DNA of 63,119 nt from NCBI RefSeq assembly GCF_056746865.1, contig NZ_JBWKMP010000006.1. One strand, 5' to 3'. The translations under genes were made by a program, and so were the position numbers. The notes under the pieces were generated by a model. The model ran no database searches, was not told where the DNA came from, and worked only from the letters and a program-made list of their open reading frames with translations. The DNA is from a plasmid. Shown here piece by piece: positions 1 through 63,119 of the stretch. Numbering within the stretch: position 1 is the first letter of the stretch; every line of letters begins with the position of its first letter.

Positions 1-2
1 CC

Positions 3-170
3 GGACTGTCCGGTGCCGCACGGGACGCAGAGAAGATGAAGAAAGGCGATGCGGCTGAACATGCAGAGTTCCATATGAAAGACAACCGCTGGGTGCCTGG
101 CTGGATGTGTGCACCACGTCCACAGACGGATGCCACTGAACGCACCGATAACCTGGCTGATGCCGCCTGA
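3..170 (+). CDS. 3-prime end of an upstream leading-region gene, truncated by the window edge; product unknown
   Basis: Open frame from the window edge to TGA at 168-170, immediately upstream of psiB; no motif recognised. Confidence 0.3.
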
Positions 171-222
171 TGAACAACCACACCGCCCCGCCGGAGACGG
201 GGCGGCAGAGGGAGATACCGTG

Positions 223-657
223 ATGAAAACTGAACTGACACTGAATGCCCTGCAGTCCATGAACGCACAGGAATATGAAGATATCCGTGCTGCGGGAAGC
301 GATATGCGCCGTAATCTCACTCACGAGGTGATGCGTGAAGTGGACGCACCGGCTAACTGGATGATGAACGGAGAGTATGGCAGTGAGTTCGGGGGCTTTT
401 TCCCCGTCCAGGTTCGTTTCACGCCAGCCCACGAACGTTTCCACCTGGCATTATGTTCGCCGGGAGACGTCTCTCAGCTCTGGATGCTGGTTCTGGTGAA
501 TGGTGGTGGACAGCCTTTCGCCGTCGTTCAGGTGCAACATATCTTCACGCCTGTCGCGATCAGTCACACGCTGGCGCTTGCCGCGACACTGGATGCGCAG
601 GGATACAGTGTTAACGACATCATCCATATCCTGATGGCAGAAGGAGGTCAGGCATGA
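223..657 (+). CDS. psiB: PsiB, plasmid SOS-inhibition protein B
   Basis: 144-aa product [25 protein letters not shown]... matches PsiB as recalled; GAGGGA Shine-Dalgarno upstream of ATG 223; the ORF-track start at 109 is an upstream extension. Confidence 0.9.
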
Positions 658-1373
658 GCGCACGTTCACGGGCACTGATCCCCCTCAGCGCAGAACAACA
701 GGCCGCCATGCAGGCGGTGGCTGTCACAGAACAACGTCGTCGTCAGGGACGCACACTTTCAGCATGGCCTTATGCCACCGCTTTCTTTCGCTGCCTGAAT
801 GGCAGTCGCCGGATTTCGCTGACCGATCTCCGCTTTTTTGCCCCTGCGCTGACGAAGGAGGAATTTCATGGCAACCGTCTCCTGTGGCTGGCTGCCGTGG
901 ATAAACTGATTGAAAGTTTTGGGGAAGTCTGTGTTCTTCCCCTGCCATCCGATGCGGGGCACCGTCTGTTCCCGTCCGTGCCTTTTCGTGAAGGTGAGCG
1001 TCGTCGTCAGAAAACCACGCTGACAGAGCAGAAATACAGCCGCCAGCGGGAACGTGAGGCAGAACGACGGGAACTGGAATACCAGACATGTTTTGCTCAG
1101 GCGCAGATTGACCTTGCGTTTCATACTCCCGCCACGGTCGGAAGCTGGTTGTCCCGCTGGTCTGGTGTTGTTGAGGAGCATGATCTGGAAACGATTTTCT
1201 GGGGGTGGTGCGGGCGTTTTCCATCACTGTCATCATTTGACCGGTTTTTCTGGCAGGAGGAACCACTCTGGCGGCTGATTTTTGAAGCCGGTGAGGCCGG
1301 TCGTGGTGCACCGGTACAGGTACGTGCACTTGAGCAGTGGATGATCCCGAACAAGCTGGAGAACGTAATATGA
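654..1373 (+). CDS. psiA: PsiA, plasmid SOS-inhibition protein A
   Basis: 239-aa ORF overlapping the psiB stop (ATGA); psiB-psiA pairing typical of F/IncI leading regions. Confidence 0.85.
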
Positions 1374-1966
1374 TGAAATCAGACGAAAAATACCAGGTTC
1401 CCGCGTGGATGCGACCTCTGTTGCCGTTGCTCTGCAACACCGGGGGGAACGATCCGGAAGAACTGCTGAATGATACAGAAACCACTGCCAGTGCGAATGT
1501 TGTCCGTTATGTACTGATAGTTGCTGTGCGGTCGCAGGTTGATCTGCTGCAGCTTCTGTACAGGAAAGGGCTGTTGCGCACAGAGATACCAGGTGGCTTT
1601 TCACCGGAAGAAGCGCAGGCACTCCTGGATAATCTGGTGCGCAGCCATATCAGCAAGGCGCTGTCGGGCGAGCGAATGGCAGCCCGTGACAGAAATGCCG
1701 ATCTGGCCTGGATTGGACAGCAACTGGTCGATGCCGCCTGGTTTGTCCGTGCCACACTGGAAGCGCATGGGATGAGCGTCGGAAATGAGAGTCCCCCTGC
1801 TCCGCCGGAGACAATGCCGGACATACAGACACGGGAACTGGTGATGTTGATCAAGCGACTGGCATCATCGCTGAAAGCGGTGAAACCGGACAGTTGTGTG
1901 GTGCGTGAAGCGCAGGACTGGCTGCGCGACAGAAAACTTGTGGATATCACAGATATTCTCCGGTGA
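1370..1966 (+). CDS. hypothetical leading-region protein downstream of psiA
   Basis: 198-aa ORF from ATG 1370 overlapping the psiA stop; same strand as the other leading-region genes; no motif recognised. Confidence 0.55.
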   Translation: MMKSDEKYQVPAWMRPLLPLLCNTGGNDPEELLNDTETTASANVVRYVLIVAVRSQVDLLQLLYRKGLLRTEIPGGFSPEEAQALLDNLVRSHISKALSGERMAARDRNADLAWIGQQLVDAAWFVRATLEAHGMSVGNESPPAPPETMPDIQTRELVMLIKRLASSLKAVKPDSCVVREAQDWLRDRKLVDITDILR

Positions 1967-1989
1967 ACCAGGCATGTATATTTTACGCA

Positions 1990-2420
1990 GGGACACGCCG
2001 ATCATGATCGTTTCATATCAGGGGTGGTCTGGAGGTCATGCGGCGTGTCCTCTGCACTCGCCGGAATAAGGAAGTCGCCGGCGGCTCCGCTTTTACCCGG
2101 CCATGCGGGGCATGGCCTTGTGGGTTTTCAGCTCTGTGGCCTCAGCGTCGTGTGCGGGCTGTGCCGTGCCTCCATCTTAGCCGGGCTGGCAGGGATGCAA
2201 GGGTACGCTTCGCCGCTGCGGTCACCCGGTCCCTCCTTCCCGTCTGCCGTGATTTTCCGGTCGTTCACCCGCTCAGATTTCGCGGTCTCACCCTCCAACT
2301 CCCGCCAGCCGTGTGCGTCAGGCTGCGGCTTCCCTTGCGCCCCTGCATCCCCGCCTTATCGCCCGGCTTTTATGGAGGCACGGCACCGCCCGGTGTCGCA
2401 GAACATGTGACTATGGAGGA
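1990..2420 (+). promoter_or_regulatory. GC-rich structured intergenic region upstream of ardA; possible single-strand promoter
   Basis: ~430 bp with no convincing ORF, high GC and many short inverted repeats, directly 5-prime of ardA; its sequence differs from the two Frpo-like copies. Confidence 0.25.
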
Positions 2421-2427
2421 TTCGGGA

Positions 2428-2928
2428 ATGTCTGTTGTTGCACCTGCTGTATACGTTGGAACCTGGCACAAATACAACTGTGGAAGCATCGCCGGACGCT
2501 GGTTTGACCTGACCACGTTTGATGATGAGCGCGACTTTTTCGCCGCCTGCCGTGCTCTTCACCAGGATGAAGCCGATCCTGAACTGATGTTTCAGGATTA
2601 TGAGGGATTCCCGGGGAATATGGCCTCTGAATGCCATATCAACTGGGCCTGGGTTGAAGGCTTCCGCCAGGCACGGGATGAAGGCTGCGAAGAGGCTTAT
2701 CGTCTCTGGGTGGATGATACCGGTGAGACGGATTTTGACACCTTCCGCGATGCCTGGTGGGGCGAGGCTGACAGTGAGGAGGCTTTTGCGGTTGAGTTCG
2801 TCAGTGATACCGGCCTGCTGGCTGACGTGCCGGAGACGGTGGCGCTCTATTTTGACTATGAGGCGTATGCGCGGGATTTATTCCTGGACTCCTTCACCTT
2901 TATTGACGGTCATGTGTTCCGTCGGTGA
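2428..2928 (+). CDS. ardA: ArdA antirestriction protein (anti type I restriction-modification)
   Basis: 166-aa acidic product [62 protein letters not shown]... matches ArdA as recalled; GGAGGA Shine-Dalgarno before ATG 2428. Confidence 0.92.
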
Positions 2929-3294
2929 TTTACTCCCCCGCTCCGGCGGGGGTATGGCCTGCCAGGCCGCCGGAAAACCCTGGCAGGCTTACGCCTGCCT
3001 GAAATGCAGGAGGGCCGCGCCTGCGGCGCTGCCCTTCCTGCCCGTCATGGTGTGAGGCATTTTTCTGTTATGTCGTTTCTGTTGTTCTGATTTCCGGAGG
3101 CGGGGACACCTTCGGCTCCCGGCTGCCTGGCGGCATCCGGTCGTCAGGCCCGACTCCGACAGGCAGCTGCTGGCGCACCCGCCAGTCTCCGCCGAACCCG
3201 CTGGCGCGGTTTCGGGCTGCCGCTACGGTCCGATGTCTGAAAAACCAGGCTTGCAGCGACCGTTCCGGTCGCGCCGCCCCTGTCGCGCCGGAAA

Positions 3295-3640
3295 CGGCGC
3301 TCCCTGCACACCTGACGGTGTGTAAGGCCACTGCGCCTGATGGCGCAGTCAACCCTTCCGCCGCCACCCCTGCGGCCTGTTTCCCGCTGTGGACTTTCCG
3401 GGGGCTGGAGTAACCACATCCCGTTTCAGCAGTCCAGGGGAAGATATACCGTCCACAAAATTTTTAGCCATAAACCCGGCAAAAAATTTTGCGTCCGCCC
3501 CGGACAGCTGCCCCGTGACGTGGTGACGGACGCCCCATCGGAAAGGTCCACTGCGGGGAGAAACCCCGAAGAAGTGGACGGCAGAAGGGGCTTTCGCCCC
3601 TCCGGGGAGCAACCGGTCGGCCCGGCGACCTGATTCAGCA
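3295..3640 (+). repeat. Frpo/ssi-like element, copy 1 (candidate single-stranded-DNA promoter)
   Basis: ~345-bp GC-rich non-coding block, about 80 percent identical over its length to 6172-6520 and beginning with the shared core CGGCGCTCCCTGCACACCT...GTGTAAGGCCACTGCGCCTGATGGCGCAG; ends just before ORF 3656. Confidence 0.5.
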
Positions 3641-3655
3641 GAAGGAGACGTTTTC

Positions 3656-4090
3656 ATGACAGTCAGCAGCACGATTTCCGTTTTTTGCCGCGACGGGGTG
3701 TTCCGTACCGTTTACTGCCACCTGCACGGTGAGCCGACCTGGAACGGTCGCATCCTGCATACCCACTATGCCACCGGTCAGCAGGCCGAAGCCCTGGTTG
3801 AACACGGTGATATCCGTTGCCTCGGTCCCCGTTGCGACAAACCCGCCGGGCATACGCTTCAGAACCCGGTGGACGGTGTGACGGCTTATTACGGACGTGA
3901 CAGTGGTTTCCGGATGGACAGTGAGGCGCGTGAGTACCGTTCTTTCAGGGAGGCTATTGCCACTGAAAGCACTGAAGAGGTGCGCTTCCATTATGTGTTC
4001 ATCGACGGCTACTGGAAGGTGATGTACCGCACGCCGGAAGGCTGGAAGATGAAAGCGCTCGCGCTGGCACTGCGTCGCTGTCCGGAATGA
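3656..4090 (+). CDS. hypothetical Cys/His-containing leading-region protein
   Basis: 144-aa ORF with AGGAGA Shine-Dalgarno, immediately downstream of Frpo-like copy 1; terminator follows. Confidence 0.7.
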   Translation: MTVSSTISVFCRDGVFRTVYCHLHGEPTWNGRILHTHYATGQQAEALVEHGDIRCLGPRCDKPAGHTLQNPVDGVTAYYGRDSGFRMDSEAREYRSFREAIATESTEEVRFHYVFIDGYWKVMYRTPEGWKMKALALALRRCPE

Positions 4091-4120
4091 AAAAAAGCAG
4101 GGCGATAAACCCTGCCTTTC
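4091..4120 (+). terminator. rho-independent terminator
   Basis: Stem GCAGGG / CCCTGC (4097-4115) followed by CTTTC. Confidence 0.5.
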
Positions 4121-4182
4121 TCCGCTGGCGCTTCCCCGTACGGAAGTCCGGCATCTCATTCACTAACTATGGAGATTATGCC

Positions 4183-4449
4183 ATGAGACCATCAATTATC
4201 TTCGCAACCGCCGAGTATGTAAAGCGTCTGCGTGAAGAGTGCCTGCGGGAGAATAAACCCCTGCACCGCCATACCCGCTTCAGACGTCAGGAGCTGGCAC
4301 AGGATGAGATTAACCCGGACGTCCTGGCGATGAGCGGCCATATCGCCAGACGCTGCAGTGAGCAGAAGCGGGTGCGTATCCCCGCCATGAAAGTCAGCGA
4401 ATGGGGCCACCTGCTCCGCGCGCTTGAAATTGAGCGGGTCTGCCACTGA
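4183..4449 (+). CDS. hypothetical small leading-region protein
   Basis: 88-aa ORF from ATG 4183 with GGAG 8 nt upstream; the ORF-track start at 4087 is an upstream extension. Confidence 0.55.
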   Translation: MRPSIIFATAEYVKRLREECLRENKPLHRHTRFRRQELAQDEINPDVLAMSGHIARRCSEQKRVRIPAMKVSEWGHLLRALEIERVCH

Positions 4450-4513
4450 TTAACCCTTGCCGTCTGCCTGTGCAGGCGGCAGGATACGTTCAGACATCTC
4501 ACCAGGAGGAACC

Positions 4514-5428
4514 GTGAGTAAGAAGAAAAACACCACAACGCCCACGCCGCATGATGCCGCGTTCCGGTCGTTCCTGGCGAATCCCGACGTCGCCAGAGAT
4601 TTTCTGGAACTGCATCTTCCGGCGGAGTACCGGCAGTTGTGCGACCTGTCCACGCTGAAGCTGGAACCCGCCACCTTTGTTGAGCCGGACCTGCATCAGT
4701 ACGCCAGCGATATCCTCTGGAGCGTGAAAACCACCGGGGGTGAAGATGGCTATGTTTATACGCTCATCGAGCACCAGAGCACCGAAAATCTGTACATGCC
4801 TTTCCGCATGTTACGTTACAGTGTGGCGGCGATGCAGAGACATCTGGAGCAGCACAAAACGTTGCCACTGGTGATTCCTGTACTGTTCTATCATGGTGAG
4901 CGCAGCCCGTACCCGTACAGCATGAACTGGCTGGACTGTTTTGAGAATCCGGCACTTGCGGCTAAAATATACACAAAGCCGTTTCCGCTGGTTGATATCA
5001 CTGTCGTTGATGACAATGAAATCATGAACCATCGCCGGATGGCCGCACTGACGCTGCTGATGAAGCATATCCGCCATCGTGACATGATGGAGCTGCTGGA
5101 CAAACTCCCGCAGGTCATGGTGGAAATTTCAGACGAGCAGGTGCGTGTTCTGATTCATTACATCGTTAACGCAGGGGACTCTGTATCACCGGAATTTATG
5201 CGGGCGCTGGCTGAGCGTCTGCCGCAGCATGAGGATAAACTGATGACTATCGCAGAACGTCTTGAGCAAAAAGGTCGCCAGGAAGGCAGGATGGAAGGAC
5301 GCATGGAAGGAGCGCTTGAAAAAGCCCTGGCTATTGCGTGCCAGCTTCAGAAAATGGGGATGACGCCGGAGCAGATTAAGCAGGCTACCGGACTTTCCGA
5401 TGACGAACTGAAGAAAATCACTCACTGA
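4514..5428 (+). CDS. Rpn family recombination-promoting nuclease (YhgA-like, PD-(D/E)XK)
   Basis: Product ...PTPHDAAFRSFLANPDVARDFLELHLP...YTLIEHQSTENLYMPFRMLRY...PLVIPVLFYHGERSPYP... closely resembles E. coli YhgA/Rpn proteins as recalled; AGGAGGA Shine-Dalgarno before GTG 4514. Confidence 0.85.
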   Translation: MSKKKNTTTPTPHDAAFRSFLANPDVARDFLELHLPAEYRQLCDLSTLKLEPATFVEPDLHQYASDILWSVKTTGGEDGYVYTLIEHQSTENLYMPFRMLRYSVAAMQRHLEQHKTLPLVIPVLFYHGERSPYPYSMNWLDCFENPALAAKIYTKPFPLVDITVVDDNEIMNHRRMAALTLLMKHIRHRDMMELLDKLPQVMVEISDEQVRVLIHYIVNAGDSVSPEFMRALAERLPQHEDKLMTIAERLEQKGRQEGRMEGRMEGALEKALAIACQLQKMGMTPEQIKQATGLSDDELKKITH

Positions 5429-5440
5429 TGAGAACCACAA

Positions 5441-5467
5441 AGCCCGGCAAAATGCCGGGCTTTTTTG
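5441..5467 (+). terminator. rho-independent terminator after rpn
   Basis: AGCCCGGCA-AAAT-GCCGGGCT stem-loop followed by TTTTTT. Confidence 0.6.
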
Positions 5468-5490
5468 TCAGCAGGAGCAGAGCAAACAGC

Positions 5491-5673
5491 ATGACGATTG
5501 CAGAACGTCTTATACAGAAAGGTTTCGACGAGGGTTTTAAACAAGGGGCTCTTGAAGTGGCGCGGGAAATAGCCTGCCGGCTTCGGGATATAGGCTGGCC
5601 GCCGGAACGGATTCAGGAGGTCACGGGACTTTCCGGTGAAGAACTGAAAAAGCTGTTTCCTGATGAGCAGTAG
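5491..5673 (+). CDS. small stand-alone paralogue of the Rpn C-terminal domain (RpnS-like)
   Basis: 60-aa ORF MTIAERLIQKGFDEGFKQGALEVAREIACRLRDIGWPPERIQEVTGLSGEELKK... with AGGAGCAG Shine-Dalgarno; aligns with the last ~60 aa of the upstream Rpn (MTIAERLEQKG...TGLSDDELKK). Confidence 0.6.
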   Translation: MTIAERLIQKGFDEGFKQGALEVAREIACRLRDIGWPPERIQEVTGLSGEELKKLFPDEQ

Positions 5674-5703
5674 CCTGGCATTCAGCCAGGCTGTGAATCA
5701 CGC

Positions 5704-5955
5704 TCACACATCCTCTGCCGTTTCCCCCAGTTCATTTTCCAGTCGCCTGATGATATCTGCCTTACGCATCCCCTGCATGTGAGGCAGCAGGTCACGGACT
5801 GAAAGTGCCTGGGTGGTCCTCCAGACGGTGACGTCCACCTGTTCCGCATTTTCCCAGGCGTGCCATGTTCTCTGCGTCACGCCAAATTCTCTGGCCGCTT
5901 TTTCGCGTGACCAGAGCATGCTTTTTCGCCAGATTCGCAGTTCCCAGCCGGTCAT
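5704..5955 (-). CDS. small helix-turn-helix DNA-binding regulator (XRE/Cro-like)
   Basis: 83-aa ORF with an HTH-like segment SREKAAREFGVTQRTWHAWE; AAGGTG Shine-Dalgarno; divergent from Frpo-like copy 2. Confidence 0.6.
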   Translation of the reverse strand: MTGWELRIWRKSMLWSREKAAREFGVTQRTWHAWENAEQVDVTVWRTTQALSVRDLLPHMQGMRKADIIRRLENELGETAEDV

Positions 5956-5966
5956 AAAACACCTTT

Positions 5967-6060
5967 GAAAAAGTGAAAAAACTTCACTTTATTTTATCAT
6001 CACAATTGCCAAATCAGCGCGATAAATAAGTGTAAAAAAGTGAAGAAATTTCACTTTTTT
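5967..6060. promoter_or_regulatory. two AGTGAA-N-TTCACT palindromes (candidate operators) in the promoter region of the HTH gene
   Basis: AAAGTGAAAAAACTTCACTTT (5969-5990) and AAAAAGTGAAGAAATTTCACTTTTT (6035-6060), AT-rich, directly upstream of the - strand HTH gene. Confidence 0.4.
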
Positions 6061-6171
6061 TGCTTGTAAATGTCGTGCGGTTTTCTCTGTTTTCACCTGT
6101 GCGGGAGTGGTGTGCCAGTGACCACCACATGCCATTGTTGTGCCGTCGTTTTTCTTCAGTCGCGCCGTATG

Positions 6172-6520
6172 CGGCGCTCCCTGCACACCTTACGGTGTGT
6201 AAGGCCACTGCGCCTGATGGCGCAGCTGTCTCTGCCTGTCTGCCGCCGCACTGCGGCCTGTTCTCCGCAGACGGACTTTCCGGGGGTACATACATGACCA
6301 CATCCCGTTTCAGTCGTCCAGGGGGGAGATGTACCAGCCACAAAACTTTTTGCCGCAGGCGTCAAAAACTTTTGCGTCTGCCCCCGGACAACTGCCCCGT
6401 GACGTGGTGAGCGTCCCCCGTCGGAAAGGTCCACTGCGGGGAAATCCCCGAAGACCCGGACGGCAGAAGGAGCTTCGCTCCTCCGGGAAATGACCTGGCT
6501 GTCCCGGCAGTCGTGACGAT
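6172..6520 (+). repeat. Frpo/ssi-like element, copy 2 (candidate single-stranded-DNA promoter)
   Basis: Homologous to 3295-3640 (same 5-prime core and shared downstream blocks such as CTGCCCCGTGACGTGGTGA and GGAAAGGTCCACTGCGGGGA); ends at the Shine-Dalgarno of ORF 6535. Confidence 0.5.
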
Positions 6521-6534
6521 GAGGAGACAATGTG

Positions 6535-7383
6535 ATGAATCAGACTTTACCCACTGCTGACCTGAATACTGCCGGCACGACAGATGTTATTCCGTCTGTG
6601 GCTATCGACCGCATCATCGCGCAGCGTAACGAAGGTATTGCACTGTTCATGCAGGCGATGGAATGCCTGGCGACAGCGCGCAAGATTCTGCTCGATGCGT
6701 CAGGTGATATTTTTCTTTACGGGTTTGAAGACTGCGTGACTGATTCCGTTCGTCGCATAGATAAACCGGAAGAAGCGAAAAGGAATATCACCCGTCTTGC
6801 CGACCGGAAAATCTGGGACCGCCTGATGACAGATACGGGCATGTACACCTTCATGAGTTCATGCCAGCGTGATGAGTGGAACAGCCAGCTGATGAGCGAC
6901 ACCTGTCCTGAAATCACCCTGGACAATGTACTGGCAACATTCCGCCATCTGAATGCCTGCAAGATGCAGACATTTGAACAGGGACTGATTGATGTCTACC
7001 GGAAATTGTCATGGGATTACAGAACCAATAATCCCTGCCGTCTGGGTAAGAAAATCATTATTGAAAACCTGCTGTACCGCTGGAGTAACGGGCGTGTGAC
7101 GCTGGACTGCAGCGGACGGGAGGCACTGGATGACCTGGTACGTCCGTTTTATCTGCTGGAGGGGCGCAACGTTCCTGACTTCAGGAACAGTATCGGGGCG
7201 CAGTATGGTGAATTTCTCGGGAACGGCGACAATGTCGGTAAGCTGTTAGAAGGGGAATATTTTACGGTGCGTGGCTACCAGAAAGGGACCGTACACATTG
7301 TCTTTAAGCGTTCTGACCTTGTTGAAAAACTGAATGATATTATTGCACGGCATTATCCAGGTGCATTGCCGCCACGAGTCTGA
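6535..7383 (+). CDS. hypothetical leading-region protein (family guess: DUF4942-like)
   Basis: ~282-aa ORF with GAGGAGA Shine-Dalgarno, directly downstream of Frpo-like copy 2; the family assignment is from memory only. Confidence 0.7.
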   Translation: MNQTLPTADLNTAGTTDVIPSVAIDRIIAQRNEGIALFMQAMECLATARKILLDASGDIFLYGFEDCVTDSVRRIDKPEEAKRNITRLADRKIWDRLMTDTGMYTFMSSCQRDEWNSQLMSDTCPEITLDNVLATFRHLNACKMQTFEQGLIDVYRKLSWDYRTNNPCRLGKKIIIENLLYRWSNGRVTLDCSGREALDDLVRPFYLLEGRNVPDFRNSIGAQYGEFLGNGDNVGKLLEGEYFTVRGYQKGTVHIVFKRSDLVEKLNDIIARHYPGALPPRV

Positions 7384-7394
7384 TTAAACAGAAA

Positions 7395-7427
7395 AGCCCT
7401 GGTATTTATGCCGGGGCTTTTTTTTCT
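7395..7427. terminator. bidirectional rho-independent terminator
   Basis: AGCCCTGG...CCGGGGCT hairpin preceded by an A-run and followed by T8; sits between convergent ORFs. Confidence 0.5.
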
Positions 7428-7468
7428 GTAATCATCATAATCTCAGAACACAATGTGACATTGTCACA

Positions 7469-7804
7469 TCAATTGTTGTTCATATCGATGCCATCTTTCC
7501 TGCCTGAATCTGTCTTTTTAGGTGCTGTTTTAGAGGAAGAACGGCGGGATGGTTTTTTCGATTCTGCTTCCCGAATAATGTCACGAAGTGCCTTCTCTCC
7601 TACTTCATACCCTGCATTTTTGAGCGTGTCACGAACATCTGCCAGTGTATAACCCTTTGTCCTTACCAGGACAATAATGTCATCACGAATGGCATCAAGA
7701 AAATCACGCAATGTTTTCCGTTGAGCGGTGAGATCTGGCAATTCCGATAAAGCAGCTTTTGCCAGCTGGATGTCATCATCTGAGTAAAATTTTTTAGAAG
7801 CCAT
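7469..7804 (-). CDS. hypothetical protein with a basic Ser/Lys-rich C-terminal tail
   Basis: 111-aa ORF from ATG (7804) with GGAGA upstream; lies between the leading region and oriT. Confidence 0.5.
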   Translation of the reverse strand: MASKKFYSDDDIQLAKAALSELPDLTAQRKTLRDFLDAIRDDIIVLVRTKGYTLADVRDTLKNAGYEVGEKALRDIIREAESKKPSRRSSSKTAPKKTDSGRKDGIDMNNN

Positions 7805-7859
7805 TGGCACTTTCTCTCCGTTTCATGTTGAAGCCTGATTTTATCATCAAAAACTGACT

Positions 7860-8030
7860 CCTGGCAGGGCTGCGCCCTGCCTCTGCCGTCTGCATAAGAC
7901 TATGATGCACAAAAATAACAGGCTATAATGGCCAAAATCGGGGCAGGATGTGGGAATGTCGGACCGCGCACGCTCGCTCAGACATTCCCCACCTGGTCAG
8001 GGCTGCGCCCCGACACCCCGTAAGGAGCTG
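7860..8030. other. oriT: oriT region (origin of transfer), candidate nic site
   Basis: Directly upstream of nikA; inverted repeat GGCAGGGCTGCGCCCTGCC (7863-7881); 9-bp inverted repeat GGGAATGTC...GACATTCCC (7952-7989); IncP-like ATCCTG motif on the - strand at 7944-7949; second GGTCAGGGCTGCGCCCCGAC copy at 7995-8014. Confidence 0.55.
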
Positions 8031-8032
8031 AA

Positions 8033-8366
8033 GTGAGTGATAGTGCGGAAAAGAAAGAAAAGTGAGGTACGGCAAAAGACAGTTGTCAGGACACTCAGAT
8101 TCTCGGAGGATGAGGATGAAATCATAAGGAAAAAAGCTGAAGATTCCGGACTTACTGTATCTGCTTACATCCGAAATGCAGCACTGAATAAGCGAATTAA
8201 CTCCCGTACAGATGATGCTTTTCTGAAGGAGTTAATGAGACTGGGAAGGATGCAGAAGCATCTGTTTGTTCAGGGAAAAAGAACCGGTGACAAGGAATAC
8301 GCAGAAGTGCTTGTTGCCATAACCGAACTTACAAATACATTGCGTAAACAGTTAATGGAAGGTTGA
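8033..8366 (+). CDS. nikA: NikA relaxosome accessory protein (ribbon-helix-helix); start ambiguous
   Basis: Product ...KKSEVRQKTVVRTLRFSEDEDEIIRKKAEDSGLTVSAYIRNAALNKR... matches NikA as recalled; best Shine-Dalgarno (AAGGAG) serves GTG 8033, but that frame stops after 10 codons and the long frame starts at GTG 8037, implying a 1-nt indel in the GAAAAGAAAGAAAAG run. Confidence 0.8.
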
Positions 8367-8376
8367 GGATTCTCCT

Positions 8377-11078
8377 GTGAATGCAGTCATTCCGAAAAAG
8401 AGAAGGGACGGCAAGTCTTCGTTCGAAGACCTGGTATCCTACGTCTCTGTCCGGGATGACATGACCGATGAGGAACTGAATTTATCTTCTTCTTCGCAGG
8501 CTGAACAACCGCACCGAAGCCGTTTCAGTCGCCTTGTTGATTATGCGACACGCCTTCGAAATGAGTCATTCGTGGCGCTGGTTGATGTCATGAAGGACGG
8601 CTGCGAATGGGTCAACTTTTATGGTGTCACCTGTTTTCATAACTGTACTTCTCTTGAAACTGCTGCTGCAGATATGGAGTACATTGCGGACGGCAGGCAC
8701 ACTATGCAAAAGATGATACTGACCCTGTTTTTCACTACATTCTTTCCTGGCAGTCACATGAAAGCCCGCGTCCGGAACAGATTTATGACAGTGTACGTCA
8801 TACGCTGAAATCACTCGGCCTTGCCGACCATCAGTATGTCTCTGCCGTGCATACTGATACAGATAATCTGCACGTCCATGTGGCTGTTAACCGGGTACAC
8901 CCTGAAACGGGTTATCTGAACCGGTTATCATGGAGTCAGGAAAAACTCAGTCGTGCCTGCCGTGAGCTTGAACTGAAGCATGGTTTTGCTCCGGATAACG
9001 GTTGCTGGGTCCATGCGCCGGGAAATCGTATCGTTCGCAAAACTGCCGTTGAACGTGATCGCCAGAACGCTTGGACACGCGGAAAAAAACAAACTTTTCG
9101 CGAGTATGTTGCGCAGACAGCGGTCGCTGGTTTACGCAGTGAACCTGTACATGACTGGTTATCCCTGCATCGTCGTCTTGCGGAAGATGGTCTGTACCTG
9201 TCTCAGATGGACGGAAAATTTCTGGTGATGGATGGCTGGGATCGCAACAGGGAAGGTGTACAGCTTGACTCGTTTGGTCCCTCCTGGTGTGCAGAAAAAC
9301 TCATGAAAAAAATGGGTGACTACACGCCAGTGCCAAAAGACATTTTCAGCCAGGTGGAAGCACCAGGACGCTATAATCCGGACTTCATTGCAGCTGATGT
9401 TCGCCCGGAAAAAATCGCTGAAACAGAAAGTCTGCAGCAGTATGCCTGTCGTCATCTTGGAGAACGTCTGCCGGAAATGGCACGGGAAGGACGGCTGGAA
9501 AACTGCCAGGCTATTCACCGCACACTGGCTGAAGCGGGATTATGGATGCGTGTTCAGCATGGTCACCTGGTTATCTGTGACGGTTATGATCATAACCAGA
9601 CTCCCGTTCGTGCTGACAGCGTATGGTCACTGCTGACGCTCGACAATGTGAATCAACTCGATGGTGGCTGGCAGCCTGTACCAACAGATATTTTCCGCCA
9701 GGTTACGCCAACAGAACGCTTCCGTGGTCGTCGTATGGAGAGCTGTCCTGCGACCGATAAAGAATGGCACCGTATGCGTACAGGTACGGGGCCGCAGGGG
9801 GCTATCAAACGCGAACTGTTTTCTGACAAAGAAAGTCTGTGGGGATACAGCATCAGCCATTGTAGCCCTCAGATTGAAGAAATGATCACACAGGGTGAGT
9901 TTACCTGGCAGCGTTGTCATGAGTTGTTTGCACAACAGGGACTGATGCTACAGAAACAACATCACGGGCTTGTTGTCGTTGATGCCTTTAATCATGAGCA
10001 AACGCCGGTGAAGGCCAGCAGCATTCATCCTGATCTGACACTGGGGCGTGCGGAGCCACAGGCCGGACCTTTTGTGAGTGCTCCAGCAGATTTGTTTGAC
10101 AGGGTGCAACCTGAAAATCGCTATAACCCGGAGCTGGCTGTCAGTGACAGGTACGGGGTCAGCAGTAAACGTGACCCAATGCTGCGCCGGCAGCGACGTG
10201 AAGCCAGGGCTGAGGCCCGTGCTGACCTGCGTGCCCGCTATCTGGCATGGCGTGAACAATGGCGTAAACCGGATCTGCGTTATGGGGAACGTTGTCGGGA
10301 AATTCATCAGGCATGCCGTCTGCGGAAGTCACACATTCGTGCGCAGTACGATGATCCGGCATTACGTAAGCTGCATTATCACATTGCAGAAGTTCAGCGA
10401 ATGCAGGCATTGATCAGGCTGAAAGAAGACATCAGGGATGAGCGACAGAAACTTATTGCTGACGGGAAGTGGTATCCACCCTCTTACCGTCAGTGGGTCG
10501 AAATTCAGGCTGCTCAGGGAGACAGGGCTGCTGTATCGCAGTTGAGAGGCTGGGATTATCGCGATCGCCGTAAAGACAAGTCACGCACAACGACGACAGA
10601 CCGCTGTGTCGTGCTTTGTGAACCGGGCGGAACGCCGGTATACGGTAATACCGGTGATCTCGAGGCCCGTCTGCAGAAGAACGGGAGTGTTCGTTTCCGT
10701 GACCGTCGGACGGGAGAGTTTGTCTGTACGGATTATGGTGACAGGGTTGTTTTCCGTAATCACCATGACCGCAATGCGCTGGCAGATAAACTGGATTTGA
10801 TTGCACCGGTATTATTCGGGCGTGATCCACGCATGGGGTTTGAACCAGAAGGAAACGACAAACAATTTAACCAGGTCTTTGCTGAAATGGTTGCCTGGCA
10901 TAATGTGACAGGCCGTACCGGTCACGAAGACTACAGGATTACGCGACCGGACGTGGATCATCACCGTGAAGGAAGTGAACGCTACTACCGCGATTATATC
11001 GCGGCGAACAGCAACGATGACGCATCACTGCCTCCGCCGGAGCAGGATAAACGCTGGGAACCGCCTTCTCCAGGTTAA
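8377..11078 (+). pseudogene. nikB: NikB relaxase (MOBP), frameshifted in this sequence around 8698-8708
   Basis: N-terminal 143-aa ORF (8377-8808) and 743-aa ORF (8847-11078) join if one nucleotide is restored; the second frame upstream reads ...DPVFHYILSWQSHESPRPEQIYDSVRHTLKSLGLADHQYVSAVHTDTDNLHVHVAVNRVHPETGY (His-rich relaxase motif); combined ~900 aa. Confidence 0.85.
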
Positions 11079-11109
11079 AAAAAAGGCCGCGCCAGAATCC
11101 GGCGCGGCC
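11077..11109. terminator. terminator between convergent nikB and trbC
   Basis: A7 then GGCCGCGCC-AGAATCC-GGCGCGGCC perfect hairpin; T-run on the - strand. Confidence 0.6.
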
Positions 11110-11114
11110 ACTGT

Positions 11115-13406
11115 TCAGTACATTCCGTCCCAGTCCGGACGGTTGGTTTTTTTATGATGAAACCCGTTTACAGGACGCCCTGTCGGGTGGTTATTGTCCT
11201 GTGGAAGCGTTAACAGGTTTATACCTGCTCTTTCTGCTCTCACTGATATCTGATTTTCCTCTTTTGTTTCAGGTAGTTCTGGTCTGTTCAGCGTGATATA
11301 GCGAATTCGTCGCTCTTCCCGTGTGGTCGTTTTAAGCGTATTCACCGCTGTTTCCCACAAGGCACTTTCACGTGCGTTGATATCTGTGTCGTACTCTTCC
11401 AGCATTGCCATAGCCGCCTGACGTCCTGCAATGCGTTGCTGAAATGTATCCACGATCGTGTGCGGCTCTGTGCGAATTTTTCGTCTTTTTCTGGAGGGTT
11501 TTGCAGTCAGGACGCCAATGATGGCACTGACATTTTCCGGTGACGGTATTCGACGTTGAGTAGTACGGGGAACAAGACGGCGGAGACGGTCCAGGCGTGG
11601 CGCATCCACGCTGATATACCTGTTTATAACAACGGGATCGCTGCTGCAGCTTTTCTCATCGTCAGGGATGAAGAATGATGCTGATGGTACGGTTTCTCCC
11701 CGGAAAATAGAAAAGAACTCGCCAGGATGAAGTTCAATCAACTCCTGAACATTTATCTTGCTTTCCATCAGGATGCTGATTTGTGGGCTGTCAATCCATG
11801 ATTCACCAAATATGCCGTCCTGACGCTGCAGGTTGTTCATTCTCGCCCTGGCTTCTTCACCGGCGGCGCTTTTCAGCGTTCTGGCCGTACTACCCTCGCT
11901 GACAATCCTGCCGGCAAATTTTGTCCCCGTGTTCTGCATCAGTGTTGCAGTATTCGTGGCTGTTGTCTGTCCTTCTATACGTTCCTGGTCCTGTGCCATC
12001 AAAATCAGAGCAAAATCCAGTGAACGCACCTGAGTGGCTTCCACAGCAATACGGTCCGTATAGTATGCCCCTACTTCATCAAGGAAACACAGATAAGGGA
12101 AACGCCCCTTATATTTTTTGACTTCCAGTGCATCGGAATCAGTTCCTTCGAGGCGGTAGCCCAAATCACGGGCGAGAATCATACTTTTCTGGGTGATAAA
12201 CATTCGTCCAAGAGCAGACGTTGTATGCGCTGATGTATCCAGAGCGGGGATCATTACCATCAGAATCCTGTCGCTGTGAATGCTGTCACGGATATCGATA
12301 TCACCGGAATCTTCAGCAAAAATATCCCCGAATGCTTCCGTGAATGTGCTGAAAGTTTCAGAAAACTGCCCGGAGAGATAAGCATGTTGTTTTCTGGGTT
12401 CTTCCGTCCAGGCTGATGGTGTCCTGACCAGCGACAGGTCGAAACCGGGAACGTCCTGAAGGTAGTTACGTAACGGTGCGATAGCTTCTTCCGGCCACTG
12501 ATCATCGAGGCCACGACAGTAAAGTTTGGCCATCCCTTCGAGAGTCATATGTTCACGGAGCATCTGCAGCGACATTGTTTTGCCTTCGCGCACACACCAG
12601 AATTTAGTACCAAATACCAGTGCCTTATTCATGGCAATGGCCCGGGACTGCCACTCGCCCCCCTGGACGTTCTGGGGCAGCATTGACTGCATTGTCTCCG
12701 CTGTGAATGCCTCGGTGCTGTAACAGAAGGGATTCCAGGTATTTGACTGAGGACGCGTTTTTTCACCACTCAGAATGATTTCACTGCGGGATTTTCCTCC
12801 GTTCATGAAGTTAATGACTTCCACATCGTCTTCACGTCCAAAGCGTCTGGCCAGATACCAGATCGTTCTTGCCGTATCATTCTGTGCCTTGCCATCGACA
12901 AGGGTGAATCCTCTTGCCCAGCAAAGTGGGTTAATCGCCCAGGCAAAGATGGTTTCCGTTTTACCGCCACCGGTGGTGGCGAAAAACATTATATGGCGGG
13001 TCAGATCGTCCATACTCAGCCATAACTCCCTGCCAATATCCCTGACGCGTTGATAACCAACATAGAATATGCCGCTGGCCGGTGATTCCAGAATGACCTC
13101 ATACTGGAACAGGGTTGGCCAGAAGCTGAAAAGACTTCTTTTAATCATTCTGTCCTGTGACGGGTCAGCACATTCCAGCGTCATGGGCATACGAAGAGGG
13201 CAGCGCCATCGCTGCAGACTAAATACCAGCATTGTTATCAGTGTGAACAACAGACATGCCGGTAATGCAAGTGGCCAGATAAAACTGGCCACAAGACTTG
13301 CCACCAGGCAAAAGCCATAGATATTGAGACTCTGGAGTGCATTCCAGACAGGATTTCCCCAGGCTGTACGGTGTAAAAGCTCGGGGTTAACGCGATGTTC
13401 ACTCAT
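11115..13406 (-). CDS. trbC: TrbC, DotL/IcmO-like type IV coupling ATPase
   Basis: 763-aa ORF with N-terminal transmembrane segments and Walker A FFATTGGGKTE; size and position match R64 TrbC as recalled. Confidence 0.85.
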   Translation of the reverse strand: MSEHRVNPELLHRTAWGNPVWNALQSLNIYGFCLVASLVASFIWPLALPACLLFTLITMLVFSLQRWRCPLRMPMTLECADPSQDRMIKRSLFSFWPTLFQYEVILESPASGIFYVGYQRVRDIGRELWLSMDDLTRHIMFFATTGGGKTETIFAWAINPLCWARGFTLVDGKAQNDTARTIWYLARRFGREDDVEVINFMNGGKSRSEIILSGEKTRPQSNTWNPFCYSTEAFTAETMQSMLPQNVQGGEWQSRAIAMNKALVFGTKFWCVREGKTMSLQMLREHMTLEGMAKLYCRGLDDQWPEEAIAPLRNYLQDVPGFDLSLVRTPSAWTEEPRKQHAYLSGQFSETFSTFTEAFGDIFAEDSGDIDIRDSIHSDRILMVMIPALDTSAHTTSALGRMFITQKSMILARDLGYRLEGTDSDALEVKKYKGRFPYLCFLDEVGAYYTDRIAVEATQVRSLDFALILMAQDQERIEGQTTATNTATLMQNTGTKFAGRIVSEGSTARTLKSAAGEEARARMNNLQRQDGIFGESWIDSPQISILMESKINVQELIELHPGEFFSIFRGETVPSASFFIPDDEKSCSSDPVVINRYISVDAPRLDRLRRLVPRTTQRRIPSPENVSAIIGVLTAKPSRKRRKIRTEPHTIVDTFQQRIAGRQAAMAMLEEYDTDINARESALWETAVNTLKTTTREERRIRYITLNRPELPETKEENQISVRAERAGINLLTLPQDNNHPTGRPVNGFHHKKTNRPDWDGMY

Positions 13407-14469
13407 GGCCAGACTCGCTGTCGGTGGTTTTCAGGAATAAATTAAGCGTGCCAGTTTCCTGCAGAATTCCTGTAGGCAGATGCCAGCCGGTGTCGGACAG
13501 CACCCATGGGGTACCGGCAAATCCGAACTTACGGAAGGCGACATTGTTAACATCAATCGCAGCTCTGGCTGCTTTCAGGCATGTTTCATCTGCAGGCGTT
13601 GTTTCTTCTGATGGCGTCATCATTCCGTTATCTGCGGAATACAGTCGGTGCCAGCCGGCAGCACGTTTCTGAGCATCTTTTTCACACAGCAGTGGTGCCA
13701 CACGGTCGGTGGATTCCTCTCCACCAATAACTGAAACCGGGTAGATAACGACATTGAAGTCGCTGGCCAGGCGTTTTAAGGCCGGCTCCAGAAGTCTGCA
13801 GTTAGGACAGGCAGGATCGAGAAATGCGAACAGGGTTCGTTCATGACCGGATGACAGGTTGATGGTAAACATGCCCCGATCGGCGTTCCGCTTCAGAACA
13901 GTAGCCAGATTATGTCGCGCAGCTGCGGCTTCCGGATTTTTGCTTGTGATTGTTTTCTCCGGTACCTGGACGTCTTTTTTCGGGGGAACCGGGAGTTGAA
14001 TGCCTTCATTTAATGGCACAGTGTGATTCAGGTGAGGGGGAAGCAGTCGTGGCTCACCTGCTGTCTGTACTGCTTCAGGCGTTGTATCATCCCAGAATAC
14101 ACGATCAACATAGCGGAACAGAGAGAAGCCAATCGTTGCCATTACGAACAGCACAACGCTGGCGATTATGCCACGGAACAAAGGTGTTCTGCTGAAGCGG
14201 CGTTCCATCAGATATTCAAGGCGCAGGCAGGAATCAATAGCTGTAAGTATCTGGTCAGCGTTATGCTCCTGTTTATCAATCAGGACGGTTTCTCTGTTAC
14301 GGGTGCCCATGGCGTCAAAGGCTATATGAATCAGTTGATTATTTCGTGTTACCAGCCCTGACAGGGCATCCCGTGGAAGGACGGCAATAATTTCTGTCCT
14401 GCCATCCGGCCAGATTGCCTGCACGGAAATATGTTTTGCAATGCGTGTTGCAAAGTACTCGATTGTCAT
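13399..14469 (-). CDS. trbB: TrbB, thioredoxin-fold disulfide isomerase-like protein
   Basis: 356-aa ORF with a CPNC motif (FAFLDPACPNCRLLEPALKRL); overlaps the trbC start. Confidence 0.8.
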   Translation of the reverse strand: MTIEYFATRIAKHISVQAIWPDGRTEIIAVLPRDALSGLVTRNNQLIHIAFDAMGTRNRETVLIDKQEHNADQILTAIDSCLRLEYLMERRFSRTPLFRGIIASVVLFVMATIGFSLFRYVDRVFWDDTTPEAVQTAGEPRLLPPHLNHTVPLNEGIQLPVPPKKDVQVPEKTITSKNPEAAAARHNLATVLKRNADRGMFTINLSSGHERTLFAFLDPACPNCRLLEPALKRLASDFNVVIYPVSVIGGEESTDRVAPLLCEKDAQKRAAGWHRLYSADNGMMTPSEETTPADETCLKAARAAIDVNNVAFRKFGFAGTPWVLSDTGWHLPTGILQETGTLNLFLKTTDSESGHE

Positions 14470-14487
14470 TTTCAGTTCTCCGGATAA

Positions 14488-15696
14488 TCAGAATTCGTTG
14501 TCTGTAGCAGGTGTGCGGGGCAGGATGTCGTCGGTGAGGGACCAGTTGGTCAGGATGCGGCGTTTCCGGTCGCGATCTGGTTGTGGTTCATCCCAGATAA
14601 GACCGAGACTGAGCATATCCCGCCGTAAGCCTTCCACCGCTTCATCAACACAGGGTTCAGGGCAGGGAAGACCAAAACGCATGGCTTCGGCCTCTGCACG
14701 TGCAACGGCCACCACGCCAGCGCCTTCAATAAATCCTTTCGTGGTATTGGCGCGGTGTAATGCATAAAACAGCGTCCTGTCCACGCCTTTCAGCCAAATC
14801 CAGTTGGGTGGCGTAAGCCGCAGGTCATGTGCATACAGCCAGACCAGCCCACTGCGGACGTAGCGATGTTGTTTCAGCCATTGCTGTGCTCCGTTGCTTT
14901 TAATCACTCTCTGGAAAGCTGATTTGGCCAGTGAATAAACAGGGGTACAGAATTTCCCACTGTCCCGTTTGCTTTTAATTCTGCATGAGAGGTTCAGTGT
15001 ATCCATGAGCTTTAATGCTGCCTTACGATCATCCAGGAAATACTGAAGACCAAATATGGCAAAGAGCGCTTTTTCATGTGGTGCCATGTCTTTCCAGGAC
15101 GTTAAAGGTTTACCCAACTGGGCCATGAAACATCGTCTTGCAGCTGCAACATCGAGCTGCATATTGGTGATGAGAGTATGCTGCTCGACAAATGCTTCCG
15201 GGGTGAGAGCAACCCGCCGTTCAGGTCGTTTGCCACCATGAAAGAGTTTTTCCGGATCACCATCTGCCAGTACAGGGGCGATAGCCAGGGACAACAAAGC
15301 AAAGATGTGTGGCAGGCGGGTAATATCTACTGGTCTGCGGGTGAAACGACTTTGTCCCGGATGTTGATACCACTCCCACAAACACCAGAGTGTCACAGGT
15401 AAGAGGTACATCCACAGAATACCTATGGTCTGCTCCATGACGTTAACCCACTGGCTATAGCTTATGTTGGCGGCGTTGTTACCGGTCATGGCAAGCAGGT
15501 TGTATCGTGGTGCTGCATAGTTATGAAATGGTCCCCAGTCAACCAGTCCCCATAAGGTATGAAGAATCAGGCAGCTGGCGTAAACCACTTCCGGCAAGAA
15601 TAACCATATAACGAATAGCAGCAGGATAAGAAGGACACCAACAGCGCCCCATATCTGCATAGGATCTTCTGCGACAGGCTGTCGATTGTAAGACAT
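14488..15696 (-). CDS. trbA: TrbA, integral membrane transfer protein
   Basis: 402-aa ORF with a hydrophobic N-terminus, upstream of trbB in the same operon. Confidence 0.75.
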   Translation of the reverse strand: MSYNRQPVAEDPMQIWGAVGVLLILLLFVIWLFLPEVVYASCLILHTLWGLVDWGPFHNYAAPRYNLLAMTGNNAANISYSQWVNVMEQTIGILWMYLLPVTLWCLWEWYQHPGQSRFTRRPVDITRLPHIFALLSLAIAPVLADGDPEKLFHGGKRPERRVALTPEAFVEQHTLITNMQLDVAAARRCFMAQLGKPLTSWKDMAPHEKALFAIFGLQYFLDDRKAALKLMDTLNLSCRIKSKRDSGKFCTPVYSLAKSAFQRVIKSNGAQQWLKQHRYVRSGLVWLYAHDLRLTPPNWIWLKGVDRTLFYALHRANTTKGFIEGAGVVAVARAEAEAMRFGLPCPEPCVDEAVEGLRRDMLSLGLIWDEPQPDRDRKRRILTNWSLTDDILPRTPATDNEF

Positions 15697-15869
15697 GACA
15701 AAGTCTCCATTTCTGGAATTTAAATCAAACGGAAAGGTTAAAAATTTATTTGCAGGCGATAAGAGCTAACCAGAGGAATTAGCCGTGTGATAAAAGGATT
15801 GTTGCAGATACGAAAGTCGTTAGAATAGCTGCGGGCGCTTGAGGCTGTATGCCGAAAGCGTTTTGTGGA

Positions 15870-15935
15870 CGGTATACAGCAGAAAGCCCCAGGCGATTTT
15901 TTTATCAATCAACCAAGGGCTCTACTGTAATGCCT
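15870..15935 (-). ncRNA. pndB: candidate PndB (Sok-like) antisense RNA
   Basis: - strand promoter-like TTGCCT-N17-TACTATAAT (15977-15943) directed across the pndC translation-initiation region; boundaries are approximate. Confidence 0.3.
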
Positions 15936-16133
15936 AGACAACATTATAGTAGCCCGATAACCGCCGTAAGGCAATGGAGGGGCTATGATGCCACAGCGAA
16001 CGTTTTTAATGATGTTAATCGTCGTCTGTGTGACGATTCTGTGTTTTGTCTGGATGGTGAGGGATTCGCTTTGCGGACTCCGGCTCCAGCAGGGAAACAC
16101 AGTGCTTGTGGCAACGTTAGCCTACGAAGTTAA
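15930..16133 (+). CDS. pndC: PndC (Mok-like overlapping reading frame)
   Basis: ATG 15930 frame MPRQHYSSPITAVRQWRGYDATANVF... overlaps pndA in a different frame, as in hok/mok. Confidence 0.5.
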   Translation: MPRQHYSSPITAVRQWRGYDATANVFNDVNRRLCDDSVFCLDGEGFALRTPAPAGKHSACGNVSLRS

Positions 16134-16140
16134 ACGTTAA
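15985..16140 (+). CDS. pndA: PndA, Hok-family type I toxin
   Basis: 51-aa peptide MMPQRTFLMMLIVVCVTILCFVWMVRDSLCGLRLQQGNTVLVATLAYEVKR (Hok/Gef signature); below the 60-aa cutoff of the ORF track. Confidence 0.85.
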   Translation: MMPQRTFLMMLIVVCVTILCFVWMVRDSLCGLRLQQGNTVLVATLAYEVKR

Positions 16141-16150
16141 CGGGCAACAC

Positions 16151-16172
16151 GGCGGCAGGTTTTCTGCCGCCG
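16151..16172 (+). terminator. terminator hairpin downstream of pndA
   Basis: GGCGGCAG-GTTTTC-TGCCGCC followed by a T-rich stretch. Confidence 0.4.
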
Positions 16173-16211
16173 CTTTGTTGCGAAGGCTGACCTCATTGCG
16201 CCCTTTCTTCT

Positions 16212-16463
16212 TCAATGAAGCGTATCCGGTATTGTTTCATTTCCCCTGAAGCCGATTAGCTCCAGCCGAATGCCTTTGCCATCGGGGGCCACGTTCTGCA
16301 TTTCGCAGATACCACGTCGGGTCATGAGTGTGAAGGCTGTCATTGCCAGCATGGCTAACGCGTTTTCCTCGCTTCCGCTGCGTTTCTCGAGAGCATCGGC
16401 AATTTCTTCTATGCTCCCCACCTGAAAGCAAGAGTCGAATTCTTTACTCCACTTTTCTGACAT
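16212..16463 (-). CDS. hypothetical protein
   Basis: 83-aa ORF from ATG (16463), weak Shine-Dalgarno; no motif recognised. Confidence 0.4.
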   Translation of the reverse strand: MSEKWSKEFDSCFQVGSIEEIADALEKRSGSEENALAMLAMTAFTLMTRRGICEMQNVAPDGKGIRLELIGFRGNETIPDTLH

Positions 16464-16614
16464 CGGATTTTCTCTCTGTATTTATGGGTAGTTATCGAAC
16501 TGAATGTGCCAGTTTTTTCAGGAGACGGCAAAGTTGAGATGATTGGTTCTGATTCAGAGCATGAGTTTCCCGGTGTGACGGGCATGTCGGGCGGATTTTG
16601 AGAAACAACAGATG

Positions 16615-16646
16615 TAAAAAAACCGACTGGTGAGGTCGGTTTTTTT
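16615..16646. terminator. bidirectional rho-independent terminator
   Basis: A7-ACCGAC-TGGTGAG-GTCGGT-T6. Confidence 0.55.
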
Positions 16647-16770
16647 ACTGTTCCGTTACAGAGTGGGTGGCTCTGACCGGAGGTCTATAACTGACGCTAA
16701 AAATGATAATTTGTTCTAACTGATTAATGTTCATGCCATAAGTTTACGGGAAAGGCTGACCACCTGATAT

Positions 16771-16801
16771 TTGCAAAATACGCAAGTCCATCCTGTATAA
16801 T
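16771..16801 (+). promoter_or_regulatory. sigma70-like promoter for the DinQ-like locus
   Basis: TTGCAA (16771-16776), 19-bp spacer, TATAAT (16796-16801) preceded by TG. Confidence 0.45.
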
Positions 16802-17028
16802 CCGCAGGTCAACCAAGCTCTGTAATGGCTAGACACATTCTGTAGCCCGCTGATATCCATCGGGACTATGGACAGCTGTGCTATTCAAAGTCCTGGCCGG
16901 ACAAACAGGTGGTGCTGCGTTTGGTGCTCTGGCCGGAGGAAGTCTCTTTTCAACTAACACTGAAAGTGCCGTTGTGACAGGCAATGTAAGAGTAAACAAC
17001 GGTGATTTCTCCAGTGATGGAGAAGCGG

Positions 17029-17142
17029 ATGATTTCCCTGTTAATCATCGTTCTCAGGGCGGTAGTTGCCGTTGCAAACGCGCTGATTGCTGTTCTGGAA
17101 CTGATCCGGGAACTCGTCTTGCTGATAAGCCTGGAAACGTAA
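17029..17142 (+). CDS. small hydrophobic peptide, candidate type I toxin (DinQ-like)
   Basis: 37-aa ORF MISLLIIVLRAVVAVANALIAVLELIRELVLLISLET with GGAG 6 nt upstream; resembles DinQ as recalled (ALIALLELIRFLL); promoter upstream and hairpin downstream. Confidence 0.45.
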   Translation: MISLLIIVLRAVVAVANALIAVLELIRELVLLISLET

Positions 17143-17143
17143 C

Positions 17144-17176
17144 TAAGGGCAGGGATTTACCGCTAACCTGCCCTTT
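17144..17176 (+). terminator. terminator-like hairpin after the DinQ-like ORF
   Basis: AAGGGCAGG...CCTGCCCTT stem followed by TTTAAC. Confidence 0.4.
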
Positions 17177-17191
17177 AACAAAAAAGAGATC

Positions 17192-17368
17192 TCACGTTAA
17201 AAATTTGTACCCTTCTTTAACTTCCAGTGCCTGCTCCTTTGACTCAAACATCAGTCTTGTTTTCCCGGGAACACCCCATGAAATGTATTCAACATCTATC
17301 CACCATTTTCCATATTCTTCATATGGCCCGGATATTACTTTTTTGACAAAGGCGTCTACCAGATTCAT
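17192..17368 (-). CDS. hypothetical small protein
   Basis: 58-aa ORF MNLVDAFVKKVISGPYEEYGKWWIDVEYISWGVPGKTRLMFESKEQALEVKEGYKFLT from ATG 17368; AGGA-type Shine-Dalgarno. Confidence 0.35.
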   Translation of the reverse strand: MNLVDAFVKKVISGPYEEYGKWWIDVEYISWGVPGKTRLMFESKEQALEVKEGYKFLT

Positions 17369-17759
17369 TGTTTTTTCCTTTTTGTGTTGAAAATAATTAA
17401 TGCCAGAGCACAGCGAAAATAATGAATGCGCTGGCTGTGATAATTGCGATTTTCTCCCATATGATATTTTTCTCATGGGGGTTTCTACGGAGATTATTTC
17501 TTCGCATTGAGATACCGGTATTCATGTTTTATCTTGGACTTTTGTTTTGTTGTCTGTCTGGCAGGCTGTTCTGCGCCCGTTTGTGACAAGGTTAGCTTAT
17601 GGGGTTAAATGGTCACGGACATCATGCGGACGGTTCCCTGTCACATGCCATCTGGTTTTTTCATTCAAATTGAGAGATATTGCTAAGTTGAGTCGCTTGC
17701 GATAGTGGACTCCTGTTTGTAAGTGAGTGCCATTGTTTATTTCATGAAGAGGATTGATT

Positions 17760-17969
17760 ATGAGCATGCCTCCTGCGATAGCTAATACTTTCTTGTTTGA
17801 AATGATGAAGAGTAAATCAAAAGACGTTACACTTGCTGCGATCTATGCATTAGGTGAAGGCCGGTGTCAGGCGGAGAACATTACTCGTGAATTACATAGA
17901 TTGAGTCAAAGTGATGATATGGAAATAAAAATTGCTGCGATTAAAGCACTTGGTCGAATTTATCGGTAA
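17760..17969 (+). CDS. hypothetical small protein with HEAT-like repeats
   Basis: 69-aa ORF with GAGGA Shine-Dalgarno; two short repeats (AAIYALGEG / IAAIKALGRI) reminiscent of HEAT/PBS-lyase repeats. Confidence 0.4.
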   Translation: MSMPPAIANTFLFEMMKSKSKDVTLAAIYALGEGRCQAENITRELHRLSQSDDMEIKIAAIKALGRIYR

Positions 17970-18040
17970 CGGCATAAGTTATCTGTTGTAATGAACAAAA
18001 GCCGGCTCATTTGAACCGGCTGTTATGGAGGGAGCTTATC

Positions 18041-18703
18041 TTAAAATACTTCGGCTACAGGCATGCCTGCAATCTGCTCCCACTCCTTACGCTTCTCCTG
18101 AATCAGGCGAGGAAAGTCGACAGGGTAATCATATCCTCGACTTGCCATAGCGTGCATGGTGTTTGATGCGGTTTCTGGATGAGTACACCATGATGGAATA
18201 GGAACCATTGGCAGGTTGATGTATTTCGTATGAATTTCCAGTGTTTTGTCGTCTGTTACAGTACGAGTGAAATTATGAATGTCAAAACCGATAACATCCA
18301 TAATGTTGCCTGGATAGATACGGACATACAACATTGTGCCATTTTTAAGGTCAATACCGAAATAAGCTCCCTGAGTTAAAGATAATCCTTCATACCCCTT
18401 CTCTGGAGAGTAGAAGCCTGACTCTTTTATTGTTTGTACAACTTTTCTTATCTTTTCTCTCCTTGTTTTTGCACGTGAATACATCCATATACCTGGCGCA
18501 AGTAATAAGAACCAACTACCAAAAGTGACAACATAATCTTCAATGTTGTCACCATAATAACGAGAACTAAATAACATCAGTGTAGATGTCAGTGCGCAAA
18601 ATAAAAAGAAAGGTATTCCTAAAAAGAAGTAAGCCTTCCTTAATACATAATATAACAACCACCAAGTTGGAAATCTGTCAGTTGTCTCTTTTTTATCTTT
18701 CAT
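18041..18703 (-). CDS. excA: ExcA entry (surface) exclusion protein
   Basis: 220-aa membrane protein immediately downstream of traY; size and position match R64 ExcA as recalled. Confidence 0.8.
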
Positions 18704-18831
18704 ATAATGCCTCCCCTCGTACTATCTATTATTTTAATGCCGATGGGGAGGTTGTGCAATAGTGTTTTATTATATTATCCTTTTATTCCGTCCTTGTCGT
18801 CACTTCCTATTATCTTTAACACGATCTGTTT

Positions 18832-21008
18832 TCATTCCGAAGGAGTATGTCGGATATTGCGACTTCCTCCAATAAATATTTCTTTAACAGAATTTGCCAT
18901 GCTGCCAAGAGTGTTGGCTCCATCACGTCCCCCAAGGAAATTAATAACATGATCAGGTAGGTAGGCCTGAAGGGCAAATATGGCAGCTACAGAGGTTGTA
19001 CAAATTCTGGCGTATATCAGCAAGAAACCAGCAAGACTGAAAATACCGGTCAGCGAATTGAACTGTACGTTAACCAGGGCAGCGCCAAATAATGCATTCA
19101 GTATTGTGCCTACGGCGATGATGGCGACAGAAGCAAAGAAAAAACCAAAGACCATGAGGGCGGCCTTATCATACTATCAATTAAGTATATATAACCGTAG
19201 GCTGCCCGACTTCCTCTGTCTTCTGATGTTCCGAGATGTGTTGCAGCCCACAGAGGCCCGGCGGTACATCCTATTAATACGCTGACTATCCAGTTCCCGA
19301 TGCCTGTCATCCAGAAAATAAACGGAATAAATGGCAGGTAAATTGATAAGGAAAATCCAGCACAGAACATCAGGAACAGCAAGAAATAAACAGGTGGTGC
19401 AAGTGCTTCAAACAGCGCGGTAAGCATCGAAGCGGCACCTGTTAGTGAGTTAAAGAATTTTACAAGAATTGAGTTTTGCCACTGGCAACGACAACTCTGA
19501 CCGTTGTATATAGTCCAGATTCCTTCTGCACTTACCATTGTTATATCTCCGATATTTTTCATTTTTATCAGATGGATTAATTTGATCGCTGGTTGTTCCT
19601 GTGCCACTTGTTTCTGTTGCAATCCTGTTAGTGAGACTAACAAGGGGGCCCATAATTTCAGACAAGGCAGATTTAGGATCTTGTGCATTTGCCATTCGTT
19701 GTTCAGTTGGATGATAGTACTGTGCCCAGCGGTGGCGTATAGGAGGAATTCTGCAGTTGCGTCCTGGTAGGCACTCATGACCGCACTGAATAAGTCAGTA
19801 TCACCAACTTCTCCCAGTGATGACATTGAAGTTACAGCTGGAGCTCTGTCAGCCAGCTCTGCCAGACGCTGGTTAGCAGTGGCAAAGGTCTGATACCATG
19901 CGCCAAGCGTTACCCACCCGTAGGTTGTGAGATAAGATTTAAGAGCCTCTTTTCTGGATTGCTCTCCGTTATCAGTGGGTAGCGATTTTTGCACAGCACG
20001 TTCATATTCGTCGGCTGCTTTCTGAATCCGTGTCTCGATATCCGGCAATGTTCCGTTGCCAGAATTTCTTTTTTCCAGAAATGTTGTCACAAACTCACTG
20101 GCAGCGTTGTCCATGTCGCTAATCATATTATCCATGGCTGCACGTTGTGCTGAGATAACACCGCTGTATTCGTTTTTACTGAAGGGATTAAAGAATTTTC
20201 CAATCGTCGATTGATCTGTTGTTCCGTTTCCTTCTACTGACAGGCTGGCTGAACCACAGATACCGCTGCCATTGGATACCGTGACAGTGTAATTACCACT
20301 GGCGGTTTTAGCTGATTCTGTCATCAGTGAAGTCGAGGATTTGGCCGTCTGATTAAAATCATTTAGTCCTGCGTTAACCGCATACTTACACAGTTCCATT
20401 TCAAAAATGCCACGCGCTGCTGTTCGTGTGGATGCCTGAACTGGCTGTACAGTCATTGAATAACCATTTGCGATATTATCAGCGGCAAGTTGCACCATCA
20501 CATTGGCGGACCCAACCCCCATTATCGATGCGCCCCATAACATAATGAGCTGAGCGATACTCCAGCCATTTCCGGTTGGAACGATCATCAGAAAACCTGC
20601 AACGACACTCAGTGTGCCGACGATATCGCGTCCGGTGCTGAATACCTGTCCCTGATGCCCCGAACGCACAACATGACGGATACCAATGAACATAAACCAG
20701 ACAACGGCAAGTACGGCGATGATACTGTTGAACGCCCCGAACATGCTTCCGATCAGAGTGGGGGCGCTGGTTGACAGTGGATTGGTGACTACATCACCGA
20801 ATATCGTGACCAGCGCCTGGCGAGACAGATCGTCAGGATTGGTTGCGGCAGACACAATATCCTGATAGGTCACTGAAGCCATTGCCGGCAGTGAGGATAT
20901 AGCAAGGCCTGCACAGAGTGCGCGAAGTAAAATTTTCACAGTAACTCCGGAATAGAATTGCGTATGGGCAAAGGCCACACAGGATTTAATTAAGGGGGAT
21001 GGCGACAT
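18832..21008 (-). pseudogene. traY: TraY (DotA-like polytopic membrane protein), frameshifted near the A6 run at 19139-19144
   Basis: 632-aa ORF (19110-21008) and 107-aa ORF (18832-19155) overlap in different frames; adding one T/A in the homopolymer joins them (...IRPPSWSLVFFFASVAIIAVG...). Confidence 0.8.
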
Positions 21009-21035
21009 GCCAGTGGTACTGGCATCTGGACGTGA

Positions 21036-21620
21036 TCAGTATTGTTTACTGGTTACGGCAATTAACGTGGCATTGCGCCAGCCATTGCGGTCGTTCAGAA
21101 AATCACGGAAAGTCCCCTGCTCGGGTTCGCTGACTTTTCGTTCATGCAACTGCCAGAGGCGGTATGTAACAATCAGTGCTCTGGAAGCACAAAGAGCGAC
21201 GCCTGACAGTATCAGCACAAGAGTGCTGATGGCGCGTACCAGAGTCGTAAGAGGTAATGAAGAGGCGGCAAAGAGCATACCACTGAGAAACAAAGCGATG
21301 GCCAGCAGACTCCAGCAACAGAATCGCCATACTGTTCTGCGCCGGCGGAAACGACGATCCAGATCGTCTACTGACATATGGCTGGCCTGCAGAGCTTCTT
21401 CCCACGTGAGGTGGAGTTGCGCCTTTTTATTATTTACCTGACGAAATCTGTCCAGCCTGCGTTTTTGTTGTTCCAGCATATGCTGTACAGAATTCGTTAT
21501 CAGGCGAGTCTCCATCAGAGGAACAAAAATGTTAATAATCCCCCGGGTGGCTATGCGGGTTATGGATGGTGATTTTTTGACGTTTTTCGTCTGGTCTGAA
21601 TTTTCCGGTAACTTATTCAT
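21036..21620 (-). CDS. traX: TraX
   Basis: 194-aa ORF with transmembrane segments; assigned by synteny. Confidence 0.65.
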   Translation of the reverse strand: MNKLPENSDQTKNVKKSPSITRIATRGIINIFVPLMETRLITNSVQHMLEQQKRRLDRFRQVNNKKAQLHLTWEEALQASHMSVDDLDRRFRRRRTVWRFCCWSLLAIALFLSGMLFAASSLPLTTLVRAISTLVLILSGVALCASRALIVTYRLWQLHERKVSEPEQGTFRDFLNDRNGWRNATLIAVTSKQY

Positions 21621-21648
21621 TTTTTCAGTCCTGTTCTGACGTCAGCTT

Positions 21649-22851
21649 TCAACGTGCGTTTGCCTGATTGATTGTTTTCTCAAGGCTACCGAGTTGTTTT
21701 TCATAATACTGGCGGGCGGTCAGAGCCAGTTGCTGGCCAGAGATAACATTACCCTGGCGGATCTGTTCTTTCAGATCGTTCAGCTGCCAGTTCATTTGCG
21801 CAGTGATTCTTACCAGTTCACGGAGCAGGTTATCCCCCTGCATTTCCTGTAAATCCACCAGGTATGCTGTGTTGGCGTAGCGCCGGCCAGCCTCAAAAGC
21901 TTCAAACTCACGGGTACTCATATATCCCCGTGCTTTTGCTTCTGGTGAAGCCACCTGGTCGAAGTAAGCGGCCGCTGAGTCTGACTGCAGTGTTTCAGCC
22001 AGTGCTTTACGTGTGCTTTCATTAGGCGTGCTGTCAGCAATCAGCGTCAGTTGGGGATTCGACGCAGAATCAATGATGCCGTTGTATTCGTTCTGGAGTC
22101 CGACGTAGGTTCGCCCACTCTGGGTATTCACTTCTCCTTTACCCAGAGCACGACCGGCAGAGGGGCGGGAAGTGTTTTTCATGTAAGCCGTCGCTGCATC
22201 TATTTGCTTCTGATCCCATGTCAGTGCTGCAGGTGTGTCCGCTGTACCTGCGCCGTGGTAAATCGAGCGTACCTGACTGTCTCCACCTGGTATTTCGCCC
22301 ACAGAAGGACAAACGGCGGTTCCTCCAAAACGTGCATATTCTGCTTCTGTACAGTAACTGGCGTGTATGGCCGCGCCATCATAAGCTTCCCGCACGGGAG
22401 AGTTTGCTGCGCTGGCCAGACGGTCGCGGATGCTACGGTTGCTCACACCGCCACCTTTACTGAGTTTTGAGGCTGCGGATGCTGAGGCACTTTTGCTTTC
22501 TGTTGCAATCCCTGATGCGGATTCACTGCAGATGGAGTCTGGCACGGTGAAGCTTTTCCGTGCCTCCTCGAGGCGCTGAGTTTCATTACTGAAAATCATC
22601 TGCTGACGTGTCGCCTGTCCGTTCTGGGCAATGACACTTGCCAGCTTTTCAGAGTTCTGATTGATAGCGGTACCCGTGGCTGTCTGGGTACTCAGTATGT
22701 CACTCAGCACACCTTTGATGGCCTCCATTCTGGGGACGACCTGCTGTTCAACGGGACGGCTGGCGACGACGGTGACTGAATAAGCATGAGCCTGGCATGC
22801 CGTTCCACTCAGGATGGCTATAAGGGCTGCGAGTAATGTTTTTCTTTGCAT
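21649..22851 (-). CDS. traW: TraW
   Basis: 400-aa ORF with a signal peptide; assigned by synteny. Confidence 0.7.
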   Translation of the reverse strand: MQRKTLLAALIAILSGTACQAHAYSVTVVASRPVEQQVVPRMEAIKGVLSDILSTQTATGTAINQNSEKLASVIAQNGQATRQQMIFSNETQRLEEARKSFTVPDSICSESASGIATESKSASASAASKLSKGGGVSNRSIRDRLASAANSPVREAYDGAAIHASYCTEAEYARFGGTAVCPSVGEIPGGDSQVRSIYHGAGTADTPAALTWDQKQIDAATAYMKNTSRPSAGRALGKGEVNTQSGRTYVGLQNEYNGIIDSASNPQLTLIADSTPNESTRKALAETLQSDSAAAYFDQVASPEAKARGYMSTREFEAFEAGRRYANTAYLVDLQEMQGDNLLRELVRITAQMNWQLNDLKEQIRQGNVISGQQLALTARQYYEKQLGSLEKTINQANAR

Positions 22852-23432
22852 TTTATTGTCTCCTGCTCGGGGTGGAGCACAAGGTCAGGAAGGCTGTCGT
22901 ATTTTCTGTCTTCAGGTAGTGGGGCCAGTGGGAAACACTGATATCGCCTGGTGATATAACCTTTCCTGTTCCGGTTATCGATGATGCTGAAAGAACGACG
23001 TCTGACGCGCCGTAAGGTGGAAGGGTCAGTATCCATAACAGGCCAGTCACCGGCACTCAGTGCCGGCGTTCCGGGAACGGATGGCCATAACCAGGTATCA
23101 TCGGACATCAGCGAAGCCAGCGGTGAAGGGAGTATCCACTGGATGACATGCTGAACGTCGAATGGTGCTTCATCCGGGACAGAAACCTGCCATATTGCCG
23201 TTGTTATCAGCTCATCTGTGCTGGACGGCAACAACAGCCGCATGCCTGTAACCTTTCCCTGTGTTCTGGCATCCGAGGCGTATATCACTCTGGGATTGGG
23301 GGCCGGATGTAACCTGAAGACACGTGACGGCAGAGTGAATGAGAAACTGTCACCTTTTACCTCAAGTTTTTTAAGAAATACCTGCCCTCTGGCAGGTCTC
23401 CGGCAGCGTGGGGTGATATGAATTGTACACAT
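22818..23432 (-). CDS. traV: TraV
   Basis: 204-aa ORF; assigned by synteny. Confidence 0.65.
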   Translation of the reverse strand: MCTIHITPRCRRPARGQVFLKKLEVKGDSFSFTLPSRVFRLHPAPNPRVIYASDARTQGKVTGMRLLLPSSTDELITTAIWQVSVPDEAPFDVQHVIQWILPSPLASLMSDDTWLWPSVPGTPALSAGDWPVMDTDPSTLRRVRRRSFSIIDNRNRKGYITRRYQCFPLAPLPEDRKYDSLPDLVLHPEQETIKCKEKHYSQPL

Positions 23433-26400
23433 CAGAGATTGTATCCCTGTTTTCGGATGAGCTCCGAGGCCAGTTCTTCAATAACATTGTCACTGTTATG
23501 TTGGCCCGCCCGGTGCTCAATTAATGACGTTGCAGAACCTCTGGGGAAGTTTTCGGCCAGAATCTTACGTGCCCGAACTGAACCTAACTTATTTGTCAGT
23601 GTTTTACGCAGGGCACTGTCTTTTGGCGATGAGTTCAGCGCCCATAGCTCCAGTGGACCGACGGTAAATTTGAGTATTCTCGCAAGCGTGCCACTTTTTA
23701 CCCTGAATACTCCCAGAACAGGAACACCACTACCATCTGGTGCCGGGCCTTCCGGCATTTTCAGGAAGCGTTTCAGCATAAATTCAGGAACGTTGAAGTT
23801 ATCCCTCAGTACGGGGATATCTTCGGGTTTGTAGCGCAGTAACCAGAGAGTATTTGCTGACTTAAGAACGCTTTCCGGGTAGTCCCTCAGATACTGCGTA
23901 CTCAGAACCGTGCGGATAGCAAACTTGCGTTGCTCACGCTCCTGGGTATCCAGATTTTCCCAGATGAAGTCAATGCCCCGGGCGTTATGCAGTTCATCAT
24001 AAACTTTTGTCTTAACCTCCTGATCAAGTTGGTTAATACGTTTAAGAGCGATTTCATGGTATTCCCGTGGAAGCTGCTTTAACACTTCATCCCTGTATTG
24101 TGGCAGGGTGAAGTCACCACCGGCGATCTGACCTGCAAGCAGGTACATGATGCCGGTTTTAAGCCTGCCTGCAGGCGTTTTGTCACCGGCAACATTATTC
24201 AGATCGACAGCGATGACCCGGGTTTCCGGGTTGATCATAAACCGGGTATACCCGGATATCATGGGGTAGTCGTTATGTCCCTGCTCGAGAGCGCGGCGGA
24301 TGTAGTCCAGCAGAAGTTCGTTTGAACCATCACGCTGAACAGTACCGAAAACATCCCTGAGACTGGTATGGCCCAGCATCGAGGACACTTCGGGAAGCTG
24401 GGGCATTGCCTGATAATGTGCCCGCTGAGCCGCCATGATATACCCGGCATTGTGGAGCATATCCCGGACTTCGAACCAGGTTGATCTGGCCCACCAGGCT
24501 GCATCATGTTTTTCATACAGTCCCGAGTCCTGCAGTGCTGAATCCACCAGTTCTTCCGTTGAGGCGCGATAAAGTCGCGGATTATTTTCACCGTACTCTT
24601 TAAAAGCCAGCTCGATAAGCTGGTTGATAATTTGTCGGGTGTCTCCGGGGTTACAGGGTTGACCGGTACCGGTATCGACACAGAGAGCACACAGCACCGA
24701 TGACATGAAATTCTTTTCCGGCGTAATAGGCTTTTTAGCGCCGTACATCACGTCAAAAAGGTTACGGGTGTATTCCGGATCATTGCTCAGAATAATACCG
24801 ACAGCTTCGTCTTTTCTTTCCGGAGGAAGACTGTCGCGAATAAGCTGAACCAGTCCCTGAGCACTGTATCCCTTATCGATATAGGCAATGAAGGGCAGGT
24901 TTTTCTGAGCAGATGATATCTGTATTTCCGACAATGTATTAATCAGAACTGATTTACCCAGTCCCGGATCGCCTGGTGCGAGTTCTGTATGTTTATTTTG
25001 TTGGGATGACGCCAGACCAACCTCAATTGCGGAACCGTCTTCTGTATGTAACATCAGATTCCCTTTGCCTCGCCAGACAGAGCCTGCCCTGTTAAGCGGG
25101 AAAAGCGAGATGGCATGTGACAACGGGGGATACAGGGGAACCGGGCCGGAGCCTCCGGATGCCGCGAGAATGGTATTCACCCAGGCGCGTCGGGGATCGC
25201 CAAATGTTGTCGTGGTGCCACATACGCCCCAGCCTTCAATGGCTGATTTCAGAATGGCCTGGTTTCGTGTGCATATTTCACGTGTTTTTCCCCACGTGGA
25301 GGCCATGATGGTCATTATGCAGACAGGTTCTTTTTCATCCGTTGCCGCCAGGGCCATAACGGATTCATACATTGGACGAACGGCAGAAATGAAGCTGCTG
25401 TAAGTCAGAAGCGTTTTCTTCAGATTAAGAGCCTTCATCCCGCCGGGCATCAGATCCATTCTGATGCGCCAGGGGACTGCGCGGGGGACGGCACGGACCA
25501 GTTCGTTAAACGTCTGCAGATTTTGCGGAGGTAAAGTAATCGATACCATTCCGTGCCAGAGTCCGCCCGCCTGAACCAGGTTGCCCTGTGTGGTCACCTG
25601 AGTGTTGAATAACTGCAAATGCAATGAAGGAGCATGTAGTACGGATTCATCGTCAGTCCAGCGATATCCCGCTGGCTGGGCATCTTCAGGCAGGTGGGGT
25701 TGCCAGTTACGCGGTGTGCTGTGCCGTTCTGTCTGACGACGTATTTCACGCCCGACCTCGTGTATATCCAGTAGCCGGAGAATCAGGCCATCAGATGAAT
25801 GTCTCAGTGCCTGTTCCACATTATCAAGAAAAGCTTCGTGGCGGATTTTCAGTGCAGATAAGGTCCACTGCCAGGGGGACTGGGCAAAGCGTGCTTTCGG
25901 TACCCGTTCAGCCAGTCTTCTGACAAGCTCATCATGGGCGGTGCGATCGCTGTTGCTGATAAGGTCGGGTCCACTCCAGATCGCCAGCCAGCAACGCTCC
26001 CGGACCAGCCATGGGGACAGTGTTGTGACTTTCTCATCGACCACATCCTGTAACTGGATACCTGTATTAGCCAGTGAGCGCTTTTGTGGGGCGACCATGT
26101 CTTCGATTTCTTCTTTCCCCATGTCAGGATCACGCTCAAAAACGAAGCTGATTTTATGACCGCTGTTTTTATATGCCGTATTCAGGCTGTCACTCATGCT
26201 GGTGATCAGCGATTCCAGTGAACCTGGGCCAGTCTGGTCGGATGCTTCATCCATTTCCCTGAAAGCACCGCTGACTTCAAAGACAGAGAGATATTCTCCA
26301 CGCTTTGTGGCTGCAATATAGGGCGAATTCAGCCATGGGCGACGTTCACGATCCTGTCTGTCCAGACCAATTACAGTACGTAAATCGCAATACTCAACAA

Positions 26401-26476
26401 AACTGCTTGCGACAGAGAAACGGGATAGCGTGTTCAGACAGTCTTCGATAGTGAAGATTAAACGGTTTATGTTCAT
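23432..26476 (-). CDS. traU: TraU (DotO/IcmB-like ATPase)
   Basis: 1014 aa from ATG (26476, MNINRLIFTIEDCL...), matching the recalled size of R64 TraU; the ORF-track start at 26569 is an upstream extension. Confidence 0.8.
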   Translation of the reverse strand: MNINRLIFTIEDCLNTLSRFSVASSFVEYCDLRTVIGLDRQDRERRPWLNSPYIAATKRGEYLSVFEVSGAFREMDEASDQTGPGSLESLITSMSDSLNTAYKNSGHKISFVFERDPDMGKEEIEDMVAPQKRSLANTGIQLQDVVDEKVTTLSPWLVRERCWLAIWSGPDLISNSDRTAHDELVRRLAERVPKARFAQSPWQWTLSALKIRHEAFLDNVEQALRHSSDGLILRLLDIHEVGREIRRQTERHSTPRNWQPHLPEDAQPAGYRWTDDESVLHAPSLHLQLFNTQVTTQGNLVQAGGLWHGMVSITLPPQNLQTFNELVRAVPRAVPWRIRMDLMPGGMKALNLKKTLLTYSSFISAVRPMYESVMALAATDEKEPVCIMTIMASTWGKTREICTRNQAILKSAIEGWGVCGTTTTFGDPRRAWVNTILAASGGSGPVPLYPPLSHAISLFPLNRAGSVWRGKGNLMLHTEDGSAIEVGLASSQQNKHTELAPGDPGLGKSVLINTLSEIQISSAQKNLPFIAYIDKGYSAQGLVQLIRDSLPPERKDEAVGIILSNDPEYTRNLFDVMYGAKKPITPEKNFMSSVLCALCVDTGTGQPCNPGDTRQIINQLIELAFKEYGENNPRLYRASTEELVDSALQDSGLYEKHDAAWWARSTWFEVRDMLHNAGYIMAAQRAHYQAMPQLPEVSSMLGHTSLRDVFGTVQRDGSNELLLDYIRRALEQGHNDYPMISGYTRFMINPETRVIAVDLNNVAGDKTPAGRLKTGIMYLLAGQIAGGDFTLPQYRDEVLKQLPREYHEIALKRINQLDQEVKTKVYDELHNARGIDFIWENLDTQEREQRKFAIRTVLSTQYLRDYPESVLKSANTLWLLRYKPEDIPVLRDNFNVPEFMLKRFLKMPEGPAPDGSGVPVLGVFRVKSGTLARILKFTVGPLELWALNSSPKDSALRKTLTNKLGSVRARKILAENFPRGSATSLIEHRAGQHNSDNVIEELASELIRKQGYNL

Positions 26477-26565
26477 AGGTGAGGGAACTCCGGACTTACA
26501 GGAGGGAGGTTTGTGCAGTTTGATTTTTTTAATGCCACCCCGCGCTGGAGTGGCATGAAGAAAAA

Positions 26566-27366
26566 TCAATCAACGTATTCTTTTTTGATGAATGAATCTG
26601 GTGTCAGAATCAGGGCAATCCCGTTCATTTTTTCACGCAGGGGCGAACGACCGGAAGGTGGATAGCGACGAAAAACGTCAGCGAAATCGGCCGGGCGGAA
26701 ACTGCGGAATTTATCCTCAACCGCCAGTCTGTTTTGCATCAGTGCAGAGAGCGCTTCCCGTCCCCGCCGGACCCGGAACTTATCATTACTGAAAACTTCC
26801 TGTAATGAACGACGGTTAAGGGCCACGACCGTGGATGGATGAAGGTCGGGTAGCCACACCATAACGCCCTGTGCTGCGGCATAACCATTCAGTGAATGCC
26901 AGGCGTGGCAGAAAGCACATAAGCTGTAAGGCGGGCCGTCTTCATGAAACAGTTCCTGCTCTTTCTCTGACAACGACTCTGTACTGGTGATTTCAGCTTT
27001 CTGTACATGGCGGAGTGAAAGACGTCTGGCAGACAGACGGGCCTGCTCAAGCGCCCGTTCAGCGGCTTTTACTGCCGTGTTGTACTTTTCCTTTTCGCCG
27101 GTTGCGACTGGTTCACCACGCTTTTTTAACTTATCCAGATGTTCTGTGGCCTTATTAAGACGAACTCGTGTGTCACTGATTGTGTCGGTAAGCTGTCTGA
27201 GTGGCCATGAGTCATCCAGTCTGAAACGGTGCCTGACGTTTTGCCGGCAGCAGATACATCGACCGGGCGTTGTTAATTCCGGTTCCGGTAACAGTGGCTC
27301 CTGTGTATGAACCACATCAATTTCTGGAAAGGGATACAACCACAAGTCTTTAATGCTGTGTTGCAT
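26566..27366 (-). CDS. traT: TraT
   Basis: 266-aa ORF; assigned by synteny. Confidence 0.65.
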   Translation of the reverse strand: MQHSIKDLWLYPFPEIDVVHTQEPLLPEPELTTPGRCICCRQNVRHRFRLDDSWPLRQLTDTISDTRVRLNKATEHLDKLKKRGEPVATGEKEKYNTAVKAAERALEQARLSARRLSLRHVQKAEITSTESLSEKEQELFHEDGPPYSLCAFCHAWHSLNGYAAAQGVMVWLPDLHPSTVVALNRRSLQEVFSNDKFRVRRGREALSALMQNRLAVEDKFRSFRPADFADVFRRYPPSGRSPLREKMNGIALILTPDSFIKKEYVD

Positions 27367-27538
27367 GAGCAGGCTCCGTACTGGTGTAACGTTTCACGGC
27401 TTCCAGAATGATGTTTGCGATTTCATCGGAACAGCATTCTGCAAAAATGAATTCCTGATCGTCCCGACTGTCGTGGGCAATCACATTGCCGTTTTCTGTT
27501 CGTCGTAACGTTATGTGCTCCGGGCTCCAGGCAGACAT
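27350..27538 (-). CDS. traS: TraS
   Basis: 62-aa ORF overlapping the traT start; assigned by synteny. Confidence 0.5.
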   Translation of the reverse strand: MSAWSPEHITLRRTENGNVIAHDSRDDQEFIFAECCSDEIANIILEAVKRYTSTEPAHATQH

Positions 27539-27601
27539 ATGTGCCTCCTTGTATTGCCGAACAGGAAGGGCACCGGATAAATGCCAGTGCCCTGGACAAG
27601 A

Positions 27602-28006
27602 TTAGCCAATGGAAATTGAGGAAATCCCCAACTGTTTCTGGCTGCGACTCATCATTTCAGGTCCGGCGACAAGTACCGCCCCAATGACGATAGATACAAT
27701 GCAACTAGCCAGTCCCATCCCCCCTTGTTTCCCAACTTTTTTCAGGCCAATCAGGCCCCCGAGAAACAGAATTACGCCGATGAACTGCGCAATAGTCAGT
27801 GATGATGACTGTGCTGTTTTGGCACCTTGTTCGACATTGCGAACCATATCGGCAAGATCTCCATCGGCAAGAACGGCTTTGGGCAGCAACATCATGGGAA
27901 TGAGCAGCAGGAACTTAGTCAGTTTGCTCCGGCATGACATTACAAACAGTTGTGCGTGGATAAATGCGGCGTACAGACGGGCCGCTACGACACGAATACG
28001 TGACAT
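27602..28006 (-). CDS. traR: TraR (small membrane protein)
   Basis: 134-aa hydrophobic ORF; assigned by synteny. Confidence 0.6.
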   Translation of the reverse strand: MSRIRVVAARLYAAFIHAQLFVMSCRSKLTKFLLLIPMMLLPKAVLADGDLADMVRNVEQGAKTAQSSSLTIAQFIGVILFLGGLIGLKKVGKQGGMGLASCIVSIVIGAVLVAGPEMMSRSQKQLGISSISIG

Positions 28007-28056
28007 AGTTTCTCCTTAAATGGATATATCAGTGGTTTATATGAAGGTGAAAAAAA

Positions 28057-28584
28057 TCAGAAGACGATTCCAATGCTTGCCAGCAGGGCATTGAGGACAC
28101 GATCGATAAAGACCAGCAGGACGCCGGCAATAAATTTGACGTTTCCCTTACTGACGGATTCACTGGCACTCAGTGCGGTATGTCCATCGAGTCCGGCCTT
28201 GCGCCAGATGGATATCCCGTTCATTACAAATCCAACACCGGCCAGCTTGGCCAGCGACAGAACTGCATTTGCTGCGCCAGCAGCAGCGCCAAACGTCTGA
28301 GGTTGTACATATGCAATCGGGCCAAATGAGTCAGCCCTGAATCCCATTTGTACGCCTCCGGCGTTAATCATTGCCGGGAGTGATACGAGCATGCAGCTGG
28401 TTAACATCCCCGCAATAAATTTTCCGGGAGACATTTTTACCGGACCGGCTGAACGGGCGCGGGCAAACAGGGTAATCATGCTGATCACCCCGATGAATTC
28501 TCCCCAGGTAAACAGGAAATCCATTCCGGCACTGAAAATACTGCTGGCAAAGTTCTCAATGGCGGTCAGGGCATCCATGTTCAT
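28057..28584 (-). CDS. traQ: TraQ (membrane protein)
   Basis: 175-aa hydrophobic ORF; assigned by synteny. Confidence 0.65.
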   Translation of the reverse strand: MNMDALTAIENFASSIFSAGMDFLFTWGEFIGVISMITLFARARSAGPVKMSPGKFIAGMLTSCMLVSLPAMINAGGVQMGFRADSFGPIAYVQPQTFGAAAGAANAVLSLAKLAGVGFVMNGISIWRKAGLDGHTALSASESVSKGNVKFIAGVLLVFIDRVLNALLASIGIVF

Positions 28585-29288
28585 CAGCGTAACGTCCCTG
28601 CACTGGTGATGATGGTCCGGGTAGTCGGATCAATCCGCTGGATCACCACATTGCCCAGCGTCTGACCTTCTCTGACAGCCCAGGTACTACCCTGCCAGCG
28701 AATCCAGGCCATACCAGTTTCCATCGACATGATTTTCATTCCGTTAAGTACAGACGACGTTTTTTTCTTTGCTGGATGCGGTGTGGAAGAGGATTCAGTG
28801 ACGCTTTTCTGTGTCATTATTCCGTTCAGGCGGCTCCGGATATCATCCAGCTGACGGCGTGTTTCCTGTGCGTATTCTTCATCCTTTTTTATAGCTTCGC
28901 CCAGCTTGTTAATGCTGTCGTGAAGCATATTCAGTGTTGCCTGAATTTTTTCATCGCGGTTATCCAGCTCTGTTTTTACATCCCGGGCAAGCTGGCTCAT
29001 ATCTTCTCCTGTCCGGACAGTCATAGTCTCAGTGGACTGAACGGAAGGTGATGATTCTTGTGTGGTTTGCCAGGTCTGTACGCCAGCATCCGCATCATTA
29101 AACGGAGGCATGCCTGTTTCCGATGGCGCTCTCAGGAACAGATACCATATGGCTGCGAGCAACACGACTGCACATAGCCCCCATGTTGCTACAGATATCC
29201 CCCAGACGGAACGTTTCCAGAAGGGGGCGGGTTTCTCTTCGGGTTCACCGAAGCTGCCGGTTTCATCTATTTCTGTTTCAGGTTTCAT
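28584..29288 (-). CDS. traP: TraP
   Basis: 234-aa ORF with one transmembrane segment and a coiled-coil-like region; assigned by synteny. Confidence 0.65.
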   Translation of the reverse strand: MKPETEIDETGSFGEPEEKPAPFWKRSVWGISVATWGLCAVVLLAAIWYLFLRAPSETGMPPFNDADAGVQTWQTTQESSPSVQSTETMTVRTGEDMSQLARDVKTELDNRDEKIQATLNMLHDSINKLGEAIKKDEEYAQETRRQLDDIRSRLNGIMTQKSVTESSSTPHPAKKKTSSVLNGMKIMSMETGMAWIRWQGSTWAVREGQTLGNVVIQRIDPTTRTIITSAGTLR

Positions 29289-30577
29289 TATGGTGTCTCC
29301 GGTTGTTCATCATACCGACGTTGCATCACAGCTTTTCTTTGCTCCATGGCTGTCTGCATTCGTGCCTGCGAGCGTTGTTCCGCCTGTGATGTACGATTAA
29401 CTGAAGGGGAAATGCCACTGGAAAGGGAAGATGACCTGGCGTCGTTTGTCATTACCGGGTCAACAAACAGAATTGATACGACTTCATGCTGATACACTTC
29501 TACCTGTTTATAGGGCTCACTTTCTGCCTGGCGGGTTAATATCTGACTTCCTCTTTCCGCCATACCACCGGCAATAACGCCCGCAACAGCTTCACCACTG
29601 GGCATTCCCACGCGTCCGGTAACCGTGCCATAGTTACCCTGAATAACCTGCGTGTTGGCATCTTTATAAAGTGTGCCAATACTGCCCACACCTCCTAACA
29701 CTGACGGCAGAATGATATGTTTAAACCAGCGTGTATTCACATTGCTGGCCACGGATGACATCAGGTTGTCTTCCCGTTGAGCATATGCATTGACCTTAAG
29801 GTCCATGCCGTTCCAGCTCATCCGGTCGAAATGGATCTCCACGCCGTTACCCACCAGTTTGACTCCCGGACTGAACAGCGTTGCCCCTGCCCAGGGGCCA
29901 GCGGGAATGGTTGCGATAACCTTGGATGACGGGTTATCAGAATCCACTGCAGTATCAATATATGCCGGTATACGGGTCAGGGCAGGTATCAGTTGTATCC
30001 CTTTTTCTGCTACAGGCGTGGACAGGCTGGCATTCTGTAATGCGAATTGCTGCGTACCATTCTGCCCTGTTGTTTCTGCCGGAGATTTATTCCACATAGT
30101 CGTTGCTATGGTTGGTGTACTACCGGCAGGATGCTGATCTTTTATTCTTACAATCAGCTTTTGCAGCCGTTCCATACGCTTTTCACTGGCTGCTCGATCC
30201 TCCTGTGGTGTGCCGGAAGCCTGGCGATAAGCATAGTTTTCCGGTTTTGCTGCAGGCTGTTGTTGCTTTTCCGGAGTGTCCGGAATATCAAGCCCCTGCG
30301 GAAGACTGGCAATGAACGTCTGATTATTGCGGGCTGCCGCTGCAGCCCCTCGTTCATTATCCGCTCTTAACAGTTCACGATAGTGAGGCGTTTCGGTAAC
30401 GCTGCGCGTACCGCCGCTTGCTGCACTGTTTATGTTCACGGCTGACTGCATATCGCTGTTACTCCCTGATAGTTTGGAAAACGCGATATAGCCGCCGCCA
30501 AATAAGATGATGCTGCCCAGCCCAAGCAGGGCAGCCAGTTTCTTTCCGGATTTACCGGCATCCTGTTCAGCACTCAT
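29288..30577 (-). CDS. traO: TraO
   Basis: 429-aa ORF; assigned by synteny. Confidence 0.7.
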   Translation of the reverse strand: MSAEQDAGKSGKKLAALLGLGSIILFGGGYIAFSKLSGSNSDMQSAVNINSAASGGTRSVTETPHYRELLRADNERGAAAAARNNQTFIASLPQGLDIPDTPEKQQQPAAKPENYAYRQASGTPQEDRAASEKRMERLQKLIVRIKDQHPAGSTPTIATTMWNKSPAETTGQNGTQQFALQNASLSTPVAEKGIQLIPALTRIPAYIDTAVDSDNPSSKVIATIPAGPWAGATLFSPGVKLVGNGVEIHFDRMSWNGMDLKVNAYAQREDNLMSSVASNVNTRWFKHIILPSVLGGVGSIGTLYKDANTQVIQGNYGTVTGRVGMPSGEAVAGVIAGGMAERGSQILTRQAESEPYKQVEVYQHEVVSILFVDPVMTNDARSSSLSSGISPSVNRTSQAEQRSQARMQTAMEQRKAVMQRRYDEQPETP

Positions 30578-30579
30578 GA

Positions 30580-31563
30580 TTACTCCAGTTCTGGTGTCAC
30601 GTGAACGGACTGGCCATTCACAGAGAAAGTCAGTAGTGGGGTGACGGGAAGTTTCCAGAGATGAGTTCCGTCGGCAGAGGACAAGGTCTGTTCAAATTCA
30701 TCGCGCAACATCGCCCGGGAACGAACCAGAAGGTCATCGCCGTGTTGCCAGATCGTTGTATCCGGGACATTACCTGTGAATTTCAGCCTCTTAACTGAAG
30801 GGTCCCGGGGAGGAATACCATCCAGAAATGCCTGTAATGTTGCATCATGCAGGGCGATTTTATCCGTCGGGATGGAGACAACCGGGCTGGTTGGTCCCTG
30901 CCGTGGTATTCGCAGATCCAGACGACTGTCCATTTCCTGACTGGATGACGGCGTATCTGTTTCGCCACTGGTTACGTTCAGGATGACCGGTACCGACAGA
31001 CCTTTCAGGTAGACAGAAATATTTCCGGATGCCCATGGCCGCAATGGTGTGATTGTCACCATGTTCTCGTTGTACTGCACATCAAAGAGTTTTGGTGCCG
31101 CGTTATAAGGAGGATCGGATTGTGGCCATGGTGAACCGTTGATATCGGTAAATGTCACCACGCTCAGGTTGTTCATGGCTGTGCGAACAAGAGGAAGGCT
31201 GGCACCGGGGGACAGATTAACTGTCAGAGAGCTGATACGGGGTACAACACTGGTGATGGGCGCATTGATGGCCCGCTCGTTATCCGCCATGAGACTGCGT
31301 AGTGAGCGAATCTCATCGGCGGAGAGCTCAGAATCAAGCCTTGCCGCATCCTGTACCAGCGGGCTGGCCTGCCCGGGGGCAGGCAGCTCACCTTTTACCA
31401 GTGTTGCCGGAACACCTCCGGTGTTTTGGGAGGCGTTCTGAACGTGATCGCTGGCAGAATTTGTCGTTTGTGGTGTGCGTGCGTTCTGCCATCCTGCGTT
31501 ATCTGCAGACGTGGCGGCGCTGCACACCAGGAGCAGTGTGCTCAGTAAATAACGTGATTGCAT
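30580..31563 (-). CDS. traN: TraN (secreted/periplasmic)
   Basis: 327-aa ORF with a signal peptide; assigned by synteny. Confidence 0.7.
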   Translation of the reverse strand: MQSRYLLSTLLLVCSAATSADNAGWQNARTPQTTNSASDHVQNASQNTGGVPATLVKGELPAPGQASPLVQDAARLDSELSADEIRSLRSLMADNERAINAPITSVVPRISSLTVNLSPGASLPLVRTAMNNLSVVTFTDINGSPWPQSDPPYNAAPKLFDVQYNENMVTITPLRPWASGNISVYLKGLSVPVILNVTSGETDTPSSSQEMDSRLDLRIPRQGPTSPVVSIPTDKIALHDATLQAFLDGIPPRDPSVKRLKFTGNVPDTTIWQHGDDLLVRSRAMLRDEFEQTLSSADGTHLWKLPVTPLLTFSVNGQSVHVTPELE

Positions 31564-31573
31564 ATTACTTATC

Positions 31574-32266
31574 TCAGGAGTTCGGTCCGGCGTTACGGGA
31601 GATCATCTGCCGGATTTCCATACCGGATGGTTTCAGTCTGGGGTCAACACGCTGGATGGTGATTTCGAAAACAAAAGACTGTTCTGGCTTGCTGGTTGTC
31701 TGGCCGACCAGACGCATACGGACAGGATACTGGAATGTCCAGAACCATACGCCGTCGGACATTTGTCCCTGTCGTACCAGAACGCCAGCACCTGTCGTGG
31801 CGGTCAGATTCATCTTCTCTTTCTTGATCGTCTCCAGAATGTTAGATGCCTGTAATGCATTCACATATCCGACAAAACCTTCGTCAGAAAAACGCGGAGA
31901 CAGGGAGGAGATCTGTGAACGATAGTGCACAAAATCCAGGTTGAATGCGGTCGCCAGTGCCTGGCTGCCAAAGGCCATTGCATCATTCTGACTCCATGCT
32001 GGCTGACTTGTTGGTGCCAGCCTGACCAGACGACCATTGTCTGTAGCGAAATATTCGCGCTCCACATTCGTTGAGTGCCAGTACTGAATGGCGTTACCAG
32101 TAATACTGATAAGAAGACATGTGCCCGTACATAAAAGCGCTTTTATCAGCGCAGGGACATTATTTGCCCGCTGTTCTGACTGCTTCATAGCCCTGATTGT
32201 GCTCTTCAGTATTTCCGGGTCAGGTGCCGGATGTGATGGCGAGGATGGCTCGGTATTTTCGGTCAT
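31574..32266 (-). CDS. traM: TraM
   Basis: 230-aa ORF; assigned by synteny. Confidence 0.65.
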   Translation of the reverse strand: MTENTEPSSPSHPAPDPEILKSTIRAMKQSEQRANNVPALIKALLCTGTCLLISITGNAIQYWHSTNVEREYFATDNGRLVRLAPTSQPAWSQNDAMAFGSQALATAFNLDFVHYRSQISSLSPRFSDEGFVGYVNALQASNILETIKKEKMNLTATTGAGVLVRQGQMSDGVWFWTFQYPVRMRLVGQTTSKPEQSFVFEITIQRVDPRLKPSGMEIRQMISRNAGPNS

Positions 32267-32610
32267 AGGTTGTAGTCCTTCCAGGGATCAATATTCCCCG
32301 GCAGCTTTTCATTCACCTTGTCCACGACCGCGTCGCAGACCTGGTTTTCCAGCTGCGACAGAATGTCGTCAAGGCTGGGGAACTGGGGGAGGTTTATGCT
32401 GATTTTTTTGATTCGTGACAGACAGGACTGCAGGGATGAGGAAACATCGTTTTCACGTTGTGACCATGCATCCGCAGCTGCACGTGCTCGCTCATATCCT
32501 GTATTACTACCGGCCTGTGCCGCGCTACCCGCACGACAGGTTGCAGCACTTGCCGTGGATGAAATCAGGATAAGGCCGAGCACGGCAACCAGAGACTTAT
32601 GCATGTTCAT
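32263..32610 (-). CDS. traL: TraL
   Basis: 115-aa ORF with a signal peptide; assigned by synteny. Confidence 0.6.
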   Translation of the reverse strand: MNMHKSLVAVLGLILISSTASAATCRAGSAAQAGSNTGYERARAAADAWSQRENDVSSSLQSCLSRIKKISINLPQFPSLDDILSQLENQVCDAVVDKVNEKLPGNIDPWKDYNL

Positions 32611-32627
32611 ATGGCTTCCTTACCGGC

Positions 32628-35600
32628 TCATCGGCCGGGGCTGTGGGAGAGATCCTGATGCAGAGTTTTTTCCTGCCTGTCCTCCGGCTTTTGGCTGTTG
32701 GACCACTGCTGCCATGACTGCTCGAAGCCCAGGTTCCGGTACAACGCATCAGGTTGTTTTTCCGGCGTGTAGACAGCAGCAAAAAGCGGTTCTTCCCGGG
32801 TTTTCAGATGAAACTGCATAAGCTCCGGTGCGGGGCGATTCGTGCTGTCAGCATCGTGGTTTACCGCTTCACCATAACCTGCAAAGCGTAAACCTTTGTC
32901 GGTCAGCGCATTGATAACCAGCTGACTGTTGTCGGCTGATGGGGTGGCCAGTGCCGGATACAATGTGCCGTTCAGCCGGACCACACCCTGCAGATGTTCA
33001 TCGGCACTCTGGACAAGTAGCAGGTTGAGTTCACGCGTATCCTTATCCACTGATCCCAGAACAGGTGTCAGCTTGTCAGGGGCTGCGCTGGTTATTTCTG
33101 TTACCTGATTTGCGTTCTGTGGCGCGGAGACCGGATGTCGGTCTTCACCGATAAACAGATGTGAGCCGACGTTTTCTGGCATACGTAACGCTTTCATCTC
33201 TTCGGGCCACCCCTGGCTGATTTGCGCAGCCACTTTCATAAAGGTTTCGACCGGAATCGCCTGAATACGCTGACCTTTATCCGGATTATCATGTGATACC
33301 GAGATCCCGTTGGTAACTGACTCCATGGACCACTTATTCCGGAAACGTGCTTTTTGCTCTCCCGGGAGGATGAATTGTTCGCGGTTCTGAAGTGTCAGTG
33401 TCACCACGTCACCTTTCTGATGGTTTTTGACCAGACTTTCCAGTTGTTCCCCCCAGTAGAGTTTGCTGCCACTGCGGTTTTTAAGCTCAACAAAGAAACT
33501 CTCTCCTTTGCCGGGTGCATATTCAGCACGACCAAAATTGTGCAGTACGGCAGTCACGCTCTCTCCCGGGCGAAGTTTTCCTGGTGGTTCTTCACCTTGT
33601 GCCGCATCTGCCGTTTTGCCAGGTTCAGCCGGTGATGATGCAGGGACGGTGCTGACGGTTGATGCTTCAGGGGCAACTGGGGACGCCGGGGATTGTGTGG
33701 CTTCTTTTTCCTGAACGGGGTCAGGGACAGCCGGTTGTTCAGGGGTATTCCGGTTAAGTTCCGGTGTTGGCTGATGGGTGACAACAGCATCCTTACCGAC
33801 AGCCATTTCCTTGCGTAATTTTTCGAGCTCCAGACGCTGATCAGGCAATTTCATGCGCACATTGATGTTGTGCTCGATAATCAACTGCATCGCTTTTTGC
33901 TTAAAGGCATCACTGCCCGTCAGCTCAATGACGCCACCATAAAAATTAGTGGCCACAGCAAGTGCGGCCAGAACACTGCGATCGTCATTGCTGGCACCGT
34001 TGACCATTTCCAGCCGGTTTACCCGGTCAATGAAGGCAGGTTTGCCATCCAGTTTGTACAGGACGGTTCTGTCTGCTCGTTTTTCCCCTTCAGTGATTTA
34101 ATGATTTCGTCCAGATTGAGCGATATCGGTGCATCAGGACGTTCCGGGGCGTAGACAATACTGTCAGGTGTCGGTGTGGTCGTCGTGGTTTCCGGTGAGG
34201 GCGTGGGATCACTGTTCTCATGTGCCTGTGAATCCGTTTTTTTACGCGTAAAAAAGCCACGCGCTTTGTCGAGAAACGATGAAGTATTATCAGAAGGTGA
34301 TGTGCTCTGAACAGGTTGCTGTGGATTGGGTTCATCCCGGACAGCCGGTTCTGCAGTATCTGTTGTGGCCTGAAGTTCTGACTCATCTGCCTGAACGTGG
34401 TCTGTGTCCGGTTGCGACGGCATATCACTGTTTTCCTGCAGATGCTCAGGATTTTCATTGTTCATCAGCTCCTGATATGCGCTGTAGTTTTCGTATTCTT
34501 CGGGGCCATCTGACTCAGGAAGGAACGGCTCTGGCTGAAGGGGAATGTCTTCAGTTACATGGCTGACCGCCTCTTCCCGGGGAGTATCCGGGGATATTCC
34601 GGTGCTTTGTTTGTCATCAGGCTCCGTCATCACGGTCATTTCCTCTTTGACTGCATCAGGGGAAGGTGATGGCTCGGCTGATTCATTCATGGTTTCAGAT
34701 GAGGGACTGTCTTCAGGGGATGCGGGGGCGGCAGCAGGGGCCGGTATTTCAGGTGAAGTGCCGGATTCCTGTTGTGACTCGTTTTTTTCCGGTTGTGACA
34801 GTTCGGCTTCAAATTCACGCCAGTCTTTATCTGTGGCCACCGAGACAACTTTTTCCGGAGGTTCCGCCGGATGAGCGGGTTCATCAGGGGCAGATGCCGT
34901 TGTACTTTCCGGGGACGCCGGTGATTCTGCAGGGGAGTCCTGAACTACAGAGCTTTCCGTTTGCGCCTGAACGTTATCAGCGTGCCGCTCATCTTTGCCG
35001 TTATTTTCAGTGGCGTGACTGGTAAATGACTGTGTTTCATCAGCAATGTTACTGCTGGAAGCAGCTGGTTGTTCCTGCTGCGTGGCGGACGGCAGAGAAG
35101 GTCCCTGGTCATGGCTGTGCCCTGTATCGGGTGATGTTTCAGGATATTCTGTCGGAGTCATGGTTTTTTCCTCAGTGTGGACCGGTGTAAAAACGAGGTT
35201 GCCGATCACCAGTGCCTCGCGGATTTCCGGGGTGTTACTGTTGGGGGTGGAAACCCCGATGTGTTCTAACTGGGCGTTGATGACATGCTGAAAAGCGGCC
35301 CGTCCCCGGCTTGCGTCCAGGTCATTGAAATCGGTCAGCCCCTGCGCTTTTTCGGCATCGGTGAACGCAGGAAAGATGACCGTTCCTCCTGTCAGTTCTG
35401 CGGCTTTTGTTGCACTGACGATACCTTTGTTAACCCGGATTGCATGATCGTTGTCGGCACAGAAGATAAAGGGGCTTTGCGTCCACTTTTGCCGGGCATT
35501 TTCGGCAACGGCAATCATGTTGCCTCCATCCACCGTCATCAGTACCGGAAGGCCCGTGGCTTCGTGCAGGGAGGCCGCAGTGGCATAGCCCTCGGCAAAC

Positions 35601-36394
35601 AGTACCGGCTGACCGTTGCGCGGTGTGCCCAGCGCAAACCAGTTACCGGTTTTCTCTGAATCTTTCAGGATGCGGGCATCCTTCCCCCCGGTGACCGGAA
35701 TACGCTGGTAAGAGCGTATCGCGCCGTTACGGTTACTGAAGGGAATAACCAGTTCATTTTTGTTGTTTACCCGCACCCCCGGTGCAGCCTGAATGCCTTT
35801 CCGGGTCAGGTATTCATGTGCTGTGGCCTGCGGCCATTTGTTGACATAGCGGCGGGCATACGCGGCCTGTCGGTTGTACTGTGCTTTCAGTTCCCGCTCC
35901 GCGTCCTCCCTGCGTTGCATTGAATGCGCTTTCAGGTGGAGTCTTGCGCGGGGATCTGTCTGTTCTCCGCCGGAGAAGGTCCAGGTGATCGGCGAATCAT
36001 CCGCGCTGCGATAATCCCTGTACCAGCCGGCAGGTCTGCCGTCCAGGAATCCGCGATATGCGCCACTTTTTTGTCCTTTTTTGTCATCGGCGGTCGGGAC
36101 ACGGTGGATTTTCCCGTCCATGACCGGCAGTTCTTTCAGAACCAGTCCGGCATTCTCCAGAACCTGGGCAAACTCGGTGACCGGATCACTGCCGTTCATG
36201 GAGACGTCCTGTGGCCGGGGCAGCCAGCGGTCCAGCCTGGACAGGTCCGCCCCCGGGCGGGCGAACCAGAGTTTGTGCTCCTTGTCCCAGATGACGGGCG
36301 TGTGCCCGTTCATCGGGGGATGTGCTTTTTTGAGATCTTCTATTTCATCTGCAGGCACGGCAAGCCAGGTGCGGTAGCGGGATACAGACGGCAT
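32628..36394 (-). pseudogene. sogL: Sog DNA primase (SogL/SogS), frameshifted between 34022 and 34098
   Basis: N-terminal primase part (ORF ending 34019, start ATG 36394 with AGGAGA) and 459-aa C-terminal ORF (32628-34007) are in different frames; a G4A5 run at 34081-34089 is the likely indel site; Asp/Glu/Pro-rich linker is typical of Sog. Confidence 0.85.
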
Positions 36395-36483
36395 GAGTGC
36401 TTCTCCTGAAAAAAGACGGAAAAAAACCACCGCCGGAAGCCGGGGGTGGCTGGGGGGATAGAAAATCGGGGGAGAAATGTTTG

Positions 36484-37035
36484 TCAGGGTCTCCAGTCTG
36501 TACCCTTATTCCAGCGATCCTGCCAGTGTTCAAGATATTGTGCGGCTACATCCGGCATATTCTTGAGCACAACGACATTCTCTGAATTCTTGCGTGCAGC
36601 AGCACGAGAGAAGTTATAGGAGCCAGTTTCAACCGTGTTTCCGTCAACAATGATGACTTTGTCGTGATGGATGGGGAAGGCATCTACAGTCCGGAGAGGA
36701 ATGTCCAGCAGGTTGATATATTTCATCGCTTCCTGACTTGCCCGGTTCGTATTCCCCTTGTCATCAACAACAATACGGACGTCCACTCCGCGTTTTTTCG
36801 CTTTTGCCAGCGCATGCATTACATCCGGGTCGGTGAAGGAATATGCCATCATCCTGATGGAGCTTTCCGCACTGTTGATTGTGTCAAGCACCAGAGCGGA
36901 TGCGCTTCCTTCAGGAGAAAAGCCGACCTTCACGGATGGCGTGTCGATCATTGCAAACGATGGTGTCGTGAACAGTAACGGGCATGCCAGTAGCGATACC
37001 CGGAGCAGAGTAACGATAGTTTTTTTACCTGACAT
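36484..37035 (-). CDS. nuc: Nuc endonuclease (phospholipase D family)
   Basis: 183-aa product from ATG 37035 (MSGKKTIVTLL..., GGAG upstream) with signal peptide and HxK(x)4D motif (HHDKVIIVD). Confidence 0.8.
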   Translation of the reverse strand: MSGKKTIVTLLRVSLLACPLLFTTPSFAMIDTPSVKVGFSPEGSASALVLDTINSAESSIRMMAYSFTDPDVMHALAKAKKRGVDVRIVVDDKGNTNRASQEAMKYINLLDIPLRTVDAFPIHHDKVIIVDGNTVETGSYNFSRAAARKNSENVVVLKNMPDVAAQYLEHWQDRWNKGTDWRP

Positions 37036-37049
37036 AAAGACTCCAGAAT

Positions 37050-37340
37050 TTAATCGAGGCCAGTCCAGTCTCGTGGTGATTCCGTATGGTGGCGATACCA
37101 CCATGGACGACCGGAGGCGATGGCCCCTCTCAGAATGCTGAAAATGCGTGTACAGATAGTCCTGACAGTCCAGCCTGAACGGTCGAGAATAACGAAAAAT
37201 AAAATGATGCCGGTGCAAATCCAGAAGGTTGTTTTGGAGGGAAAGGGGCATATAAACAGATAAATCATGGTGAACGGCAGAGGTACGCCCTGGATGTTGA
37301 CTGGCGGTGTTGCATATCGCCAGAAACCTTCTCTTTTCAT
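37050..37340 (-). CDS. traK: TraK (small membrane protein)
   Basis: 96-aa hydrophobic ORF between traJ and nuc; assigned by synteny. Confidence 0.55.
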   Translation of the reverse strand: MKREGFWRYATPPVNIQGVPLPFTMIYLFICPFPSKTTFWICTGIILFFVILDRSGWTVRTICTRIFSILRGAIASGRPWWYRHHTESPRDWTGLD

Positions 37341-38485
37341 GACCGTAACTCCCCTGGCGGGATAAAAAGAATCGCTTCTCTTCGGTCAACTTCATTCCGG
37401 ATATACATTTCCAGAATCTGGTCCCGGATACGGCGCTTCTCCTGCCGGATTATGGCATCAATGTGATGCCCCCACTCTGCATGCGGCATTCCGGAAAGAT
37501 TGTCGCGAAGCTCATCGTTAATGACGATATATTCCCGGACGGCTTTACGACCACCGTCATTTGTTCTGACCAGAACCTGAACCAGAATGAACTGCAACAG
37601 TGACAGGACAGCCCAGGCCATCGAATCCCTGATGACAGGGGGAAACAGCCCAAGAAGACGTGCCAGCGTTTCACCAGGAGATTTCGTATGCATGGTGCTC
37701 AGGCAGTAATGCCCGGTGTTGCCTGCCTGTACCGCTGCGTCGGCGGTTTCGTTATCCCTGATCTCACCAACACCGATAATTTCGGGATTACGTCGTACAG
37801 CAGAACGCAGTCCGGCAGCAAAACTGACCACATCACGCCCGATTTCTGCCTGATGCGGTGGGAGCAGATCGTTTTCATTTCCCAGGATATATTCCACCGG
37901 GTCTTCATATGTCACGATTTTGGCGTCGGGGAAATTGTCCATAATGTAACGGTACAGTGCTGAACACAGCGTTGATTTTCCTGACCCGGTTTCACCACAT
38001 ACAAATCCCAGACCGCTTTTGCAGACCATTGCTTCAAGCAGGTCTGGTTCAATGTTCATGGAGAGAATGTCCGGTATTTCTGTCGGGATGACACGCATGG
38101 TTATTGAGATTGCTTTCTCCTCCGCACCAGATGTGCCCTGAATGAGGTGAGAGCGTAACCGGATGCGTTCTCCGCGTTTAAGACCATAGCGCCCGGATGC
38201 ATCCCCGTTAATCTGTATCGTCCTGTCAACCGGATTGCCTGCCAGAACGCGGGGAATGACTTCCCGACCGAACAGTTCATCAATCAGGGAGGACATGAGT
38301 GTGGTTGGTAACGTTGCACTGGAACAACGCACCCGTCGGCCAAAGCGACTGACAGATACAGGTGACCCGCCGGTCAGATCCACATCACTGACTTTATGTG
38401 CGGCACACCAGACAAAGAAATGCCGTAGTTCATCTGCAGTGAAACGCTGAAACGGAAAAAGACCAAACTCATCAGGAATATTCAT
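37337..38485 (-). CDS. traJ: TraJ (DotB/PilT-like secretion ATPase)
   Basis: 382-aa ORF with Walker A GETGSGKST. Confidence 0.85.
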   Translation of the reverse strand: MNIPDEFGLFPFQRFTADELRHFFVWCAAHKVSDVDLTGGSPVSVSRFGRRVRCSSATLPTTLMSSLIDELFGREVIPRVLAGNPVDRTIQINGDASGRYGLKRGERIRLRSHLIQGTSGAEEKAISITMRVIPTEIPDILSMNIEPDLLEAMVCKSGLGFVCGETGSGKSTLCSALYRYIMDNFPDAKIVTYEDPVEYILGNENDLLPPHQAEIGRDVVSFAAGLRSAVRRNPEIIGVGEIRDNETADAAVQAGNTGHYCLSTMHTKSPGETLARLLGLFPPVIRDSMAWAVLSLLQFILVQVLVRTNDGGRKAVREYIVINDELRDNLSGMPHAEWGHHIDAIIRQEKRRIRDQILEMYIRNEVDRREAILFIPPGELRS

Positions 38486-39300
38486 CGGGAGCCTCCTTCA
38501 GTGCCTATAAGCGGACGCCAGTGAGATTTCTGAAGATTGAATTCCGCATGATTTTTAAGGCGACGAACACGATCTCCAGTGACCAGTTTTTTCCCGTCAC
38601 CTGTAACGGTTTGCATTTGATCAGAAACATCCGGACGGGTGATCATGCCCTGACGCCAGAGAAGTGAGTACAGCATCATGCCCCGGTAATCACGGGTGAG
38701 GGTTTTCTGGTTGGCTTCAAGCGTCAGGTCGGCGTTTTGTCTTCCTTCCTGCCATCCCTGCCGTAATGCGGTTTCCCACACTTTTCGTTGCACGCTGTCT
38801 TCTGGAACGACGCTGCCTTCTGTACCCGGAGTGGCTGTTGTTGAAAGCCCCCGGAGAAGCCAGTCACGCCAGCCCGGTGGATTGCTGACAAAGCGTTCAG
38901 GGCGAATGATGGTCCAGACCCGGGAAGAGGTCCGGATTTGATCTGGCGTGATATGAGCAACGTCCTGTGCTTCATCAATAACCGGTGGTAGCCAGCCTTC
39001 CGGGCTAATCAGTGGCCGGAAATCGTATAAGGCATTAAGTGTGCTTTCCCGGGCGTTGAGTGCCTGAATCAGCTCCCATGAACGCTGAGCCTTGCCACCA
39101 CGAAATCCAAGCGTTTTACCTGCGTCGGTCAGCATTTTCCAGCGGGTTTCTGACAGACTATCCGGCTTTTCACTTCGTGGTTTAAGCCATGCATTAATGT
39201 CAGGTGGTGGCGTATTGACACCACCTGGCGAGATGGTGGGGGAAGAAGAACAACCAGTAAGCAGTATTACTGGCAAAATGAGAGAGGTGAGTGCTTTCAT
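38482..39300 (-). CDS. traI: TraI (lipoprotein)
   Basis: 272-aa ORF with lipoprotein signal (LLTGCSS). Confidence 0.7.
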   Translation of the reverse strand: MKALTSLILPVILLTGCSSSPTISPGGVNTPPPDINAWLKPRSEKPDSLSETRWKMLTDAGKTLGFRGGKAQRSWELIQALNARESTLNALYDFRPLISPEGWLPPVIDEAQDVAHITPDQIRTSSRVWTIIRPERFVSNPPGWRDWLLRGLSTTATPGTEGSVVPEDSVQRKVWETALRQGWQEGRQNADLTLEANQKTLTRDYRGMMLYSLLWRQGMITRPDVSDQMQTVTGDGKKLVTGDRVRRLKNHAEFNLQKSHWRPLIGTEGGSR

Positions 39301-39755
39301 TTTTTCCGGTTCTCCGGCTGCATGAAGCTGACCTGTAACAAGCCCGGATATTGATGGATTGTTGCTCTCCAGGCTGTCTGGGCTTCAATAAGTCTCAACG
39401 TATTGGAAAACGTCATATCCCGGACGTGAAGGTTGACTGGTAACGGCAGGCGGACACCATTGTAGTTAAACTGCATCCCCCTGACTCTGGCCAGTTCGTT
39501 CAGTAATTCAATTGCATCACCTTCCCAGTCAAAGGAAAGGCGATCGCTGTTAGCTGTCAGAAGATGAGACCCCGTTGAAACCGGAAGTTGGCCGGAAAAC
39601 ACACCTTTGTCCCATAATGTGTACTGAGTGTGCCGGGTAACCGCCACATCAGAGGCAGCACCGTAGTTACGCGGAACAGGAGTATGCTGAGAAGGGGAGT
39701 TGCAGCCAGCCAGAAAAAGGGCGGCAAGACACCCCGCAGGTATAATACGGTTCAT
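39297..39755 (-). CDS. traH: TraH (lipoprotein)
   Basis: 152-aa ORF with lipoprotein signal (FLAGCNS). Confidence 0.7.
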   Translation of the reverse strand: MNRIIPAGCLAALFLAGCNSPSQHTPVPRNYGAASDVAVTRHTQYTLWDKGVFSGQLPVSTGSHLLTANSDRLSFDWEGDAIELLNELARVRGMQFNYNGVRLPLPVNLHVRDMTFSNTLRLIEAQTAWRATIHQYPGLLQVSFMQPENRKK

Positions 39756-39962
39756 AATAATTCCTGAGCAGTTAAATCAGAATGGGATATACCGGTGCTC
39801 CGGTACAGACAGGATGATGTTTGTTTCCGGCTATACTTGCGTTACCGGAAATAAATGCCAGTGTGGCCAGGTAAATAGCCTCATAGTTTACTGAAGGTGA
39901 TTATTCCTGATACTGGCTGGTTGATGTGTCGTCAGACATAAAACGAATATGAGCGTAATCTT

Positions 39963-40110
39963 TAACGCTCCGCGCCGAATCGATCCATGATGGATGACTC
40001 GACGATTTATGAATCGAACGTACCGGCGCTTGTCCCTGAAACAGTTCCCGGCCCTCGTCCGGATAACCTGCAATTCAGACAGGCACATGTGCCCGTACAC
40101 TCTTGTATCT
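39963..40110 (-). repeat. conserved leader module E1 (family of three) upstream of traH
   Basis: ~150 nt with conserved ends shared with 59013-59165 and 60075-60230 (5-prime TAACGCTCCGCGCCGAATCGATCCATGATGGA, 3-prime CCTCGTCCGGATAACCTGCAATTCAGACAGGCACATG) and a divergent middle. Confidence 0.5.
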
Positions 40111-40149
40111 TACTGAGTATATCAGAATTTATGTAAATTCAAATATCCT

Positions 40150-40734
40150 CTATGCCTCTTTGTTGTATTTTCCGTCAAGTATGAGCCGGGTACCATCGTA
40201 ATGCATGATCAGGGCATCAAGGTACGCCGGTTTGAATTTCTTGCCGAGCCTATCTCTGGCCAGAAATGATAAACAATGATTATGTGTCATTATTACTATG
40301 TTCCTTTTATGAGATTCTCTTGCGATTGATTCAAGCGTCTTATAAAGATCATTATTGCAGTCTGATAAACTGTCCATAACGACGGGTTCTTTACCGGAGA
40401 AGAATTTTGCAGTTTGTATGGTTCTTACCGCATTGCTGGAGTAAATATCATATTCACTGAAGATTGTTGCGAACTTAATACCTTCCTGCTGTGCTTTCTC
40501 TGTACCGGTAATAGTGATTCCGCTTTTATCCGAATAGCATGGCATATCTGAACGGTCGCAACGTTCTCCATGGCGGAAAAGGAAAATAACGGTGTTATCA
40601 GCATTAATTTCTTTTGCCTGTTCCAGGGTGATATCGGGAAGCGAGCTTTTTGCTTTTGTCACTGCCGCTACCAGGAAAACAGAAAATAAAAGAATGAATG
40701 CTGTTTTTGAATAAGAAGAACGTGGTTTCATCAT
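40150..40734 (-). CDS. traG: TraG-position protein with a histidine-phosphatase (PGAM-like) signature
   Basis: 194-aa secreted protein with an RHGE motif (VIFLFRHGERCDRSD); symbol assigned by size and synteny only. Confidence 0.5.
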   Translation of the reverse strand: MMKPRSSYSKTAFILLFSVFLVAAVTKAKSSLPDITLEQAKEINADNTVIFLFRHGERCDRSDMPCYSDKSGITITGTEKAQQEGIKFATIFSEYDIYSSNAVRTIQTAKFFSGKEPVVMDSLSDCNNDLYKTLESIARESHKRNIVIMTHNHCLSFLARDRLGKKFKPAYLDALIMHYDGTRLILDGKYNKEA

Positions 40735-40793
40735 GTTATTTAAACTGAATATAAAAATACCCCCGGGTTTAGTGCCGGGGGCGGGGACAGTAA

Positions 40794-41996
40794 TCAGAAA
40801 GTGAACTGAAGTTGTGCCATTGCACCGTAATCGTGGTCAGTTCCTACCAGGCCGGAAACATCGATATGTACGACGTCAAATGGAGAGATACCAACGCCAG
40901 CGGTGAAGGCGCTTCCGGAGTTTGATGCCATGTTCTGACGATAACCGGCACGCAATTGCGCCCATTTCCATGCGTTAAATTCAGCACCAACACTTGCAAA
41001 CTGACGTTTGCTGTCAGAAGTGAAGCCACTGGCAGGAGTCAGATCAATGTCAAGAGCAGTGGTAAACAGGTCATTATGCCAGGATACACCGGCGGTTGCC
41101 TGCGGACGAACTTTGAAGGTTTCTTTAAAGCCATTGACGACTTTAGTATCAATACTGCGTGGAATGATGTTCTGGGCAACAAGACCGACAGTCCAGTTGT
41201 CATTCAGGTCTGTATAAGCACCAATATCGGCGTTGAATCCGTTTTTCGTGTTGTGGTACTTGTCACCGTCAAAATCGTCTTTGTCGTAATCACGAACCGT
41301 TACGTTGTAGTTAAACAGGTCCACACGCTGATATTTTGGTGTGACGCCAAGAGACCATTTTTGTCCGGCCGTTTCCAGTTCTTTGGCAAATGAAATTCCG
41401 ACGTCGGTAATTACAGCTGCACGCCCGAATGCGCGTGAGGTCAGGGCATTCTTATCGACGTCGGTAATTGTTCCATTGGCAACTTTGTCCAGATAATCCA
41501 GGTCTGCATCGTTTACTTTTCCGTTTACGCTGACAGTTCCGTAAGACTTGACCATAAGGGCAAACGGCAGAGTGTCATTTGCCATGGCTGCTACAGCTGA
41601 TACACCTACCTGAGCATCTGCATTGATATTGCGGAATTCCTGCAGACGATGTTTAAGATTTGCCGCTGCCTGTTGTACGCCATGCTGGTTATCTACAGCA
41701 CTGTCAAACAAATCCCAGTCATCTTTAACATCATCAGCTTTATTTGATACATCATCAGGATCAGCAACTTGTGCCCCAACAGACGGCAGAAGAAGGCTGA
41801 AATCATCATTGCTGTTGTGCTTTGTCAGTAAAGCCGGGTTTGCCAGAGGTGCCACACCATAATGGGAAGATGCTACCCCGGTACCACCCATTGCATCGTT
41901 ACGCGCTTCAAAATATGACGTCGCTGCTGCAGCGTTAAAGGAAAATAATACAGCAGATGCAATGATGGTGCGGGTAATATGATTTTTCTTCATCAT
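40794..41996 (-). CDS. traF: TraF-position outer-membrane beta-barrel protein
   Basis: 400-aa ORF with a signal peptide and a C-terminal aromatic beta-signal (...AQLQFTF); symbol by synteny. Confidence 0.55.
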   Translation of the reverse strand: MMKKNHITRTIIASAVLFSFNAAAATSYFEARNDAMGGTGVASSHYGVAPLANPALLTKHNSNDDFSLLLPSVGAQVADPDDVSNKADDVKDDWDLFDSAVDNQHGVQQAAANLKHRLQEFRNINADAQVGVSAVAAMANDTLPFALMVKSYGTVSVNGKVNDADLDYLDKVANGTITDVDKNALTSRAFGRAAVITDVGISFAKELETAGQKWSLGVTPKYQRVDLFNYNVTVRDYDKDDFDGDKYHNTKNGFNADIGAYTDLNDNWTVGLVAQNIIPRSIDTKVVNGFKETFKVRPQATAGVSWHNDLFTTALDIDLTPASGFTSDSKRQFASVGAEFNAWKWAQLRAGYRQNMASNSGSAFTAGVGISPFDVVHIDVSGLVGTDHDYGAMAQLQFTF

Positions 41997-42080
41997 TTAA
42001 TTTCCTGTTTATCAGAATTTAGACAAAACAACGCTATGACACGGATGTGCCGTAATTTTTACTTTGGTACTATCTGGTAT

Positions 42081-42905
42081 TTACCAGGGTAATAAAGACG
42101 TATTAAATAAGCTAACAGGTAGTATTTGCCCTGTAATAAGGTTCCCGGCAAGGCCAGGTCTCAACGTGACGCGTCGCAAAGACATTGTTGTATTCTGCCT
42201 GGTTGTATATTCAGTTAACCATTTTCTTTTTTCATCGTTCAGAAGTGTTGGTGATAATGATAGTGCCGGATATATTACAGAGCCATTTATTTCTTTTTTC
42301 TGTCTCAATATTACCCCGCAATATTCTCTTTTCGTATTTCCTGCGAAGGGGAAACTATGCCAGAAAATAACTTCAGTGTTGCTGCTATCACTAATAAGCA
42401 TTCTGAAATTATCAGCAGTATCTGGCCATTCACCGGACAACGCTATCGGATAGTTTTCATGGCCATTCAGCCAGTCCGGATTGAGATTAAAACATTCAGC
42501 AAGATGTTCGAGAGCGTCAGCTGAAAGATAGTCTGCAAGTCTGGCCGGGTCCTGTATAACCGTGGAGCGGATATTCCATGGCGACAGCAATGTTGCCAGT
42601 AATGGCGCATTTATATCATGCGACAGCATGATGTATTCAATTCTGCTTATTATGTTTCCTGTGGTGTTATCCGCAGGCATAAACATATTATGAAGAGCAT
42701 CCTCAAGCAGGATTCGGGTTAAATCAGCGGTGGATATGGCTAATTGTTCGCTCATTATCCCCAGAACTTCTCTTACCCCTTGGGGGTAACGGACCTGCAG
42801 AGGTGTCGGGTTTATCTGACGACCGTTGATGAGTTTTTCGCCGATTGCTTTTTTGTCCAGCGAGAGCATCATTCGGGCCGCAATACCGGTCGTATTCAGT
42901 CTCAT
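42081..42905 (-). CDS. traE: TraE-position protein
   Basis: 274-aa ORF between rci and traF; symbol by synteny. Confidence 0.45.
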   Translation of the reverse strand: MRLNTTGIAARMMLSLDKKAIGEKLINGRQINPTPLQVRYPQGVREVLGIMSEQLAISTADLTRILLEDALHNMFMPADNTTGNIISRIEYIMLSHDINAPLLATLLSPWNIRSTVIQDPARLADYLSADALEHLAECFNLNPDWLNGHENYPIALSGEWPDTADNFRMLISDSSNTEVIFWHSFPFAGNTKREYCGVILRQKKEINGSVIYPALSLSPTLLNDEKRKWLTEYTTRQNTTMSLRRVTLRPGLAGNLITGQILPVSLFNTSLLPW

Positions 42906-43055
42906 TGTTCCTCCGACTGAAAAAGTCTTTTCAGCTCATGTGGTTATTGTATCTTCGGTGTTTTTTCTGGTGAAACGAATAATTTCGATCATGCAGATCG
43001 AATGTGTTTGGCGAGTTGTTGCAACTCGCCTTTCTGTATGTGTTTTGAATGATGT

Positions 43056-44210
43056 TTACAGCGGGGTGCTGCCCGGGTTCAGAGGGCAAATCATAATGTA
43101 GTCAGGGTCGTTAACAGGTAACGCTCCGGGAGATGGGACACGTTCGCCTTTCTGTGCTGCAATGGCCAGTGTACGCAACAAAACCTCACTGGCGCGGTGA
43201 ACTGCTTCCTCTTTCGTTGTGGCAGTGACGTGAAGGTTATCAAAATCACCGATCTCAATACGATGCGCTTTCTGCCCATTTTCTTCATCGATGGTCGTGA
43301 TATGGGCAGGATACGGCACAAACCATGCTGCCACTTTTTGTGTCTGCCGCCGGCGGGCATCAAGCTTACTGACCAGTTGCCATGCACGAAGATGAGTATA
43401 CCGTTTCAGCATATTCATGGAACGATGTCCTGATATTGCAGCAATCTCCATTACATTCAGGCTACCCAGTTCGAAGAAGCGGCTTATTGCTTCATGCCGT
43501 AGATCGTGAAAATGCAGGTCCTCGATGCGAAGTCGTTGTGTGGCTATTCTCCAGGCATTTTTAAAGCCGGATGCGGTGTAATCAAAAACATTGCCGTGGA
43601 GATTAACGGGCATCATCTGAAGAAAGTTACGGGCACGTCTGGACAGAGGAACATCCCGTGAGTGACCGTTTTTGGTTTCAGGTAAATGAGCCACACCGTG
43701 GCGCAAATCAATGTGCTCCCAACGTAAGGCCAGTATTTCGCCCTGCCGCATGGCTGTCTCAAGGGCAAGATGGAAAATGACATACAACATCAGATTTTTT
43801 TCGCGGAAATAGCGAGAAAGGCGACGTTCTTCTGAAGACGTTAGCCGGCGATCTCGTCCCGAGGATACTTTCGGCTTGCGAACCAGTTCAACCGGGTTAG
43901 TACGACAGGTTCCCCATTCAACACGAGCAATATTGAACAGAGATGACAGAAGGGCGAGTTCAAGACGTACAGTATTACCTGTAATGGGTTTACCCGTTCG
44001 GGGGTTGATTTCTGCTAAACGAACGTCTCTGTATGTAGCAATATCAACGGTTGTTATTTCGTCCATATTCCGAAGGGCAATGGGATATCGCTTGATAACA
44101 TTGCTCCGGTAAAACTCCTGTTGATGCCCTTTCTTGTGAACAGAAACTGTTTTCAGGTACTTATCCAGTGCGCGTGACAGGGACATTTTACGGATGCGTG
44201 GAGACGGCAT
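43056..44210 (-). CDS. rci: Rci shufflon-specific tyrosine recombinase
   Basis: 384 aa from ATG 44210 ([19 protein letters not shown]...) with tyrosine-recombinase motifs ([14 protein letters not shown]); adjacent to the shufflon repeats. Confidence 0.9.
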
Positions 44211-44261
44211 GCTAACCTCAAAAGAGGCAAAAAATAATGCCAACAATCATTCTCTGCAAGC

Positions 44262-44274
44262 GTGCCAATCCGGT
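44262..44274 (+). repeat. shufflon repeat r1 (core)
   Basis: GTGCCAATCCGGT. Confidence 0.8.
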
Positions 44275-44741
44275 CGGTGGTCTGGAGGCAATAAAGTGAA
44301 CTACTCCGCCTGTAAGTGGTATCAATCATCTGTAGCAATGAATCACTTCATTGGCGGGAAAAGTGGAGGATCTATCTACTACAAACCCATTCAATGCCCG
44401 ACCGGATTTATCATGACAGGTACACGCATGTATGGCATTGGTGATGGCGTTGATGAGGAACACGTTGATGCTTATTGTTGCCCCTTCGGTTAAATCCCAG
44501 CACCAGGAAGATTCAGGCATGTAACAGTAATTGTGCCGCCGGACTCATAATTTCCCCACGCATAATTATTCACATACCAAACCTTGTTTTGGTCGGAGTA
44601 TACCTGCTGAAACCCACCAAAAGGTGCACCATTAAGGTATGTCCACGAACAGTACGCATGTACGCCAATGCTCAGATTTCGGGTGTTTTTCCCGATATTG
44701 TACGTACTGGTAGTGAAGTTCACTTTTGCCGTTGTCCAGAT

Positions 44742-44754
44742 ACCGGATTGGCAC
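44742..44754 (-). repeat. shufflon repeat r2 (core)
   Basis: ACCGGATTGGCAC on + strand. Confidence 0.8.
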
Positions 44755-45132
44755 GGAGGCCAGCAGCGCCAGCAATTTAATCTCAGTTCTGACACGCGAC
44801 GACATAACTACATTTTCCGGTTAAATCAGCTCTAAATGTCCCTTTATGGAAATTGTATTCGTCATAGAAGCCGCATTTCACAATTCGATTGGCATCATAG
44901 GTTGCAACTGACCCCGCAAAATAATTCGGCTTCCACCCGTGCGGATTTTCTGCATTACTGACACTCCATGAGTCAGGCATGTCAATAGGAACGACTTCTG
45001 TTTCTGCCATTTCACGCCCGTCAATACGATAGGTGTTAATACACAGTTTAAACCTCCCTAAGACCTGTGTGTTTTTGGGATATAACGTAAATGTTTTTAT
45101 ATTGTGTCCATATCGACGCTGATTACGCCAGG

Positions 45133-45145
45133 TACCGGATTGGCA
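45133..45145 (-). repeat. shufflon repeat r3 (core)
   Basis: ACCGGATTGGCAC on + strand. Confidence 0.8.
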
Positions 45146-45153
45146 CGTAGGCC

Positions 45154-45166
45154 AGTGCCAATCCGG
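45154..45166 (+). repeat. shufflon repeat r4 (core)
   Basis: GTGCCAATCCGGT, 8 bp from r3 in opposite orientation. Confidence 0.8.
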
Positions 45167-45621
45167 TACGTGGGGGACAAGACTTGGCAAGCCGTTACTC
45201 ACAGTATTCGTCCTACTTTCTGACAGATTACTTGCTTGAAATAGCTTATTGCCAGAATGGTTCACATAGAGGATGCATTCACTACTGCCGGTAGTTGAGA
45301 GCCCAGCAGGGGGCAGTACATTGTTTATTTATGCATCTGGTAAGGTCAATTAAGGATCTGCCGGAGGTGCAAATACCGCCGCCAATACATCCCGTTTTGC
45401 AGTTGGATATGTTGCTCCAGGAAAGCGCCAAGTAGCCTGCAATGTACAGCAAAGCTGATAAAGGCTGTTTTTCCTGCATATGGAAAAACAGCCTTTATCA
45501 GCTTTCCACCACTGTACCTGGGGCAGGTACTTCCTATCAGATGGGCAAACATCCTATCCAACAGAAAATACATCATGTGGTGCCGGGGTTGTTTGCGTCG
45601 TATTTGGATATCAAATTAAGT

Positions 45622-46926
45622 TTAATTGAGAGTTACACAGGACGCAATACAACCTGTCTTGTGCTCGTATTTGTACCATTTTCGTGAACCAGATGGACTC
45701 TCGACTACCTGGCAGTAATGAGAATCCTCAGCATTTCCCATTCTGGCAATGGCACAAAAGTCAAATTGCCCCAAGTAACCAGTGCTGGAAAGTTGAGTAA
45801 CCTTGAGCTTTCCACCTAATGCCCTCCACACACCGGATTGGCACGAAAGTATCGCCCCTGTACTGTCGCGGCCTACAAGCCCGTTAGGGGAGCAGGAAGT
45901 GCCAGCAACGGCAGTTCTTTCCAGTTGTAAGTATTCACCAGTATAAAGGCGACCATCAGCACGAACAGTACCGCCTTTCACCTGACCGCCGGTATAGATG
46001 CCCTTGTTGTTTACACTTCGAACCCATGATCCATCGGACATATAAAATCCGCCACCGTGAGTTTCATTGAGCCAGCCTTTACTGTTACGAGTAATTAACC
46101 AACCATTATTACTTCTGATATCACCGCCAGCGGTGACATTTACGTCAAAGTTTCCGCTATTGCCTTTTACCTGACCGCTGAAAGTGCCATTTACACCATT
46201 CACATTGCCGCTGAAATTACCAGTCTGGGCATTTACTGCCCCAACGTTATTCAGGTTATTTGATCCCATATCAATGGCCGTGTGCATTTTGTTTAAGTCA
46301 GGGCGACCATTGACCTGGAATCTGTAAAGACGATCAGTGTCCTCAGCTGCACCACTAAGTTCATCTGTCGATAACAATACGGCAATATGCCCGTTACCGC
46401 TTTTGGCACCATAATTACTTAAAGCTACTGACCAGGAACGTAATGCACCTGTGGCTGTTTTGCCGTCCTGGATATATCCACCAAGACCAGTGGTAATATC
46501 CTTAGCCATCTGGATAAGTGCTTTCACTGGATAAGGTGTGCCACCACTGGATACAACCATTGCCTGTAGTAATTCCGGGTTTTGGGCGTTTCGAACCACA
46601 TATGCCTGTAACCGCTGCCCCTCGCTGTTTGTCTCAGTAAACCCGCTGGACAAAAAGCCGGTATTTTTCAGCATGGTTGTCGTGATAACGGCAGGAGTTG
46701 TTGTGGTACTACTGCCCTGGAGAGTTGTGTAGTTTTTCCCTATATAAGAGCGGGCCGCACTGGTCCAGTTGCTGACAAGACGTGCTTCAGTTTGCCATCC
46801 TTTTGTTTGAATATAGTCCTGCCATATGCCTGCTCCCCAGGCAACTATGATCATAACAATCAGTAAAGCCGCGCCAGTTTCCAGCGATGCCCAGCCTCGG
46901 TCATATTTTTTCATCAGATTACCCAT
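45622..46926 (-). CDS. pilV: PilV thin-pilus tip adhesin (constant region plus the currently joined shufflon C-terminus)
   Basis: 434-aa ORF with prepilin-like N-terminus; crosses repeat r5 into the shufflon. Confidence 0.85.
45832..45844 (-). repeat. shufflon repeat r5 (core), junction with the pilV constant region
   Basis: ACCGGATTGGCAC on + strand, inside the pilV ORF at ...[14 protein letters not shown]. Confidence 0.8.
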
Positions 46927-47597
46927 AGTGGTTGATAAAGATTATCCAGCAGCAAAAGGACATGGCCAAAACATAGCCATGGACCCAGAGGGCCTTCTTT
47001 ATGCCCTTTTATGCACCATGTTGAATGCCATAAGACAAATCCTCCTGTGCCCAGCAACACACACCATATGGCGTTATATAGCCCTGACCATGCGGTAATA
47101 CCTGCAATAAGCCACAGGTCTCCTGTGCCAATATTAAGACGATGGCGGTTAACCAGTTTATGCAGACAGAATAAGACAATTGCGGCAGAGACAATTTCTG
47201 TTGCACGGAGCCACCATATATCAGTCGTGATTTGTGATAGCATTCCTGCAATTAAAAAACGTCGGGTGAATGTTCCTGGTAATAAACCTGTCAGTGCATC
47301 CGTTACCGCCATTTGCAGTATGAACGAAAGAATAAGGACAGCATGAATACGGTAGAGCAGTGGTGATGATGATAAAATAATTAACGCCACAGCTATACTG
47401 TATAGCCATATTCCTGACAGAACAGCAGGGTGTGTCTTATACCAGAGATGTCCCGTATCAGATAAAAAATAACGAACTCTGAATAGCAGAGTTCGTCCAA
47501 TAATGGAAAATGTGAACATCAATGGCAGTATATAAACAGGGGATAGACTTATGCCTACGATTGTCTGCATTGCCTGCCTCCCTGTCCGGGAAGACAT
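46914..47597 (-). CDS. pilU: PilU prepilin peptidase
   Basis: 227-aa polytopic membrane protein with peptidase-A24-like motifs. Confidence 0.8.
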
Positions 47598-48115
47598 ATC
47601 CCTTTCATGTCACGATAAATTCTCCATATTTTATTGGCATATTGCTCTCTTGTTTCATGTCTGTCCTTACGGAATCCGGCATTGTATGACCCAAGGCAAT
47701 TCCAGCTGACGCCACATATCTGAAAATGTCTTGCCAGTATCCAGCTTCCTATATGGATATTAAGGCATGGTTTGGTAATTAAATCCTCAGACTTTTTTAT
47801 TACGCCCATATTTATCAGCTTTGGAATATGGGTTGAGTTTATTTGCATCAACCCATAATCCGTGCTACTGGCTTTACCTGTTTTTTTGTCCTTATTTATA
47901 TTAATTGCGCCCGGCCTCAACGAAGATTCCCCGGCAGAAATAGCCTTCAATAATAATGGTTCAATTTGATAGCGCGCGCCGGCAGCGGCAAAGCAATTGT
48001 CCCACTTGTTGGTCCAGATCTGTTTGGGAGCTACGTATGAAGCTCGGGCGGGTGGAATAAGAGAAAAAAGCAGGATTAATGAAATAAGTCTGAGGGGTAC
48101 TGTACCCCCTGACAT
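47555..48115 (-). CDS. pilT: PilT lytic transglycosylase
   Basis: 186-aa ORF with signal peptide and SLT-domain motifs (ES...GLMQIN). Confidence 0.8.
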   Translation of the reverse strand: MSGGTVPLRLISLILLFSLIPPARASYVAPKQIWTNKWDNCFAAAGARYQIEPLLLKAISAGESSLRPGAININKDKKTGKASSTDYGLMQINSTHIPKLINMGVIKKSEDLITKPCLNIHIGSWILARHFQICGVSWNCLGSYNAGFRKDRHETREQYANKIWRIYRDMKGICLPGQGGRQCRQS

Positions 48116-48124
48116 TAAAACTCC

Positions 48125-48739
48125 TTAACCATTGATGGTGAAGATAAGTTTGTTTGTACCAGTGCTGCCATTATCTGCCTTGCATTGCGTACTGGCTTCT
48201 TCAGTAGTGACTTTTCCATCACTGTGAGCAGTACTGTTCAGGGTAATGCCGTTAGTTAAACCAGTTTTACTGATTCGTGTGGCAATCTGGATACAGGCAT
48301 CCTGTGGGACTTTATCATAGGTAACGGTAAAACCGTTGTTGAACCCTGATGTTGAAGCCGGGGCAACAGTTACAGCACCGCCCCATGCGTTATAGAGCGT
48401 TGCTGTACCAGATGTTTTGTCGCCCTGTACGGTCATCCCAGAGGGAATGACACCCATCTGAATGAGGGCACCTGTCATTTTGGCACTGCTGGTAAATGTA
48501 TATCCATCGCTACCTTTTAGCAGGCTCTGGGCACTTGTGATAATTGTTTGTATATTTGCGGTTTCAGTTGCCACATTGGCTCTTGTACGCAACGCATACA
48601 AACTACCCAGAACAACGACTATAACAAAAAGAACAACGAGCGCTATTGTTCCCTGCTCCAAAATTGCCCATCCTTTATCATGAGGCTCATTCTTCTTATT
48701 ATTTCCAGTTAAAGTGGTATTAATATTTTCTACTAACAT
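48125..48739 (-). CDS. pilS: PilS type IVb prepilin (major pilin)
   Basis: 204-aa ORF with a long leader then WAILEQGTIALVVLFVIVVV pilin N-terminal helix. Confidence 0.8.
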   Translation of the reverse strand: MLVENINTTLTGNNKKNEPHDKGWAILEQGTIALVVLFVIVVVLGSLYALRTRANVATETANIQTIITSAQSLLKGSDGYTFTSSAKMTGALIQMGVIPSGMTVQGDKTSGTATLYNAWGGAVTVAPASTSGFNNGFTVTYDKVPQDACIQIATRISKTGLTNGITLNSTAHSDGKVTTEEASTQCKADNGSTGTNKLIFTING

Positions 48740-48756
48740 AAATATCCTCGTTTTGT

Positions 48757-49854
48757 TTAAAAGTTACCCATGCTGTTGTCACTAATAGACTGAATATCCA
48801 TAATGGCAAAAACCAGTAACATGAGAGACATGACAAGAAATATCAGCATAATTAAACGAATCACGTTTGCCCGTTTCTTTACACGTTGAAGTGTTTGACT
48901 AAGCCATCGTTGACCATAATTGCTGATTAGCTCTGTTGCGCCATCTCCCTGTAATAAAGACAGGAAGTTGGCTGCTTCCCTGGATGGGAACTGATAACCG
49001 CACTGACGCAAAGCCAGTCCAAGATGATCCCCCTGGCGGACGCGGTAAATAATGCTGTCAAGACGTGTGCTTAACCATGGTGATGCAAACTCCTGAAGAA
49101 TGTTTAGCGAGTTGAGCGTCGTCATTTTGGCTTTCAGAAGTGCAGCCATATTCAGGAGAAATGTTGCTCCCTGTATATCCTGATAAATACTCCATGGCAT
49201 TATCTTGTCGGCAAAAGTACGAACACTGTCAGGGCTTTTCCAGTTTGGCAGAGACCATGATATTAAACCTGTGATCACTGCAAAAAGAACGGCACATATA
49301 GCGCCGTAATTATCGACAAAAACAGATAATCCATAAAGAAAACCAAGAGCACCACTCCATGAATCAGGGGAGCTTATTTTGCTCAGTTCAGGTATTAGCT
49401 CTGTATTCAGAACATATAATGTCCCCGTCATCATGATTAACAATCCCACCGGATAAATAGCCATTTGCCATATAGCCTGATGGATTTGTTCTTTTGCATC
49501 TGTAAGAGTGGTGGCGAATTGCAGTGCATCCACAATTGAACCACTTCTTATCCCGGCGCTGATTACTGCGGCCTCTTCCTGAGGAACCCATAAACTAAGA
49601 GTATATTCCAGAGAGTTTTCGCCACTGTTTTCACGAAGAGACTCAATACAGTCTGTGGCCAGTTCAGCAAAGGGATGCCATTTTCGTCCAAAGTCTGTCC
49701 AGGCATCCCGCATCTGTTCCAGTGCGGTCTTTAATGGCTGTTTATTTTCCAGCAGAAAACGCAGAGCTTCGTAAAACTGCACCCTGTAGGGGGCGCTGAA
49801 CGTTTTTCTGACAATGAAACGTCTCAGCCGTTGACTGAAATTCATTTCACGCAT
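48757..49854 (-). CDS. pilR: PilR inner-membrane platform protein (GspF-like)
   Basis: 365-aa polytopic membrane ORF; position in the pil operon. Confidence 0.8.
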   Translation of the reverse strand: MREMNFSQRLRRFIVRKTFSAPYRVQFYEALRFLLENKQPLKTALEQMRDAWTDFGRKWHPFAELATDCIESLRENSGENSLEYTLSLWVPQEEAAVISAGIRSGSIVDALQFATTLTDAKEQIHQAIWQMAIYPVGLLIMMTGTLYVLNTELIPELSKISSPDSWSGALGFLYGLSVFVDNYGAICAVLFAVITGLISWSLPNWKSPDSVRTFADKIMPWSIYQDIQGATFLLNMAALLKAKMTTLNSLNILQEFASPWLSTRLDSIIYRVRQGDHLGLALRQCGYQFPSREAANFLSLLQGDGATELISNYGQRWLSQTLQRVKKRANVIRLIMLIFLVMSLMLLVFAIMDIQSISDNSMGNF

Positions 49855-49866
49855 GTTGTTCTCCTG

Positions 49867-51421
49867 TTAGGCATCATCGATGCTGAGGCGTTCGTCTTCG
49901 TCCAGAGGGATGATTCTGTCGGCTTCAAGAGGGTCCACCAGGCCTTCATTGATACGGCGAAGAAGATGCTCTACACGACTGATGCCATGCATGTTTTCAA
50001 GCCAGTATTTACGTGCTGCAACTTTGCCGCGTGTTTTCAGAATCTGAAATAAGCGATTATCAGGTTCTATCACTTCAGCAATTACGGTCCTGCCGGTGAG
50101 GCCTTTACCTATTTCACCGCGCTTTCTGCCGTTAATAATTACGTCGTGATTACAGTCGGAGCATCCGTGAGGATTTCGGAACCAGATATTATCTGTACTG
50201 CAGAGTGAATCTTTATTGCAGTGCCGCTCAAGGTAAGCGCGGTCGTCTTCGCTAAGTTCAGGTACTCGCTTTTCCCATGGAATACGGCAGGAGGGACACA
50301 GAGTTGGTACAAGGCGCTGGCTGATCATCCCAATCAGTAATTGCGCATCGCAAATAAGATCGGCATTCATACCCATCGTAATCATTCGCTCCGGTATACC
50401 CAGAGCTGAGTTTGTATGTAATGTCGTCAGAACGATGTGACCGGTCTGAGCCGCGTAGGTGGTTGACATCATCGAGACAAGATCGCGCATTTCCCCTTCC
50501 ATGATGGCATCGGGGTCAAGTCGCATTGCCGATGAAATAGCACGACTCCATGCCAGTTTGACGGCCTCTTCGTCGGATTTGTCACAGATAATCGGGGTTT
50601 GTGTTGCCCCCAGTATCTGTCCTTCCAGCGGATCTTCGATCGTCAGCAGGTGTCGCCCCTGATTATCGTCAAGATATACACGGCAGGCACTGCGTAACGT
50701 TGTTGATTTACCGGAACCTGTTGGACCAGACAGAACTATTTTCCCTTCCGGGCGGCGCAGCATGACGTTCAGCAACCGGATTTGCTCCGGTATAAAGCCC
50801 AGTTGCTTAAACGTGGGAACTTTGTCTCCGTCATCGGGTATCAGGCGCATAACTGCAATCAGACCATCTCCCGTAGGTCTGTGACTGTATCGTGCACCAA
50901 ATATTCCTATTTTTCGCATTAATTGTGGGGACAGGCGCGCATCCTGTTCCCTTTGAGGGAAGAAACTGGTTTCAGTGACATCAGCCATTGACAGAATGGC
51001 TGTTGCGCAAAGTGAATAACCCAGTGCAGGTTGATCTTCATCTACAGTCTGCAGTTCACCGAATATTCTCATGCGAACTTTGAAAATAGACTCTGAAATT
51101 AAAAAATGAATATCTGAAGCACCAAGTTTTCTGGCCGTTTCAAAATAAGAGAGAACTTTCTTCTCACTTTCACTGACATCTGCAAGATCTTTCAGATGAA
51201 TAATCCGTTCTTTCGGACCTTTATTTTTCATCATCCTGACCGGCTTCCTGTAACTCAGACAGCGAGACTACTTTTGGGTTGATGTCAGGGTATAATTTTA
51301 GCAGTTCCTGGAGATTACTCTGTACGTCAGGTCTTGTTCGCTGATTTGTTTCGATGAGAATTTCATGGGTGTCTCCCCGGGATATAAAAAGGAGAGCATC
51401 CTTCAGATTATATTTGTCCAT
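49867..51421 (-). pseudogene. pilQ: PilQ pilus assembly ATPase (GspE-like), frameshifted at the A5 run 51225-51229
   Basis: 66-aa ORF (51221-51421) and 455-aa ORF (49867-51234, Walker A GPTGSGKST) join into ~517 aa if one A is removed. Confidence 0.85.
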
Positions 51422-51431
51422 ATCACATCAC

Positions 51432-51884
51432 TCAGAAAGTAAGGGTGGTGCCATCACTTAACGTGACGCCAGACAATGAGATCGACTTCACCGTGACGGA
51501 TGTACCCGGAAGCTGGCTACCAGTGGTGACGCTTGTCTGACGTCCATCAGCCATGCGAAGAACGGCATGAAGACGTTTATCTTTGCCGTTTATTTCCATA
51601 ATAACGGGCAATTCCTTTCTGTTTTTAGATGTCGGCTGCTCTGAAACTGATGGCAAAGAGGCAGTCACACCAGAGAAACCTGAAACAGTTTCAGATGACA
51701 GATTAACATCTGATTCTTCGAGTTGTTTCTGTAGCTGTGCGCCCTGAACTTTTGCCTGTAAAAGAATATTCCGGTTTTGTTGTGCTTCAAGTTCTCCTAT
51801 TGTGACAAGAGGTTGTGTTGTTGCAAATGAAAAACCGGAGAAGAAAAATATGGATGGAATAATGAGTAATTTACCTGGACGCAT
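51432..51884 (-). CDS. pilP: PilP
   Basis: 150-aa ORF with signal peptide; synteny. Confidence 0.7.
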   Translation of the reverse strand: MRPGKLLIIPSIFFFSGFSFATTQPLVTIGELEAQQNRNILLQAKVQGAQLQKQLEESDVNLSSETVSGFSGVTASLPSVSEQPTSKNRKELPVIMEINGKDKRLHAVLRMADGRQTSVTTGSQLPGTSVTVKSISLSGVTLSDGTTLTF

Positions 51885-53166
51885 AAATATGACCTTCTGA
51901 GGAATAACTGAAAGTACCGCCGTTTAATTCAAAATGGATATTGCTCAGACGAACGCCGGTATCCTGAAATAAAGGGAACAACTCATCAGGATTTACAGGC
52001 GTTGATAAACTGAACTGATATTCTTTCCATTTCTGAACAGGGGCTGGTTCACCATCGTTACCTGGTAATGGTTCCGGTATGGCTATTTCATTAATGGCCG
52101 GCGTTAACTGTTTTTTCTGAAACCACGTGAACACCCGCATCAGTTGTTCTGAGGGGGCAGGGACTGCCTCATCCCTGCGGGGCAGGGAAGGCAGTGGCCG
52201 GGTTACAGAAGCCAGGCGTGCACCATCTTTAAGGTTAAAGTCAGGAATAACATTAAAGATTTCTTTGCTTCTTGCCAGAAAGCCTTCAATAGTTCCTCCT
52301 GGCTGTCGTTCGTAAATCAGTGTGAATGTCTCGGGAGTACATGTTCCACCGGTAAGTTTCCAGCCTTCTAGCGCGACCGGTGATGGTTTTCGAAGGTCCG
52401 CGCAGGCTTTCAGAAAATCACTGATTACAGGTTGTGACGCCCATGGATGCGGGAGCTCCGGTGGTGGTTCGGGCTTTTTAAACTGTAATCTTGCCCGTGC
52501 AGCTATCTCCTCGGCGGTCGGTCCGACATCAGGCTCTGGCTGAGTCATCCAGAATACTGTGCCTGCGCCGGCTGCTACTAAAAACAGTACGGCAGGCAGT
52601 GTGAATTTGCTGCGATTGCCGACAGTAAGTTTGCAACGGCGGAGGTCTGCTGATGATAACCGGGTAATAATACTTTCCCAGTTATCAGGATGTTCCAGAG
52701 ACGATACAACCTGCCATTTTTCGGGGGGCTCTTCGTTCATCGCCAGAAAAAGGCTGACCTTTTGGGCAACATCGGCATCATTTCCTGATAAGTCAGCCAT
52801 AACGGCAGGCTGGCCATTAATGGAAGCAAGGAATAAGAGCTCCTTATCGCTGTACCGGAAGACACCGTATCCATTTCTGACCCATGAGCAGAAAGCCAGT
52901 GCCAGGGAAAAATAATGATTGCGTTCTGGCCTGGTCAGTATTCCTGTGCCGGTAAGGCGGCTGATCTTTCCACGGGAATTTCTGCTGCCTACAGTCACTT
53001 TCAGGGAGGTAAGCCGTCTGGGTTTTACATGATACTTGTGTTTATGATGTGAGGGGACGCGCTGTTTTTTTACGACAGGAGTCCATTTAAGACAGGCAGC
53101 CCACACGCGATGATTTACTTTAGGATCTGCGAGAAGCACTACCGGGTTGATATCTTCATCAGCCAT
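51871..53166 (-). CDS. pilO: PilO
   Basis: 431-aa ORF; synteny. Confidence 0.7.
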   Translation of the reverse strand: MADEDINPVVLLADPKVNHRVWAACLKWTPVVKKQRVPSHHKHKYHVKPRRLTSLKVTVGSRNSRGKISRLTGTGILTRPERNHYFSLALAFCSWVRNGYGVFRYSDKELLFLASINGQPAVMADLSGNDADVAQKVSLFLAMNEEPPEKWQVVSSLEHPDNWESIITRLSSADLRRCKLTVGNRSKFTLPAVLFLVAAGAGTVFWMTQPEPDVGPTAEEIAARARLQFKKPEPPPELPHPWASQPVISDFLKACADLRKPSPVALEGWKLTGGTCTPETFTLIYERQPGGTIEGFLARSKEIFNVIPDFNLKDGARLASVTRPLPSLPRRDEAVPAPSEQLMRVFTWFQKKQLTPAINEIAIPEPLPGNDGEPAPVQKWKEYQFSLSTPVNPDELFPLFQDTGVRLSNIHFELNGGTFSYSSEGHIYASR

Positions 53167-54841
53167 TATTGCCTCCTGACGGGAAAGTCGGGGTAATGAT
53201 GATCACAAGCGTGCTGCGTTCATTTTTCCCGGTTTGTGAACCACCAAATAATGGATTTGCTGGCGTAAACGTACCGGCTTTACTTGTCGTCGTATTGTTC
53301 TGATCGAAACCAGTAACGACAAGTGATTGCCCTTCTTTCAGATTGACCTTCTGGCTCAGTGAACGCAGTTTGGTATATGGCATTTCGATGTAACTGTTTC
53401 CGTCTTTTGACGTAAAGCTACGGATAGTTGGGGGATCAGACAGATTAAAGTTCATCTGCAACTGGAGATTGCCTGTTTTCTGAATTAAAGGCAGCAGGGT
53501 CATATTGAATCCAGTGGTGATCATGCCCGGTGTTAATGTTGTTGTTGCTCCTACATCCGTAGTCGTAGTTGTTGCTGACTGGGCGACGTAAACTGTCTGA
53601 TCTGCCATCTGGATAGGTACCGGCGTCAGGTTTGTGACAGTGCTTTCTTGTGAAGTTACAACGCTGACATCGCCTTGTTCACTCAGTGCTTTAATCAGAA
53701 GGCTGGAACCGCTGAATTTGGCGGCATTCCCTGTTGCCGTATCCAGAATTGATACGCCTGCAGATGTAGCGCCTGTAAAATCTCCGCTTGCATTGTTCAA
53801 CGTTGCTCCGGCGGAATGTAGCGATTTATAAACAAGGTTCCAGTCCAGACCGAACTGTTCGTTTCTGGTATTGCTGACGCTCAGAACCTGTACGTTCAGG
53901 GCTACCTGGCGGTTCATAATACTGTTTTGTTCGTCCACATATCGTGCGACGGCTTCCTGGACAGCTGGAGTATCAGTGACTGTCAGCGTTGAGCTCGATG
54001 CAGATAACCAGTAACGGCCTTTTTCTGGTGTCAGCATTGCTTCAATAGTTTTCCGGATATCTTCATACAGATCGTATTCCTGACCAACGGTTGTGCTCTG
54101 AGAGGACGTTGCATCACCGGATGCTGAGTTATCCTGGCCTCCTGTTGCCCCCATTGTGCTTGTTGAGCCAGAGCTGACACTGGAACTGCTGCTGGTTTTG
54201 GTGTTCAGCATATGAAGTGGATACGTTCTGGTTTCAGTCAGATAGAATACAATCCGACCATTATCCATGCGCCAGTACAGACCACTCCGGCTGGCCATCA
54301 GATCCAGAAGACCATTGATATCTCCCTGCCACATGAGGTTATTCAGCGTTAATGGCTGAGTGGAGGTAGTCATTGTTGTGCTGCCCAGGCTGCTTAACGG
54401 TAGACGTCCATTTTCATCTGGTGCTGGTAGTGTTCCTGTCATCTGGCGGGTAGCGCCTCCTTCAAGAGTTGAATTGGCTGCGTCAGGCGTGATGATCACA
54501 GGGATGCCGCATACGGCAGTAATACGTTGCCCCAGTTCCTGCAGAGTGATCTCTCCTTTTCTTGCCTGCGTGATGTAGCAGGCCGGAGCTGTTTGTTTTT
54601 TCTCTCTTGATACCTGAGCGACCGGAACAGGGTTTATCCATTGATTATCGAGCCAGGTAAGAGCCTGCGATTTACGGGCCGAAAGGGCTGATACCTTTTC
54701 CCGTGCATGTGCTGAGTCTTCCTGTGCTTTTTTCTGCATTTTGTTGATTTCGCTGAAAGTACATCCGGAGATGGAAAGAGCGACGGCGATCATGCAGGGG
54801 AGCACCGCCAGCTTCATTGAACGCTGGTGTGATTTTTTCAT
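53159..54841 (-). CDS. pilN: PilN secretin-like outer-membrane lipoprotein
   Basis: 560-aa ORF with lipoprotein signal (ALSISGCTF) and a Ser/Thr-rich secretin-like C-terminal half. Confidence 0.8.
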   Translation of the reverse strand: MKKSHQRSMKLAVLPCMIAVALSISGCTFSEINKMQKKAQEDSAHAREKVSALSARKSQALTWLDNQWINPVPVAQVSREKKQTAPACYITQARKGEITLQELGQRITAVCGIPVIITPDAANSTLEGGATRQMTGTLPAPDENGRLPLSSLGSTTMTTSTQPLTLNNLMWQGDINGLLDLMASRSGLYWRMDNGRIVFYLTETRTYPLHMLNTKTSSSSSVSSGSTSTMGATGGQDNSASGDATSSQSTTVGQEYDLYEDIRKTIEAMLTPEKGRYWLSASSSTLTVTDTPAVQEAVARYVDEQNSIMNRQVALNVQVLSVSNTRNEQFGLDWNLVYKSLHSAGATLNNASGDFTGATSAGVSILDTATGNAAKFSGSSLLIKALSEQGDVSVVTSQESTVTNLTPVPIQMADQTVYVAQSATTTTTDVGATTTLTPGMITTGFNMTLLPLIQKTGNLQLQMNFNLSDPPTIRSFTSKDGNSYIEMPYTKLRSLSQKVNLKEGQSLVVTGFDQNNTTTSKAGTFTPANPLFGGSQTGKNERSTLVIIITPTFPSGGNNG

Positions 54842-54854
54842 GAATATATCCAGA

Positions 54855-55292
54855 TTAGTTAACGTAGACGACAGAACCAGCAGTAATGCCTGCCGGGGGT
54901 GTCAGACCGGTTGCAGTTCCTGATAGCCAGGTGAGTTGCCCGTTTTGGAAGATCCCTATTAGTGCAGAACCACGACTTTTTGAACGCAAAGTTTCAACAA
55001 GTCCTGGTTGTTCAGGCATCCATACCCACAGACGCCCCTGTTGTAACTGATGTTTAATTCGGGAGTCCGGAGTGACAGGGAGAGCCAGTTTATCTGAGGA
55101 AATTACTCCGTCCTGCTGGCCTGATACGTATCTGATATCATTGATTCTGTTAGCAATCATTAGTATCTGACTTGCCCATACAGACGCACTTGCATATTGC
55201 TGGGCGTTTGTGGTTTCAGACATCTTCTGATTCTGGTAGCTACCAGTGATAATCAGAATGGTCAGGCCGACGGCCATGACCAGCCATCCCAT
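54855..55292 (-). CDS. pilM: PilM
   Basis: 145-aa ORF with N-terminal transmembrane segment; synteny. Confidence 0.7.
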   Translation of the reverse strand: MGWLVMAVGLTILIITGSYQNQKMSETTNAQQYASASVWASQILMIANRINDIRYVSGQQDGVISSDKLALPVTPDSRIKHQLQQGRLWVWMPEQPGLVETLRSKSRGSALIGIFQNGQLTWLSGTATGLTPPAGITAGSVVYVN

Positions 55293-56359
55293 TAGCGACC
55301 ATCCCTTGTATCAGAAACTGTAATGATGCACTGCATGCGAGAAGCCTGTGCGTATAAAGGTTTTTGCGCAGTCCGATATAACTCAAATACCTGCTCCATG
55401 GCTGATTCAAATGATCCCCGGAACATCAAAGGCGCATCAAGACGGTAATCGGTTACAGAAAGTGGCCATATGACCATCCAGTGCGTTGATGCCATGCTTT
55501 CGCATTTTGTTTCTTCTGCCCACTTAATAATGTTTTCCCTTAATGTAGTGCCTGCCGGCGCACGCCACTCTTTACCCTGAGATACCGGTTTGACAGGTGT
55601 CCCGGTCATGAGTGGGATAGACTTGACTGTGGAGCCGGTCGGAGTCGGGATTGCAGCGGGCGTAGACGGAGATACGCTGTTTCCCCTGAATGGGTTTCGT
55701 GGTTTGTTCTGGCTATTTGCTGTCGTTGAAGACTCCGGGGAAGTGGATGTGGTTACCATGGCTGCTGGCGAGATAGTGGTTGCCGTGTCCTGTGCCGGTG
55801 CAGTAGCCGATGTTGTGACGGTCAACGTTTTATTATCCCAGTCCAGATGGCCCCAGAGGTGTTGTTCTTCCAGCAACCGGTTCAGAGAACGGGTCCACTG
55901 ATCATTGGCAGACCATGAAACCAGTTTGGTATTCAGTTTGGGCGTGGCTGCATTCTCTTGTCTGAATTTCCATCCTTCCGGTAGTAATGTTTTTATCCAC
56001 TGACTGACGGTCCGGTTACGGGCCGTCGGCGATAGTGTTACAGGGGCGCTACCAGGCTTGCCTGTAATGATTAACCGGGAGAAATTCTGACTTATTGTTG
56101 GTGAAGGTAACGGTCGGGATTCGCTTACTGGCTGTGCTGTTTTTACTGTCTCTGGCACGCTGACTCTCGGGGGCGGAGTTATTTTAGGTGGAGAAAGTCG
56201 TTGTTGCGTAAGTGCCAGGACGCCAGCACTCTCACTGATTTGTCCGTCAACAAAAACCAGAGCAGGCGTATCTGATGGTGCCACGTTATTGCCGCCGGAA
56301 ATTCCGGCACAGCCGGACAATAATGACGGCAGTATAAGTGTCAGACAGTTTTTTTTCAT
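55292..56359 (-). CDS. pilL: PilL lipoprotein
   Basis: 355-aa ORF with lipoprotein signal (LLSGCAG). Confidence 0.75.
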   Translation of the reverse strand: MKKNCLTLILPSLLSGCAGISGGNNVAPSDTPALVFVDGQISESAGVLALTQQRLSPPKITPPPRVSVPETVKTAQPVSESRPLPSPTISQNFSRLIITGKPGSAPVTLSPTARNRTVSQWIKTLLPEGWKFRQENAATPKLNTKLVSWSANDQWTRSLNRLLEEQHLWGHLDWDNKTLTVTTSATAPAQDTATTISPAAMVTTSTSPESSTTANSQNKPRNPFRGNSVSPSTPAAIPTPTGSTVKSIPLMTGTPVKPVSQGKEWRAPAGTTLRENIIKWAEETKCESMASTHWMVIWPLSVTDYRLDAPLMFRGSFESAMEQVFELYRTAQKPLYAQASRMQCIITVSDTRDGR

Positions 56360-56392
56360 AACGGAGACTCCGTGTTCGTATATACGAGTTTG

Positions 56393-56686
56393 TTAATTGA
56401 TGTGAGGCGGCTGGAGAGGACGAATGACGACTGTCATTCCGTCCGAATGCAAATGCGGGAAAGACCACTGAAATAAGAGATATATAAAAGGAATTGATAA
56501 TTTTTCGTACAGACTTGTTTTCCGTGGGTATGTAATAACTGAAAAACTCAAATCATAAGATTTCAGTCTCTTTATAAGTTTATTTATTCTTGCTGGAGTA
56601 AAGAGATGTGAATGCATGACAATGATTTCATCATTATTAATTGCTTTTGATATCAGAGAAAGCAATACATCCCAGTGTTTCCTCAT
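56393..56686 (-). CDS. hypothetical protein in an AT-rich island (pilK position)
   Basis: 97-aa ORF, ATGA-coupled to the upstream ORF; GC content well below the backbone. Confidence 0.4.
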   Translation of the reverse strand: MRKHWDVLLSLISKAINNDEIIVMHSHLFTPARINKLIKRLKSYDLSFSVITYPRKTSLYEKLSIPFIYLLFQWSFPHLHSDGMTVVIRPLQPPHIN

Positions 56687-56985
56687 TGACTTCGGGCAAC
56701 GTGTGTCAGCATAGGGGCTAAGATGTATAGTTGATTTCTTGCTTCCCTTTTCTTCTTCACAAAGAATGTGAAGTCGTATTTAGATGCAGACCTTACAATA
56801 AGAAGTACACATCTGAAAAGTAGTGGGAAAATGCAAATCACAACCACCACACAGAAATATAACATATAAGGCAATGATAAGTTGTCAGTGTATGGATAAC
56901 GTAAGTATTGCCATGGGGTAGTGATGTACAGACAAAGCGTACACCAAAGCAACCAGAGATATAATGGTACGTTATTATTTTTCAT
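56683..56985 (-). CDS. hypothetical small membrane protein in an AT-rich island (pilJ position)
   Basis: 100-aa ORF with two or three transmembrane segments; AT-rich. Confidence 0.4.
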   Translation of the reverse strand: MKNNNVPLYLWLLWCTLCLYITTPWQYLRYPYTDNLSLPYMLYFCVVVVICIFPLLFRCVLLIVRSASKYDFTFFVKKKREARNQLYILAPMLTHVARSQ

Positions 56986-57109
56986 GTTGGCTGAGGCAGG
57001 CGACTAAAATAACAGACTAAGGAGGATTAACTGTTTAATTCTTTGGAACAAAAAAATGCAGTTCCTGATCATCACACACCATTGAATAAACATTTTGCTT
57101 CGGTTGCGT

Positions 57110-57364
57110 TCATGATAGCCAGTCCTGTAGATGCTGATGGCGGGAGCTGCTGCCCTTGTGCCAGCGGCAGTGGCTGCCGGGAGCACGCTCCAGTCGGAAC
57201 AGAAATCGGTTGTCGCGTAGTACCACCACGAGACAGTTATCCGGCGTGCAGAAACGTCGGGCAAGCTCATCGGGGTCTGTCGGTGTTTTCGTTGAAAACA
57301 GCCTGCGTTTGCAGTGTGCGTCGACGACCAGTATTTGCAGTCGTCCGGGATGTTGCTGTGGCAT
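57110..57364 (-). CDS. small protein, candidate PilI
   Basis: 84-aa ORF from ATG 57364 with strong AAGGAG Shine-Dalgarno at 6-nt spacing; overlapping ORFs on other frames rejected. Confidence 0.4.
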   Translation of the reverse strand: MPQQHPGRLQILVVDAHCKRRLFSTKTPTDPDELARRFCTPDNCLVVVLRDNRFLFRLERAPGSHCRWHKGSSSRHQHLQDWLS

Positions 57365-57535
57365 CAAAGACTCCTTCCGGAACGGGAAAAGAAGCAGCTG
57401 TACCGTCATAACTGCACGTACCGGTTGCGAAAAAACGGCACAAGCGAGTAGTGACAGAAAGAATGTCGGAAACGGCAGGAAGGGCGGTACAGGCTGCGAA
57501 GACTGGAAACGGGGTATGCCGGGGATTACACATCC

Positions 57536-58219
57536 TCAGTGTAATGTGATAGTCGTCTGCTCCTGTGTTGCACCCCAGACATCTTCTGGCAAGCTGGGCA
57601 GCCCGATAAATAGGGTGTGAAAGAGGGTTTCTCTGCGTTCGATCCCGAATTGATGTTCGTATCCTCTCACCACCTGAAATCCTTCGTCGGAGAATATTAA
57701 CTCTGCCGTTTCCAGAAGCTGCATAGTTTTGCGGTGTAGTGGAGTGATCAGCTGCAACGTAACTGGTGCCCTCATATCGCCTGTCGGTAGAAAACACTCT
57801 TCGGTGCGACTTAGTTGTAGCAGATGGCGTTTCCCGGAACAGGCCCGTTCAATGGATTCATTGAACACCCTCTCAGGCCATGGGCAGACATAAGTGCGCC
57901 AGCCTGCTTTCTGTAATTTACCCAGCGCAGCCCGAAAACGAAACAACGGACATTCCCCGACAGTGGCAGAGCTGAGAAAGAGCGTATTCAGCGTTCCGAT
58001 GATGGGAATATTGCGATCTTTTTCGGTCAATGCTTTTAACGCCATGATTTCGCCAGGGAGACTACTGAACTCAGGATGTCTGCTGGCACCAGAAAGCCAT
58101 TCAAGCAGGTAATGCCGTAATCCGGTTTCACTGGTTATATTGTGGTTTTCCTGTGCCGTTTTCAGGGCATTCAGTGCACACCAGAGCAACTGGCGCACGG
58201 GATGTTCTGTCGTGGTCAT
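57536..58219 (-). CDS. traC: TraC-position regulatory protein
   Basis: 227-aa ORF immediately downstream of traB; symbol by synteny. Confidence 0.6.
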   Translation of the reverse strand: MTTTEHPVRQLLWCALNALKTAQENHNITSETGLRHYLLEWLSGASRHPEFSSLPGEIMALKALTEKDRNIPIIGTLNTLFLSSATVGECPLFRFRAALGKLQKAGWRTYVCPWPERVFNESIERACSGKRHLLQLSRTEECFLPTGDMRAPVTLQLITPLHRKTMQLLETAELIFSDEGFQVVRGYEHQFGIERRETLFHTLFIGLPSLPEDVWGATQEQTTITLH

Positions 58220-58472
58220 GCGAATGTCCTACTGTGAGATGAAAAGAAGACCGGTATCCGTTCTCTCCGCCACACGTGATGGCACGGGCCGGCCTTTGAT
58301 AAAACGAATCAATACTCTGGGGTGAAGCCTTTTATTTCTTTCGCCATTAAGAAATACACGGTTCCATCAAAAGACAGGGGGAGTCCATGGTGGGGATGGC
58401 TTCGTGCAGGCTTCACTCCGGAATATTCTCTTGAATTGAAAAAAGCCCGGCCCGAAGGCCGGGAAATACTGG

Positions 58473-59006
58473 CTATGGGATGTTTACAAGGCGCTCCATA
58501 AAGCCGTGATGTTCGGCATTTGATACCAGTTCCAGGAGCAGGGATATCCTCGACTCAGGCTGGAGAGTATTTTCCATTCTGAGGAGATACTGATATTGTG
58601 CTTTTGTCAGCCATATGCTGGAAGCCGCATTCAGCTCTTCCCTGGCTCCCGGATTTAGCACAGGGTCCGGGTAAATCTTCATTAATCCATCAACAATATC
58701 TTTATTGACGGGTTTTATTTCACCGCCAAACTTCACGAAATCAATGAAGGCGCTATGGCGACGTAATGCCGATACTGGTTGAATGTCAAAATTAGCCAGA
58801 ATAAAAAAGTACCCTGGAAAAATAGCGAATATTCTTTCACGGTAACAGCACCTGGAGTCTGCCCGTCTTATCTTTCTTGTTATTAATGGAGTCCATGGTA
58901 CGACGTTTTGCTCATTCAGCCATGAGAATAAAGATTCTCTGTTTTTGCCGGCTGTATTATATTGCGCAAGATACCAGTTCCGGTTATTCAGGTGTTCTAT
59001 ATTCAC
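58473..59006 (-). CDS. traB: TraB, NusG/RfaH-like transcription antiterminator paralogue
   Basis: ~177-aa ORF with NusG-N-like motifs (NWYLAQY..., FPGYFFILANFD, FVKFGG); no ATG, likely GTG 59006 (TTG 59027 is the alternative). Confidence 0.65.
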   Translation of the reverse strand: MNIEHLNNRNWYLAQYNTAGKNRESLFSWLNEQNVVPWTPLITRKIRRADSRCCYRERIFAIFPGYFFILANFDIQPVSALRRHSAFIDFVKFGGEIKPVNKDIVDGLMKIYPDPVLNPGAREELNAASSIWLTKAQYQYLLRMENTLQPESRISLLLELVSNAEHHGFMERLVNIP

Positions 59007-59012
59007 GAAGTT

Positions 59013-59165
59013 CAACGCTCCGCGCAAAACCGATCCATGATGGACGATTTTGCGATGTCAGGCGAATATGCTAAATCATATGTCTGAAGCAGTGTCCAGC
59101 CCATATCTGGATAAACTGCAGTTCTGACAGGCATATAACCAGCAGACTCTAGTACGTTCTGTATC
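59013..59165 (-). repeat. conserved leader module E2 upstream of and abutting the traB start
   Basis: Same conserved ends as E1 and E3; the - strand end GCGCGGAGCGTTGAA runs into the traB initiation region. Confidence 0.5.
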
Positions 59166-59407
59166 GGTGATTTGGCGAACTCACAGATAAAGAACGGCTA
59201 AGCACTAATATCAGCAATACAGTGGCACAGTATTGTGATACGCGAAATAAAACATCAGCACGTCAGTTCAGAGTAAGGTCGCCATATATCGGGCATGAGC
59301 CAGATACAAATAATTGGGACACCGTCTGAAGTGATTTGCTTTATTAAAGTAACTTGTGCTTGGTGTTTATGTTTATCAATTTGGGATCGCCTGTAAAGTG
59401 CAAAATG

Positions 59408-59440
59408 CAATTTCCATGAAAGTGTCCCCTTTAATGGGGA
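59408..59440. terminator. terminator-like hairpin downstream of traA
   Basis: GTGTCCCC-TTTAAT-GGGGACAC perfect hairpin. Confidence 0.4.
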
Positions 59441-59447
59441 CACCTGT

Positions 59448-59735
59448 TCACATTTTTTCGTTTTCTTTAGCTGTATTGCTAATCATGAAAACGAACGTTC
59501 GCATCAGCACAGCAGAGCGAAGTGCATCATATCCTTCCAGATTTAAGTTCTTCAGGCTTCGCTTCAGGTAGGTTCGTACCGTTTCGGGAGAAAGCCGACA
59601 GTTCTGAGCAATGGCGTCGTAAGGAACACCCATTGCGTAAAAAACGCAGACTTTAAGCTGGTTTGTTGATAGCTCGGGAAACATGCCTTCCAACAGAGTG
59701 ATGGCCGGGAGTTTCTGTATCAGTTGAGGTGACAT
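59448..59735 (-). CDS. traA: TraA, small LuxR/GerE-family HTH regulator
   Basis: 95 aa from ATG 59735 (GGAGA upstream) with GerE-type HTH (LSTNQLKVCVFYAMGVPYDAIAQNCRLSPETVRTYLKRSLKNL). Confidence 0.65.
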   Translation of the reverse strand: MSPQLIQKLPAITLLEGMFPELSTNQLKVCVFYAMGVPYDAIAQNCRLSPETVRTYLKRSLKNLNLEGYDALRSAVLMRTFVFMISNTAKENEKM

Positions 59736-60074
59736 AGCAAAGGTCTCCGATGACAACTAAAAACGCTATCACTGAGTTCCTACGCTCATTGGTGATAGCC
59801 CAGACGGGGGTAGGAATACCGGCGTCATCGGAAACCGGCCAGGCTAATGCCTGCCCCGCCTGAGCTACCATAGATGACGACAAGAAATACAAGTTCCTGT
59901 CTTTATGGTATGGCAAAAAACGACGCCAAATGAAGAAATTAACTTCTGCGCCGACGATGACTACGCGGGTTCCTACGCCCGATCACAGTTTTGCCTGTGA
60001 CCAGTAAAGGGTACTTAGTATAACGCACCGAGTCAACTAACAGCTTAAAAAACATACAAAAAAGCGTCAAAACT

Positions 60075-60230
60075 TAACGCTCCGCGCCGAAGCGATCCAG
60101 GCGTGATGCTTCTGCTTTGTGGCGTTCGAACATGCTGGTCCATATGCACGAAACGGTGTCTGACCCTCGTCCAGACAATCCGCAGTTCTGACGAACATAT
60201 GAACAAATATGCTCTTGTAGAGGCTGTTGT
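60075..60230 (-). repeat. conserved leader module E3 upstream of traA
   Basis: Same conserved ends as E1 and E2 (TAACGCTCCGCGCCGAAGCGATCCAGG...CCTCGTCCAGACAATCCGCAGTTCTGACGAACATATG). Confidence 0.5.
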
Positions 60231-60279
60231 TACACAATTGGCGGGTTGTGTAACAAATGGTTTTATCATCTAAGAATTA

Positions 60280-60560
60280 TTCTATTTACGATCGAATGAT
60301 CTACAAAATGATTTTTTAAAGGTTTTTTAGATCGTTTAATTGCATTAAAACAGAATATTATTCTGTTAGGTGGATCGGTTGTAAGATAAATGATCGTGAG
60401 TAGGACAAAAGTCGATCTTTTAATCCAAAAGAAAGATCTAAAGCAGAAAAATCTGCTTTTAAAAATAGATTTTATTTTTTTGACGCAGGTCAAGATTAAC
60501 TTATTAGAGGTATTAGTGAGGAGGCACTGGAAGAGAAGAGATCGTTGTAATGCTTTTCAA
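60280..60560. promoter_or_regulatory. AT-rich GATC-dense intergenic region
   Basis: Eight GATC sites in ~270 bp, several palindromic (AGATCTAAAGCAGAAAAATCTGCTTT); no credible ORF. Confidence 0.35.
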
Positions 60561-60721
60561 ATTAACGTAAAGCGGGTATATTTCGGCTGTTATTAGCTGT
60601 GCAGAGGGTGGCACTCTGTGGAGCAAAGCGGCGAAAGTCGGACGGCAGAATGCGCCATAAGGCATTCAGGAGAGATGGCATGTACGGGCAGTAAGTCAGA
60701 AGACTGAAGATGTTCCGGAAG

Positions 60722-60797
60722 CCATAAAAGGAAAACCCCCACTATCTTTCTTACGAACTTGGCGGAACGACGAAAGATAGTGGGGGCCTCACAGAAT
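60722..60797 (-). ncRNA. inc: Inc antisense RNA (copy-number control of repZ)
   Basis: Perfect 15-bp stem (60736-60750 / 60772-60786) with loop containing TTGGCG (60759-60764); - strand promoter TTGAAT-N17-TATACT (60832-60806) and T-rich tail after the stem. Confidence 0.55.
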
Positions 60798-60811
60798 ACG
60801 GGTAAAGTATA

Positions 60812-60901
60812 ATGAAACCGTACCAGAGATTCAACCCTGTGCAGTGTATAAATACACGGCACAATCGCTCCGCCATAAGCGACAGCTTGTGGCAGGTCTG
60901 A
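60812..60901 (+). CDS. repY: RepY leader peptide
   Basis: 29-codon ORF MKPYQRFNPVQCINTRHNRSAISDSLWQV ending at TGA 60899-60901, overlapping the repZ start. Confidence 0.65.
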   Translation: MKPYQRFNPVQCINTRHNRSAISDSLWQV

Positions 60902-61920
60902 AGAATACTCCATATAACGCAGTACACTGGAGTCAGTTAGCACCCGAAGAGCAGATCCGTTTCTGGGAAGACTATGAAGCGGGAAGGGCGACCACTTTCC
61001 TGGTTGAACCGGAAAGGAAGCGCACGAAGCGTCGTCGTGGTGAGCACTCCACCAAACCCAAATGCGAAAATCCGTCCTGGTATCGTCCTGAGCGCTATAA
61101 GGCGCTGAGCGGGCAGCTCGGGCACGCCTACAACCGTCTGGTGAAAAAGGACCCGGTGACCGGCGAGCAGAGCCTGCGCATGCACATGTCTCTGCATCCT
61201 TTTTACGTGCAGAAACGAACGTATGTCGGTCGCAAATATGCTTTCCGTCCGGAAAAACAACGCCTCCTCGATGCCGTCTGGCCGGTTCTGGTCAGCTTCA
61301 GTGATGCGGGCACACATACCGTAGGCATGAGTGTTTCCCGTCTGGCCAGAGAAATCAGCCCGAAAGACAGCAAGGGGAAGGTTATTCCGGAACTGGAAGT
61401 GACGGTCTCCCGCCTTTCCCGTTTGCTGGCCGAACAGGTACGTTTTGGTGTGCTGGGTGTTTCAGAGGAAACCCTGTGGGACCGTGAAACCCGCCAGCGT
61501 CTGCCACGTTACGTCTGGATAACACCGGCAGGCTGGCAGATGCTGGGCGTCGACATGGTAAAACTTCACGAACAGCAGCAGAAACGACTGCGTGAAAGTG
61601 AAATCCGCCAGCAGCTCATTCGGGAAGGTGTTCTGCGTGAGGATGAAGATATCTCCGTACATGCGGCCAGAAAACGCTGGTATCTGCAGCGCAGCCAGGA
61701 TGCACTGAAACACCGTCGTGCAAAAGCGGCAGCCAGTAAGCGCGCCAGACGCCTGAAGAAACTGCCTGCCGACCAGCAGATTCATGAGATGGCAGAGTAT
61801 CTCAGGAAGCGTCTGCCGCCGGATGAAGCCTATTTTTGTTCCGATGACCATCTGAAGCGACTGGCCATCAGGGAGTTGCGTCAGCTTGAACTGACGCTGG
61901 CTGCGCCACCGCCGCACTAG
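60889..61920 (+). CDS. repZ: RepZ replication initiator (IncFII-RepA-family)
   Basis: 343 aa from GTG 60889 (no in-frame ATG available); preceded by repY and the Inc hairpin, followed by a DnaA box; the ORF-track start at 60844 is an upstream extension. Confidence 0.75.
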   Translation: MAGLKNTPYNAVHWSQLAPEEQIRFWEDYEAGRATTFLVEPERKRTKRRRGEHSTKPKCENPSWYRPERYKALSGQLGHAYNRLVKKDPVTGEQSLRMHMSLHPFYVQKRTYVGRKYAFRPEKQRLLDAVWPVLVSFSDAGTHTVGMSVSRLAREISPKDSKGKVIPELEVTVSRLSRLLAEQVRFGVLGVSEETLWDRETRQRLPRYVWITPAGWQMLGVDMVKLHEQQQKRLRESEIRQQLIREGVLREDEDISVHAARKRWYLQRSQDALKHRRAKAAASKRARRLKKLPADQQIHEMAEYLRKRLPPDEAYFCSDDHLKRLAIRELRQLELTLAAPPPH

Positions 61921-61952
61921 ACAGCACCATTCCTTCAGCACTGAATCATCGC

Positions 61953-61975
61953 CAGCCCCTCCGGGGCTTTCGGCG
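61953..61975 (+). terminator. hairpin immediately downstream of repZ (CIS-like)
   Basis: CAGCCCC-TCC-GGGGCTT stem-loop. Confidence 0.35.
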
Positions 61976-62086
61976 CTGATTCCGCTCAGCCCAAAATCTG
62001 CAGTAATCACCTTAAATCCCCTCAGAGGGGCATATCTGCCCATAAAACCACGTATCAGTCATCAGAACATGGCCACGTTGTTTCAG

Positions 62087-62095
62087 TTATCCACA
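62087..62095 (+). promoter_or_regulatory. DnaA box in the putative oriV
   Basis: Perfect TTATCCACA ~170 bp downstream of repZ. Confidence 0.4.
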
Positions 62096-62762
62096 TAAAT
62101 CCGCAAACAAAGAACTTTAAAAAGCTGCAAACCTGAAACAGCAAACCTGCAATATAGTCCTAACCCCATTATTTAATCCCCTGCGTTGCTTCGCCGCAGG
62201 GAAAGTCTTTATCTCTGAAACCACTGTGAACAAATTAAGAGGCCTTCGCTTGCAGCGGCCAAGGCCTCGCCGCTCAGAATCAAGAAGCCTCCACGCTAAC
62301 GCGCGGGCCCCGAACCTGATTTCAGCGCAAACCTCAATGCAACCACCCACACAAACACGACGCCGCTGACCCCTCATAACTGAAAAGCAGAGAAGCCGCC
62401 CGCCCGAAGAGGACGGCGTCAGCTTGACGCTTGATATTTAATCTCCTGCCATCATTCATCTCTCAATAATGTAAAGATCACATCATCACCGACCATAACC
62501 GTTAACGCAGAGATCGCCCGACTTAATCCCATATAGCGACCACTCAACCACACCGCACAGAAGCTATTTCATGGCTGAAAGCGGGTATGGCTTCCAGACT
62601 GGCGGCGATCGTTAGCGCTAATATGATCGGTAAAGCGTACCATTTAAGCGGTTTGTTGCTGTGTAACAACGGGGTCCGGCACCTTATCCTGACGCGCATT
62701 ATTTGCCTTGTTTCGTCTGAAAGTAATCACTATGATTAAATATGATTAACAGCTAATCGGAT

Positions 62763-63047
62763 ATGCAAATGAAAAACAATACCGCACAGGCAACAAAAGT
62801 AATTACCGCGCATGTGCCATTACCTATGGCTGATAAAGTCGACCAGATGGCCGCCAGACTGGAACGCTCCCGGGGCTGGATTATCAAACAGGCGCTTTCT
62901 GCATGGCTTGCCCAGGAGGAGGAGCGTAATCGCCTGACGCTGGAAGCCCTGGACGATGTGACATCCGGACAGGTTATCGACCATCAGGCTGTACAGGCCT
63001 GGGCGGACAGCCTCAGTACTGACAATCCGTTACCGGTGCCACGCTGA
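62763..63047 (+). CDS. RelB/ParD-family antitoxin (ribbon-helix-helix)
   Basis: 94-aa ORF overlapping the start of a downstream toxin-like ORF (TGATG). Confidence 0.65.
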   Translation: MQMKNNTAQATKVITAHVPLPMADKVDQMAARLERSRGWIIKQALSAWLAQEEERNRLTLEALDDVTSGQVIDHQAVQAWADSLSTDNPLPVPR

Positions 63048-63119
63048 TGGAACTGAAGTGGACCAGTAAGGCGCTTTCTGATTTGGCGCGGTTATATGAT
63101 TTTCTGGTGCTGGCCAGTA
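63047..63119 (+). CDS. ParE/RelE-family toxin, 5-prime part only (truncated by the window edge)
   Basis: Begins MELKWTSKALSDLARLYDFLVLAS... coupled to the antitoxin stop. Confidence 0.55.
   Translation, partial: MELKWTSKALSDLARLYDFLVLAS

Follow-up and report, generated by a model that had tools for sequence, protein, structure and literature searches.

We found that the spacer upstream of the anti-restriction gene ardA very probably contains a member of the class 2 family of single-stranded DNA (ssDNA) promoters, also known as ssp2 or Frpo3. We would put the probability of this reading at about 0.9; it builds on comparative analysis, and promoter activity is assigned to the block by homology. 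The family was described between late 2025 and early 2026, and the element is already known; reading the sequence alone had recovered an element class that was published in December 2025. Our own additions to the published work are the covariation of the hairpin stem, the conservation of the promoter hexamers on only one of its arms and the reading of the same sequence as a duplex.

Genomic context of the block

The window, that is, the whole 63,119-nt stretch of plasmid DNA analysed here, begins within the leading region of a plasmid of IncI type, and its best match is pCMY42 (IncI-gamma/K1; 99.7% identity). The + strand carries, in this order, psiB, psiA, an ORF of 198 codons, a 461-bp gap, ardA, a 727-bp gap, further small ORFs, oriT and nikA/nikB. 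The gap before ardA extends from the stop codon of the upstream ORF to ATG 2428 (1967-2427). Its GC content is 0.64-0.71 over 2050-2400, as compared to 0.50-0.59 in the flanks.

The 5' part of the spacer (1967-2067) is confined to ardA-linked copies (pESBL, R64). It forms a separate hairpin just past the stop codon of the upstream ORF, without a T-run, and a promoter/terminator scan found no terminator within the block. At the place occupied by this part in the ardA-linked copies, the klcA-linked and F copies have a canonical terminator hairpin. The coordinates of all features are given in Table 1.

Table 1. Features of the block upstream of ardA and of its surroundings (positions in the window).
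Feature	Position	Strand	Basis or remark
Upstream ORF (198 aa)	1370-1966	+	Stop at 1966 bounds the gap; IncI leading-region ORF
ardA-copy-specific 5' part of the spacer	1967-2067		Separate hairpin at ~1988-2057
Conserved class 2 flank, two small hairpins (MFE fold)	2068-2154	−	3' of the main hairpin on the transferred strand
Main imperfect hairpin, 238 nt	2155-2392	− (transferred strand)	Inverted repeat, DNA fold, covariation
Putative −10 hexamer TAAGAT	2174-2179	−	Non-template arm; TAnnnT, invariant A2 and T6 in 10/10 relatives
Putative −35 hexamer TTGCAT	2195-2200	−	Non-template arm; TTGCA[T/A/G] in 10/10 diverged relatives
Hairpin apical domain	2204-2331	−	Hardly varies between IncI and IncF copies; transferred strand G-rich
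Template-arm side of the promoter stem	2343-2373	+	Duplex reading CTGCAT-19 nt-TTTTAT
Predicted transcription start A2380	2380	+	Inferred, 7 nt past the −10; 48-nt leader
ardA Shine-Dalgarno GGAGGA	2415-2420	+	Sequence reading; 7 nt 5' of ATG 2428
ardA anti-restriction gene	2428-2928	+	Pfam PF07275, E = 7.8e-30; homologous plasmids carry the annotation ArdA
Two Frpo/ssi-like (class 1) copies	3282-3606 and 6159-6487		81% identical to each other

Homology with class 2 ssDNA promoters

Wen et al. (NAR 2025, PMC12672017) showed that six leading-region operons of the IncI1 plasmid pESBL are induced within 15 min of mating, the top-induced genes up to about 500-fold, and that a large transferred-strand hairpin lies in front of each of these operons. 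Three of the hairpins are of the ssi1-3/Frpo type and were named class 1, whereas those 5' of ardA and klcA, which are alike and lack homology to class 1, were named class 2 ssDNA promoters; the hairpin before M.EcoGIX constitutes class 3 (PMC12672017). The start sites of all six operons were mapped by 5'RACE in transconjugants. Induction was transient, and it was prolonged in a uvrD mutant, in which the conversion from single-stranded to double-stranded DNA is slowed (PMC12672017). Frpo3 has been equated with class 2 (bioRxiv 10.1101/2025.04.03.647016), and the element of the F plasmid was named ssp2 by Fraikin, Yamaichi and Lesterlin (bioRxiv 10.64898/2026.01.09.698686).

The block (1967-2427) is 98.0% identical to the ardA-upstream region of pESBL-EA11 over all 461 nt, and 99.4% identical to that of R64. 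Moreover, the part from 2068 to 2420 matches the klcA-upstream paralogues of pESBL, R64 and pCMY42 at 94-96% (94.4% over ~354 nt for pESBL PklcA), as well as the F plasmid between yffB and yfgB (94.4% over 355 nt). Homology to the class is therefore found with pESBL PardA, pESBL PklcA and F ssp2. The location agrees with class 2 too, since ardA starts 36 nt past the base of the hairpin and the transferred strand is its template. Finally, −35/−10-like hexamers are present in the stem, conserved in 10/10 relatives, with a weak match to the consensus (7/12). The klcA-linked paralogue lies outside the window.

Transferred strand and proposed mechanism

The motif ATCCTG|C, which we take to be the IncP-like nick motif of the MOBP literature, is found on the − strand as the complement of ~7940-7946, with oriT at ~7.94 kb. 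Since the − strand carries this motif and also templates ardA, we conclude that it is the transferred strand.

This strand enters the recipient from oriT with its 5' end leading, and it has advanced by ~5.5 kb when the block arrives and the complement of 2392-2155 can snap back into the 238-nt hairpin. In the model that we propose, the lower stem of this hairpin may mimic duplex promoter DNA. Its 3' arm (complement of 2203-2155) would serve as the non-template strand, presenting the −35 TTGCAT, 15 nt and the −10 TAAGAT, the latter partly pre-melted in a 3x3 internal loop, and its 5' arm (complement of 2392-2332), with a 4-nt bulge, would serve as the template. Host RNA polymerase is predicted to start near A2380 and to leave the hairpin through its base toward ardA, and ArdA would accordingly be produced while the complementary strand is still missing. 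Conversion to double-stranded DNA would abolish the hairpin and leave the duplex CTGCAT-19 nt-TTTTAT; as this would be a poor promoter, expression would switch itself off. ArdA has to be in place ahead of the attack of host restriction enzymes on the incoming plasmid, and a promoter active only as ssDNA would explain both the timing and the self-limiting nature of its expression. By homology with F ssp2, the hairpin probably also halts complementary-strand synthesis near 2150-2155 as it arrives from psiB, the halt lasting until the hairpin is unwound by UvrD; ardA and the two class 1 promoters downstream would then remain single-stranded for a longer time.

This last step may also be turned around: a roadblock, or a priming signal, for complementary-strand synthesis could be the primary role of the structure and the promoter a secondary one. 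We consider this possible though on balance unlikely, and compatible with the assignment to class 2. In its favor, the 94%-identical ssp2 of F, which is linked to klcA/ardB, stalls complementary-strand synthesis at the end of the stem, the stall being resolved by UvrD, and the resulting delay extends the activity of single-strand promoters further downstream and helps the plasmid to establish itself in the face of type I restriction (10.64898/2026.01.09.698686). In addition, conservation of the apical domain and of the 3' flank goes beyond the needs of a mere promoter. On the other hand, a 5'RACE start and strong induction were reported precisely for the ardA-linked copy of pESBL (PMC12672017), and the roadblock evidence comes from the klcA-linked copy of F rather than from an ardA-linked one. 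Furthermore, placing ssp3 in the position of ssp2 in F rescues part of the phenotype (10.64898/2026.01.09.698686), which indicates that promoter function matters. A roadblock role of the block would be compatible with its role as a promoter and probably additional to it.

Putative promoter boxes and their conservation on one arm of the stem

The non-template arm (− strand) reads ...CCC-TTGCAT-CCCTGCCAGCCCGGC-TAAGAT-GGAGGCA..., with a spacer of 15 nt between the hexamers. The match to the consensus is 3/6 for the −35 and 4/6 for the −10, and with this spacer the pair falls below the threshold of the promoter scan used; what lends credibility to such weak hexamers is their conservation across relatives. 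The assignment of TTGCAT and TAAGAT comes from our own analysis, and the published boxes may differ. Within the −10, A(−11), A(−10) and G(−9) lie in the 3x3 internal loop, facing AAA. For the 98%-identical copy of pESBL, a start site has been determined by 5'RACE (PMC12672017).

The conservation was assessed on a diverse set of ten relatives (mean column identity 61%), obtained by motif search and alignment and analysed with RNAalifold. The stem was recovered with 47 pairs, 94.7% of the cells being paired and 14/47 pairs showing changes on both sides. None of 500 shuffles reached the observed percentage of paired cells, the number of both-side changes or the covariation score, and registers slid out of place scored at most 0.069, as compared to 0.261 for the true one. 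On the − strand, the wobble cells comprise 12 G·T versus 9 A·C, and stem covariation alone thus does not identify the strand (DNA − versus + or RNA). Since the wobble counts are not decisive, our strand call rests on the asymmetry in folding energy (23/23 copies) and on the asymmetry of the hexamers.

The latter is evident in all ten relatives, where the non-template arm carries TTGCA[T/A/G], a spacer of 14-20 nt (15 nt in 8/10) and TAnnnT, followed by an (R)RAGGCACGGC-like stretch in which AGGCAC is near-invariant to invariant. The spacer between the hexamers varies in sequence, the changes being compensated. At the place of the −10, the + strand reads TGTCGT, TTTCGT or TTTTAT in 9/10 relatives, and the −11 A is absent. 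The promoter signature is carried asymmetrically by one arm, as a single-strand promoter predicts and unlike what is expected of a duplex promoter or of an RNA structure.

Two types of stem circulate among IncI and IncF plasmids. In type A, found in this window, R64, pESBL and F, the 4-nt bulge is on the template arm and the non-template spacer measures 15 nt. In type B, found in pRHB16, pKMi006 and pSCU123, the non-template arm reads TTGCAA-20 nt-TACGAT, the extra bases being on this arm and the template side measuring 15 nt. Between the two types both arms have been replaced and complementarity has been kept.

These data bear directly on the alternative in which ardA is transcribed from a conventional double-strand σ70 promoter in the spacer, with no part played by the hairpin. 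The duplex does retain CTGCAT-19-TTTTAT on the + strand, and TTGCAA-15-AAAGAT in the pRHB16 type, and a low basal activity is possible. However, a scan of the + strand from 1800 to 3700 for consensus σ70 promoters found none, and A2 and T6 of the −10 are kept only on the non-template arm, being lost on the + strand in 9/10 relatives. Moreover, the stem has been maintained through compensatory change, and the published induction is transient, with a longer course when uvrD is mutated (PMC12672017). We therefore regard a conventional promoter as very unlikely. The template arm counts 19 nt between the corresponding points, the 4-nt bulge included, and the duplex + strand reads as a poor promoter, with a long spacer and no −11 A; these two properties would offer a simple explanation of silence after conversion. 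As the + strand of the pRHB16-type allele keeps the −11 A, silence of the double-stranded form appears less obvious for this allele.

Relationship with the Frpo-like copies

The preliminary description of this DNA had set the block apart from the two Frpo-like copies located downstream of ardA, had suggested that it might represent a different class of single-strand promoter acting in early ardA expression, and had proposed a comparison with published ssi elements. The distinction is confirmed and the suggestion supported. Neither blastn with a word size of 7, nor a self-comparison of the window by BLAST, nor an nhmmer profile built from 13 homologues of the block, with E values up to 10, detected similarity between the block and either copy. 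Both Frpo-like copies match ssi1-3 of pESBL and R64, and the block matches what has since been published as class 2.

It may still be asked whether the block is a highly diverged class 1 copy. The two kinds of element share architecture, genomic role and orientation, and the spans of their hairpins are comparable (238 nt in the block, 237 nt at 3353-3589). Nevertheless, the similarity searches detected no relationship, Wen et al. also report no homology between the classes (PMC12672017), and identities between class 1 copies amount to 80-87%. A member diverged beyond recognition seems highly improbable. By its hairpin-promoter architecture the block appears to work like Frpo; judged by sequence homology, it is not a class 1 member.

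Hairpin fold on the transferred strand

The block had also been described as GC-rich and structured, and single-strand folding fully agrees with the latter. The arms of the inverted repeat lie at 2155-2203 and 2332-2392. Folded as ssDNA, the core (2150-2397) reached −74.5 kcal/mol on the − strand (z = −7.3) and −62.7 kcal/mol on the + strand (z = −5.9), and in both cases none of 200 shuffles was as stable. The − strand of the whole block folded at −113.6 kcal/mol (z = −5.4; 0/100 shuffles equally stable). We then repeated the mining procedure of Wen et al., which uses 300-nt windows, DNA parameters and a cut-off below −75 kcal/mol (PMC12672017). With −80.5 kcal/mol on the − strand, the segment 2101-2400 qualifies as a large stem-loop under this procedure, and in the first 8.4 kb the − strand passes the cut-off at only three places, namely the block and the regions of both Frpo-like copies. 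The − strand is more stable than the + strand in 13/13 close copies and in 10/10 diverse ones.

The conserved flank (2068-2154) is 88-96% identical to that of the klcA-linked copies in R64, pESBL, pCMY42, pRHB16 and F; it is the side on which complementary-strand synthesis arrives. The apical domain has a GC skew of −0.28 on the + strand and one covarying pair, A:T to G:C, across a bulge (alignment columns 144 and 163). We considered a G-quadruplex in this domain and dropped it, as no canonical four-tract motif occurs on the G-rich − strand, where no more than three GGG tracts lie close together (GGGAAGGAGGGACCGGG).

A further alternative is that the structure acts as RNA, as a leader, an attenuator or a terminator for read-through from the psiB-psiA operon. 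A + strand transcript would also fold (−104 kcal/mol, z = −3.8), and covariation does not discriminate between the strands. Against this, an Rfam scan of 1-8500 at E values up to 1 gave no match within 1967-2427, and in 23/23 copies the better fold is that of the − strand, the antisense of the mRNA. If transcription starts near 2380, the hairpin would be absent from the ardA mRNA, and the conservation of the hexamers on one arm has no RNA explanation. An RNA function is thus, in our opinion, hardly tenable.

Lastly, we practically discard a coding role, be it for a 128-aa ORF (2024-2410) or for an N-terminal extension of ArdA from 2038 (in-frame ORF 2038-2928): both frames are open and a few public records list a hypothetical protein here (most annotate nothing), but neither ORF matches a Pfam family, 1-nt and 4-nt indels break both frames between copies that are 88-99% identical, the same sequence also stands before klcA, an unrelated gene whose frame differs, chance alone is expected to leave frames open at 65-70% GC, and ATG 2428 has its own Shine-Dalgarno sequence. 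The region before ardA had been described as non-coding, and this holds for the whole gap of 461 bp.

Distribution and implications

In every relative examined, a gene for ArdA or KlcA/ArdB lies directly 3' of the element. The class 2 family is present in at least 5000 plasmid records; among complete E. coli genomes we counted 5255 records in 3737/5426 genomes, with 8728 places on plasmids. Plasmids with "4 places" in the similarity searches have two copies, each also matched through its own inverted arms, and no extra copies. With a 71%-identical relative as query, a further 4239 plasmid records were found, mostly from Klebsiella, the other hosts being Enterobacter, Citrobacter, Yersinia, Serratia and Pantoea. 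Being so common, the element is relevant to how antibiotic-resistance plasmids spread. In other plasmids it can be annotated by its signature, a hairpin located immediately before ardA or klcA and bearing TTGCAN-~15 nt-TAnnnT on one of its arms.

Several further readings may be proposed, all of them unpublished. IncI-type plasmids may possess a second UvrD-dependent roadblock in their ardA-linked copy, F having a single copy of the element; if this is true, just the oriT-proximal 5.5 kb, with ardA and the two class 1 operons, would be kept single-stranded. The stem alleles A and B may tune the strength of the promoter or of the roadblock, and the near-invariant apical domain, together with the conserved 3' flank, may serve polymerase stalling or the binding of SSB or a helicase. 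Judging from the sequence matches, the family would reach thousands of plasmids of Klebsiella, Enterobacter, Citrobacter and Yersinia at 60-80% identity with a fixed TTGCAN-15-TAnnnT. Taken jointly, we hold these four proposals tentatively, at somewhat less than even odds.

Comparison with known systems

Single-strand initiation signals of the ssi type, where a primosome assembles, were reportedly described by Nomura et al. in 1991. Like the block, they are structured plasmid ssDNA that acts before duplex formation. They are defined, however, by the priming of DNA synthesis, and the effect reported for ssp2 is the opposite one, a stall.

Frpo of F, reportedly described by Masai and Arai in 1997, is a class 1 ssDNA promoter. 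Class 1 elements (Frpo, and ssi1-3 of ColIb-P9/pESBL) resemble the block in forming a hairpin of ~240 nt on the transferred strand that rebuilds a −35 and a −10. The principle is the same, with activity only as ssDNA and transcription of leading-region genes toward oriT. Transcripts from class 1 elements prime complementary-strand synthesis, whereas roadblock activity has been reported for ssp2 and not for class 1 (10.64898/2026.01.09.698686).

The class 3 promoter (ssp3, of the M.EcoGIX methylase operon) is, like class 2, a hairpin promoter of the leading region acting as ssDNA, with similar strength. It differs from class 2 in its unrelated sequence (PMC12672017) and in having no roadblock activity in F (10.64898/2026.01.09.698686). 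The class 3 promoter lies outside the window.

The closest agreement is with pESBL PardA and PklcA and with F ssp2, which share with the block their sequence, position, strand, hairpin and stem-borne hexamers. As compared to pESBL there are point differences only, for example CCCTGCC in the spacer of the block and CAACGCC in that of pESBL. The block is linked to ardA and has a private 5' extension of 100 nt, whereas the copy with roadblock activity in F is linked to klcA/ardB.

The class 2 promoter: stem alleles and apical domain

The class 2 promoter, the 238-nt hairpin that precedes ardA and is formed by the transferred strand, occurs with two stem alleles, as seen when loci L006, L007 and L008 are compared with the window (stem arms 2155-2203 and 2332-2392). 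The alleles differ in which arm holds a surplus of 4-5 nt in the putative −35/−10 spacer: the template arm in one (15/19 nt), the non-template arm in the other (20/15 nt). We found that the ardA- and klcA-linked copies of a given plasmid carry an identical stem allele and also have small variants in common (GTT in pESBL, an additional nucleotide in R64). Because same-plasmid copies match at both levels, their sequences suggest gene conversion between the two paralogues.

The apical domain (2204-2331) is conserved beyond the needs of a loop, being nearly invariant in 13 IncI/IncF copies and across both stem alleles too. Its transferred strand is rich in G, the + strand having a GC skew of −0.28, and one of its pairs covaries from A:T to G:C across a bulge.

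Diverged relatives on other plasmids

Using as query a relative from E. coli M9, itself ~71% identical to the window, we matched at least 4239 plasmid records. Loci L010 and L012-L017, which show 60-80% identity to this query, are diverged class 2 relatives that lie on plasmids, 5' of ardA or klcA/ardB. Their hosts are Klebsiella, Enterobacter, Citrobacter, Yersinia ruckeri and Phytobacter, one of the Enterobacter hosts having been isolated from a moth, Plutella xylostella.

Surroundings of the promoters and the oriT region

Judged by identity to other plasmids, the class 1 (Frpo/ssi-like) repeat unit 3' of ardA extends beyond its 325-nt core. Positions 3110-3281 are 96-97% identical to the segment immediately preceding the ssb-linked ssi of pESBL and R64, and 2957-3033 are ~85% identical to a second segment near it. 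The additional sequence outside the core amounts to 350 nt. Folding of the whole spacer between ardA and the next ORF (2929-3655) gives −217 kcal/mol for the transferred strand vs −199 kcal/mol for the + strand.

Further features of the window
Feature	Position	Location or content
Separate hairpin	1988-2057	3' of the stop codon of ORF 1370-1966; only in ardA-linked copies
Terminator-like hairpin with T-run, AAAAGCCCTGG...CCGGGGCTTTTTTTT	7396-7432	3' of DUF4942 gene
oriT region	7860-8010	contains inverted repeats
IncP-like nick motif, ATCCTG|C	complement of ~7940-7946	− strand

The DUF4942 gene is the final leading-region gene ahead of oriT. ATCCTG|C is known as a nick motif from the MOBP literature, and its position on the − strand marks that strand as the transferred one. 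Elsewhere, close to the pil/shufflon part, a self-blast of the window returned a 58-nt self-complementary match of 90% identity (45451-45505).

The separate hairpin that follows ORF 1370-1966 has no T-run and is therefore not a canonical terminator. In the klcA-linked and F copies, by contrast, its position is taken by a textbook terminator hairpin, GGCGGGG..CCCCGCC-TTTTT.

Follow-up and report, generated by a model that had tools for sequence, protein, structure and literature searches.

Two repeats in a plasmid leading region correspond to ssi2 and ssi1, very probable single-stranded-DNA promoters on the transferred strand

The window, a stretch of 63,119 nucleotides of plasmid DNA that was analysed as a whole, contains two copies of a long GC-rich repeat (blocks A and B). 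Comparison with published plasmids led to their assignment as ssi2 and ssi1, which with high probability act as single-stranded-DNA (ssDNA) promoters on the transferred strand:

3282..3606, minus (transferred) strand: ssi2 (block A), class 1 (Frpo-type) ssDNA promoter element, 99.4% identical to ColIb-P9 ssi2 (AJ238399:4353-4678)
6159..6487, minus strand: ssi1 (block B), class 1 ssDNA promoter element, the copy nearest oriT, 98.8% identical to ColIb-P9 ssi1 (AJ238399:1459-1787)

The ColIb-P9 reference sequences were those of a supplementary table in Samuel et al. 2024. Identity to pESBL-EA11 was 99.7% for positions 3270-3660 and 98.7% for positions 6150-6540. The function given for the blocks is carried over from published elements that differ from them by 0.3-1.3%; sequence identity, strand, position, fold stability and covariation were determined in this analysis. 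ColIb-P9, R64 and pESBL-EA11 have essentially the same ssi1 and ssi2 sequences (98.7-99.7%, a few point differences) and share with the window the order relative to oriT, the distance between ssi1 and the nick (1458 nt) and the downstream genes. The ssi2 unit of pESBL differs in that one additional 129-aa ORF, absent from the window, separates the 88-aa gene from the Rpn gene. The near-identity to ssi2 and ssi1 of ColIb-P9 and to the class 1 elements of pESBL-EA11 supports the reading of an earlier note on this DNA, which took the blocks for "Frpo/ssi-like" ssDNA promoters. The label named the right kind of element, but missed that these very elements have had names and descriptions in the literature since 1999. 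As promoters the blocks were already known: the observation was correct and adds nothing beyond published work (1997-2026).

BLAST aligned 3282-3606 with 6159-6487 at 81-82% identity over ~330 nt (E ~1e-80), and when 3270-3660 and 6150-6540 were aligned as a pair, the mean column identity was 86%. The GC content of the blocks is 62.7% (A) and 62.5% (B), compared to 49.7% window-wide. The PGAP annotation of pESBL-EA11 has no CDS inside either block. Short or N-terminally extended ORFs are called across the blocks in some other records; these are probably spurious, since the DNA is so GC-rich. The description of the blocks as long, GC-rich, non-coding and homologous was thus borne out. Their limits, previously given as 3295-3640 and 6172-6520, were right in location, but fell ~13 nt short on the left and overran the homology by ~35 nt on the right: the last 35-50 nt preceding each ribosome-binding site are copy-specific and not shared between the blocks. 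Also as claimed, each block stands directly upstream of a plus strand gene with a ribosome-binding site. Block A is followed by AGGAG and an ATG at 3656, block B by GAGGAG and an ATG at 6535. The minus strand between the two blocks carries an HTH gene (5704-5955).

The window holds these two copies of the block and no others; related plasmids have a third, upstream of ssb. This third copy falls just outside the window, whose start lies near psiB. Dispersed copies that are 14-19% divergent, with two to four similar copies per plasmid, would also suit selfish or neutral repeats (MITE-like, REP-like or a duplication scar) that play no role in expression. We give this explanation practically no chance, because in thousands of plasmids the copies keep a fixed orientation and position, always directly upstream of a leading-strand gene, because they have neither terminal inverted repeats nor target duplications, and because their stem is kept by compensatory substitutions (see below).

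The strand assignment rests on the position of oriT. A repZ pseudoknot was found in the window (Rfam), and the gene order psiB-psiA-ardA...nikA-nikB agrees with that of IncI1 relatives; judged by these sequence features, the window is an IncI1 plasmid. A pattern match located the nick region (slash, nick):

7943..7950, minus strand: oriT nick-region motif CATCCTG/C, in the MobC-like/nikA intergenic region, upstream of nikA

In relatives nikA and nikB are annotated downstream of this motif. The position of the nick within the motif is presumably that established for MOBP oriT sites. With the motif on the minus strand, it is this strand that is transferred and that serves as template for the downstream genes. 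The leading region extends toward lower coordinates, and the blocks are found 1.4 and 4.3 kb from the nick, on its leading side. Measured from the start of ssi1 to the nick motif, the distance of 1458 nt agrees with the ColIb-P9 coordinate.

Folding the minus strand as DNA yielded -108.2 kcal/mol (z -9.2) for 3285-3655 and -110.2 kcal/mol (z -9.6) for 6162-6534, and none of 100 shuffles was as stable as the fold of either block. The transferred strand of both blocks is thus very stably folded, as the earlier note had expected. The folds contained the following elements:

3353..3589, minus strand: main imperfect hairpin of ssi2, with the apical loop near 3470-3477 flanked by a 10-bp A/T duplex
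6227..6470, minus strand: main hairpin region of ssi1 in the DNA fold
3285..3349, minus strand: three short GC-rich stem-loops at the 3' end of the ssi2 element, present in the folds of both copies and partly conserved in F

Of all segments, the region of the three stem-loops differs least from one copy to the other (94% identity over 67 nt). Overall, the transferred strand was 9-16 kcal/mol more stable than its complement, a difference that is due to G-T pairs; for the hairpins it amounted to 9.4 kcal/mol (ssi2) and 14 kcal/mol (ssi1). Stable folds were also obtained for the plus strand (-99 and -94 kcal/mol), therefore an RNA copy would be structured, and the hairpin of a transcript reading through from upstream genes might terminate transcription, be a site of processing or serve as a translational leader. 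Such action at the RNA level is very improbable. It is the transferred strand that is the more stable one, Rfam has no matching family for either block, on the plus strand the hairpin is not followed by a T-run, and the published start sites lie inside the elements.

Conservation of the stem was assessed with 11 elements from IncI, IncK, IncF, Serratia, insect-metagenome and Salmonella sources, by direct counting of pairs on the block A fold and by an alignment-fold run with RNA parameters. Pairing was possible in 72.9% of the cells, compared to 43-51% in slid controls, and 39 pairs had changes on both sides. The covariation score was 0.263, whereas the controls gave at most 0.132 and none of 500 shuffles reached 0.263. 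RNAalifold with DNA parameters, applied to a MAFFT alignment, returned almost no structure.

Candidate promoter elements could be located in the hairpins:

3431..3436, minus strand: TGGACT, candidate -35 box of ssi2, on the non-template (3') arm of the hairpin
6315..6320, minus strand: TGGACG, candidate -35 box of ssi1, at the position homologous to 3431-3436
3404..3413, minus strand: TTACTC/TACTCC, candidate -10 region of ssi2, running into a 4x4 internal loop, 17-18 nt past the -35-like box
3441..3449, minus strand: 9-nt bulge GTATATCTT on the non-template arm, family motif GTnCATnT

TGGACT at 3431-3436 may act as a -35 box: CCCTGGAC is base-paired and conserved across IncI and IncF relatives, with the variants TGGACA, TAGACA and TTGGAT. 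TTACTC/TACTCC is the putative -10 element. It resembles TATAAT weakly (2-3/6), and its spacing from the -35-like box varies among relatives, with ~3 nt extra in F Frpo2; an internal loop of 3-5 nt is found at this position in nearly all of them. The folds of ssi2, ssi1, the IncK2/Z copy, F Frpo1/2 and the Salmonella relatives all leave the 9-nt bulge unpaired, and its columns are nearly invariant. The relatives thus have a common architecture of a paired -35-like box, an unpaired bulge and an internal loop. Transcription would start near 3533-3537 and 6414-6418 on the plus strand, with an uncertainty of ~35 nt created by an alternative arrangement, in which a -10-like TATATC in the 9-nt bulge is combined with a -35-like TGGCTA beside the loop. 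Both arrangements came from a relaxed sigma-70 scan and both are consistent with the alignment. The earlier note had suggested a -35/-10 pair that is created solely in the hairpin. Such a pair is not cleanly visible, and of the two boxes just the -35-like one is clearly conserved. The transferred strand contains the candidate hexamers already in its linear form; what the hairpin adds is the duplex and the link to the template arm that leads toward the gene.

In a strict sigma-70 scan that covered 2900-6600, neither strand of either block yielded a promoter. This speaks against ordinary double-stranded promoters with operators, which would be repressed in the donor by a plasmid protein and derepressed after transfer (classical zygotic induction). 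Repressor-controlled, repeated long upstream regions do occur with ArdK/ArdR of pKM101 and Reg576 of p576 (PMC6294495), and the HTH gene between the blocks would be in keeping with such control. Nevertheless, we consider it highly unlikely: the dominant feature of the blocks is a covarying 240-nt hairpin, which an operator array does not need, induction is prolonged where ssDNA persists (PMC12672017), and the ColIb-P9 work, as conveyed by summaries of Bates 1999, argues for orientation dependence and independence of a repressor.

The following mechanism is proposed for the ssDNA promoters. Conjugation would carry the minus strand into the recipient from the nick near 7943 onward, with the 5' end leading. 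Each block, while single-stranded, would fold into a long imperfect hairpin of ~240 nt, whose stem would mimic duplex promoter DNA. Outward from the apical loop, the 3' arm would present the A/T-rich tract, the -35-like TGGACN and, ~17-18 nt on, the partly unpaired -10 region. Host sigma-70 RNA polymerase would bind the stem, using the 5' arm as template, and transcription would leave through the base of the hairpin into the genes, from ssi2 into the 144-aa gene and its neighbours, and from ssi1 into ydiA (DUF4942). Synthesis of the complementary strand would abolish the hairpin and switch the promoter off, so that the new host would experience a brief burst of expression.

The evidence for ssDNA-dependent transcription and the mapping of start sites come from the literature on near-identical elements. 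Six leading-region operons of pESBL-EA11 were induced up to ~500-fold 15 min after transfer (RNA-seq), start sites mapped by 5'RACE were within the elements, and ssi1-3 formed the strongest class of pESBL ssDNA promoters; in a uvrD recipient, where ssDNA persists, induction lasted longer (Wen et al. 2025, PMC12672017). Activity as ssDNA, silence as dsDNA and transient expression in new transconjugants were reported for these pESBL elements and for Frpo1/2 of F. Promoters of this kind explain how a conjugative plasmid can express protective genes before the second DNA strand exists, and such early expression is central to the establishment of IncI and IncF resistance plasmids in new hosts.

The ssi transcripts probably also prime synthesis of the complementary strand. 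If this were the main role of the hairpins, they would be ssi sites at which a short RNA made by RNA polymerase is extended by DNA polymerase III, so that the incoming strand becomes duplex, and expression would be a by-product. The name ssi derives from a priming assay, Frpo RNA is reported to persist as an RNA-DNA hybrid and to prime DNA synthesis in vitro (PMC7690428), and in F early rifampicin-sensitive conversion events were reported in vivo near the ssp1/Frpo promoters (2026 preprint). A mainly priming role is nonetheless improbable. Each element is followed directly by a ribosome-binding site and a correctly oriented gene, the downstream genes are induced up to ~500-fold in pESBL (PMC12672017), and deletion of Frpo abolishes production of the downstream proteins in F. 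Priming would therefore be an added function of the ssDNA promoters rather than an alternative one.

The earlier note had also proposed an alignment to the elements of F and ColIb; the blocks match the ColIb ssi elements, and Frpo of F over a central core. ssi3 of ColIb-P9, which is 83-87% identical to the blocks over the whole element and shares the hairpin architecture, has homology to block A that extends ~340 nt further upstream (window 2957-3294). It differs by its position upstream of ssb, where it drives ssb-yfhA-psiB-psiA, and it is not within the window. ssi3 is reportedly the copy for which Nasim et al. 2004 carried out in vitro tests. Frpo1 (ssiD) and Frpo2 of F (= ssp1a/ssp1b; Masai and Arai 1997, Couturier et al. 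2023) are elements of the same kind with the same logic of position. A central core of ~110 nt is 74-78% identical (A/T-tract apex, GTnCATnT bulge, CCCTGGAC) and the stem covaries with that of the blocks, whereas the lower stem and the flanks cannot be aligned and the genes are different (ygeA/ygeB and ssb-psiB). The class 2 and class 3 ssDNA promoters of pESBL and F (ssp2, ssp3) follow the same principle, a transferred-strand hairpin with promoter boxes, but have no sequence similarity to the blocks. The window has one of these:

2068-2420: class 2 ssDNA promoter copy, upstream of ardA

The boxes of class 2 (TTGCAT-15-TAAGAT) are clearer than those of the blocks. The annotation of the window thus gains two of the three class 1 ssDNA promoters and one of class 2. 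In F the class 2 element doubles as a replication roadblock (2026 preprint).

Hairpins of ssDNA that host RNA polymerase reads as promoter-like duplex are also found in the sso of rolling-circle plasmids and in the minus-strand origin of filamentous phages. The ssDNA promoters were likened to such single-strand origins in PMC7690428. The latter differ in that they make primer RNA alone and drive no protein-coding genes, and their sequences are unrelated to the blocks.

The promoters mark a set of early-expressed genes, several of which have no known function:

3656..4090, plus strand: 144-aa uncharacterised protein, first gene after ssi2 (the database name 'PndC' is a misnomer)
4183..4449, plus strand: 88-aa hypothetical protein, annotated in relatives
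4514..5428, plus strand: Rpn-family recombination-promoting nuclease / putative transposase (TIGR01784, 181.9 bits, cutoff 52.1)
6535..7383, plus strand: YdiA, DUF4942 (Pfam, E 3e-50), sole gene downstream of ssi1

The name 'PndC' was rejected for the 144-aa protein, as 12 kb separate its gene from the Hok/Sok-type locus (Rfam sok, 15833-15990), to which the protein has no similarity. The family of this protein has no Pfam entry; it comprises ~2000 clusters at 50% identity from bacteria, archaea and phages, with conserved His, Tyr, Arg and Asp residues. Its structural model (pLDDT 96.5) had no solved structural relative. The 88-aa gene, possibly part of the ssi2 transcription unit, encodes a protein that matched no family.

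The AlphaFold model of YdiA has a pLDDT of 86.6 and had no Foldseek match in the PDB at E<=0.001. The 'methyltransferase' label that DUF4942 has in some sources is unsupported; where YdiA aligns with a 548-aa phage 'DNA methyltransferase' family, the alignment is confined to the N-terminal half of the latter. Sequence searches of the PDB with the 144-aa protein and YdiA returned nothing. It is reasonable to regard the downstream genes as early-expressed candidates for anti-defence or establishment functions, as the earlier note did and as the literature had already proposed. That the 144-aa protein and/or YdiA represents a novel type of factor for anti-defence or establishment, acting in the first minutes after DNA entry, is a tentative idea that we think somewhat unlikely. 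YdiA is the first gene to enter the recipient. Supplementary file 3 of Samuel et al. lists 2171 members of the DUF4942/YdiA family, and we read its column values as placing YdiA at ORF position 1 from oriT.

The region of both blocks consists of + strand genes in series, broken by two long GC-rich gaps. Pairwise alignment of 3270-3660 with 6150-6540 gave 86% mean column identity, and BLAST placed the homologous cores at 3282-3606 (block A) and 6159-6487 (block B, the copy closest to oriT), with 81-82% identity and E about 1e-80. The GC content of the blocks is 62.7% and 62.5%, compared with 49.7% window-wide. On the 3′ side of each block 35-50 unique bases lead up to a Shine-Dalgarno sequence, with the start codons at 3656 and 6535. 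The two homologous GC-rich repeats ahead of + strand genes described in the earlier note are thus real; only their boundaries had to be slightly corrected, to those of the cores. Self-search found no third copy within the 63-kb window; the third copy of related plasmids lies upstream of ssb, just beyond it. Copies with at least 80% identity occur in 2050 records of a plasmid collection, mostly in three places each among the records listed.

The blocks, read on the minus strand, were compared with the reference elements that Samuel et al. 2024 tabulate in their supplement. Identity to ColIb-P9 ssi2 ('Frpo2' in the table) is 99.4% for block A, and identity to ColIb-P9 ssi1 ('Frpo1') is 98.8% for block B. 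Identity of ssi3 to both blocks is 83-87%, whereas F ssiD/Frpo can be aligned only over a central core of ~110 nt (74-78%). The IncI1 relative pESBL-EA11 matches 3270-3660 at 99.7% and 6150-6540 at 98.7%; it is among the IncI1/Igamma plasmids to which the first 8 kb of the window show 97-99% identity. At 60728-60876 Rfam located the repZ pseudoknot that is typical of IncI replicons. The blocks are the IncI1 elements ssi2 and ssi1, published as single-stranded DNA promoters, and the suggestion that they are promoters of the Frpo/ssi type was right.

These elements are already known, their sequence since 1999 and their function through work up to 2025-26. According to reviews and recent papers, Masai and Arai (1997) showed that F Frpo forms a stem-loop which sigma-70 RNA polymerase uses as an ssDNA promoter and from which primer RNA is also made. 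Three dispersed Frpo homologues, ssi1-3, were described in the ColIb-P9 leading region (Bates et al. 1999), and the activity of one ColIb-P9 single-stranded promoter is reported to depend on its secondary structure (Nasim et al. 2004). The IncI leading region comprises three operons transcribed from ssi3-1 (Benz and Hall 2023). Deletion of F Frpo1 or Frpo2 abolished early production of downstream proteins in vivo (Couturier et al. 2023). In fresh pESBL-EA11 transconjugants six leading-region operons were up ~500-fold at most at 15 min, start sites were mapped by 5′RACE, and ssi1-3 were the strongest promoters, 'class 1'; a uvrD recipient, in which ssDNA persists, showed prolonged induction (Wen et al. 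2025, PMC12672017). This body of work supports the interpretation; the promoters themselves offer no new ground.

Block A is preceded by psiB, psiA, a hypothetical gene and ardA. Between the blocks lie genes for a 144-aa protein, an 88-aa protein and an Rpn-family nuclease, a 60-aa ORF and, on the other strand, an HTH gene. Block B is followed by a DUF4942 gene, a MobC-like gene (other strand), nikA, nikB and trbC. The features discussed below are:

3353-3589, minus strand, main imperfect hairpin of block A, dominant feature of the ssDNA fold
3656-4090, gene for the 144-aa protein, 'PndC' in databases
4514-5428, gene for the Rpn-family nuclease, ssi2 region
6535-7383, + strand, gene for YdiA, a DUF4942 protein, the single gene after ssi1
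7943-7950, minus strand, MOBP-type nick motif CATCCTG|C upstream of nikA (motif match)

The nick motif adjoins a characteristic GC-rich inverted repeat. As it lies on the minus strand upstream of nikA, this is the transferred strand; its entry is 5′ first, in the direction of lower coordinates, and it serves as template for all these + strand genes. The motif is 1458 nt from the start of block B, in agreement with the published ColIb-P9 ssi1 coordinate AJ238399:1459 (Samuel et al. 2024, supplementary table).

Folded as ssDNA, the transferred strand is very stable in both blocks: -108.2 kcal/mol (z -9.2) for block A and -110.2 kcal/mol (z -9.6) for block B, values equalled by 0/100 shuffles in each case. 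The complement is 9-16 kcal/mol less stable, owing to G-T pairing at several positions in the stem. Besides the main hairpin, block A has three small GC-rich stem-loops at its distal end. The hairpin was projected on an alignment of 11 elements (IncI1, IncK2/Z, F, pSLT, Serratia, insect metagenome and Salmonella); with this structure, derived from one alignment member, 72.9% of cells pair, compared with 43-51% for slid partners. In 39 pairs both sides are altered, and the covariation score (0.263; controls <=0.132) was reached by 0/500 shuffles. In the mid-stem helix 89% of cells pair and 8 of the 12 pairs changed on both sides. RNAalifold agreed with the covariation.

The hairpin apex is a small loop inside a 10-bp A/T duplex. 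From there down the 3′ (non-template) arm follow:

1, unpaired, conserved 9-nt bulge GTATATCTT, family motif GTnCATnT
2, paired, conserved CCCTGGAC, candidate -35
3, largely paired spacer
4, internal loop of 3-5 nt, 17-18 nt past the -35-like box in ssi2, the expected -10 position

Each family variant of CCCTGGAC (TGGACA, TAGACA, TTGGAT) preserves another portion of TTGACA, so that this motif is a good candidate for the -35. We infer a layout in which the A/T tract occupies the UP-element position. The putative -10 hexamers (TTACTC/TACTCC, TCATGT) match the consensus poorly, and a second possible arrangement would use the -10-like TATATC, which sits in the bulge. A scan of both strands found no strict sigma-70 consensus promoter in either block, which is consistent with silence as duplex DNA and means that the boxes cannot be fixed from sequence alone. 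With the -10 in the internal loop, transcription would be templated by the 5′ arm, leave via the stem base and start near + strand 3533-3537 (ssi2) and 6414-6418 (ssi1), giving leaders of ~120 nt.

The YdiA gene enters the recipient first. The 'methyltransferase' label given to YdiA by some sources is unsupported, since Foldseek found no significant PDB match for its model (pLDDT 86.6). YdiA aligns with a 548-aa phage 'DNA methyltransferase' family (phrog_6263) over the N-terminal half of that family; it is probably not a methyltransferase but an accessory domain. 'PndC' is a misnomer: the 144-aa protein belongs to a large family without a Pfam entry (PHROG_1987; ~2000 clusters at 50% identity), in which Y20, H22, G25, H66, Y79, R81, D82, Y113 and W120 are conserved. 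Its very confident model has no solved structural relative. The 60-aa ORF (5491-5673) after the Rpn gene is separate from it and repeats, in diverged form, the C-terminal ~55 residues of Rpn proteins (TIGR01784 positions 219-273); a 75% DNA repeat (5243-5286 / 5491-5534) links the two. Antitoxins of Rpn toxins that consist of a small C-terminal piece of Rpn have been described.

Upstream of ardA (2428-2928), a distinct repeated non-coding element (2068-2420) shares 94-95% identity with the sequence upstream of the klcA/ardB-like antirestriction gene in pESBL-EA11, pFORC44_1 and F. Its transferred strand forms a long hairpin (z -4.0) bearing TTGCAT-15-TAAGAT, the -10 partly inside a mismatch bubble. 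It agrees with ssp2, the 'class 2' ssDNA promoter of the literature, at which synthesis of the complementary strand is also stalled in F. The 365-nt non-coding stretch between ardA and ssi2 (2929-3294; 67% GC) folds well as ssDNA (z -5.8). Related plasmids have a further copy of it upstream of ssi3 (82-90% identity), so that the unit repeated at ssi2 and ssi3 is ~2x the length of the one repeated at ssi1 and ssi2. The AT-rich stretch 5960-6060, situated between ssi1 and the HTH gene of the minus strand (5704-5955), contains two GTGAA...TTCAC inverted repeats, AAAGTGAAAAAACTTCACTTT and AAAGTGAAGAAATTTCACTTTTT, which look like operators for the HTH regulator; at 5973-6000 the promoter scan gave a weak promoter-like site.

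Elsewhere in the window Rfam matched sok antitoxin RNA (15833-15990, the true pnd/Hok-type locus), AgrB antisense RNA (16614-16694, beside a DinQ-like toxin in relatives) and C4 antisense RNA (59788-59875). A 46-nt direct repeat has three copies with 74-80% identity (39961-40006, 59011-59056, 60073-60118), two of which flank the replication region.

Follow-up and report, generated by a model that had tools for sequence, protein, structure and literature searches.

Two consecutive genes between ardA and an Rpn-family gene in an IncI1-type leading region are ydfA and ydfB, which are already known from R64/ColIb-type plasmids and were catalogued earlier as uncharacterised. The pair follows an Frpo/ssi-type single-stranded DNA promoter element, and expression of both genes probably begins immediately on arrival of the plasmid in a new cell. 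We tentatively favour a role for the two products as conditional entry-stage accessory factors, most likely ones that counter a host barrier. YdfA is a divergent representative of a very large family, as yet uncharacterised, that occurs in phages and conjugative elements, and YdfB is the IncI member of the largest leading-region family described by Samuel et al. 2024.

Gene order and the upstream promoter element

The window (the whole 63,119-nt plasmid stretch that was analysed) corresponds to an IncI1-type leading region. The features relevant to ydfA and ydfB are:

2428-2928, plus strand: ardA, a known anti-restriction gene and the upstream neighbour, assigned from the annotation of near-identical plasmids
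3270-3650, minus strand: putative Frpo/ssi-type (class 1) ssDNA promoter element, folding on the transferred strand (window minus) and firing towards ydfA on the plus strand
3656-4090, plus strand: ydfA, 144 aa, WP_000218862-type; database label 'post-segregation killing protein PndC' or hypothetical
4091-4182, plus strand: ydfA–ydfB spacer containing two RNA hairpins: the first is GCAGGG...CCCTGC with CUUUCU after it, and a second stem comes next
4183-4449, plus strand: ydfB, 88 aa, WP_001247862-type, representing the YdaB/YdfB/YgdA leading-region family in IncI
4514-5428, plus strand: Rpn-family gene (rpn; PD-(D/E)XK, Transposase_31), assigned from the annotation of near-identical plasmids
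5428-5673, plus strand: 81-aa ORF whose small product resembles a free-standing C-terminus of Rpn
~6150-6510, minus strand: second Frpo/ssi-type copy, 83% identical to the first and upstream of the DUF4942 gene
6532-7383: DUF4942 gene, with the second Frpo/ssi-type copy upstream

The boundaries given for both ORFs in the initial annotation are exact, and the Shine-Dalgarno sequences that it noted are present (AGAAGGAGAcgttttcATG for ydfA and ATGGAGAttatgccATG for ydfB). Its placement of the pair between ardA and rpn likewise matches the RefSeq annotation of near-identical plasmids. A 120-aa reading of the second ORF, which starts at 4087 in an ATGA overlap with the ydfA stop and would couple its translation to that of ydfA, was rejected: relatives do not conserve this start, and stops lie upstream in homologues, so the ydfB start is at 4183.

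The location of nikA and nikB at about 7.9-8.4 kb places oriT there. The plus strand carries psiB, psiA, ardA, ydfA, ydfB and rpn, each directed towards oriT. Because ydfA and ydfB are oriented as ardA and psiB are, the transferred strand is their template. The two genes therefore belong to the first kilobases that follow oriT and are templated by the transferred strand, and ydfA has a structured element directly upstream; both features are used to recognise leading-region genes driven by ssDNA promoters. The edge of the preceding early unit is marked by ardA. The next gene after ydfB is rpn, in identical orientation and separated by a gap of 65 nt with no overlap, and the two probably share an early transcription unit. 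The Rpn orthologue belongs to Pfam PF04754/PF27070. A direct repeat (5243-5286 and 5491-5534) links the end of rpn to the 81-aa ORF, which matches phrog_12274 and phrog_3300 in PHROG, both at the profile C-termini.

The initial annotation had described an Frpo-like element ahead of ydfA, and this element is real. Folded as ssDNA, the minus strand of 3270-3650 reaches -111.7 kcal/mol, compared with -76.3 +/- 4.3 for shuffled sequences (z = -8.3). The element (370 nt) ends about 15 nt before the ydfA start. In addition to the second copy in the window, pESBL-EA11 contains three copies, including a counterpart of the ~6150-6510 copy, and pO157 has partially homologous sequence ahead of IncF ydaB and ssb. 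The ssi region also gives rise to spurious ORFs, such as DUF1472-type and antisense calls.

Early expression, which had been proposed as likely, is well supported by comparison with pESBL-EA11. The promoter–gene block of ydfA and ydfB is 98.7% identical to that of pESBL-EA11. In that plasmid, 5' RACE mapped the class-1 ssDNA promoters ssi1-3, and early transcription was highest from these promoters (PMC12672017). The same study reports induction in pESBL transconjugants per operon, for six operons, with class 1 the strongest. The position of ydfA and ydfB directly behind an ssDNA promoter of this kind is what makes their activation at plasmid entry probable.

The spacer between the two genes could contain a putative attenuator or RNA stability element. 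The predicted RNA fold of 4081-4190 has an energy of -34.6 kcal/mol, and the spacer region is 99% conserved in plasmids that carry a different ydfA allele. A scan for consensus terminators did not flag 4091-4182. Rfam gave no match on window positions 1-9000, and the spacer and the ssi element therefore contain no RNA known to that database.

The YdfA and YdfB families

Searches of Pfam, NCBIfam, PADLOC and, by sequence and profile, the PDB with YdfA and YdfB returned no curated family, in agreement with the earlier failure to place either ORF. Remote homology and structure prediction, which had been suggested as a check, assign YdfA to a large phrog_1987-type family and YdfB to the YdaB family; they did not yield a relative of solved structure. 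Literature searches on the RefSeq accession, on phrog_1987, and on ydfA, ydfB or ydaB together with leading regions found nothing. In the nomenclature of Samuel et al. 2024, YdfB corresponds to family 1 (YdaB/YdfB/YgdA, the largest, with 4,739 members) and YdfA to family 23 (PndC, 2,203 members). That study found both families to be significantly enriched in leading regions, in T-strand orientation and uncharacterised.

YdfA matches phrog_1987 over residues 1-126 (E = 5e-21), and the record for the phage protein GAP32_348 carries the note 'similar to YdfA'. At E<=1e-3 the family comprises 1,979 representatives (about 2,000 clusters at 50% identity) from phages and conjugative elements of many phyla, with 35-50% identity between members from Proteobacteria and Clostridia. 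Membership is indicated by the phrog_1987 match over the whole domain together with the motif set MxTRS, YCHWDGY, LGDxSxL, GH(S/T)F, YGRDRG and EYxYxF..GxW. Longer homologues have sporadic, unrelated C-terminal additions only, including one WYL_2 and one gp32-like segment (the latter probably chimeric); such extensions occur in many phage and bacterial members.

The AlphaFold model of YdfA (pLDDT 95.7) is a compact α/β protein. Its relatives in the AlphaFold database have a similar fold, with TM-scores of 0.7-0.85, and all are uncharacterised. A structure search with the model retrieved no significant relative in the PDB, suggesting a fold that has no solved relative.

The polar residues kept across phyla are H22, D24, S54, H66, R81-D82-R83 and several tyrosines. 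Of the 28 columns conserved at >=75%, IncI1 YdfA retains 22, including H22, H66, R81, D82, Y113 and W120, and differs at six (T3V, D24H, Y26E, S54R, F68L and R83S), changes that may have modified its activity. The several Cys and His residues noted initially are present (five Cys and seven His), but only C21, H22 and H66 are conserved in the family (78%, 98% and 100%, respectively), and the CxxC motif that we looked for in YdfA is absent. Together, H22, D/H24, H66 and D82 could form a candidate metal or catalytic site.

The database name PndC does not describe this protein. PndC denotes a short reading frame, of leader or mok type, overlapping a Hok/Gef-type toxin gene in a pnd locus beside trbABC. 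ydfA instead sits between ardA and rpn; no Hok/Gef gene adjoins it, it matches neither Hok_Gef nor any other Pfam family, and its predicted product is a globular α/β protein of 144 aa. The Hok/Gef gene of pESBL-EA11 is found at 79824-79976, about 14 kb away, beyond nikB and trbABC. The PndC label on ydfA is carried by both NCBI and Samuel et al.

A single ydfA allele dominates among plasmids: 1,978 of 2,016 in PLSDB carry ydfA at >=95% identity, which rules out a 'hypervariable cassette'. A second, anciently diverged allele (51-53% identity, dS saturated) takes the place of ydfA in backbones of 95-99% identity, indicating that the slot is kept while its content is exchanged. This allele is the only true slot replacement. 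The ydfA of an IncI-like Salmonella salamae plasmid (86% identical) tracks the divergence of the backbone overall (78.6%). Relative to that plasmid, dN/dS is 0.19 for ydfA and 0.35 for ydfB, close to the 0.12 of ardA and 0.16 of rpn; ydfA and ydfB are real genes under purifying selection.

Distant homologues of YdfA elsewhere lie near ArdC-type, SSB, VirB4 and relaxase genes of conjugative elements, a context that would suit an accessory role at entry. At 80 loci in GTDB species genomes the neighbours include a VirB4-type ATPase (29), ArdcN (12), SSB (8) and a MobP3 relaxase (7). Among loci of at least 8 kb, 27 of 50 contain one or more of five recurrent markers (VirB4, MobP3 relaxase, ArdcN, SSB and M23 peptidase). 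Many of the homologues in Firmicutes and Mollicutes lie within the transfer-gene cluster itself, between VirB4 and a cell-wall hydrolase, an arrangement that could alternatively point to a role in transfer. A Salmonella homologue adjoins two ArdC-like genes, and the homologues in T4-like and jumbo phages lie within arrays of small hypothetical genes.

The exact sequence of YdfB is named as such in UniRef. Homologues are found on more than 3,000 other plasmids, with at least 5,000 matching records in total. A profile search recovered 468 protein clusters, including proteins named YdaB and YdfB, and the range is restricted to Enterobacterales. Family membership follows from this homology together with the leading-region position. 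The protein is strongly basic (pI 9.9), and the moderate-confidence AlphaFold model (pLDDT 70.8, pTM 0.44) contains three helices (10-22, 45-59 and 73-87). A Foldseek search with this model gave nothing at E<=0.001. The family shares a conserved C-terminal segment, HIA...V(R/H)IPAM...G..LR.LE..R, and its invariant positions are R32, I54, V64, P67, G75, L78, R79, L81, E82 and R85.

Possible roles of the ydfA–ydfB unit

The early unit should comprise, in order, the Frpo/ssi element, ydfA, ydfB, rpn and the small Rpn-C-like ORF. In the recipient it should be transcribed from the entering single strand within the first minutes that follow transfer, and should fall silent once the complementary strand has been made. 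We infer that the two products act like those of the neighbouring ardA and psiB, as factors that are dispensable in laboratory K-12 matings and that would most likely neutralise or pre-empt a barrier in a new host. The polar constellation of YdfA would fit a small enzyme, or else a protein that binds some universal ligand or host component, and is not as expected for an inhibitor tailored to one defence protein. YdfB would most likely bind nucleic acid or a protein partner. TnSeq of pESBL classes ydfB (Hp17; O3K_RS25990) as non-essential (1.00) and ydfA (Hp16; O3K_RS25985) as non-essential 0.76, maintenance 0.24 and transfer 0; ArdA, PsiB and PsiA also fall in the non-essential class.

An anti-defence role, for which both ORFs had initially been put forward as candidates, is plausible. 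In the PDB searches with YdfA and the Foldseek search with the moderate-confidence YdfB model, neither protein resembled solved anti-defence proteins (Acr, Tad, Acb, Gad and others), and the literature searched reports no anti-defence activity for YdfA or YdfB. A DNA-mimic anti-restriction protein of the ArdA/Ocr type was rejected for both: the pI values are 7.05 (YdfA) and 9.90 (YdfB) compared with 4.08 for ArdA in the window, and there is no Pfam match.

It is possible, if rather unlikely, that the two proteins promote early establishment by acting on host physiology and not on defence. They would then reprogram transcription or metabolism or lower the cost of acquisition, with YdfB as a small DNA-binding regulator and YdfA as a metabolic or nucleotide-modifying enzyme. 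HerB provides a precedent by analogy, as a zygotically induced leading-region protein with a non-defence role (PMC13370423). The basic, helical character of YdfB and the dispensability of both genes in K-12 matings are consistent with such a role, and the cross-phylum conservation of YdfA (35-50% between Proteobacteria and Clostridia), unusual for a mobile-element protein, would fit a universal target better than a defence protein specific to certain strains. However, no DNA-binding domain was recognised in YdfB, ArdC-type anti-restriction domains are among the recurrent neighbours elsewhere, and the swap of ydfA for a deeply diverged allele is a pattern frequent in genes that engage variable host factors.

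A more specific proposal, which we regard as unlikely, is that the YdfA domain is an unrecognised enzyme or ligand-binding fold used at entry by phages and conjugative elements alike, across bacterial phyla, with a conserved host molecule as target, such as an immune signalling nucleotide, an NAD-derived metabolite or a nucleic-acid end. YdfB would be a second, independent effector, and the IncI1 ydfA alleles would have been neo-functionalised and kept by allele exchange.

The genes might instead serve their neighbours, with YdfB/YdaB acting as a regulator, chaperone or antidote for a downstream DNA-acting enzyme, an improbable arrangement that would also cover the 'PndC, Hok/Sok related' label. 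A gene for a DNA-modifying or DNA-cutting enzyme does follow the YdfB-family gene in three plasmid backbones: Rpn in IncI1, DUF3560 and a methyltransferase in IncF, and an N6-methylase in an Enterobacter plasmid. The PndC label in NCBI and Samuel et al. would agree with a service of this kind, but it fails on every feature. The downstream partner varies by backbone, ydfB and rpn are 65 nt apart and do not overlap, and pESBL-EA11 has an extra, unrelated gene inserted between them, so there is no fixed ydfB–rpn pairing.

That ydfA and ydfB are chance reading frames or remnants without function, within a structured intergenic region, is scarcely credible: spurious ORFs do arise in the ssi region and TnSeq finds neither gene to be required, but purifying selection (dN/dS 0.19 and 0.35), the ~2,000 YdfA and 468 YdfB clusters with conserved motifs, the confident YdfA model (pLDDT 95.7) and the near-uniform PLSDB allele (1,978/2,016 at >=95%) refute it for practical purposes.

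Among the major carriers of ESBL and other resistance genes are the IncI1 and IncF plasmids, whose establishment is decided in the first minutes within a new host. The ydfB family is the largest single uncharacterised family enriched in plasmid leading regions; the ydfA family is very widespread, common to phages and conjugative elements, and has a confidently predicted fold with no solved relative. Knowing what either gene does would close one of the largest annotated early-gene gaps, and could expose an activity, directed against defence or at manipulating the host, that plasmids and phages share. The present analysis adds context and corrects a misleading database name (PndC), and reveals no new system.

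Comparison with known systems

The host reprogrammer HerB (YfjB) is a ParB-like leading-region protein that is induced zygotically and whose action is confined to the earliest period after transfer (PMC13370423). It is a large CTP-binding ParB-like clamp with no homology to YdfA or YdfB, and serves as a working analogy only. ArdA, KlcA/ArdB and PsiB share with YdfA and YdfB their region and orientation, expression from ssDNA promoters and a non-essential class in pESBL TnSeq. They have no sequence or fold similarity to either protein, and are characterised anti-restriction or anti-SOS factors, whereas YdfA and YdfB are uncharacterised.

The closest counterparts of YdfB are YdaB and YgdA of IncF-type plasmids, which are homologous over the C-terminal 60 residues (43-45% identity). 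IncF YdaB is also uncharacterised and encoded in the leading region in the same orientation, with an Frpo-like element directly upstream. The N-terminal third of IncI1 YdfB is longer and different, and gene order also differs: ydfB is second after the promoter, behind ydfA, and is followed by rpn, whereas ydaB is first and is followed by ydbA (DUF3560) and a methyltransferase.

For YdfA, the nearest comparison is with the phage proteins of phrog_1987 and phrog_23089 (such as GAP32_348, KVP40.0229 and S-PM2p016), which share its domain at 28-45% identity. The IncI1 branch is set apart from these relatives by its changes at six of the 28 conserved columns. The phage proteins and the relatives from conjugative elements have in common with YdfA that their carriers must establish themselves in a new cell.

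The two small genes of the leading region

The window opens with the leading region of an IncI1-type conjugative plasmid, which occupies its first 11 kb and is arranged as follows:

start of the window, + strand: psiB, then psiA, then a gene for a 198-aa hypothetical protein
2428–2928, + strand: ardA, upstream of the long structured non-coding element
~3270–3650: long structured non-coding element, between ardA and ydfA
3656–4090, + strand: ydfA (ORF1, 144 aa)
4183–4449, + strand: ydfB (ORF2, 88 aa)
4514–5428, + strand: rpn, an Rpn-family gene
5428–5673, directly after rpn: small Rpn-C-like ORF, 81 aa
after the Rpn-C-like ORF, − strand: XRE-family regulator gene
~6150–6510: second copy of the structured element, between the XRE and DUF4942 genes
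6532–7383, early orientation: DUF4942 gene
last in the order, after the DUF4942 gene: nikA and nikB

The initial annotation described two small ORFs between ardA and rpn behind an Frpo-like element; coordinates and order match, and the Shine–Dalgarno sequences claimed for both are present as described. These are two real, conserved genes. Measured against an IncI-like Salmonella salamae plasmid with 78.6% DNA identity, ydfA has a dN/dS of 0.19 and ydfB one of 0.35, compared with 0.12 for the neighbouring ardA and 0.16 for rpn. Among representatives clustered at 50% identity, ydfA has 1,979 relatives at E ≤ 1e-3 and 258 at E ≤ 1e-10, and a ydfB profile search returned 468 clusters, nearly all from Enterobacterales. 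ORF2 could also be read as 120 aa, but this extended version lacks conservation and was rejected. The 3000–4600 segment is matched by more than 5,000 PLSDB plasmids, with at least 80% of the segment covered in 1,954.

ORF1 is a hypothetical protein in RefSeq (WP_000218862) and a ‘post-segregation killing protein PndC’ in UniProt and older annotation. We identify it as ydfA because a phage record describes its homologue as ‘similar to YdfA’ of plasmid pSC138, which is one of the plasmids matching ORF1 exactly. The UniRef name of the exact ORF2 sequence is YdfB. None of the defining features fits the PndC name: no Hok/Gef gene lies nearby, the true Hok/Gef gene of the close reference plasmid pESBL-EA11 (pESBL) lies beyond nikB and trbABC, and the AlphaFold2 model of the product is a 144-aa globular protein.

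Both genes, and their standing as candidates, have been published before, and novelty is therefore low. ydfB is firmly assigned to family 1 of Samuel et al. 2024 (Supplementary Table 1), the largest leading-region-enriched family, with 4,739 members at a median position of ORF 6 from oriT in T-strand orientation. That family bears the names YdaB, YdfB and YgdA and the label ‘Uncharacterized; Phage protein’, and has no DIAMOND or Foldseek match to anti-CRISPR or anti-restriction sets. By common name and position, ydfA corresponds to family 23 (2,203 members, median position 7, ‘PndC (Hok/Sok TA related)’). In pESBL TnSeq (PMC4288162), ydfA (Hp16, 65546–65980) scored 0.76 as non-essential, 0.24 for maintenance and 0.00 for transfer, and ydfB (Hp17, 66074–66340) scored 1.00 as non-essential, like ArdA, PsiA and PsiB; both are dispensable in K-12 matings. 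The literature searched reports no function for either gene.

In the 81-aa ORF at 5428–5673 the C-terminal end of rpn recurs (direct repeat 5243–5286/5491–5534), and the PHROG matches of this ORF are confined to the C-terminal ends of Rpn/transposase-type profiles; it resembles a small, stand-alone version of the Rpn C-terminus. nikB (8377–11078) is broken into two frames, 8377–8808 and 8847–11078, and has a 2-nt insertion (GG) at ~8688 relative to pESBL-EA11 nikB; the split is due to a sequencing error, or else the relaxase is inactivated.

The structured element and probable early expression

The element claimed to be Frpo-like is indeed a structured ssDNA-promoter element directly upstream of ydfA. 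Folded as ssDNA on the template strand of ydfA and ydfB, positions 3270–3650 reach −111.7 kcal/mol, compared with −76.3 ± 4.3 for shuffles (z = −8.3), and are 83% identical to the Frpo/ssi-type copy at 6150–6510. This second copy lies directly upstream of the DUF4942 gene, the early-orientation leading-region gene nearest oriT. The first 4.5 kb of the window are 98.7% identical to pESBL-EA11, in which the element occurs three times, ahead of ssb, of ydfA and of the DUF4942 gene. In pESBL transconjugants, Wen et al. 2025 (PMC12672017) saw expression of six operons rise by as much as ~500-fold at 15 min and mapped the start sites of all six by 5′ RACE; three of the promoters are ColIb-P9 ssi1–3/Frpo-type ‘class 1’ hairpins, the strongest of the set. 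From its position and identity, the element ahead of ydfA is one of these three. The orientation and position of ydfA and ydfB are typical of zygotically induced genes, and analogy with pESBL strongly suggests that both are induced early.

RNA folding of the spacer between the two genes (4091–4182) gives a pair of hairpins at −34.6 kcal/mol. The first (GCAGGG–loop–CCCTGC, then CUUUCU) resembles a weak intrinsic terminator, and the pair may attenuate or stabilise the transcript. Further downstream, pESBL-EA11 carries an extra ORF for a 129-aa acidic, Cys-rich protein between ydfB and rpn (66517–66906; 16518–16907 of locus L097). It is absent from the window between 4449 and 4514, and the ydfB–rpn gap is a variable slot within the early operon. 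Upstream of ardA, a long GC-rich stretch (2038–2430) contains only implausible ORFs, one called DUF1472 in some records, and matches in position the pESBL ‘class 2’ ssDNA promoter upstream of ardA described in PMC12672017.

YdfA family, fold and genomic context

The initial annotation could place neither ORF in a family. This holds for curated families, since neither protein has a match in Pfam, NCBIfam, PADLOC or PDB sequences. YdfA does, however, match phrog_1987 (E = 5e-21) and phrog_23089, both function-unknown families, and ydfB falls in the YdaB/YdfB/YgdA family. Remote-homology and structure checks thus found no solved or curated relative, but placed the genes in two large, uncharacterised families.

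An alignment of 66 diverse YdfA members contains the motifs M-x-T-R-S (extreme N-terminus), YCHWDGY, NG..L..HY, LGD.S.L, GH(S/T)F, YGRDRG and EY.Y.F..G.W. With this alignment, AlphaFold2 gives a confidently predicted fold without a solved relative (pLDDT 95.7, pTM 0.89). Foldseek found 161 matches in AFDB50 at E ≤ 0.001; the best 50 are all ‘uncharacterized’ or mislabelled PndC. Their sources are chiefly bacteria spread over many phyla, together with one archaeon, one eukaryote entry and viral metagenomes. The IncI1 protein retains H22, H66, R81, D82, Y113 and W120; among the 28 columns with at least 75% conservation, it deviates at six (T3V, D24H, Y26E, S54R, F68L, R83S). Enterobacterial homologues share some deviating positions (S54R and R83S in a 53% identical allele, R83A in P0114). 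Identity between Proteobacteria and Clostridia is 35–50%, which is unusual among proteins of establishing mobile elements. Given this cross-phylum conservation and the invariant His/Asp/Arg/Tyr set, the most economical reading is that YdfA would be an enzyme or a universal-ligand binder.

Among the phages that carry the gene are jumbo phages (GAP32, Serratia BF, Erwinia phages), KVP40-like vibriophages and T4-like cyanophages; in these it lies within extended series of small hypothetical genes that share one orientation. Within 7592–9438 of the GAP32 locus L015, GAP32_348 (239 aa, YdfA domain) lies ~2 kb from NMN adenylyltransferase and PnuC transporter genes, a closeness to NAD salvage genes that may be coincidental. 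Across 80 loci from GTDB species genomes, a VirB4-type conjugation ATPase is encoded on the same strand, a median of 0.9 kb upstream, in 29; other neighbours are DUF3846 (16), the ArdC N-terminal domain (12), DUF1281 and DUF6103 (11 each), SSB (8), and MobP3 relaxase and M23 peptidase (7 each). At least one of VirB4, MobP3 relaxase, ArdC-N, SSB and M23 peptidase occurs in 27 of the 50 loci of at least 8 kb. In Clostridia, Bacilli and Mollicutes, the genes lie within conjugative elements, often a short distance downstream of the VirB4-type ATPase gene, with ArdC-N, DUF3846, DUF1281, DUF6103, SSB, amidoligase and GGCT genes close by; the pESBL-EA11 leading region also has a DUF1281 gene. A Salmonella homologue, 43% identical, adjoins two ArdC-like genes. 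From these phage and conjugative-element contexts, the family is therefore a cross-phylum passenger of elements establishing in a new cell.

The main ydfA allele is present at 95% identity or more in 1,978 of 2,016 PLSDB plasmids. Some IncI backbones carry a 143-aa allele, 51–53% identical, in the same slot. Comparison of window 3390–4083 with 6001–6432 of three such loci (L003, L004, L005) gives DNA identity of 93–97% up to ~3390, declining within the promoter element, 51–59% across ydfA and 99% again at 4083; outside the swap the backbones are 95–99% identical. On the right, the swapped segment ends exactly at the ydfA stop codon; on the left, it starts within the Frpo element. dS between the alleles is saturated (2.7), compared with 0–0.13 in neighbouring genes; an anciently diverged allele has been swapped in, as opposed to rapid evolution in place.

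YdfB and possible roles of the pair

YdfB is basic (pI 9.9, net charge ~+6) and is predicted with moderate confidence to form three helices (pLDDT 70.8); a structure search with this model gave no fold match. Across its last 60 residues the protein shares 43–45% identity with homologues in more than 3,000 further plasmids, out of at least 5,000 matching records in all. The conserved core comprises R32, G51-R-H-I-A55, V64-x-I-P-A-M69 and G75..L78-R..L-E..R85, and the protein may bind nucleic acid or another protein.

We infer an entry-stage role for both genes. The anti-defence role proposed initially would fit the neighbourhood and the cross-element distribution, and that interpretation is partly supported. 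The same evidence would also fit YdfA and YdfB being host reprogrammers, a role shown for HerB. Both are among the most attractive candidates of the early-gene set. The largest uncharacterised leading-region family includes ydfB, and the confidently predicted fold of YdfA has no solved relative.

YdfB could possibly serve downstream DNA-acting enzymes, but a downstream partner that varies between backbones and the extra pESBL gene between ydfB and rpn both argue against a fixed pair. An Enterobacter MOBF plasmid has the YdfB homologue upstream of an N6-methylase gene. In pO157 and pMccB17, the homologue ydaB (76 aa) comes immediately after an Frpo-like element and has ydbA (DUF3560) and then a methyltransferase gene downstream, whereas ydfB in the window is followed by rpn.

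Follow-up and report, generated by a model that had tools for sequence, protein, structure and literature searches.

Within the 63,119-nt stretch of plasmid DNA analysed here (hereafter, the window), the rpn locus is very likely rpnP2, an Rpn toxin-antitoxin and anti-phage module of IncI-complex plasmids, together with a gene for a stand-alone RpnS paralogue (RpnSs) at 5491-5673. This layout (i.e., a nuclease gene with an internal start and a downstream small paralogue) is already published and not new, and Zhong et al. 2023 cover all of the main finding. The remaining points guide follow-up and leave the current picture unchanged. The features are listed in Table 1; the coordinates given in an earlier note on this DNA all hold.

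Table 1 Features of the rpnP2 locus and its surroundings (window positions).
Feature	Position	Strand	Remark
ssi/Frpo-like single-strand promoter element	3270..3620	-	upstream of the orf144-orf88-rpnP2 string
Shine-Dalgarno AGGAGG of RpnP2-L	4504..4509	+	4 nt 5' of GTG 4514; direct reading
rpnP2, 304-aa Rpn/YhgA-like PD-(D/E)xK nuclease (RpnP2-L)	4514..5428	+	toxin, anti-phage effector
Active-site segment	4553..4777	+	D14 (4553-4555), D66 (4709-4711), E86 (4769-4771), Q88 (4775-4777)
Sigma-70-like TTGAGA-16-TAAAAT inside rpnP2	4941..4968	+	weak lead; candidate internal promoter for an RpnS transcript
Internal ribosome-binding site GAGGA	5231..5235	+	7-nt spacer to ATG 5243
rpnP2-S, 61-aa in-frame C-terminal domain from the iTIS	5243..5428	+	cognate antitoxin
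Two 12-nt repeats (EGRM EGRM), RpnS helix 1	5282..5305	+	hypervariable specificity region
Intrinsic-terminator-like hairpin and T-run	5439..5466	+	between rpnP2 and the small ORF; dG -19.3 kcal/mol
AGGAG 5' of the small ORF	5473..5477	+	13-nt spacer, long
rpnP2-Ss, stand-alone 60-aa RpnS paralogue (RpnSs/YpaA-like class)	5491..5673	+	TAG stop 5671-5673
Two 12-nt repeats (GFDE GFKQ), RpnSs helix 1	5521..5544	+

The sequence of the nuclease gene reads from a GTG start at 4514 to a TGA stop at 5426-5428. Profile searches bear out the YhgA/Rpn-type assignment proposed in the earlier note: residues 11-207 of RpnP2-L match Pfam PF04754 (Transposase_31/YhgA-like, E 2e-78), and the protein scores 181.9 bits against the NCBIfam model TIGR01784 ('Rpn family', cut-off 52.1). 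All four active-site residues are present and line up with K-12 RpnA-E, D66, E86, and Q88 falling on the D...ExQ motif, and the window differs from the published active-site mutant gBlock AO730 exactly at the D14A, D66A, E86A, and Q88K codons. We found rpnP2 in 2039 PLSDB plasmids. No model in PADLOC-DB 2023 matches RpnP2; this reflects what that library covers and does not speak against a role in defence. A PDB sequence search with the full-length nuclease (the tail of which is RpnS, not RpnSs) returned no Rpn match.

To place the gene relative to published work, the window was compared to the 'RpnP2' gBlock AO591 of Zhong et al. (data from the bioRxiv supplements), which takes in rpn with 300 bp on its 5' side and 101 bp on its 3' side. 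Among the 399 readable bases, which are the first 399 nt of the fragment, 398 are identical. The first base of the gBlock falls on window position 4214, exactly 300 bp 5' of the rpn start, and its 3' end on position 5529, as derived from the stated 101 bp downstream and from primer AO619 at 5509-5530. RpnP2 of ECOR13 and the gene in the window are the same, with no detectable difference in rpn itself over the readable first 399 nt of the fragment. Because the published RpnP2-LS construct ends 101 bp past the rpn stop, it has just 13 codons of the small ORF and omits the rest of it.

RpnP2-LS was described from an E. coli ECOR13 plasmid (Zhong et al. 2023, PNAS 120:e2307382120; PMC10400941). 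In that work, the RpnP2 iTIS mutant, which makes L alone, was toxic, whereas the wild-type LS construct was non-toxic and cells bearing it grew like the vector control (PMC10400941). RpnP2 guards against T2, T4, and the BASEL T-even phages, and deletion of rpnP2 in ECOR13 led to loss of phage protection (PMC10400941). The S form of SPA-tagged RpnP2 was detected and RpnP2-S neutralises RpnP2-L; in vitro nuclease activity was demonstrated for RpnA only (PMC10400941).

The earlier note had recognised an in-frame ATG at 5243 behind a well-spaced GAGGA and suggested that the last ~61 aa could be made separately, with the toxin held in check by a protein from its own 3' end. The internal start was confirmed, given that the ATG aligns with M244 of RpnA, a proven iTIS, inside the conserved LMTIAERL motif; the separate product and its restraint of the toxin are published for RpnP2 (PMC10400941). 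GAGGA occupies the same position as AAGGAG/GGGAG before the internal ATG of K-12 rpnA-E and is kept in both allele groups of the plasmid rpn gene. Mutation of the ribosome-binding site and internal ATG of RpnA abolished RpnS (PMC10400941). According to the literature on the same sequence, RpnP2-L, which would be a PD-(D/E)xK DNA endonuclease, is toxic alone, and ribosomes also initiate at ATG 5243 to produce a 61-aa, three-helix RpnP2-S. By the same account, the long first helix of RpnP2-S pairs with the identical domain of RpnP2-L and keeps the nuclease inactive until phage infection. Separately, the sigma-70-like site inside rpnP2 has 10/12 consensus matches, and it stays a mere lead as an RpnS promoter because K-12 rpnA-E lack such a site at the homologous position.

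Downstream of rpnP2, the small ORF encodes a diverged paralogue of the nuclease C-terminal domain that begins with MTIAERL, as the earlier note had read it. BLASTP aligned RpnSs with the last 61 aa of the nuclease at 56% identity (E 1e-18) with a single 4-aa gap, and the likeness in sequence between RpnS and RpnSs is far beyond chance. The seven N-terminal residues and a TGLSxxELKK segment are common to both. In pairwise comparisons, RpnSs scores highest with the RpnS of its own locus (58% identity); other plasmid RpnS alleles reach 44-54% and K-12 RpnS proteins 36-47%. This order would fit a local origin from the upstream gene, although the groups are separated by small margins. An AF2 model of RpnSs contains helices at residues 3-34, 38-45, and 49-55 (pLDDT 74; 57-58 for the first 20 residues). 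Its top match among 350,542 PDB chains is 7TH0, E. coli RpnA-S (probability 0.98; TM 0.58/0.74), with a Foldseek E-value of 0.34 because RpnSs is so short. RpnSs is predicted, with moderate confidence, to adopt an RpnS-like fold of a long helix 1 and two short helices. The earlier note had looked to protein searches to place both ORFs in Rpn/YhgA families; these placed the nuclease, whereas the 60-aa ORF had no significant match in a Pfam-A scan that used a Pfam copy without PF27070. Many database relatives of RpnSs bear a precomputed PF27070.1 match.

The region between the two genes contains a conserved hairpin and a displaced ribosome-binding site. The hairpin (GCCCGGC-AAAAT-GCCGGGC followed by T6, 5442-5466) is kept in all loci examined (dG -15.8 to -26.2 kcal/mol), and in one of them (L004) it shows one compensatory change from A-T to G-C. 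A consensus terminator scan did not call the hairpin at 5439-5466, probably because the stem runs into the T-run. The terminator and separate Shine-Dalgarno named in the earlier note were both recovered, the latter with a spacer of 13 nt. The AGGAG region, cagcaggagcaga, is kept in every two-gene locus, as is the ATG. Apart from a few additional bases, it looks like the sequence ahead of the iTIS, cagcatgaggata, and was therefore probably copied with the duplication of the rpn 3' end. A promoter scan found no promoter-like site between 5243 and 5490. Given the 13-nt spacer, the upstream hairpin and T-run, and this result, translation of the small ORF could be very low. RefSeq annotates the small ORF as 81 aa from an ATG at 5428, in overlap with the stop codon of rpn. 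Related plasmids do not keep this start (it is missing in L003, and L005 has a GTG instead), and every locus has an ATG at the MTIAERL position; the start at 5491, as in the earlier note, is the better choice for these reasons.

To assess whether the small ORF behaves as a gene, we used 20 related loci sampled by DNA similarity. The two-gene layout of rpn and a downstream RpnSs is found in 17 of the 20, where the small ORF is intact; one locus carries a fusion and two are truncated by an IS. Despite 8-18% DNA divergence, the ORF, its ATG, and the AGGAG are kept in all 17 loci that are free of fusion or IS disruption. Indels in RpnSs are all in-frame multiples of 12 nt. The pN/pS ratio of RpnSs (0.26) is on par with that of the nuclease domain (0.28), both values being summed over non-independent pairs from only 10 distinct sequences. 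In these alignments, RpnSs is conserved as a coding gene under purifying selection, and the pattern suggests that it is likely a translated, functional protein. The opposing case, raised in the earlier note as the outcome that would count against its proposal, is that the small ORF is untranslated and non-functional, a remnant left when the 3' end of rpn was duplicated in tandem. The ORF is clearly of duplication origin, the analogous ypaA of K-12 is a pseudogene in RefSeq, the Shine-Dalgarno is poorly spaced behind a terminator, and IS truncation in 2/20 loci had no obvious consequence. Against this, the conserved start and AGGAG, the in-frame length changes, and the pN/pS value disfavour a remnant, and YpaA is translated, as detected by an SPA tag (PMC10400941), making this explanation highly improbable.

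Both proteins vary in a repeat region within helix 1. In the 20 related loci, helix 1 of RpnS has 0-5 EGRM repeats or a GIQQ-type repeat at the same place, and the relatives of RpnSs have 0-5 repeat copies, resulting in proteins of 52-76 aa. The lengths of 334 RpnSs protein variants step by 4 aa. RpnS and RpnSs are one repeat apart in the window; in other loci the difference ranges from -16 to +20 residues, and the two do not vary together: their helix-1 lengths are equal in just one of the 15 distinct combinations (r -0.34 for the first 11 of these). In addition, RpnS occurs in at least three allele types, whereas the neighbouring RpnSs stays one type. The repeat number of RpnSs evolves independently of RpnS, its duplication parent. 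Repeat number sets RpnL-RpnS specificity, and a difference of one 4-aa repeat abolishes neutralisation, as shown for RpnC only (PMC10400941).

These comparisons bear on the proposal of the earlier note that RpnSs is a spare or back-up cognate antitoxin of RpnP2-L, adding to or buffering RpnP2-S. Such a function would fit a homologue of the cognate antitoxin that lies directly downstream on the same strand and shares both conserved segments with RpnS, and a commentary on the Rpn paper suggests that a second copy uncouples the antitoxin from the toxin and makes regulation more flexible. The published RpnP2-LS, with only 13 RpnSs codons, is still non-toxic (PMC10400941), and the single extra 4-aa repeat that kills neutralisation in RpnC equals the difference between RpnS and RpnSs in the window. 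The two proteins are merely 56-58% identical, and RpnSs keeps its sequence type while the adjacent RpnS switches. The proposal was weakened by the non-toxic construct and the uncoupled repeats, and a spare antitoxin is unlikely. Because neither the sequence type nor the helix length of RpnSs is coupled to that of RpnS, it would not be the working antitoxin of the adjacent nuclease.

A second explanation treats the small ORF mainly as a recombination donor, i.e., a stored tail that, by homologous exchange between the MTIAERL and TGLS..ELKK flanks, gives the nuclease and its internal antitoxin a new specificity in one step. RpnS and RpnSs have the first 21 nt in common and are similar in a 3' segment, which would allow this exchange. 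In the fusion alleles of L006 and H71, of a kind also noted by Zhong et al. (PMC10400941), the N-domain of the nuclease runs directly into an Ss-type tail, the junction falling exactly at MTIAERL, and the small gene is lost. Records with a fusion-allele nuclease include NZ_MZ152086 and NZ_CP018946. RpnS alleles also look mosaic, with the ends ...SEAELKNITH and ...SDDELKKITH on the same core. Such fusions are rare, at most ~28 of 1711 records (less than about 2%), which is an upper bound from one single-piece match among 60 evenly spaced ranks, given that the query merges normal rpn and rpnSs pieces. Moreover, fusion destroys the donor, a silent donor would need no conserved ATG and AGGAG of its own, and the comparison revealed no clear tract of gene conversion leading from Ss into S. 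The fusion alleles are weak support for a cassette role, and a function mainly as a donor is unlikely.

The genomic setting raises two further explanations. The locus shares its strand with ardA, psiB, and psiA and is situated between ardA and oriT/nikA; based on this position and orientation, it belongs to the IncI1 leading region. The strand logic follows what is established for IncI1 and F transfer. The ssi/Frpo-like element, 0.9 kb 5' of rpn, is 85% identical to a second copy at ~6150-6500, its minus strand folds at -111 kcal/mol (z -8.6), and it is partially homologous to the stretches of the F plasmid that immediately precede ssb and the 64.0-kb ORF. Compared to IncI1 and IncF leading-region genes (ardA, psiB, ssb; ssi/Frpo), as described in PMC12672017, rpnP2 shares region, orientation, and the upstream hairpin element; that paper states that not all leading genes are induced. 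Unlike leading-region anti-defence genes, RpnP2 is a defence-type toxin-antitoxin module and no known anti-defence protein. Furthermore, unlike ssi/Frpo single-strand promoters, the conventional promoter of RpnP2 works from double-stranded DNA in the native-promoter construct. A literature search returned no paper tying Rpn to the leading region, and a toxic defence nuclease among leading-region establishment genes is a point absent from the literature searched, including Zhong et al.

The first of these explanations, also put forward in the earlier note, is that RpnSs is an anti-defence decoy, expressed early and neutralising the Rpn nucleases of the recipient's chromosome or resident plasmids. 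The position between ardA and oriT, the orientation shared with ardA and psiB, and the ssi/Frpo-like element upstream of the gene string are consistent with a decoy, as is the enrichment of leading regions in anti-defence genes that PMC11541004 describes. Rare related plasmids also encode an RpnL whose tail is of the Ss type and which RpnSs might in principle be able to bind. Rpn antitoxins are, on the other side, strictly specific (PMC10400941), and no chromosomal Rpn tail resembling RpnSs was found, those of K-12 RpnA-E being 36-47% identical. The 5426 complete E. coli genomes gave 1982 DNA matches, 1954 of them plasmid-borne and 28 chromosomal, and the terminator hairpin stands between the small ORF and upstream transcription. 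Among representatives of 1.84 billion proteins, none of at least ~290 aa reaches 55% identity to RpnSs in the matched stretch, and near-full-length Rpn-sized proteins with a C-terminal match have at most 49%. Matches above ~62% identity are all short proteins, except a partial 33-residue match in a 166-aa protein. A decoy is quite improbable: apart from the rare fusion alleles of related plasmids, these searches turned up no full-length Rpn with a matching tail.

According to the second explanation, RpnSs is an independently selected inter-plasmid or establishment factor, made from the leading region soon after entry, and not the neighbour's antitoxin. It would then bind length-matched Ss-type Rpn tails, such as those of the fusion alleles on competing IncI/K/B/O plasmids, or alternatively sequester some phage or host factor directed at RpnS-type helices. 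Its repeat polymorphism would in that case stem from an arms race of its own, distinct from the one that shapes RpnS. This explanation, too, is improbable.

Any one specific role of RpnSs is tentative at best. RpnSs goes back to an old duplication that copied the 3' end of rpn, probably together with the stretch ahead of the iTIS. As a preferred reading, a small amount of it may be translated from mRNA that continues past the terminator, and the product would form its own homodimer. Its likeliest roles would be that of a separately tuned RpnS-type partner that engages only Rpn tails of its own type and length, and that of a resident alternative tail that can be grafted onto the nuclease by recombination, in line with the rare fusion alleles.

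Downstream stand-alone copies termed 'RpnSs' (e.g., ypaA) have been reported on chromosomes and plasmids, and separately encoded RpnS is annotated as DUF4351 (PF14261) in some species (PMC10400941); the 60-aa ORF of the window differs from the latter in having no significant Pfam-A match. The closest parallels are rpnE-ypaA and rpnC-Ss of E. coli chromosomes, in which an RpnS copy on the same strand lies directly 3' of the parent rpn and starts with MTIAERL. K-12 YpaA and RpnE-S are one 4-aa repeat apart, as are RpnSs and RpnS of the window, and they are 82% identical compared to 56-58% for the latter pair. Whereas ypaA lies 12 nt past the stop with an exact copy of the internal ribosome-binding site and no hairpin, rpnP2-Ss follows a 62-nt gap with a conserved terminator hairpin and a displaced Shine-Dalgarno. 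Unlike chromosomal rpnE-ypaA, rpnP2-Ss is plasmid-borne and far commoner: RpnSs is carried by about a quarter of complete E. coli genomes (1340/5426), on IncI-complex plasmids that spread resistance.

The ORF read in an earlier note as an Rpn/YhgA-type nuclease matched PF04754 (Pfam; E 2e-78, residues 11-207) and TIGR01784 ('Rpn family recombination-promoting nuclease/putative transposase'; NCBIfam; 181.9 bits against a cut-off of 52.1), in agreement with that reading, and the internal ATG with its GAGGA lies where the note had placed it. When aligned with K-12 RpnA-E, this ATG corresponds to RpnA M244 within the conserved LMTIAERL motif, and GAGGA occupies the site of AAGGAG or GGGAG in rpnA-E. 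M244 is an experimentally proven internal start of RpnA, and Rpn proteins are gene-within-gene toxin-antitoxin systems in which RpnS, the internally started C-terminal domain, inhibits the toxic full-length nuclease RpnL (Zhong et al. 2023, PMC10400941). The same study describes plasmid-borne RpnP2 of E. coli ECOR13, whose internal-start mutant is toxic and which confers protection from T2, T4, and BASEL T-even phages. Over the 399 readable nt of the published RpnP2 fragment, there was one mismatch to window positions 4214-4612. The locus is the published RpnP2; the structural interpretation is correct and already in print down to the same gene, including the proposal of a toxic nuclease restrained by a small intragenic protein (PMC10400941). 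The active-site mutant gBlock AO730 (Zhong et al.) differs from the window only at codons 14, 66, 86, and 88 (D14A, D66A, E86A, Q88K), which identifies the catalytic residues of the window protein. Published work on this sequence shows that RpnP2-L is a toxic nuclease, that RpnP2-S, the product of the internal ATG, neutralises it, and that the pair lowers T-even phage infection.

Features of the rpnP2 locus (window positions unless a related plasmid locus, L002 to L024, is named)
Feature	Position	Strand	Details
~340-nt elements (two)	about 3270-3620; about 6150-6500		85% identical; each just 5' of a + strand ORF
144-aa ORF	3656-4090		5' of rpn
rpnP2 ORF	4514-5428	+	GTG start, 304 aa, AGGAGG upstream
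Internal in-frame ATG	5243	+	GAGGA upstream, spacer 7 nt
Hairpin	5442-5466		GCCCGGC-AAAAT-GCCGGGC plus six T, 3' of rpnP2 stop; dG -19.3 kcal/mol
Small ORF (RpnSs)	5491-5673	+	60 aa, begins MTIAERL like the internal segment
Helix-turn-helix (HTH) gene	5704-5955	-	83 aa
Palindromes (two)	5970-5991; 6037-6058		just 5' of the HTH gene
129-aa extra ORF	L002 1727-2116; L006 627-1016; L018 7639-8028; L024 114-503

The second MTIAERL ORF beyond the hairpin is, as had been proposed, a diverged paralogue of the C-terminal domain (56% identity to the internal RpnS segment, E 1e-18, a single 4-aa gap), and all of these elements were found in place. It could also have been an untranslated remnant of a duplicated rpn 3' end. 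Among 20 related loci picked by DNA similarity, 17 have the two-gene layout with an intact small ORF, two have the small ORF cut short by IS66 or IS91 insertions, and the remaining one, NZ_MZ152086, lacks the separate gene and has its nuclease domain fused directly to an RpnSs-like (Ss-type) tail. Intact copies encode 52 to 68 aa (up to 76 aa in database variants), and every change in length amounts to whole 12-nt units inside a GF(D/K)(E/Q) repeat. Summed Nei-Gojobori pN/pS was 0.26 in the small ORF and 0.28 in the nuclease domain, compared with 0.46 in the internal RpnS segment. The intact copies, in-frame indels, and low pN/pS favour a gene over a remnant. No two-gene locus varies in the small-ORF ATG or in the cagcaggagcaga upstream of it. 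In an AlphaFold2 model (pLDDT 74), one long helix spans residues 3-34 and is followed by two short helices; its closest PDB structure among 350,542 chains was 7TH0, 'Escherichia coli RpnA-S' (probability 0.98, TM 0.58/0.74; E 0.34, the query being very short). Based on these results, we conclude that the small ORF is a conserved coding gene with a predicted RpnS fold. The downstream gene is shown here to be an old, conserved paralogue under protein-level selection, and its repeats are polymorphic in their own right, uncoupled from RpnS.

RefSeq/PGAP labels 5428-5673 as an 81-aa 'hypothetical protein', the ATG of which overlaps the rpn stop and the frame of which crosses the terminator hairpin; we rejected this start, which is not conserved. 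The newest PGAP records name a 68-aa form 'RpnC/YadD family protein' (in the related locus L022), and many database copies carry a precomputed match to PF27070.1, which lies outside the Pfam set scanned here.

The downstream gene belongs to a known class. Downstream RpnS copies have been named RpnSs (ypaA = rpnE-Ss, and rpnC-Ss) and YpaA is translated (Zhong et al., PMC10400941); commentary on the Rpn work mentions second RpnS copies as decoupled antitoxins. K-12 YpaA differs from RpnE-S by one repeat, as does the window RpnSs from its RpnS. No statement on the small copy beside RpnP2 specifically was found in the Rpn literature searched.

The suggestion that RpnSs is a spare antitoxin was weakened. 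The published non-toxic RpnP2-LS construct stops at window 5529-5530 and thus includes only 13 small-ORF codons, therefore RpnSs is probably unnecessary for restraining RpnP2-L. RpnA-S and RpnB-S do not cross-protect, and one extra 4-aa repeat in RpnC-S or RpnC-L ends neutralisation unless both have it (Zhong et al., PMC10400941). In the plasmid family, at least three sequence types of the internal RpnS occur, carrying 0-5 repeats, against a single type of RpnSs; of 15 distinct combinations, just one has helix 1 of equal length in both proteins. These differences probably point the same way as the published specificity, against a cognate antitoxin role for RpnSs.

The other suggestion, a decoy against Rpn-type defences of the recipient, found no support. 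Small-ORF DNA was present in 1340 of 5426 complete E. coli genomes, with 1954 of 1982 places on plasmids, and the K-12 RpnA-E tails are 36-47% identical to the small ORF. Among cluster representatives of 1.84 billion proteins, matches above ~62% identity were short proteins, barring one 33-residue partial match in a 166-aa protein, and Rpn-length proteins reached at most 49% tail identity. No recipient-side target was found in these genomes, tails, or representatives. The sole nucleases found with an Ss-type tail were fusion alleles on sister plasmids, which are rare (one single-piece match in 60 evenly spaced ranks of 1711 records).

Most transcripts would end at the conserved hairpin, in which one lineage has a compensatory change from A-T to G-C, so that RpnSs would be made at a low level through read-through, translated via a displaced Shine-Dalgarno seemingly copied from the internal one. 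RpnSs may dimerise as RpnA-S does, could engage Rpn tails only if they match it in type and length, and could provide a ready alternative tail for the nuclease, a joining exemplified by the fusion alleles. A comparison of window 5243-5428 with five related loci (L003, L004, L005, L020, L024) revealed at least three RpnS allele types (EGRM-repeat and two GIQQ-repeat forms) on a near-invariant nuclease domain, with the switch in L003 and L004 starting ~50 codons upstream of the internal ATG. RpnS ends look mosaic (…SDDELKKITH and …SEAELKNITH joined to one shared core), a pattern suggestive of recombination between alleles.

A 1.35-kb block with this locus was found in 2039 PLSDB plasmids (1902 conjugative; IncI1/B/O, IncI-gamma/K1, and IncK2/Z), mostly from Escherichia, Salmonella, and Shigella. 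The gene order on one strand is parB-like, psiB, psiA, orf, ardA, orf144, orf88, rpn, and small ORF, followed by the HTH gene and a small ORF (other strand), a DUF4942 gene, a mobC-like gene, and nikA-nikB. By this order, rpnP2 belongs to the leading region: it lies between ardA and oriT, with the nikA side ~2.2 kb away, and has the orientation of ardA and psiB. By the established pattern of F and IncI1 transfer, this orientation would let the transferred strand act as template. No paper in the literature searched combined 'recombination-promoting nuclease' with 'leading region'. In L019 (NZ_CP060750) and L020 (NZ_CP027341), the loci with IS66-family or IS91-family truncations, the insertions in L019 also remove rpn; plasmid survival thus does not require the locus, at least in some hosts.

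The two ~340-nt elements bracket a 2.9-kb block with rpnP2; the first precedes orf144 (at 3656), orf88, and rpnP2, and the second the DUF4942 gene (at 6532). The first forms a single long hairpin on the minus strand (-111 kcal/mol, z -8.6), and parts of both match the F plasmid just 5' of ssb and of the 64.0-kb ORF. They look like ssi/Frpo-type single-strand promoters, resembling those of IncI1 pESBL and F; not every leading gene is induced (PMC12672017).

Some GenBank records call the 144-aa ORF 'post-segregation killing protein PndC', whereas RefSeq has it as a 'hypothetical protein'; it had no PADLOC match. A further hypothetical ORF of 129 aa, which the window lacks between 4449 and 4514, sits directly 5' of rpn in many sister plasmids, pESBL-EA11 among them; there is a 4-nt overlap between its stop and the rpn GTG, and its translation may be coupled to that of rpn. 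The HTH gene converges on the small Rpn ORF (stop codons 30 nt apart), and the near-identical palindromes AAAGTGAA-N6-TTCACTTT look like candidate operators of this regulator.
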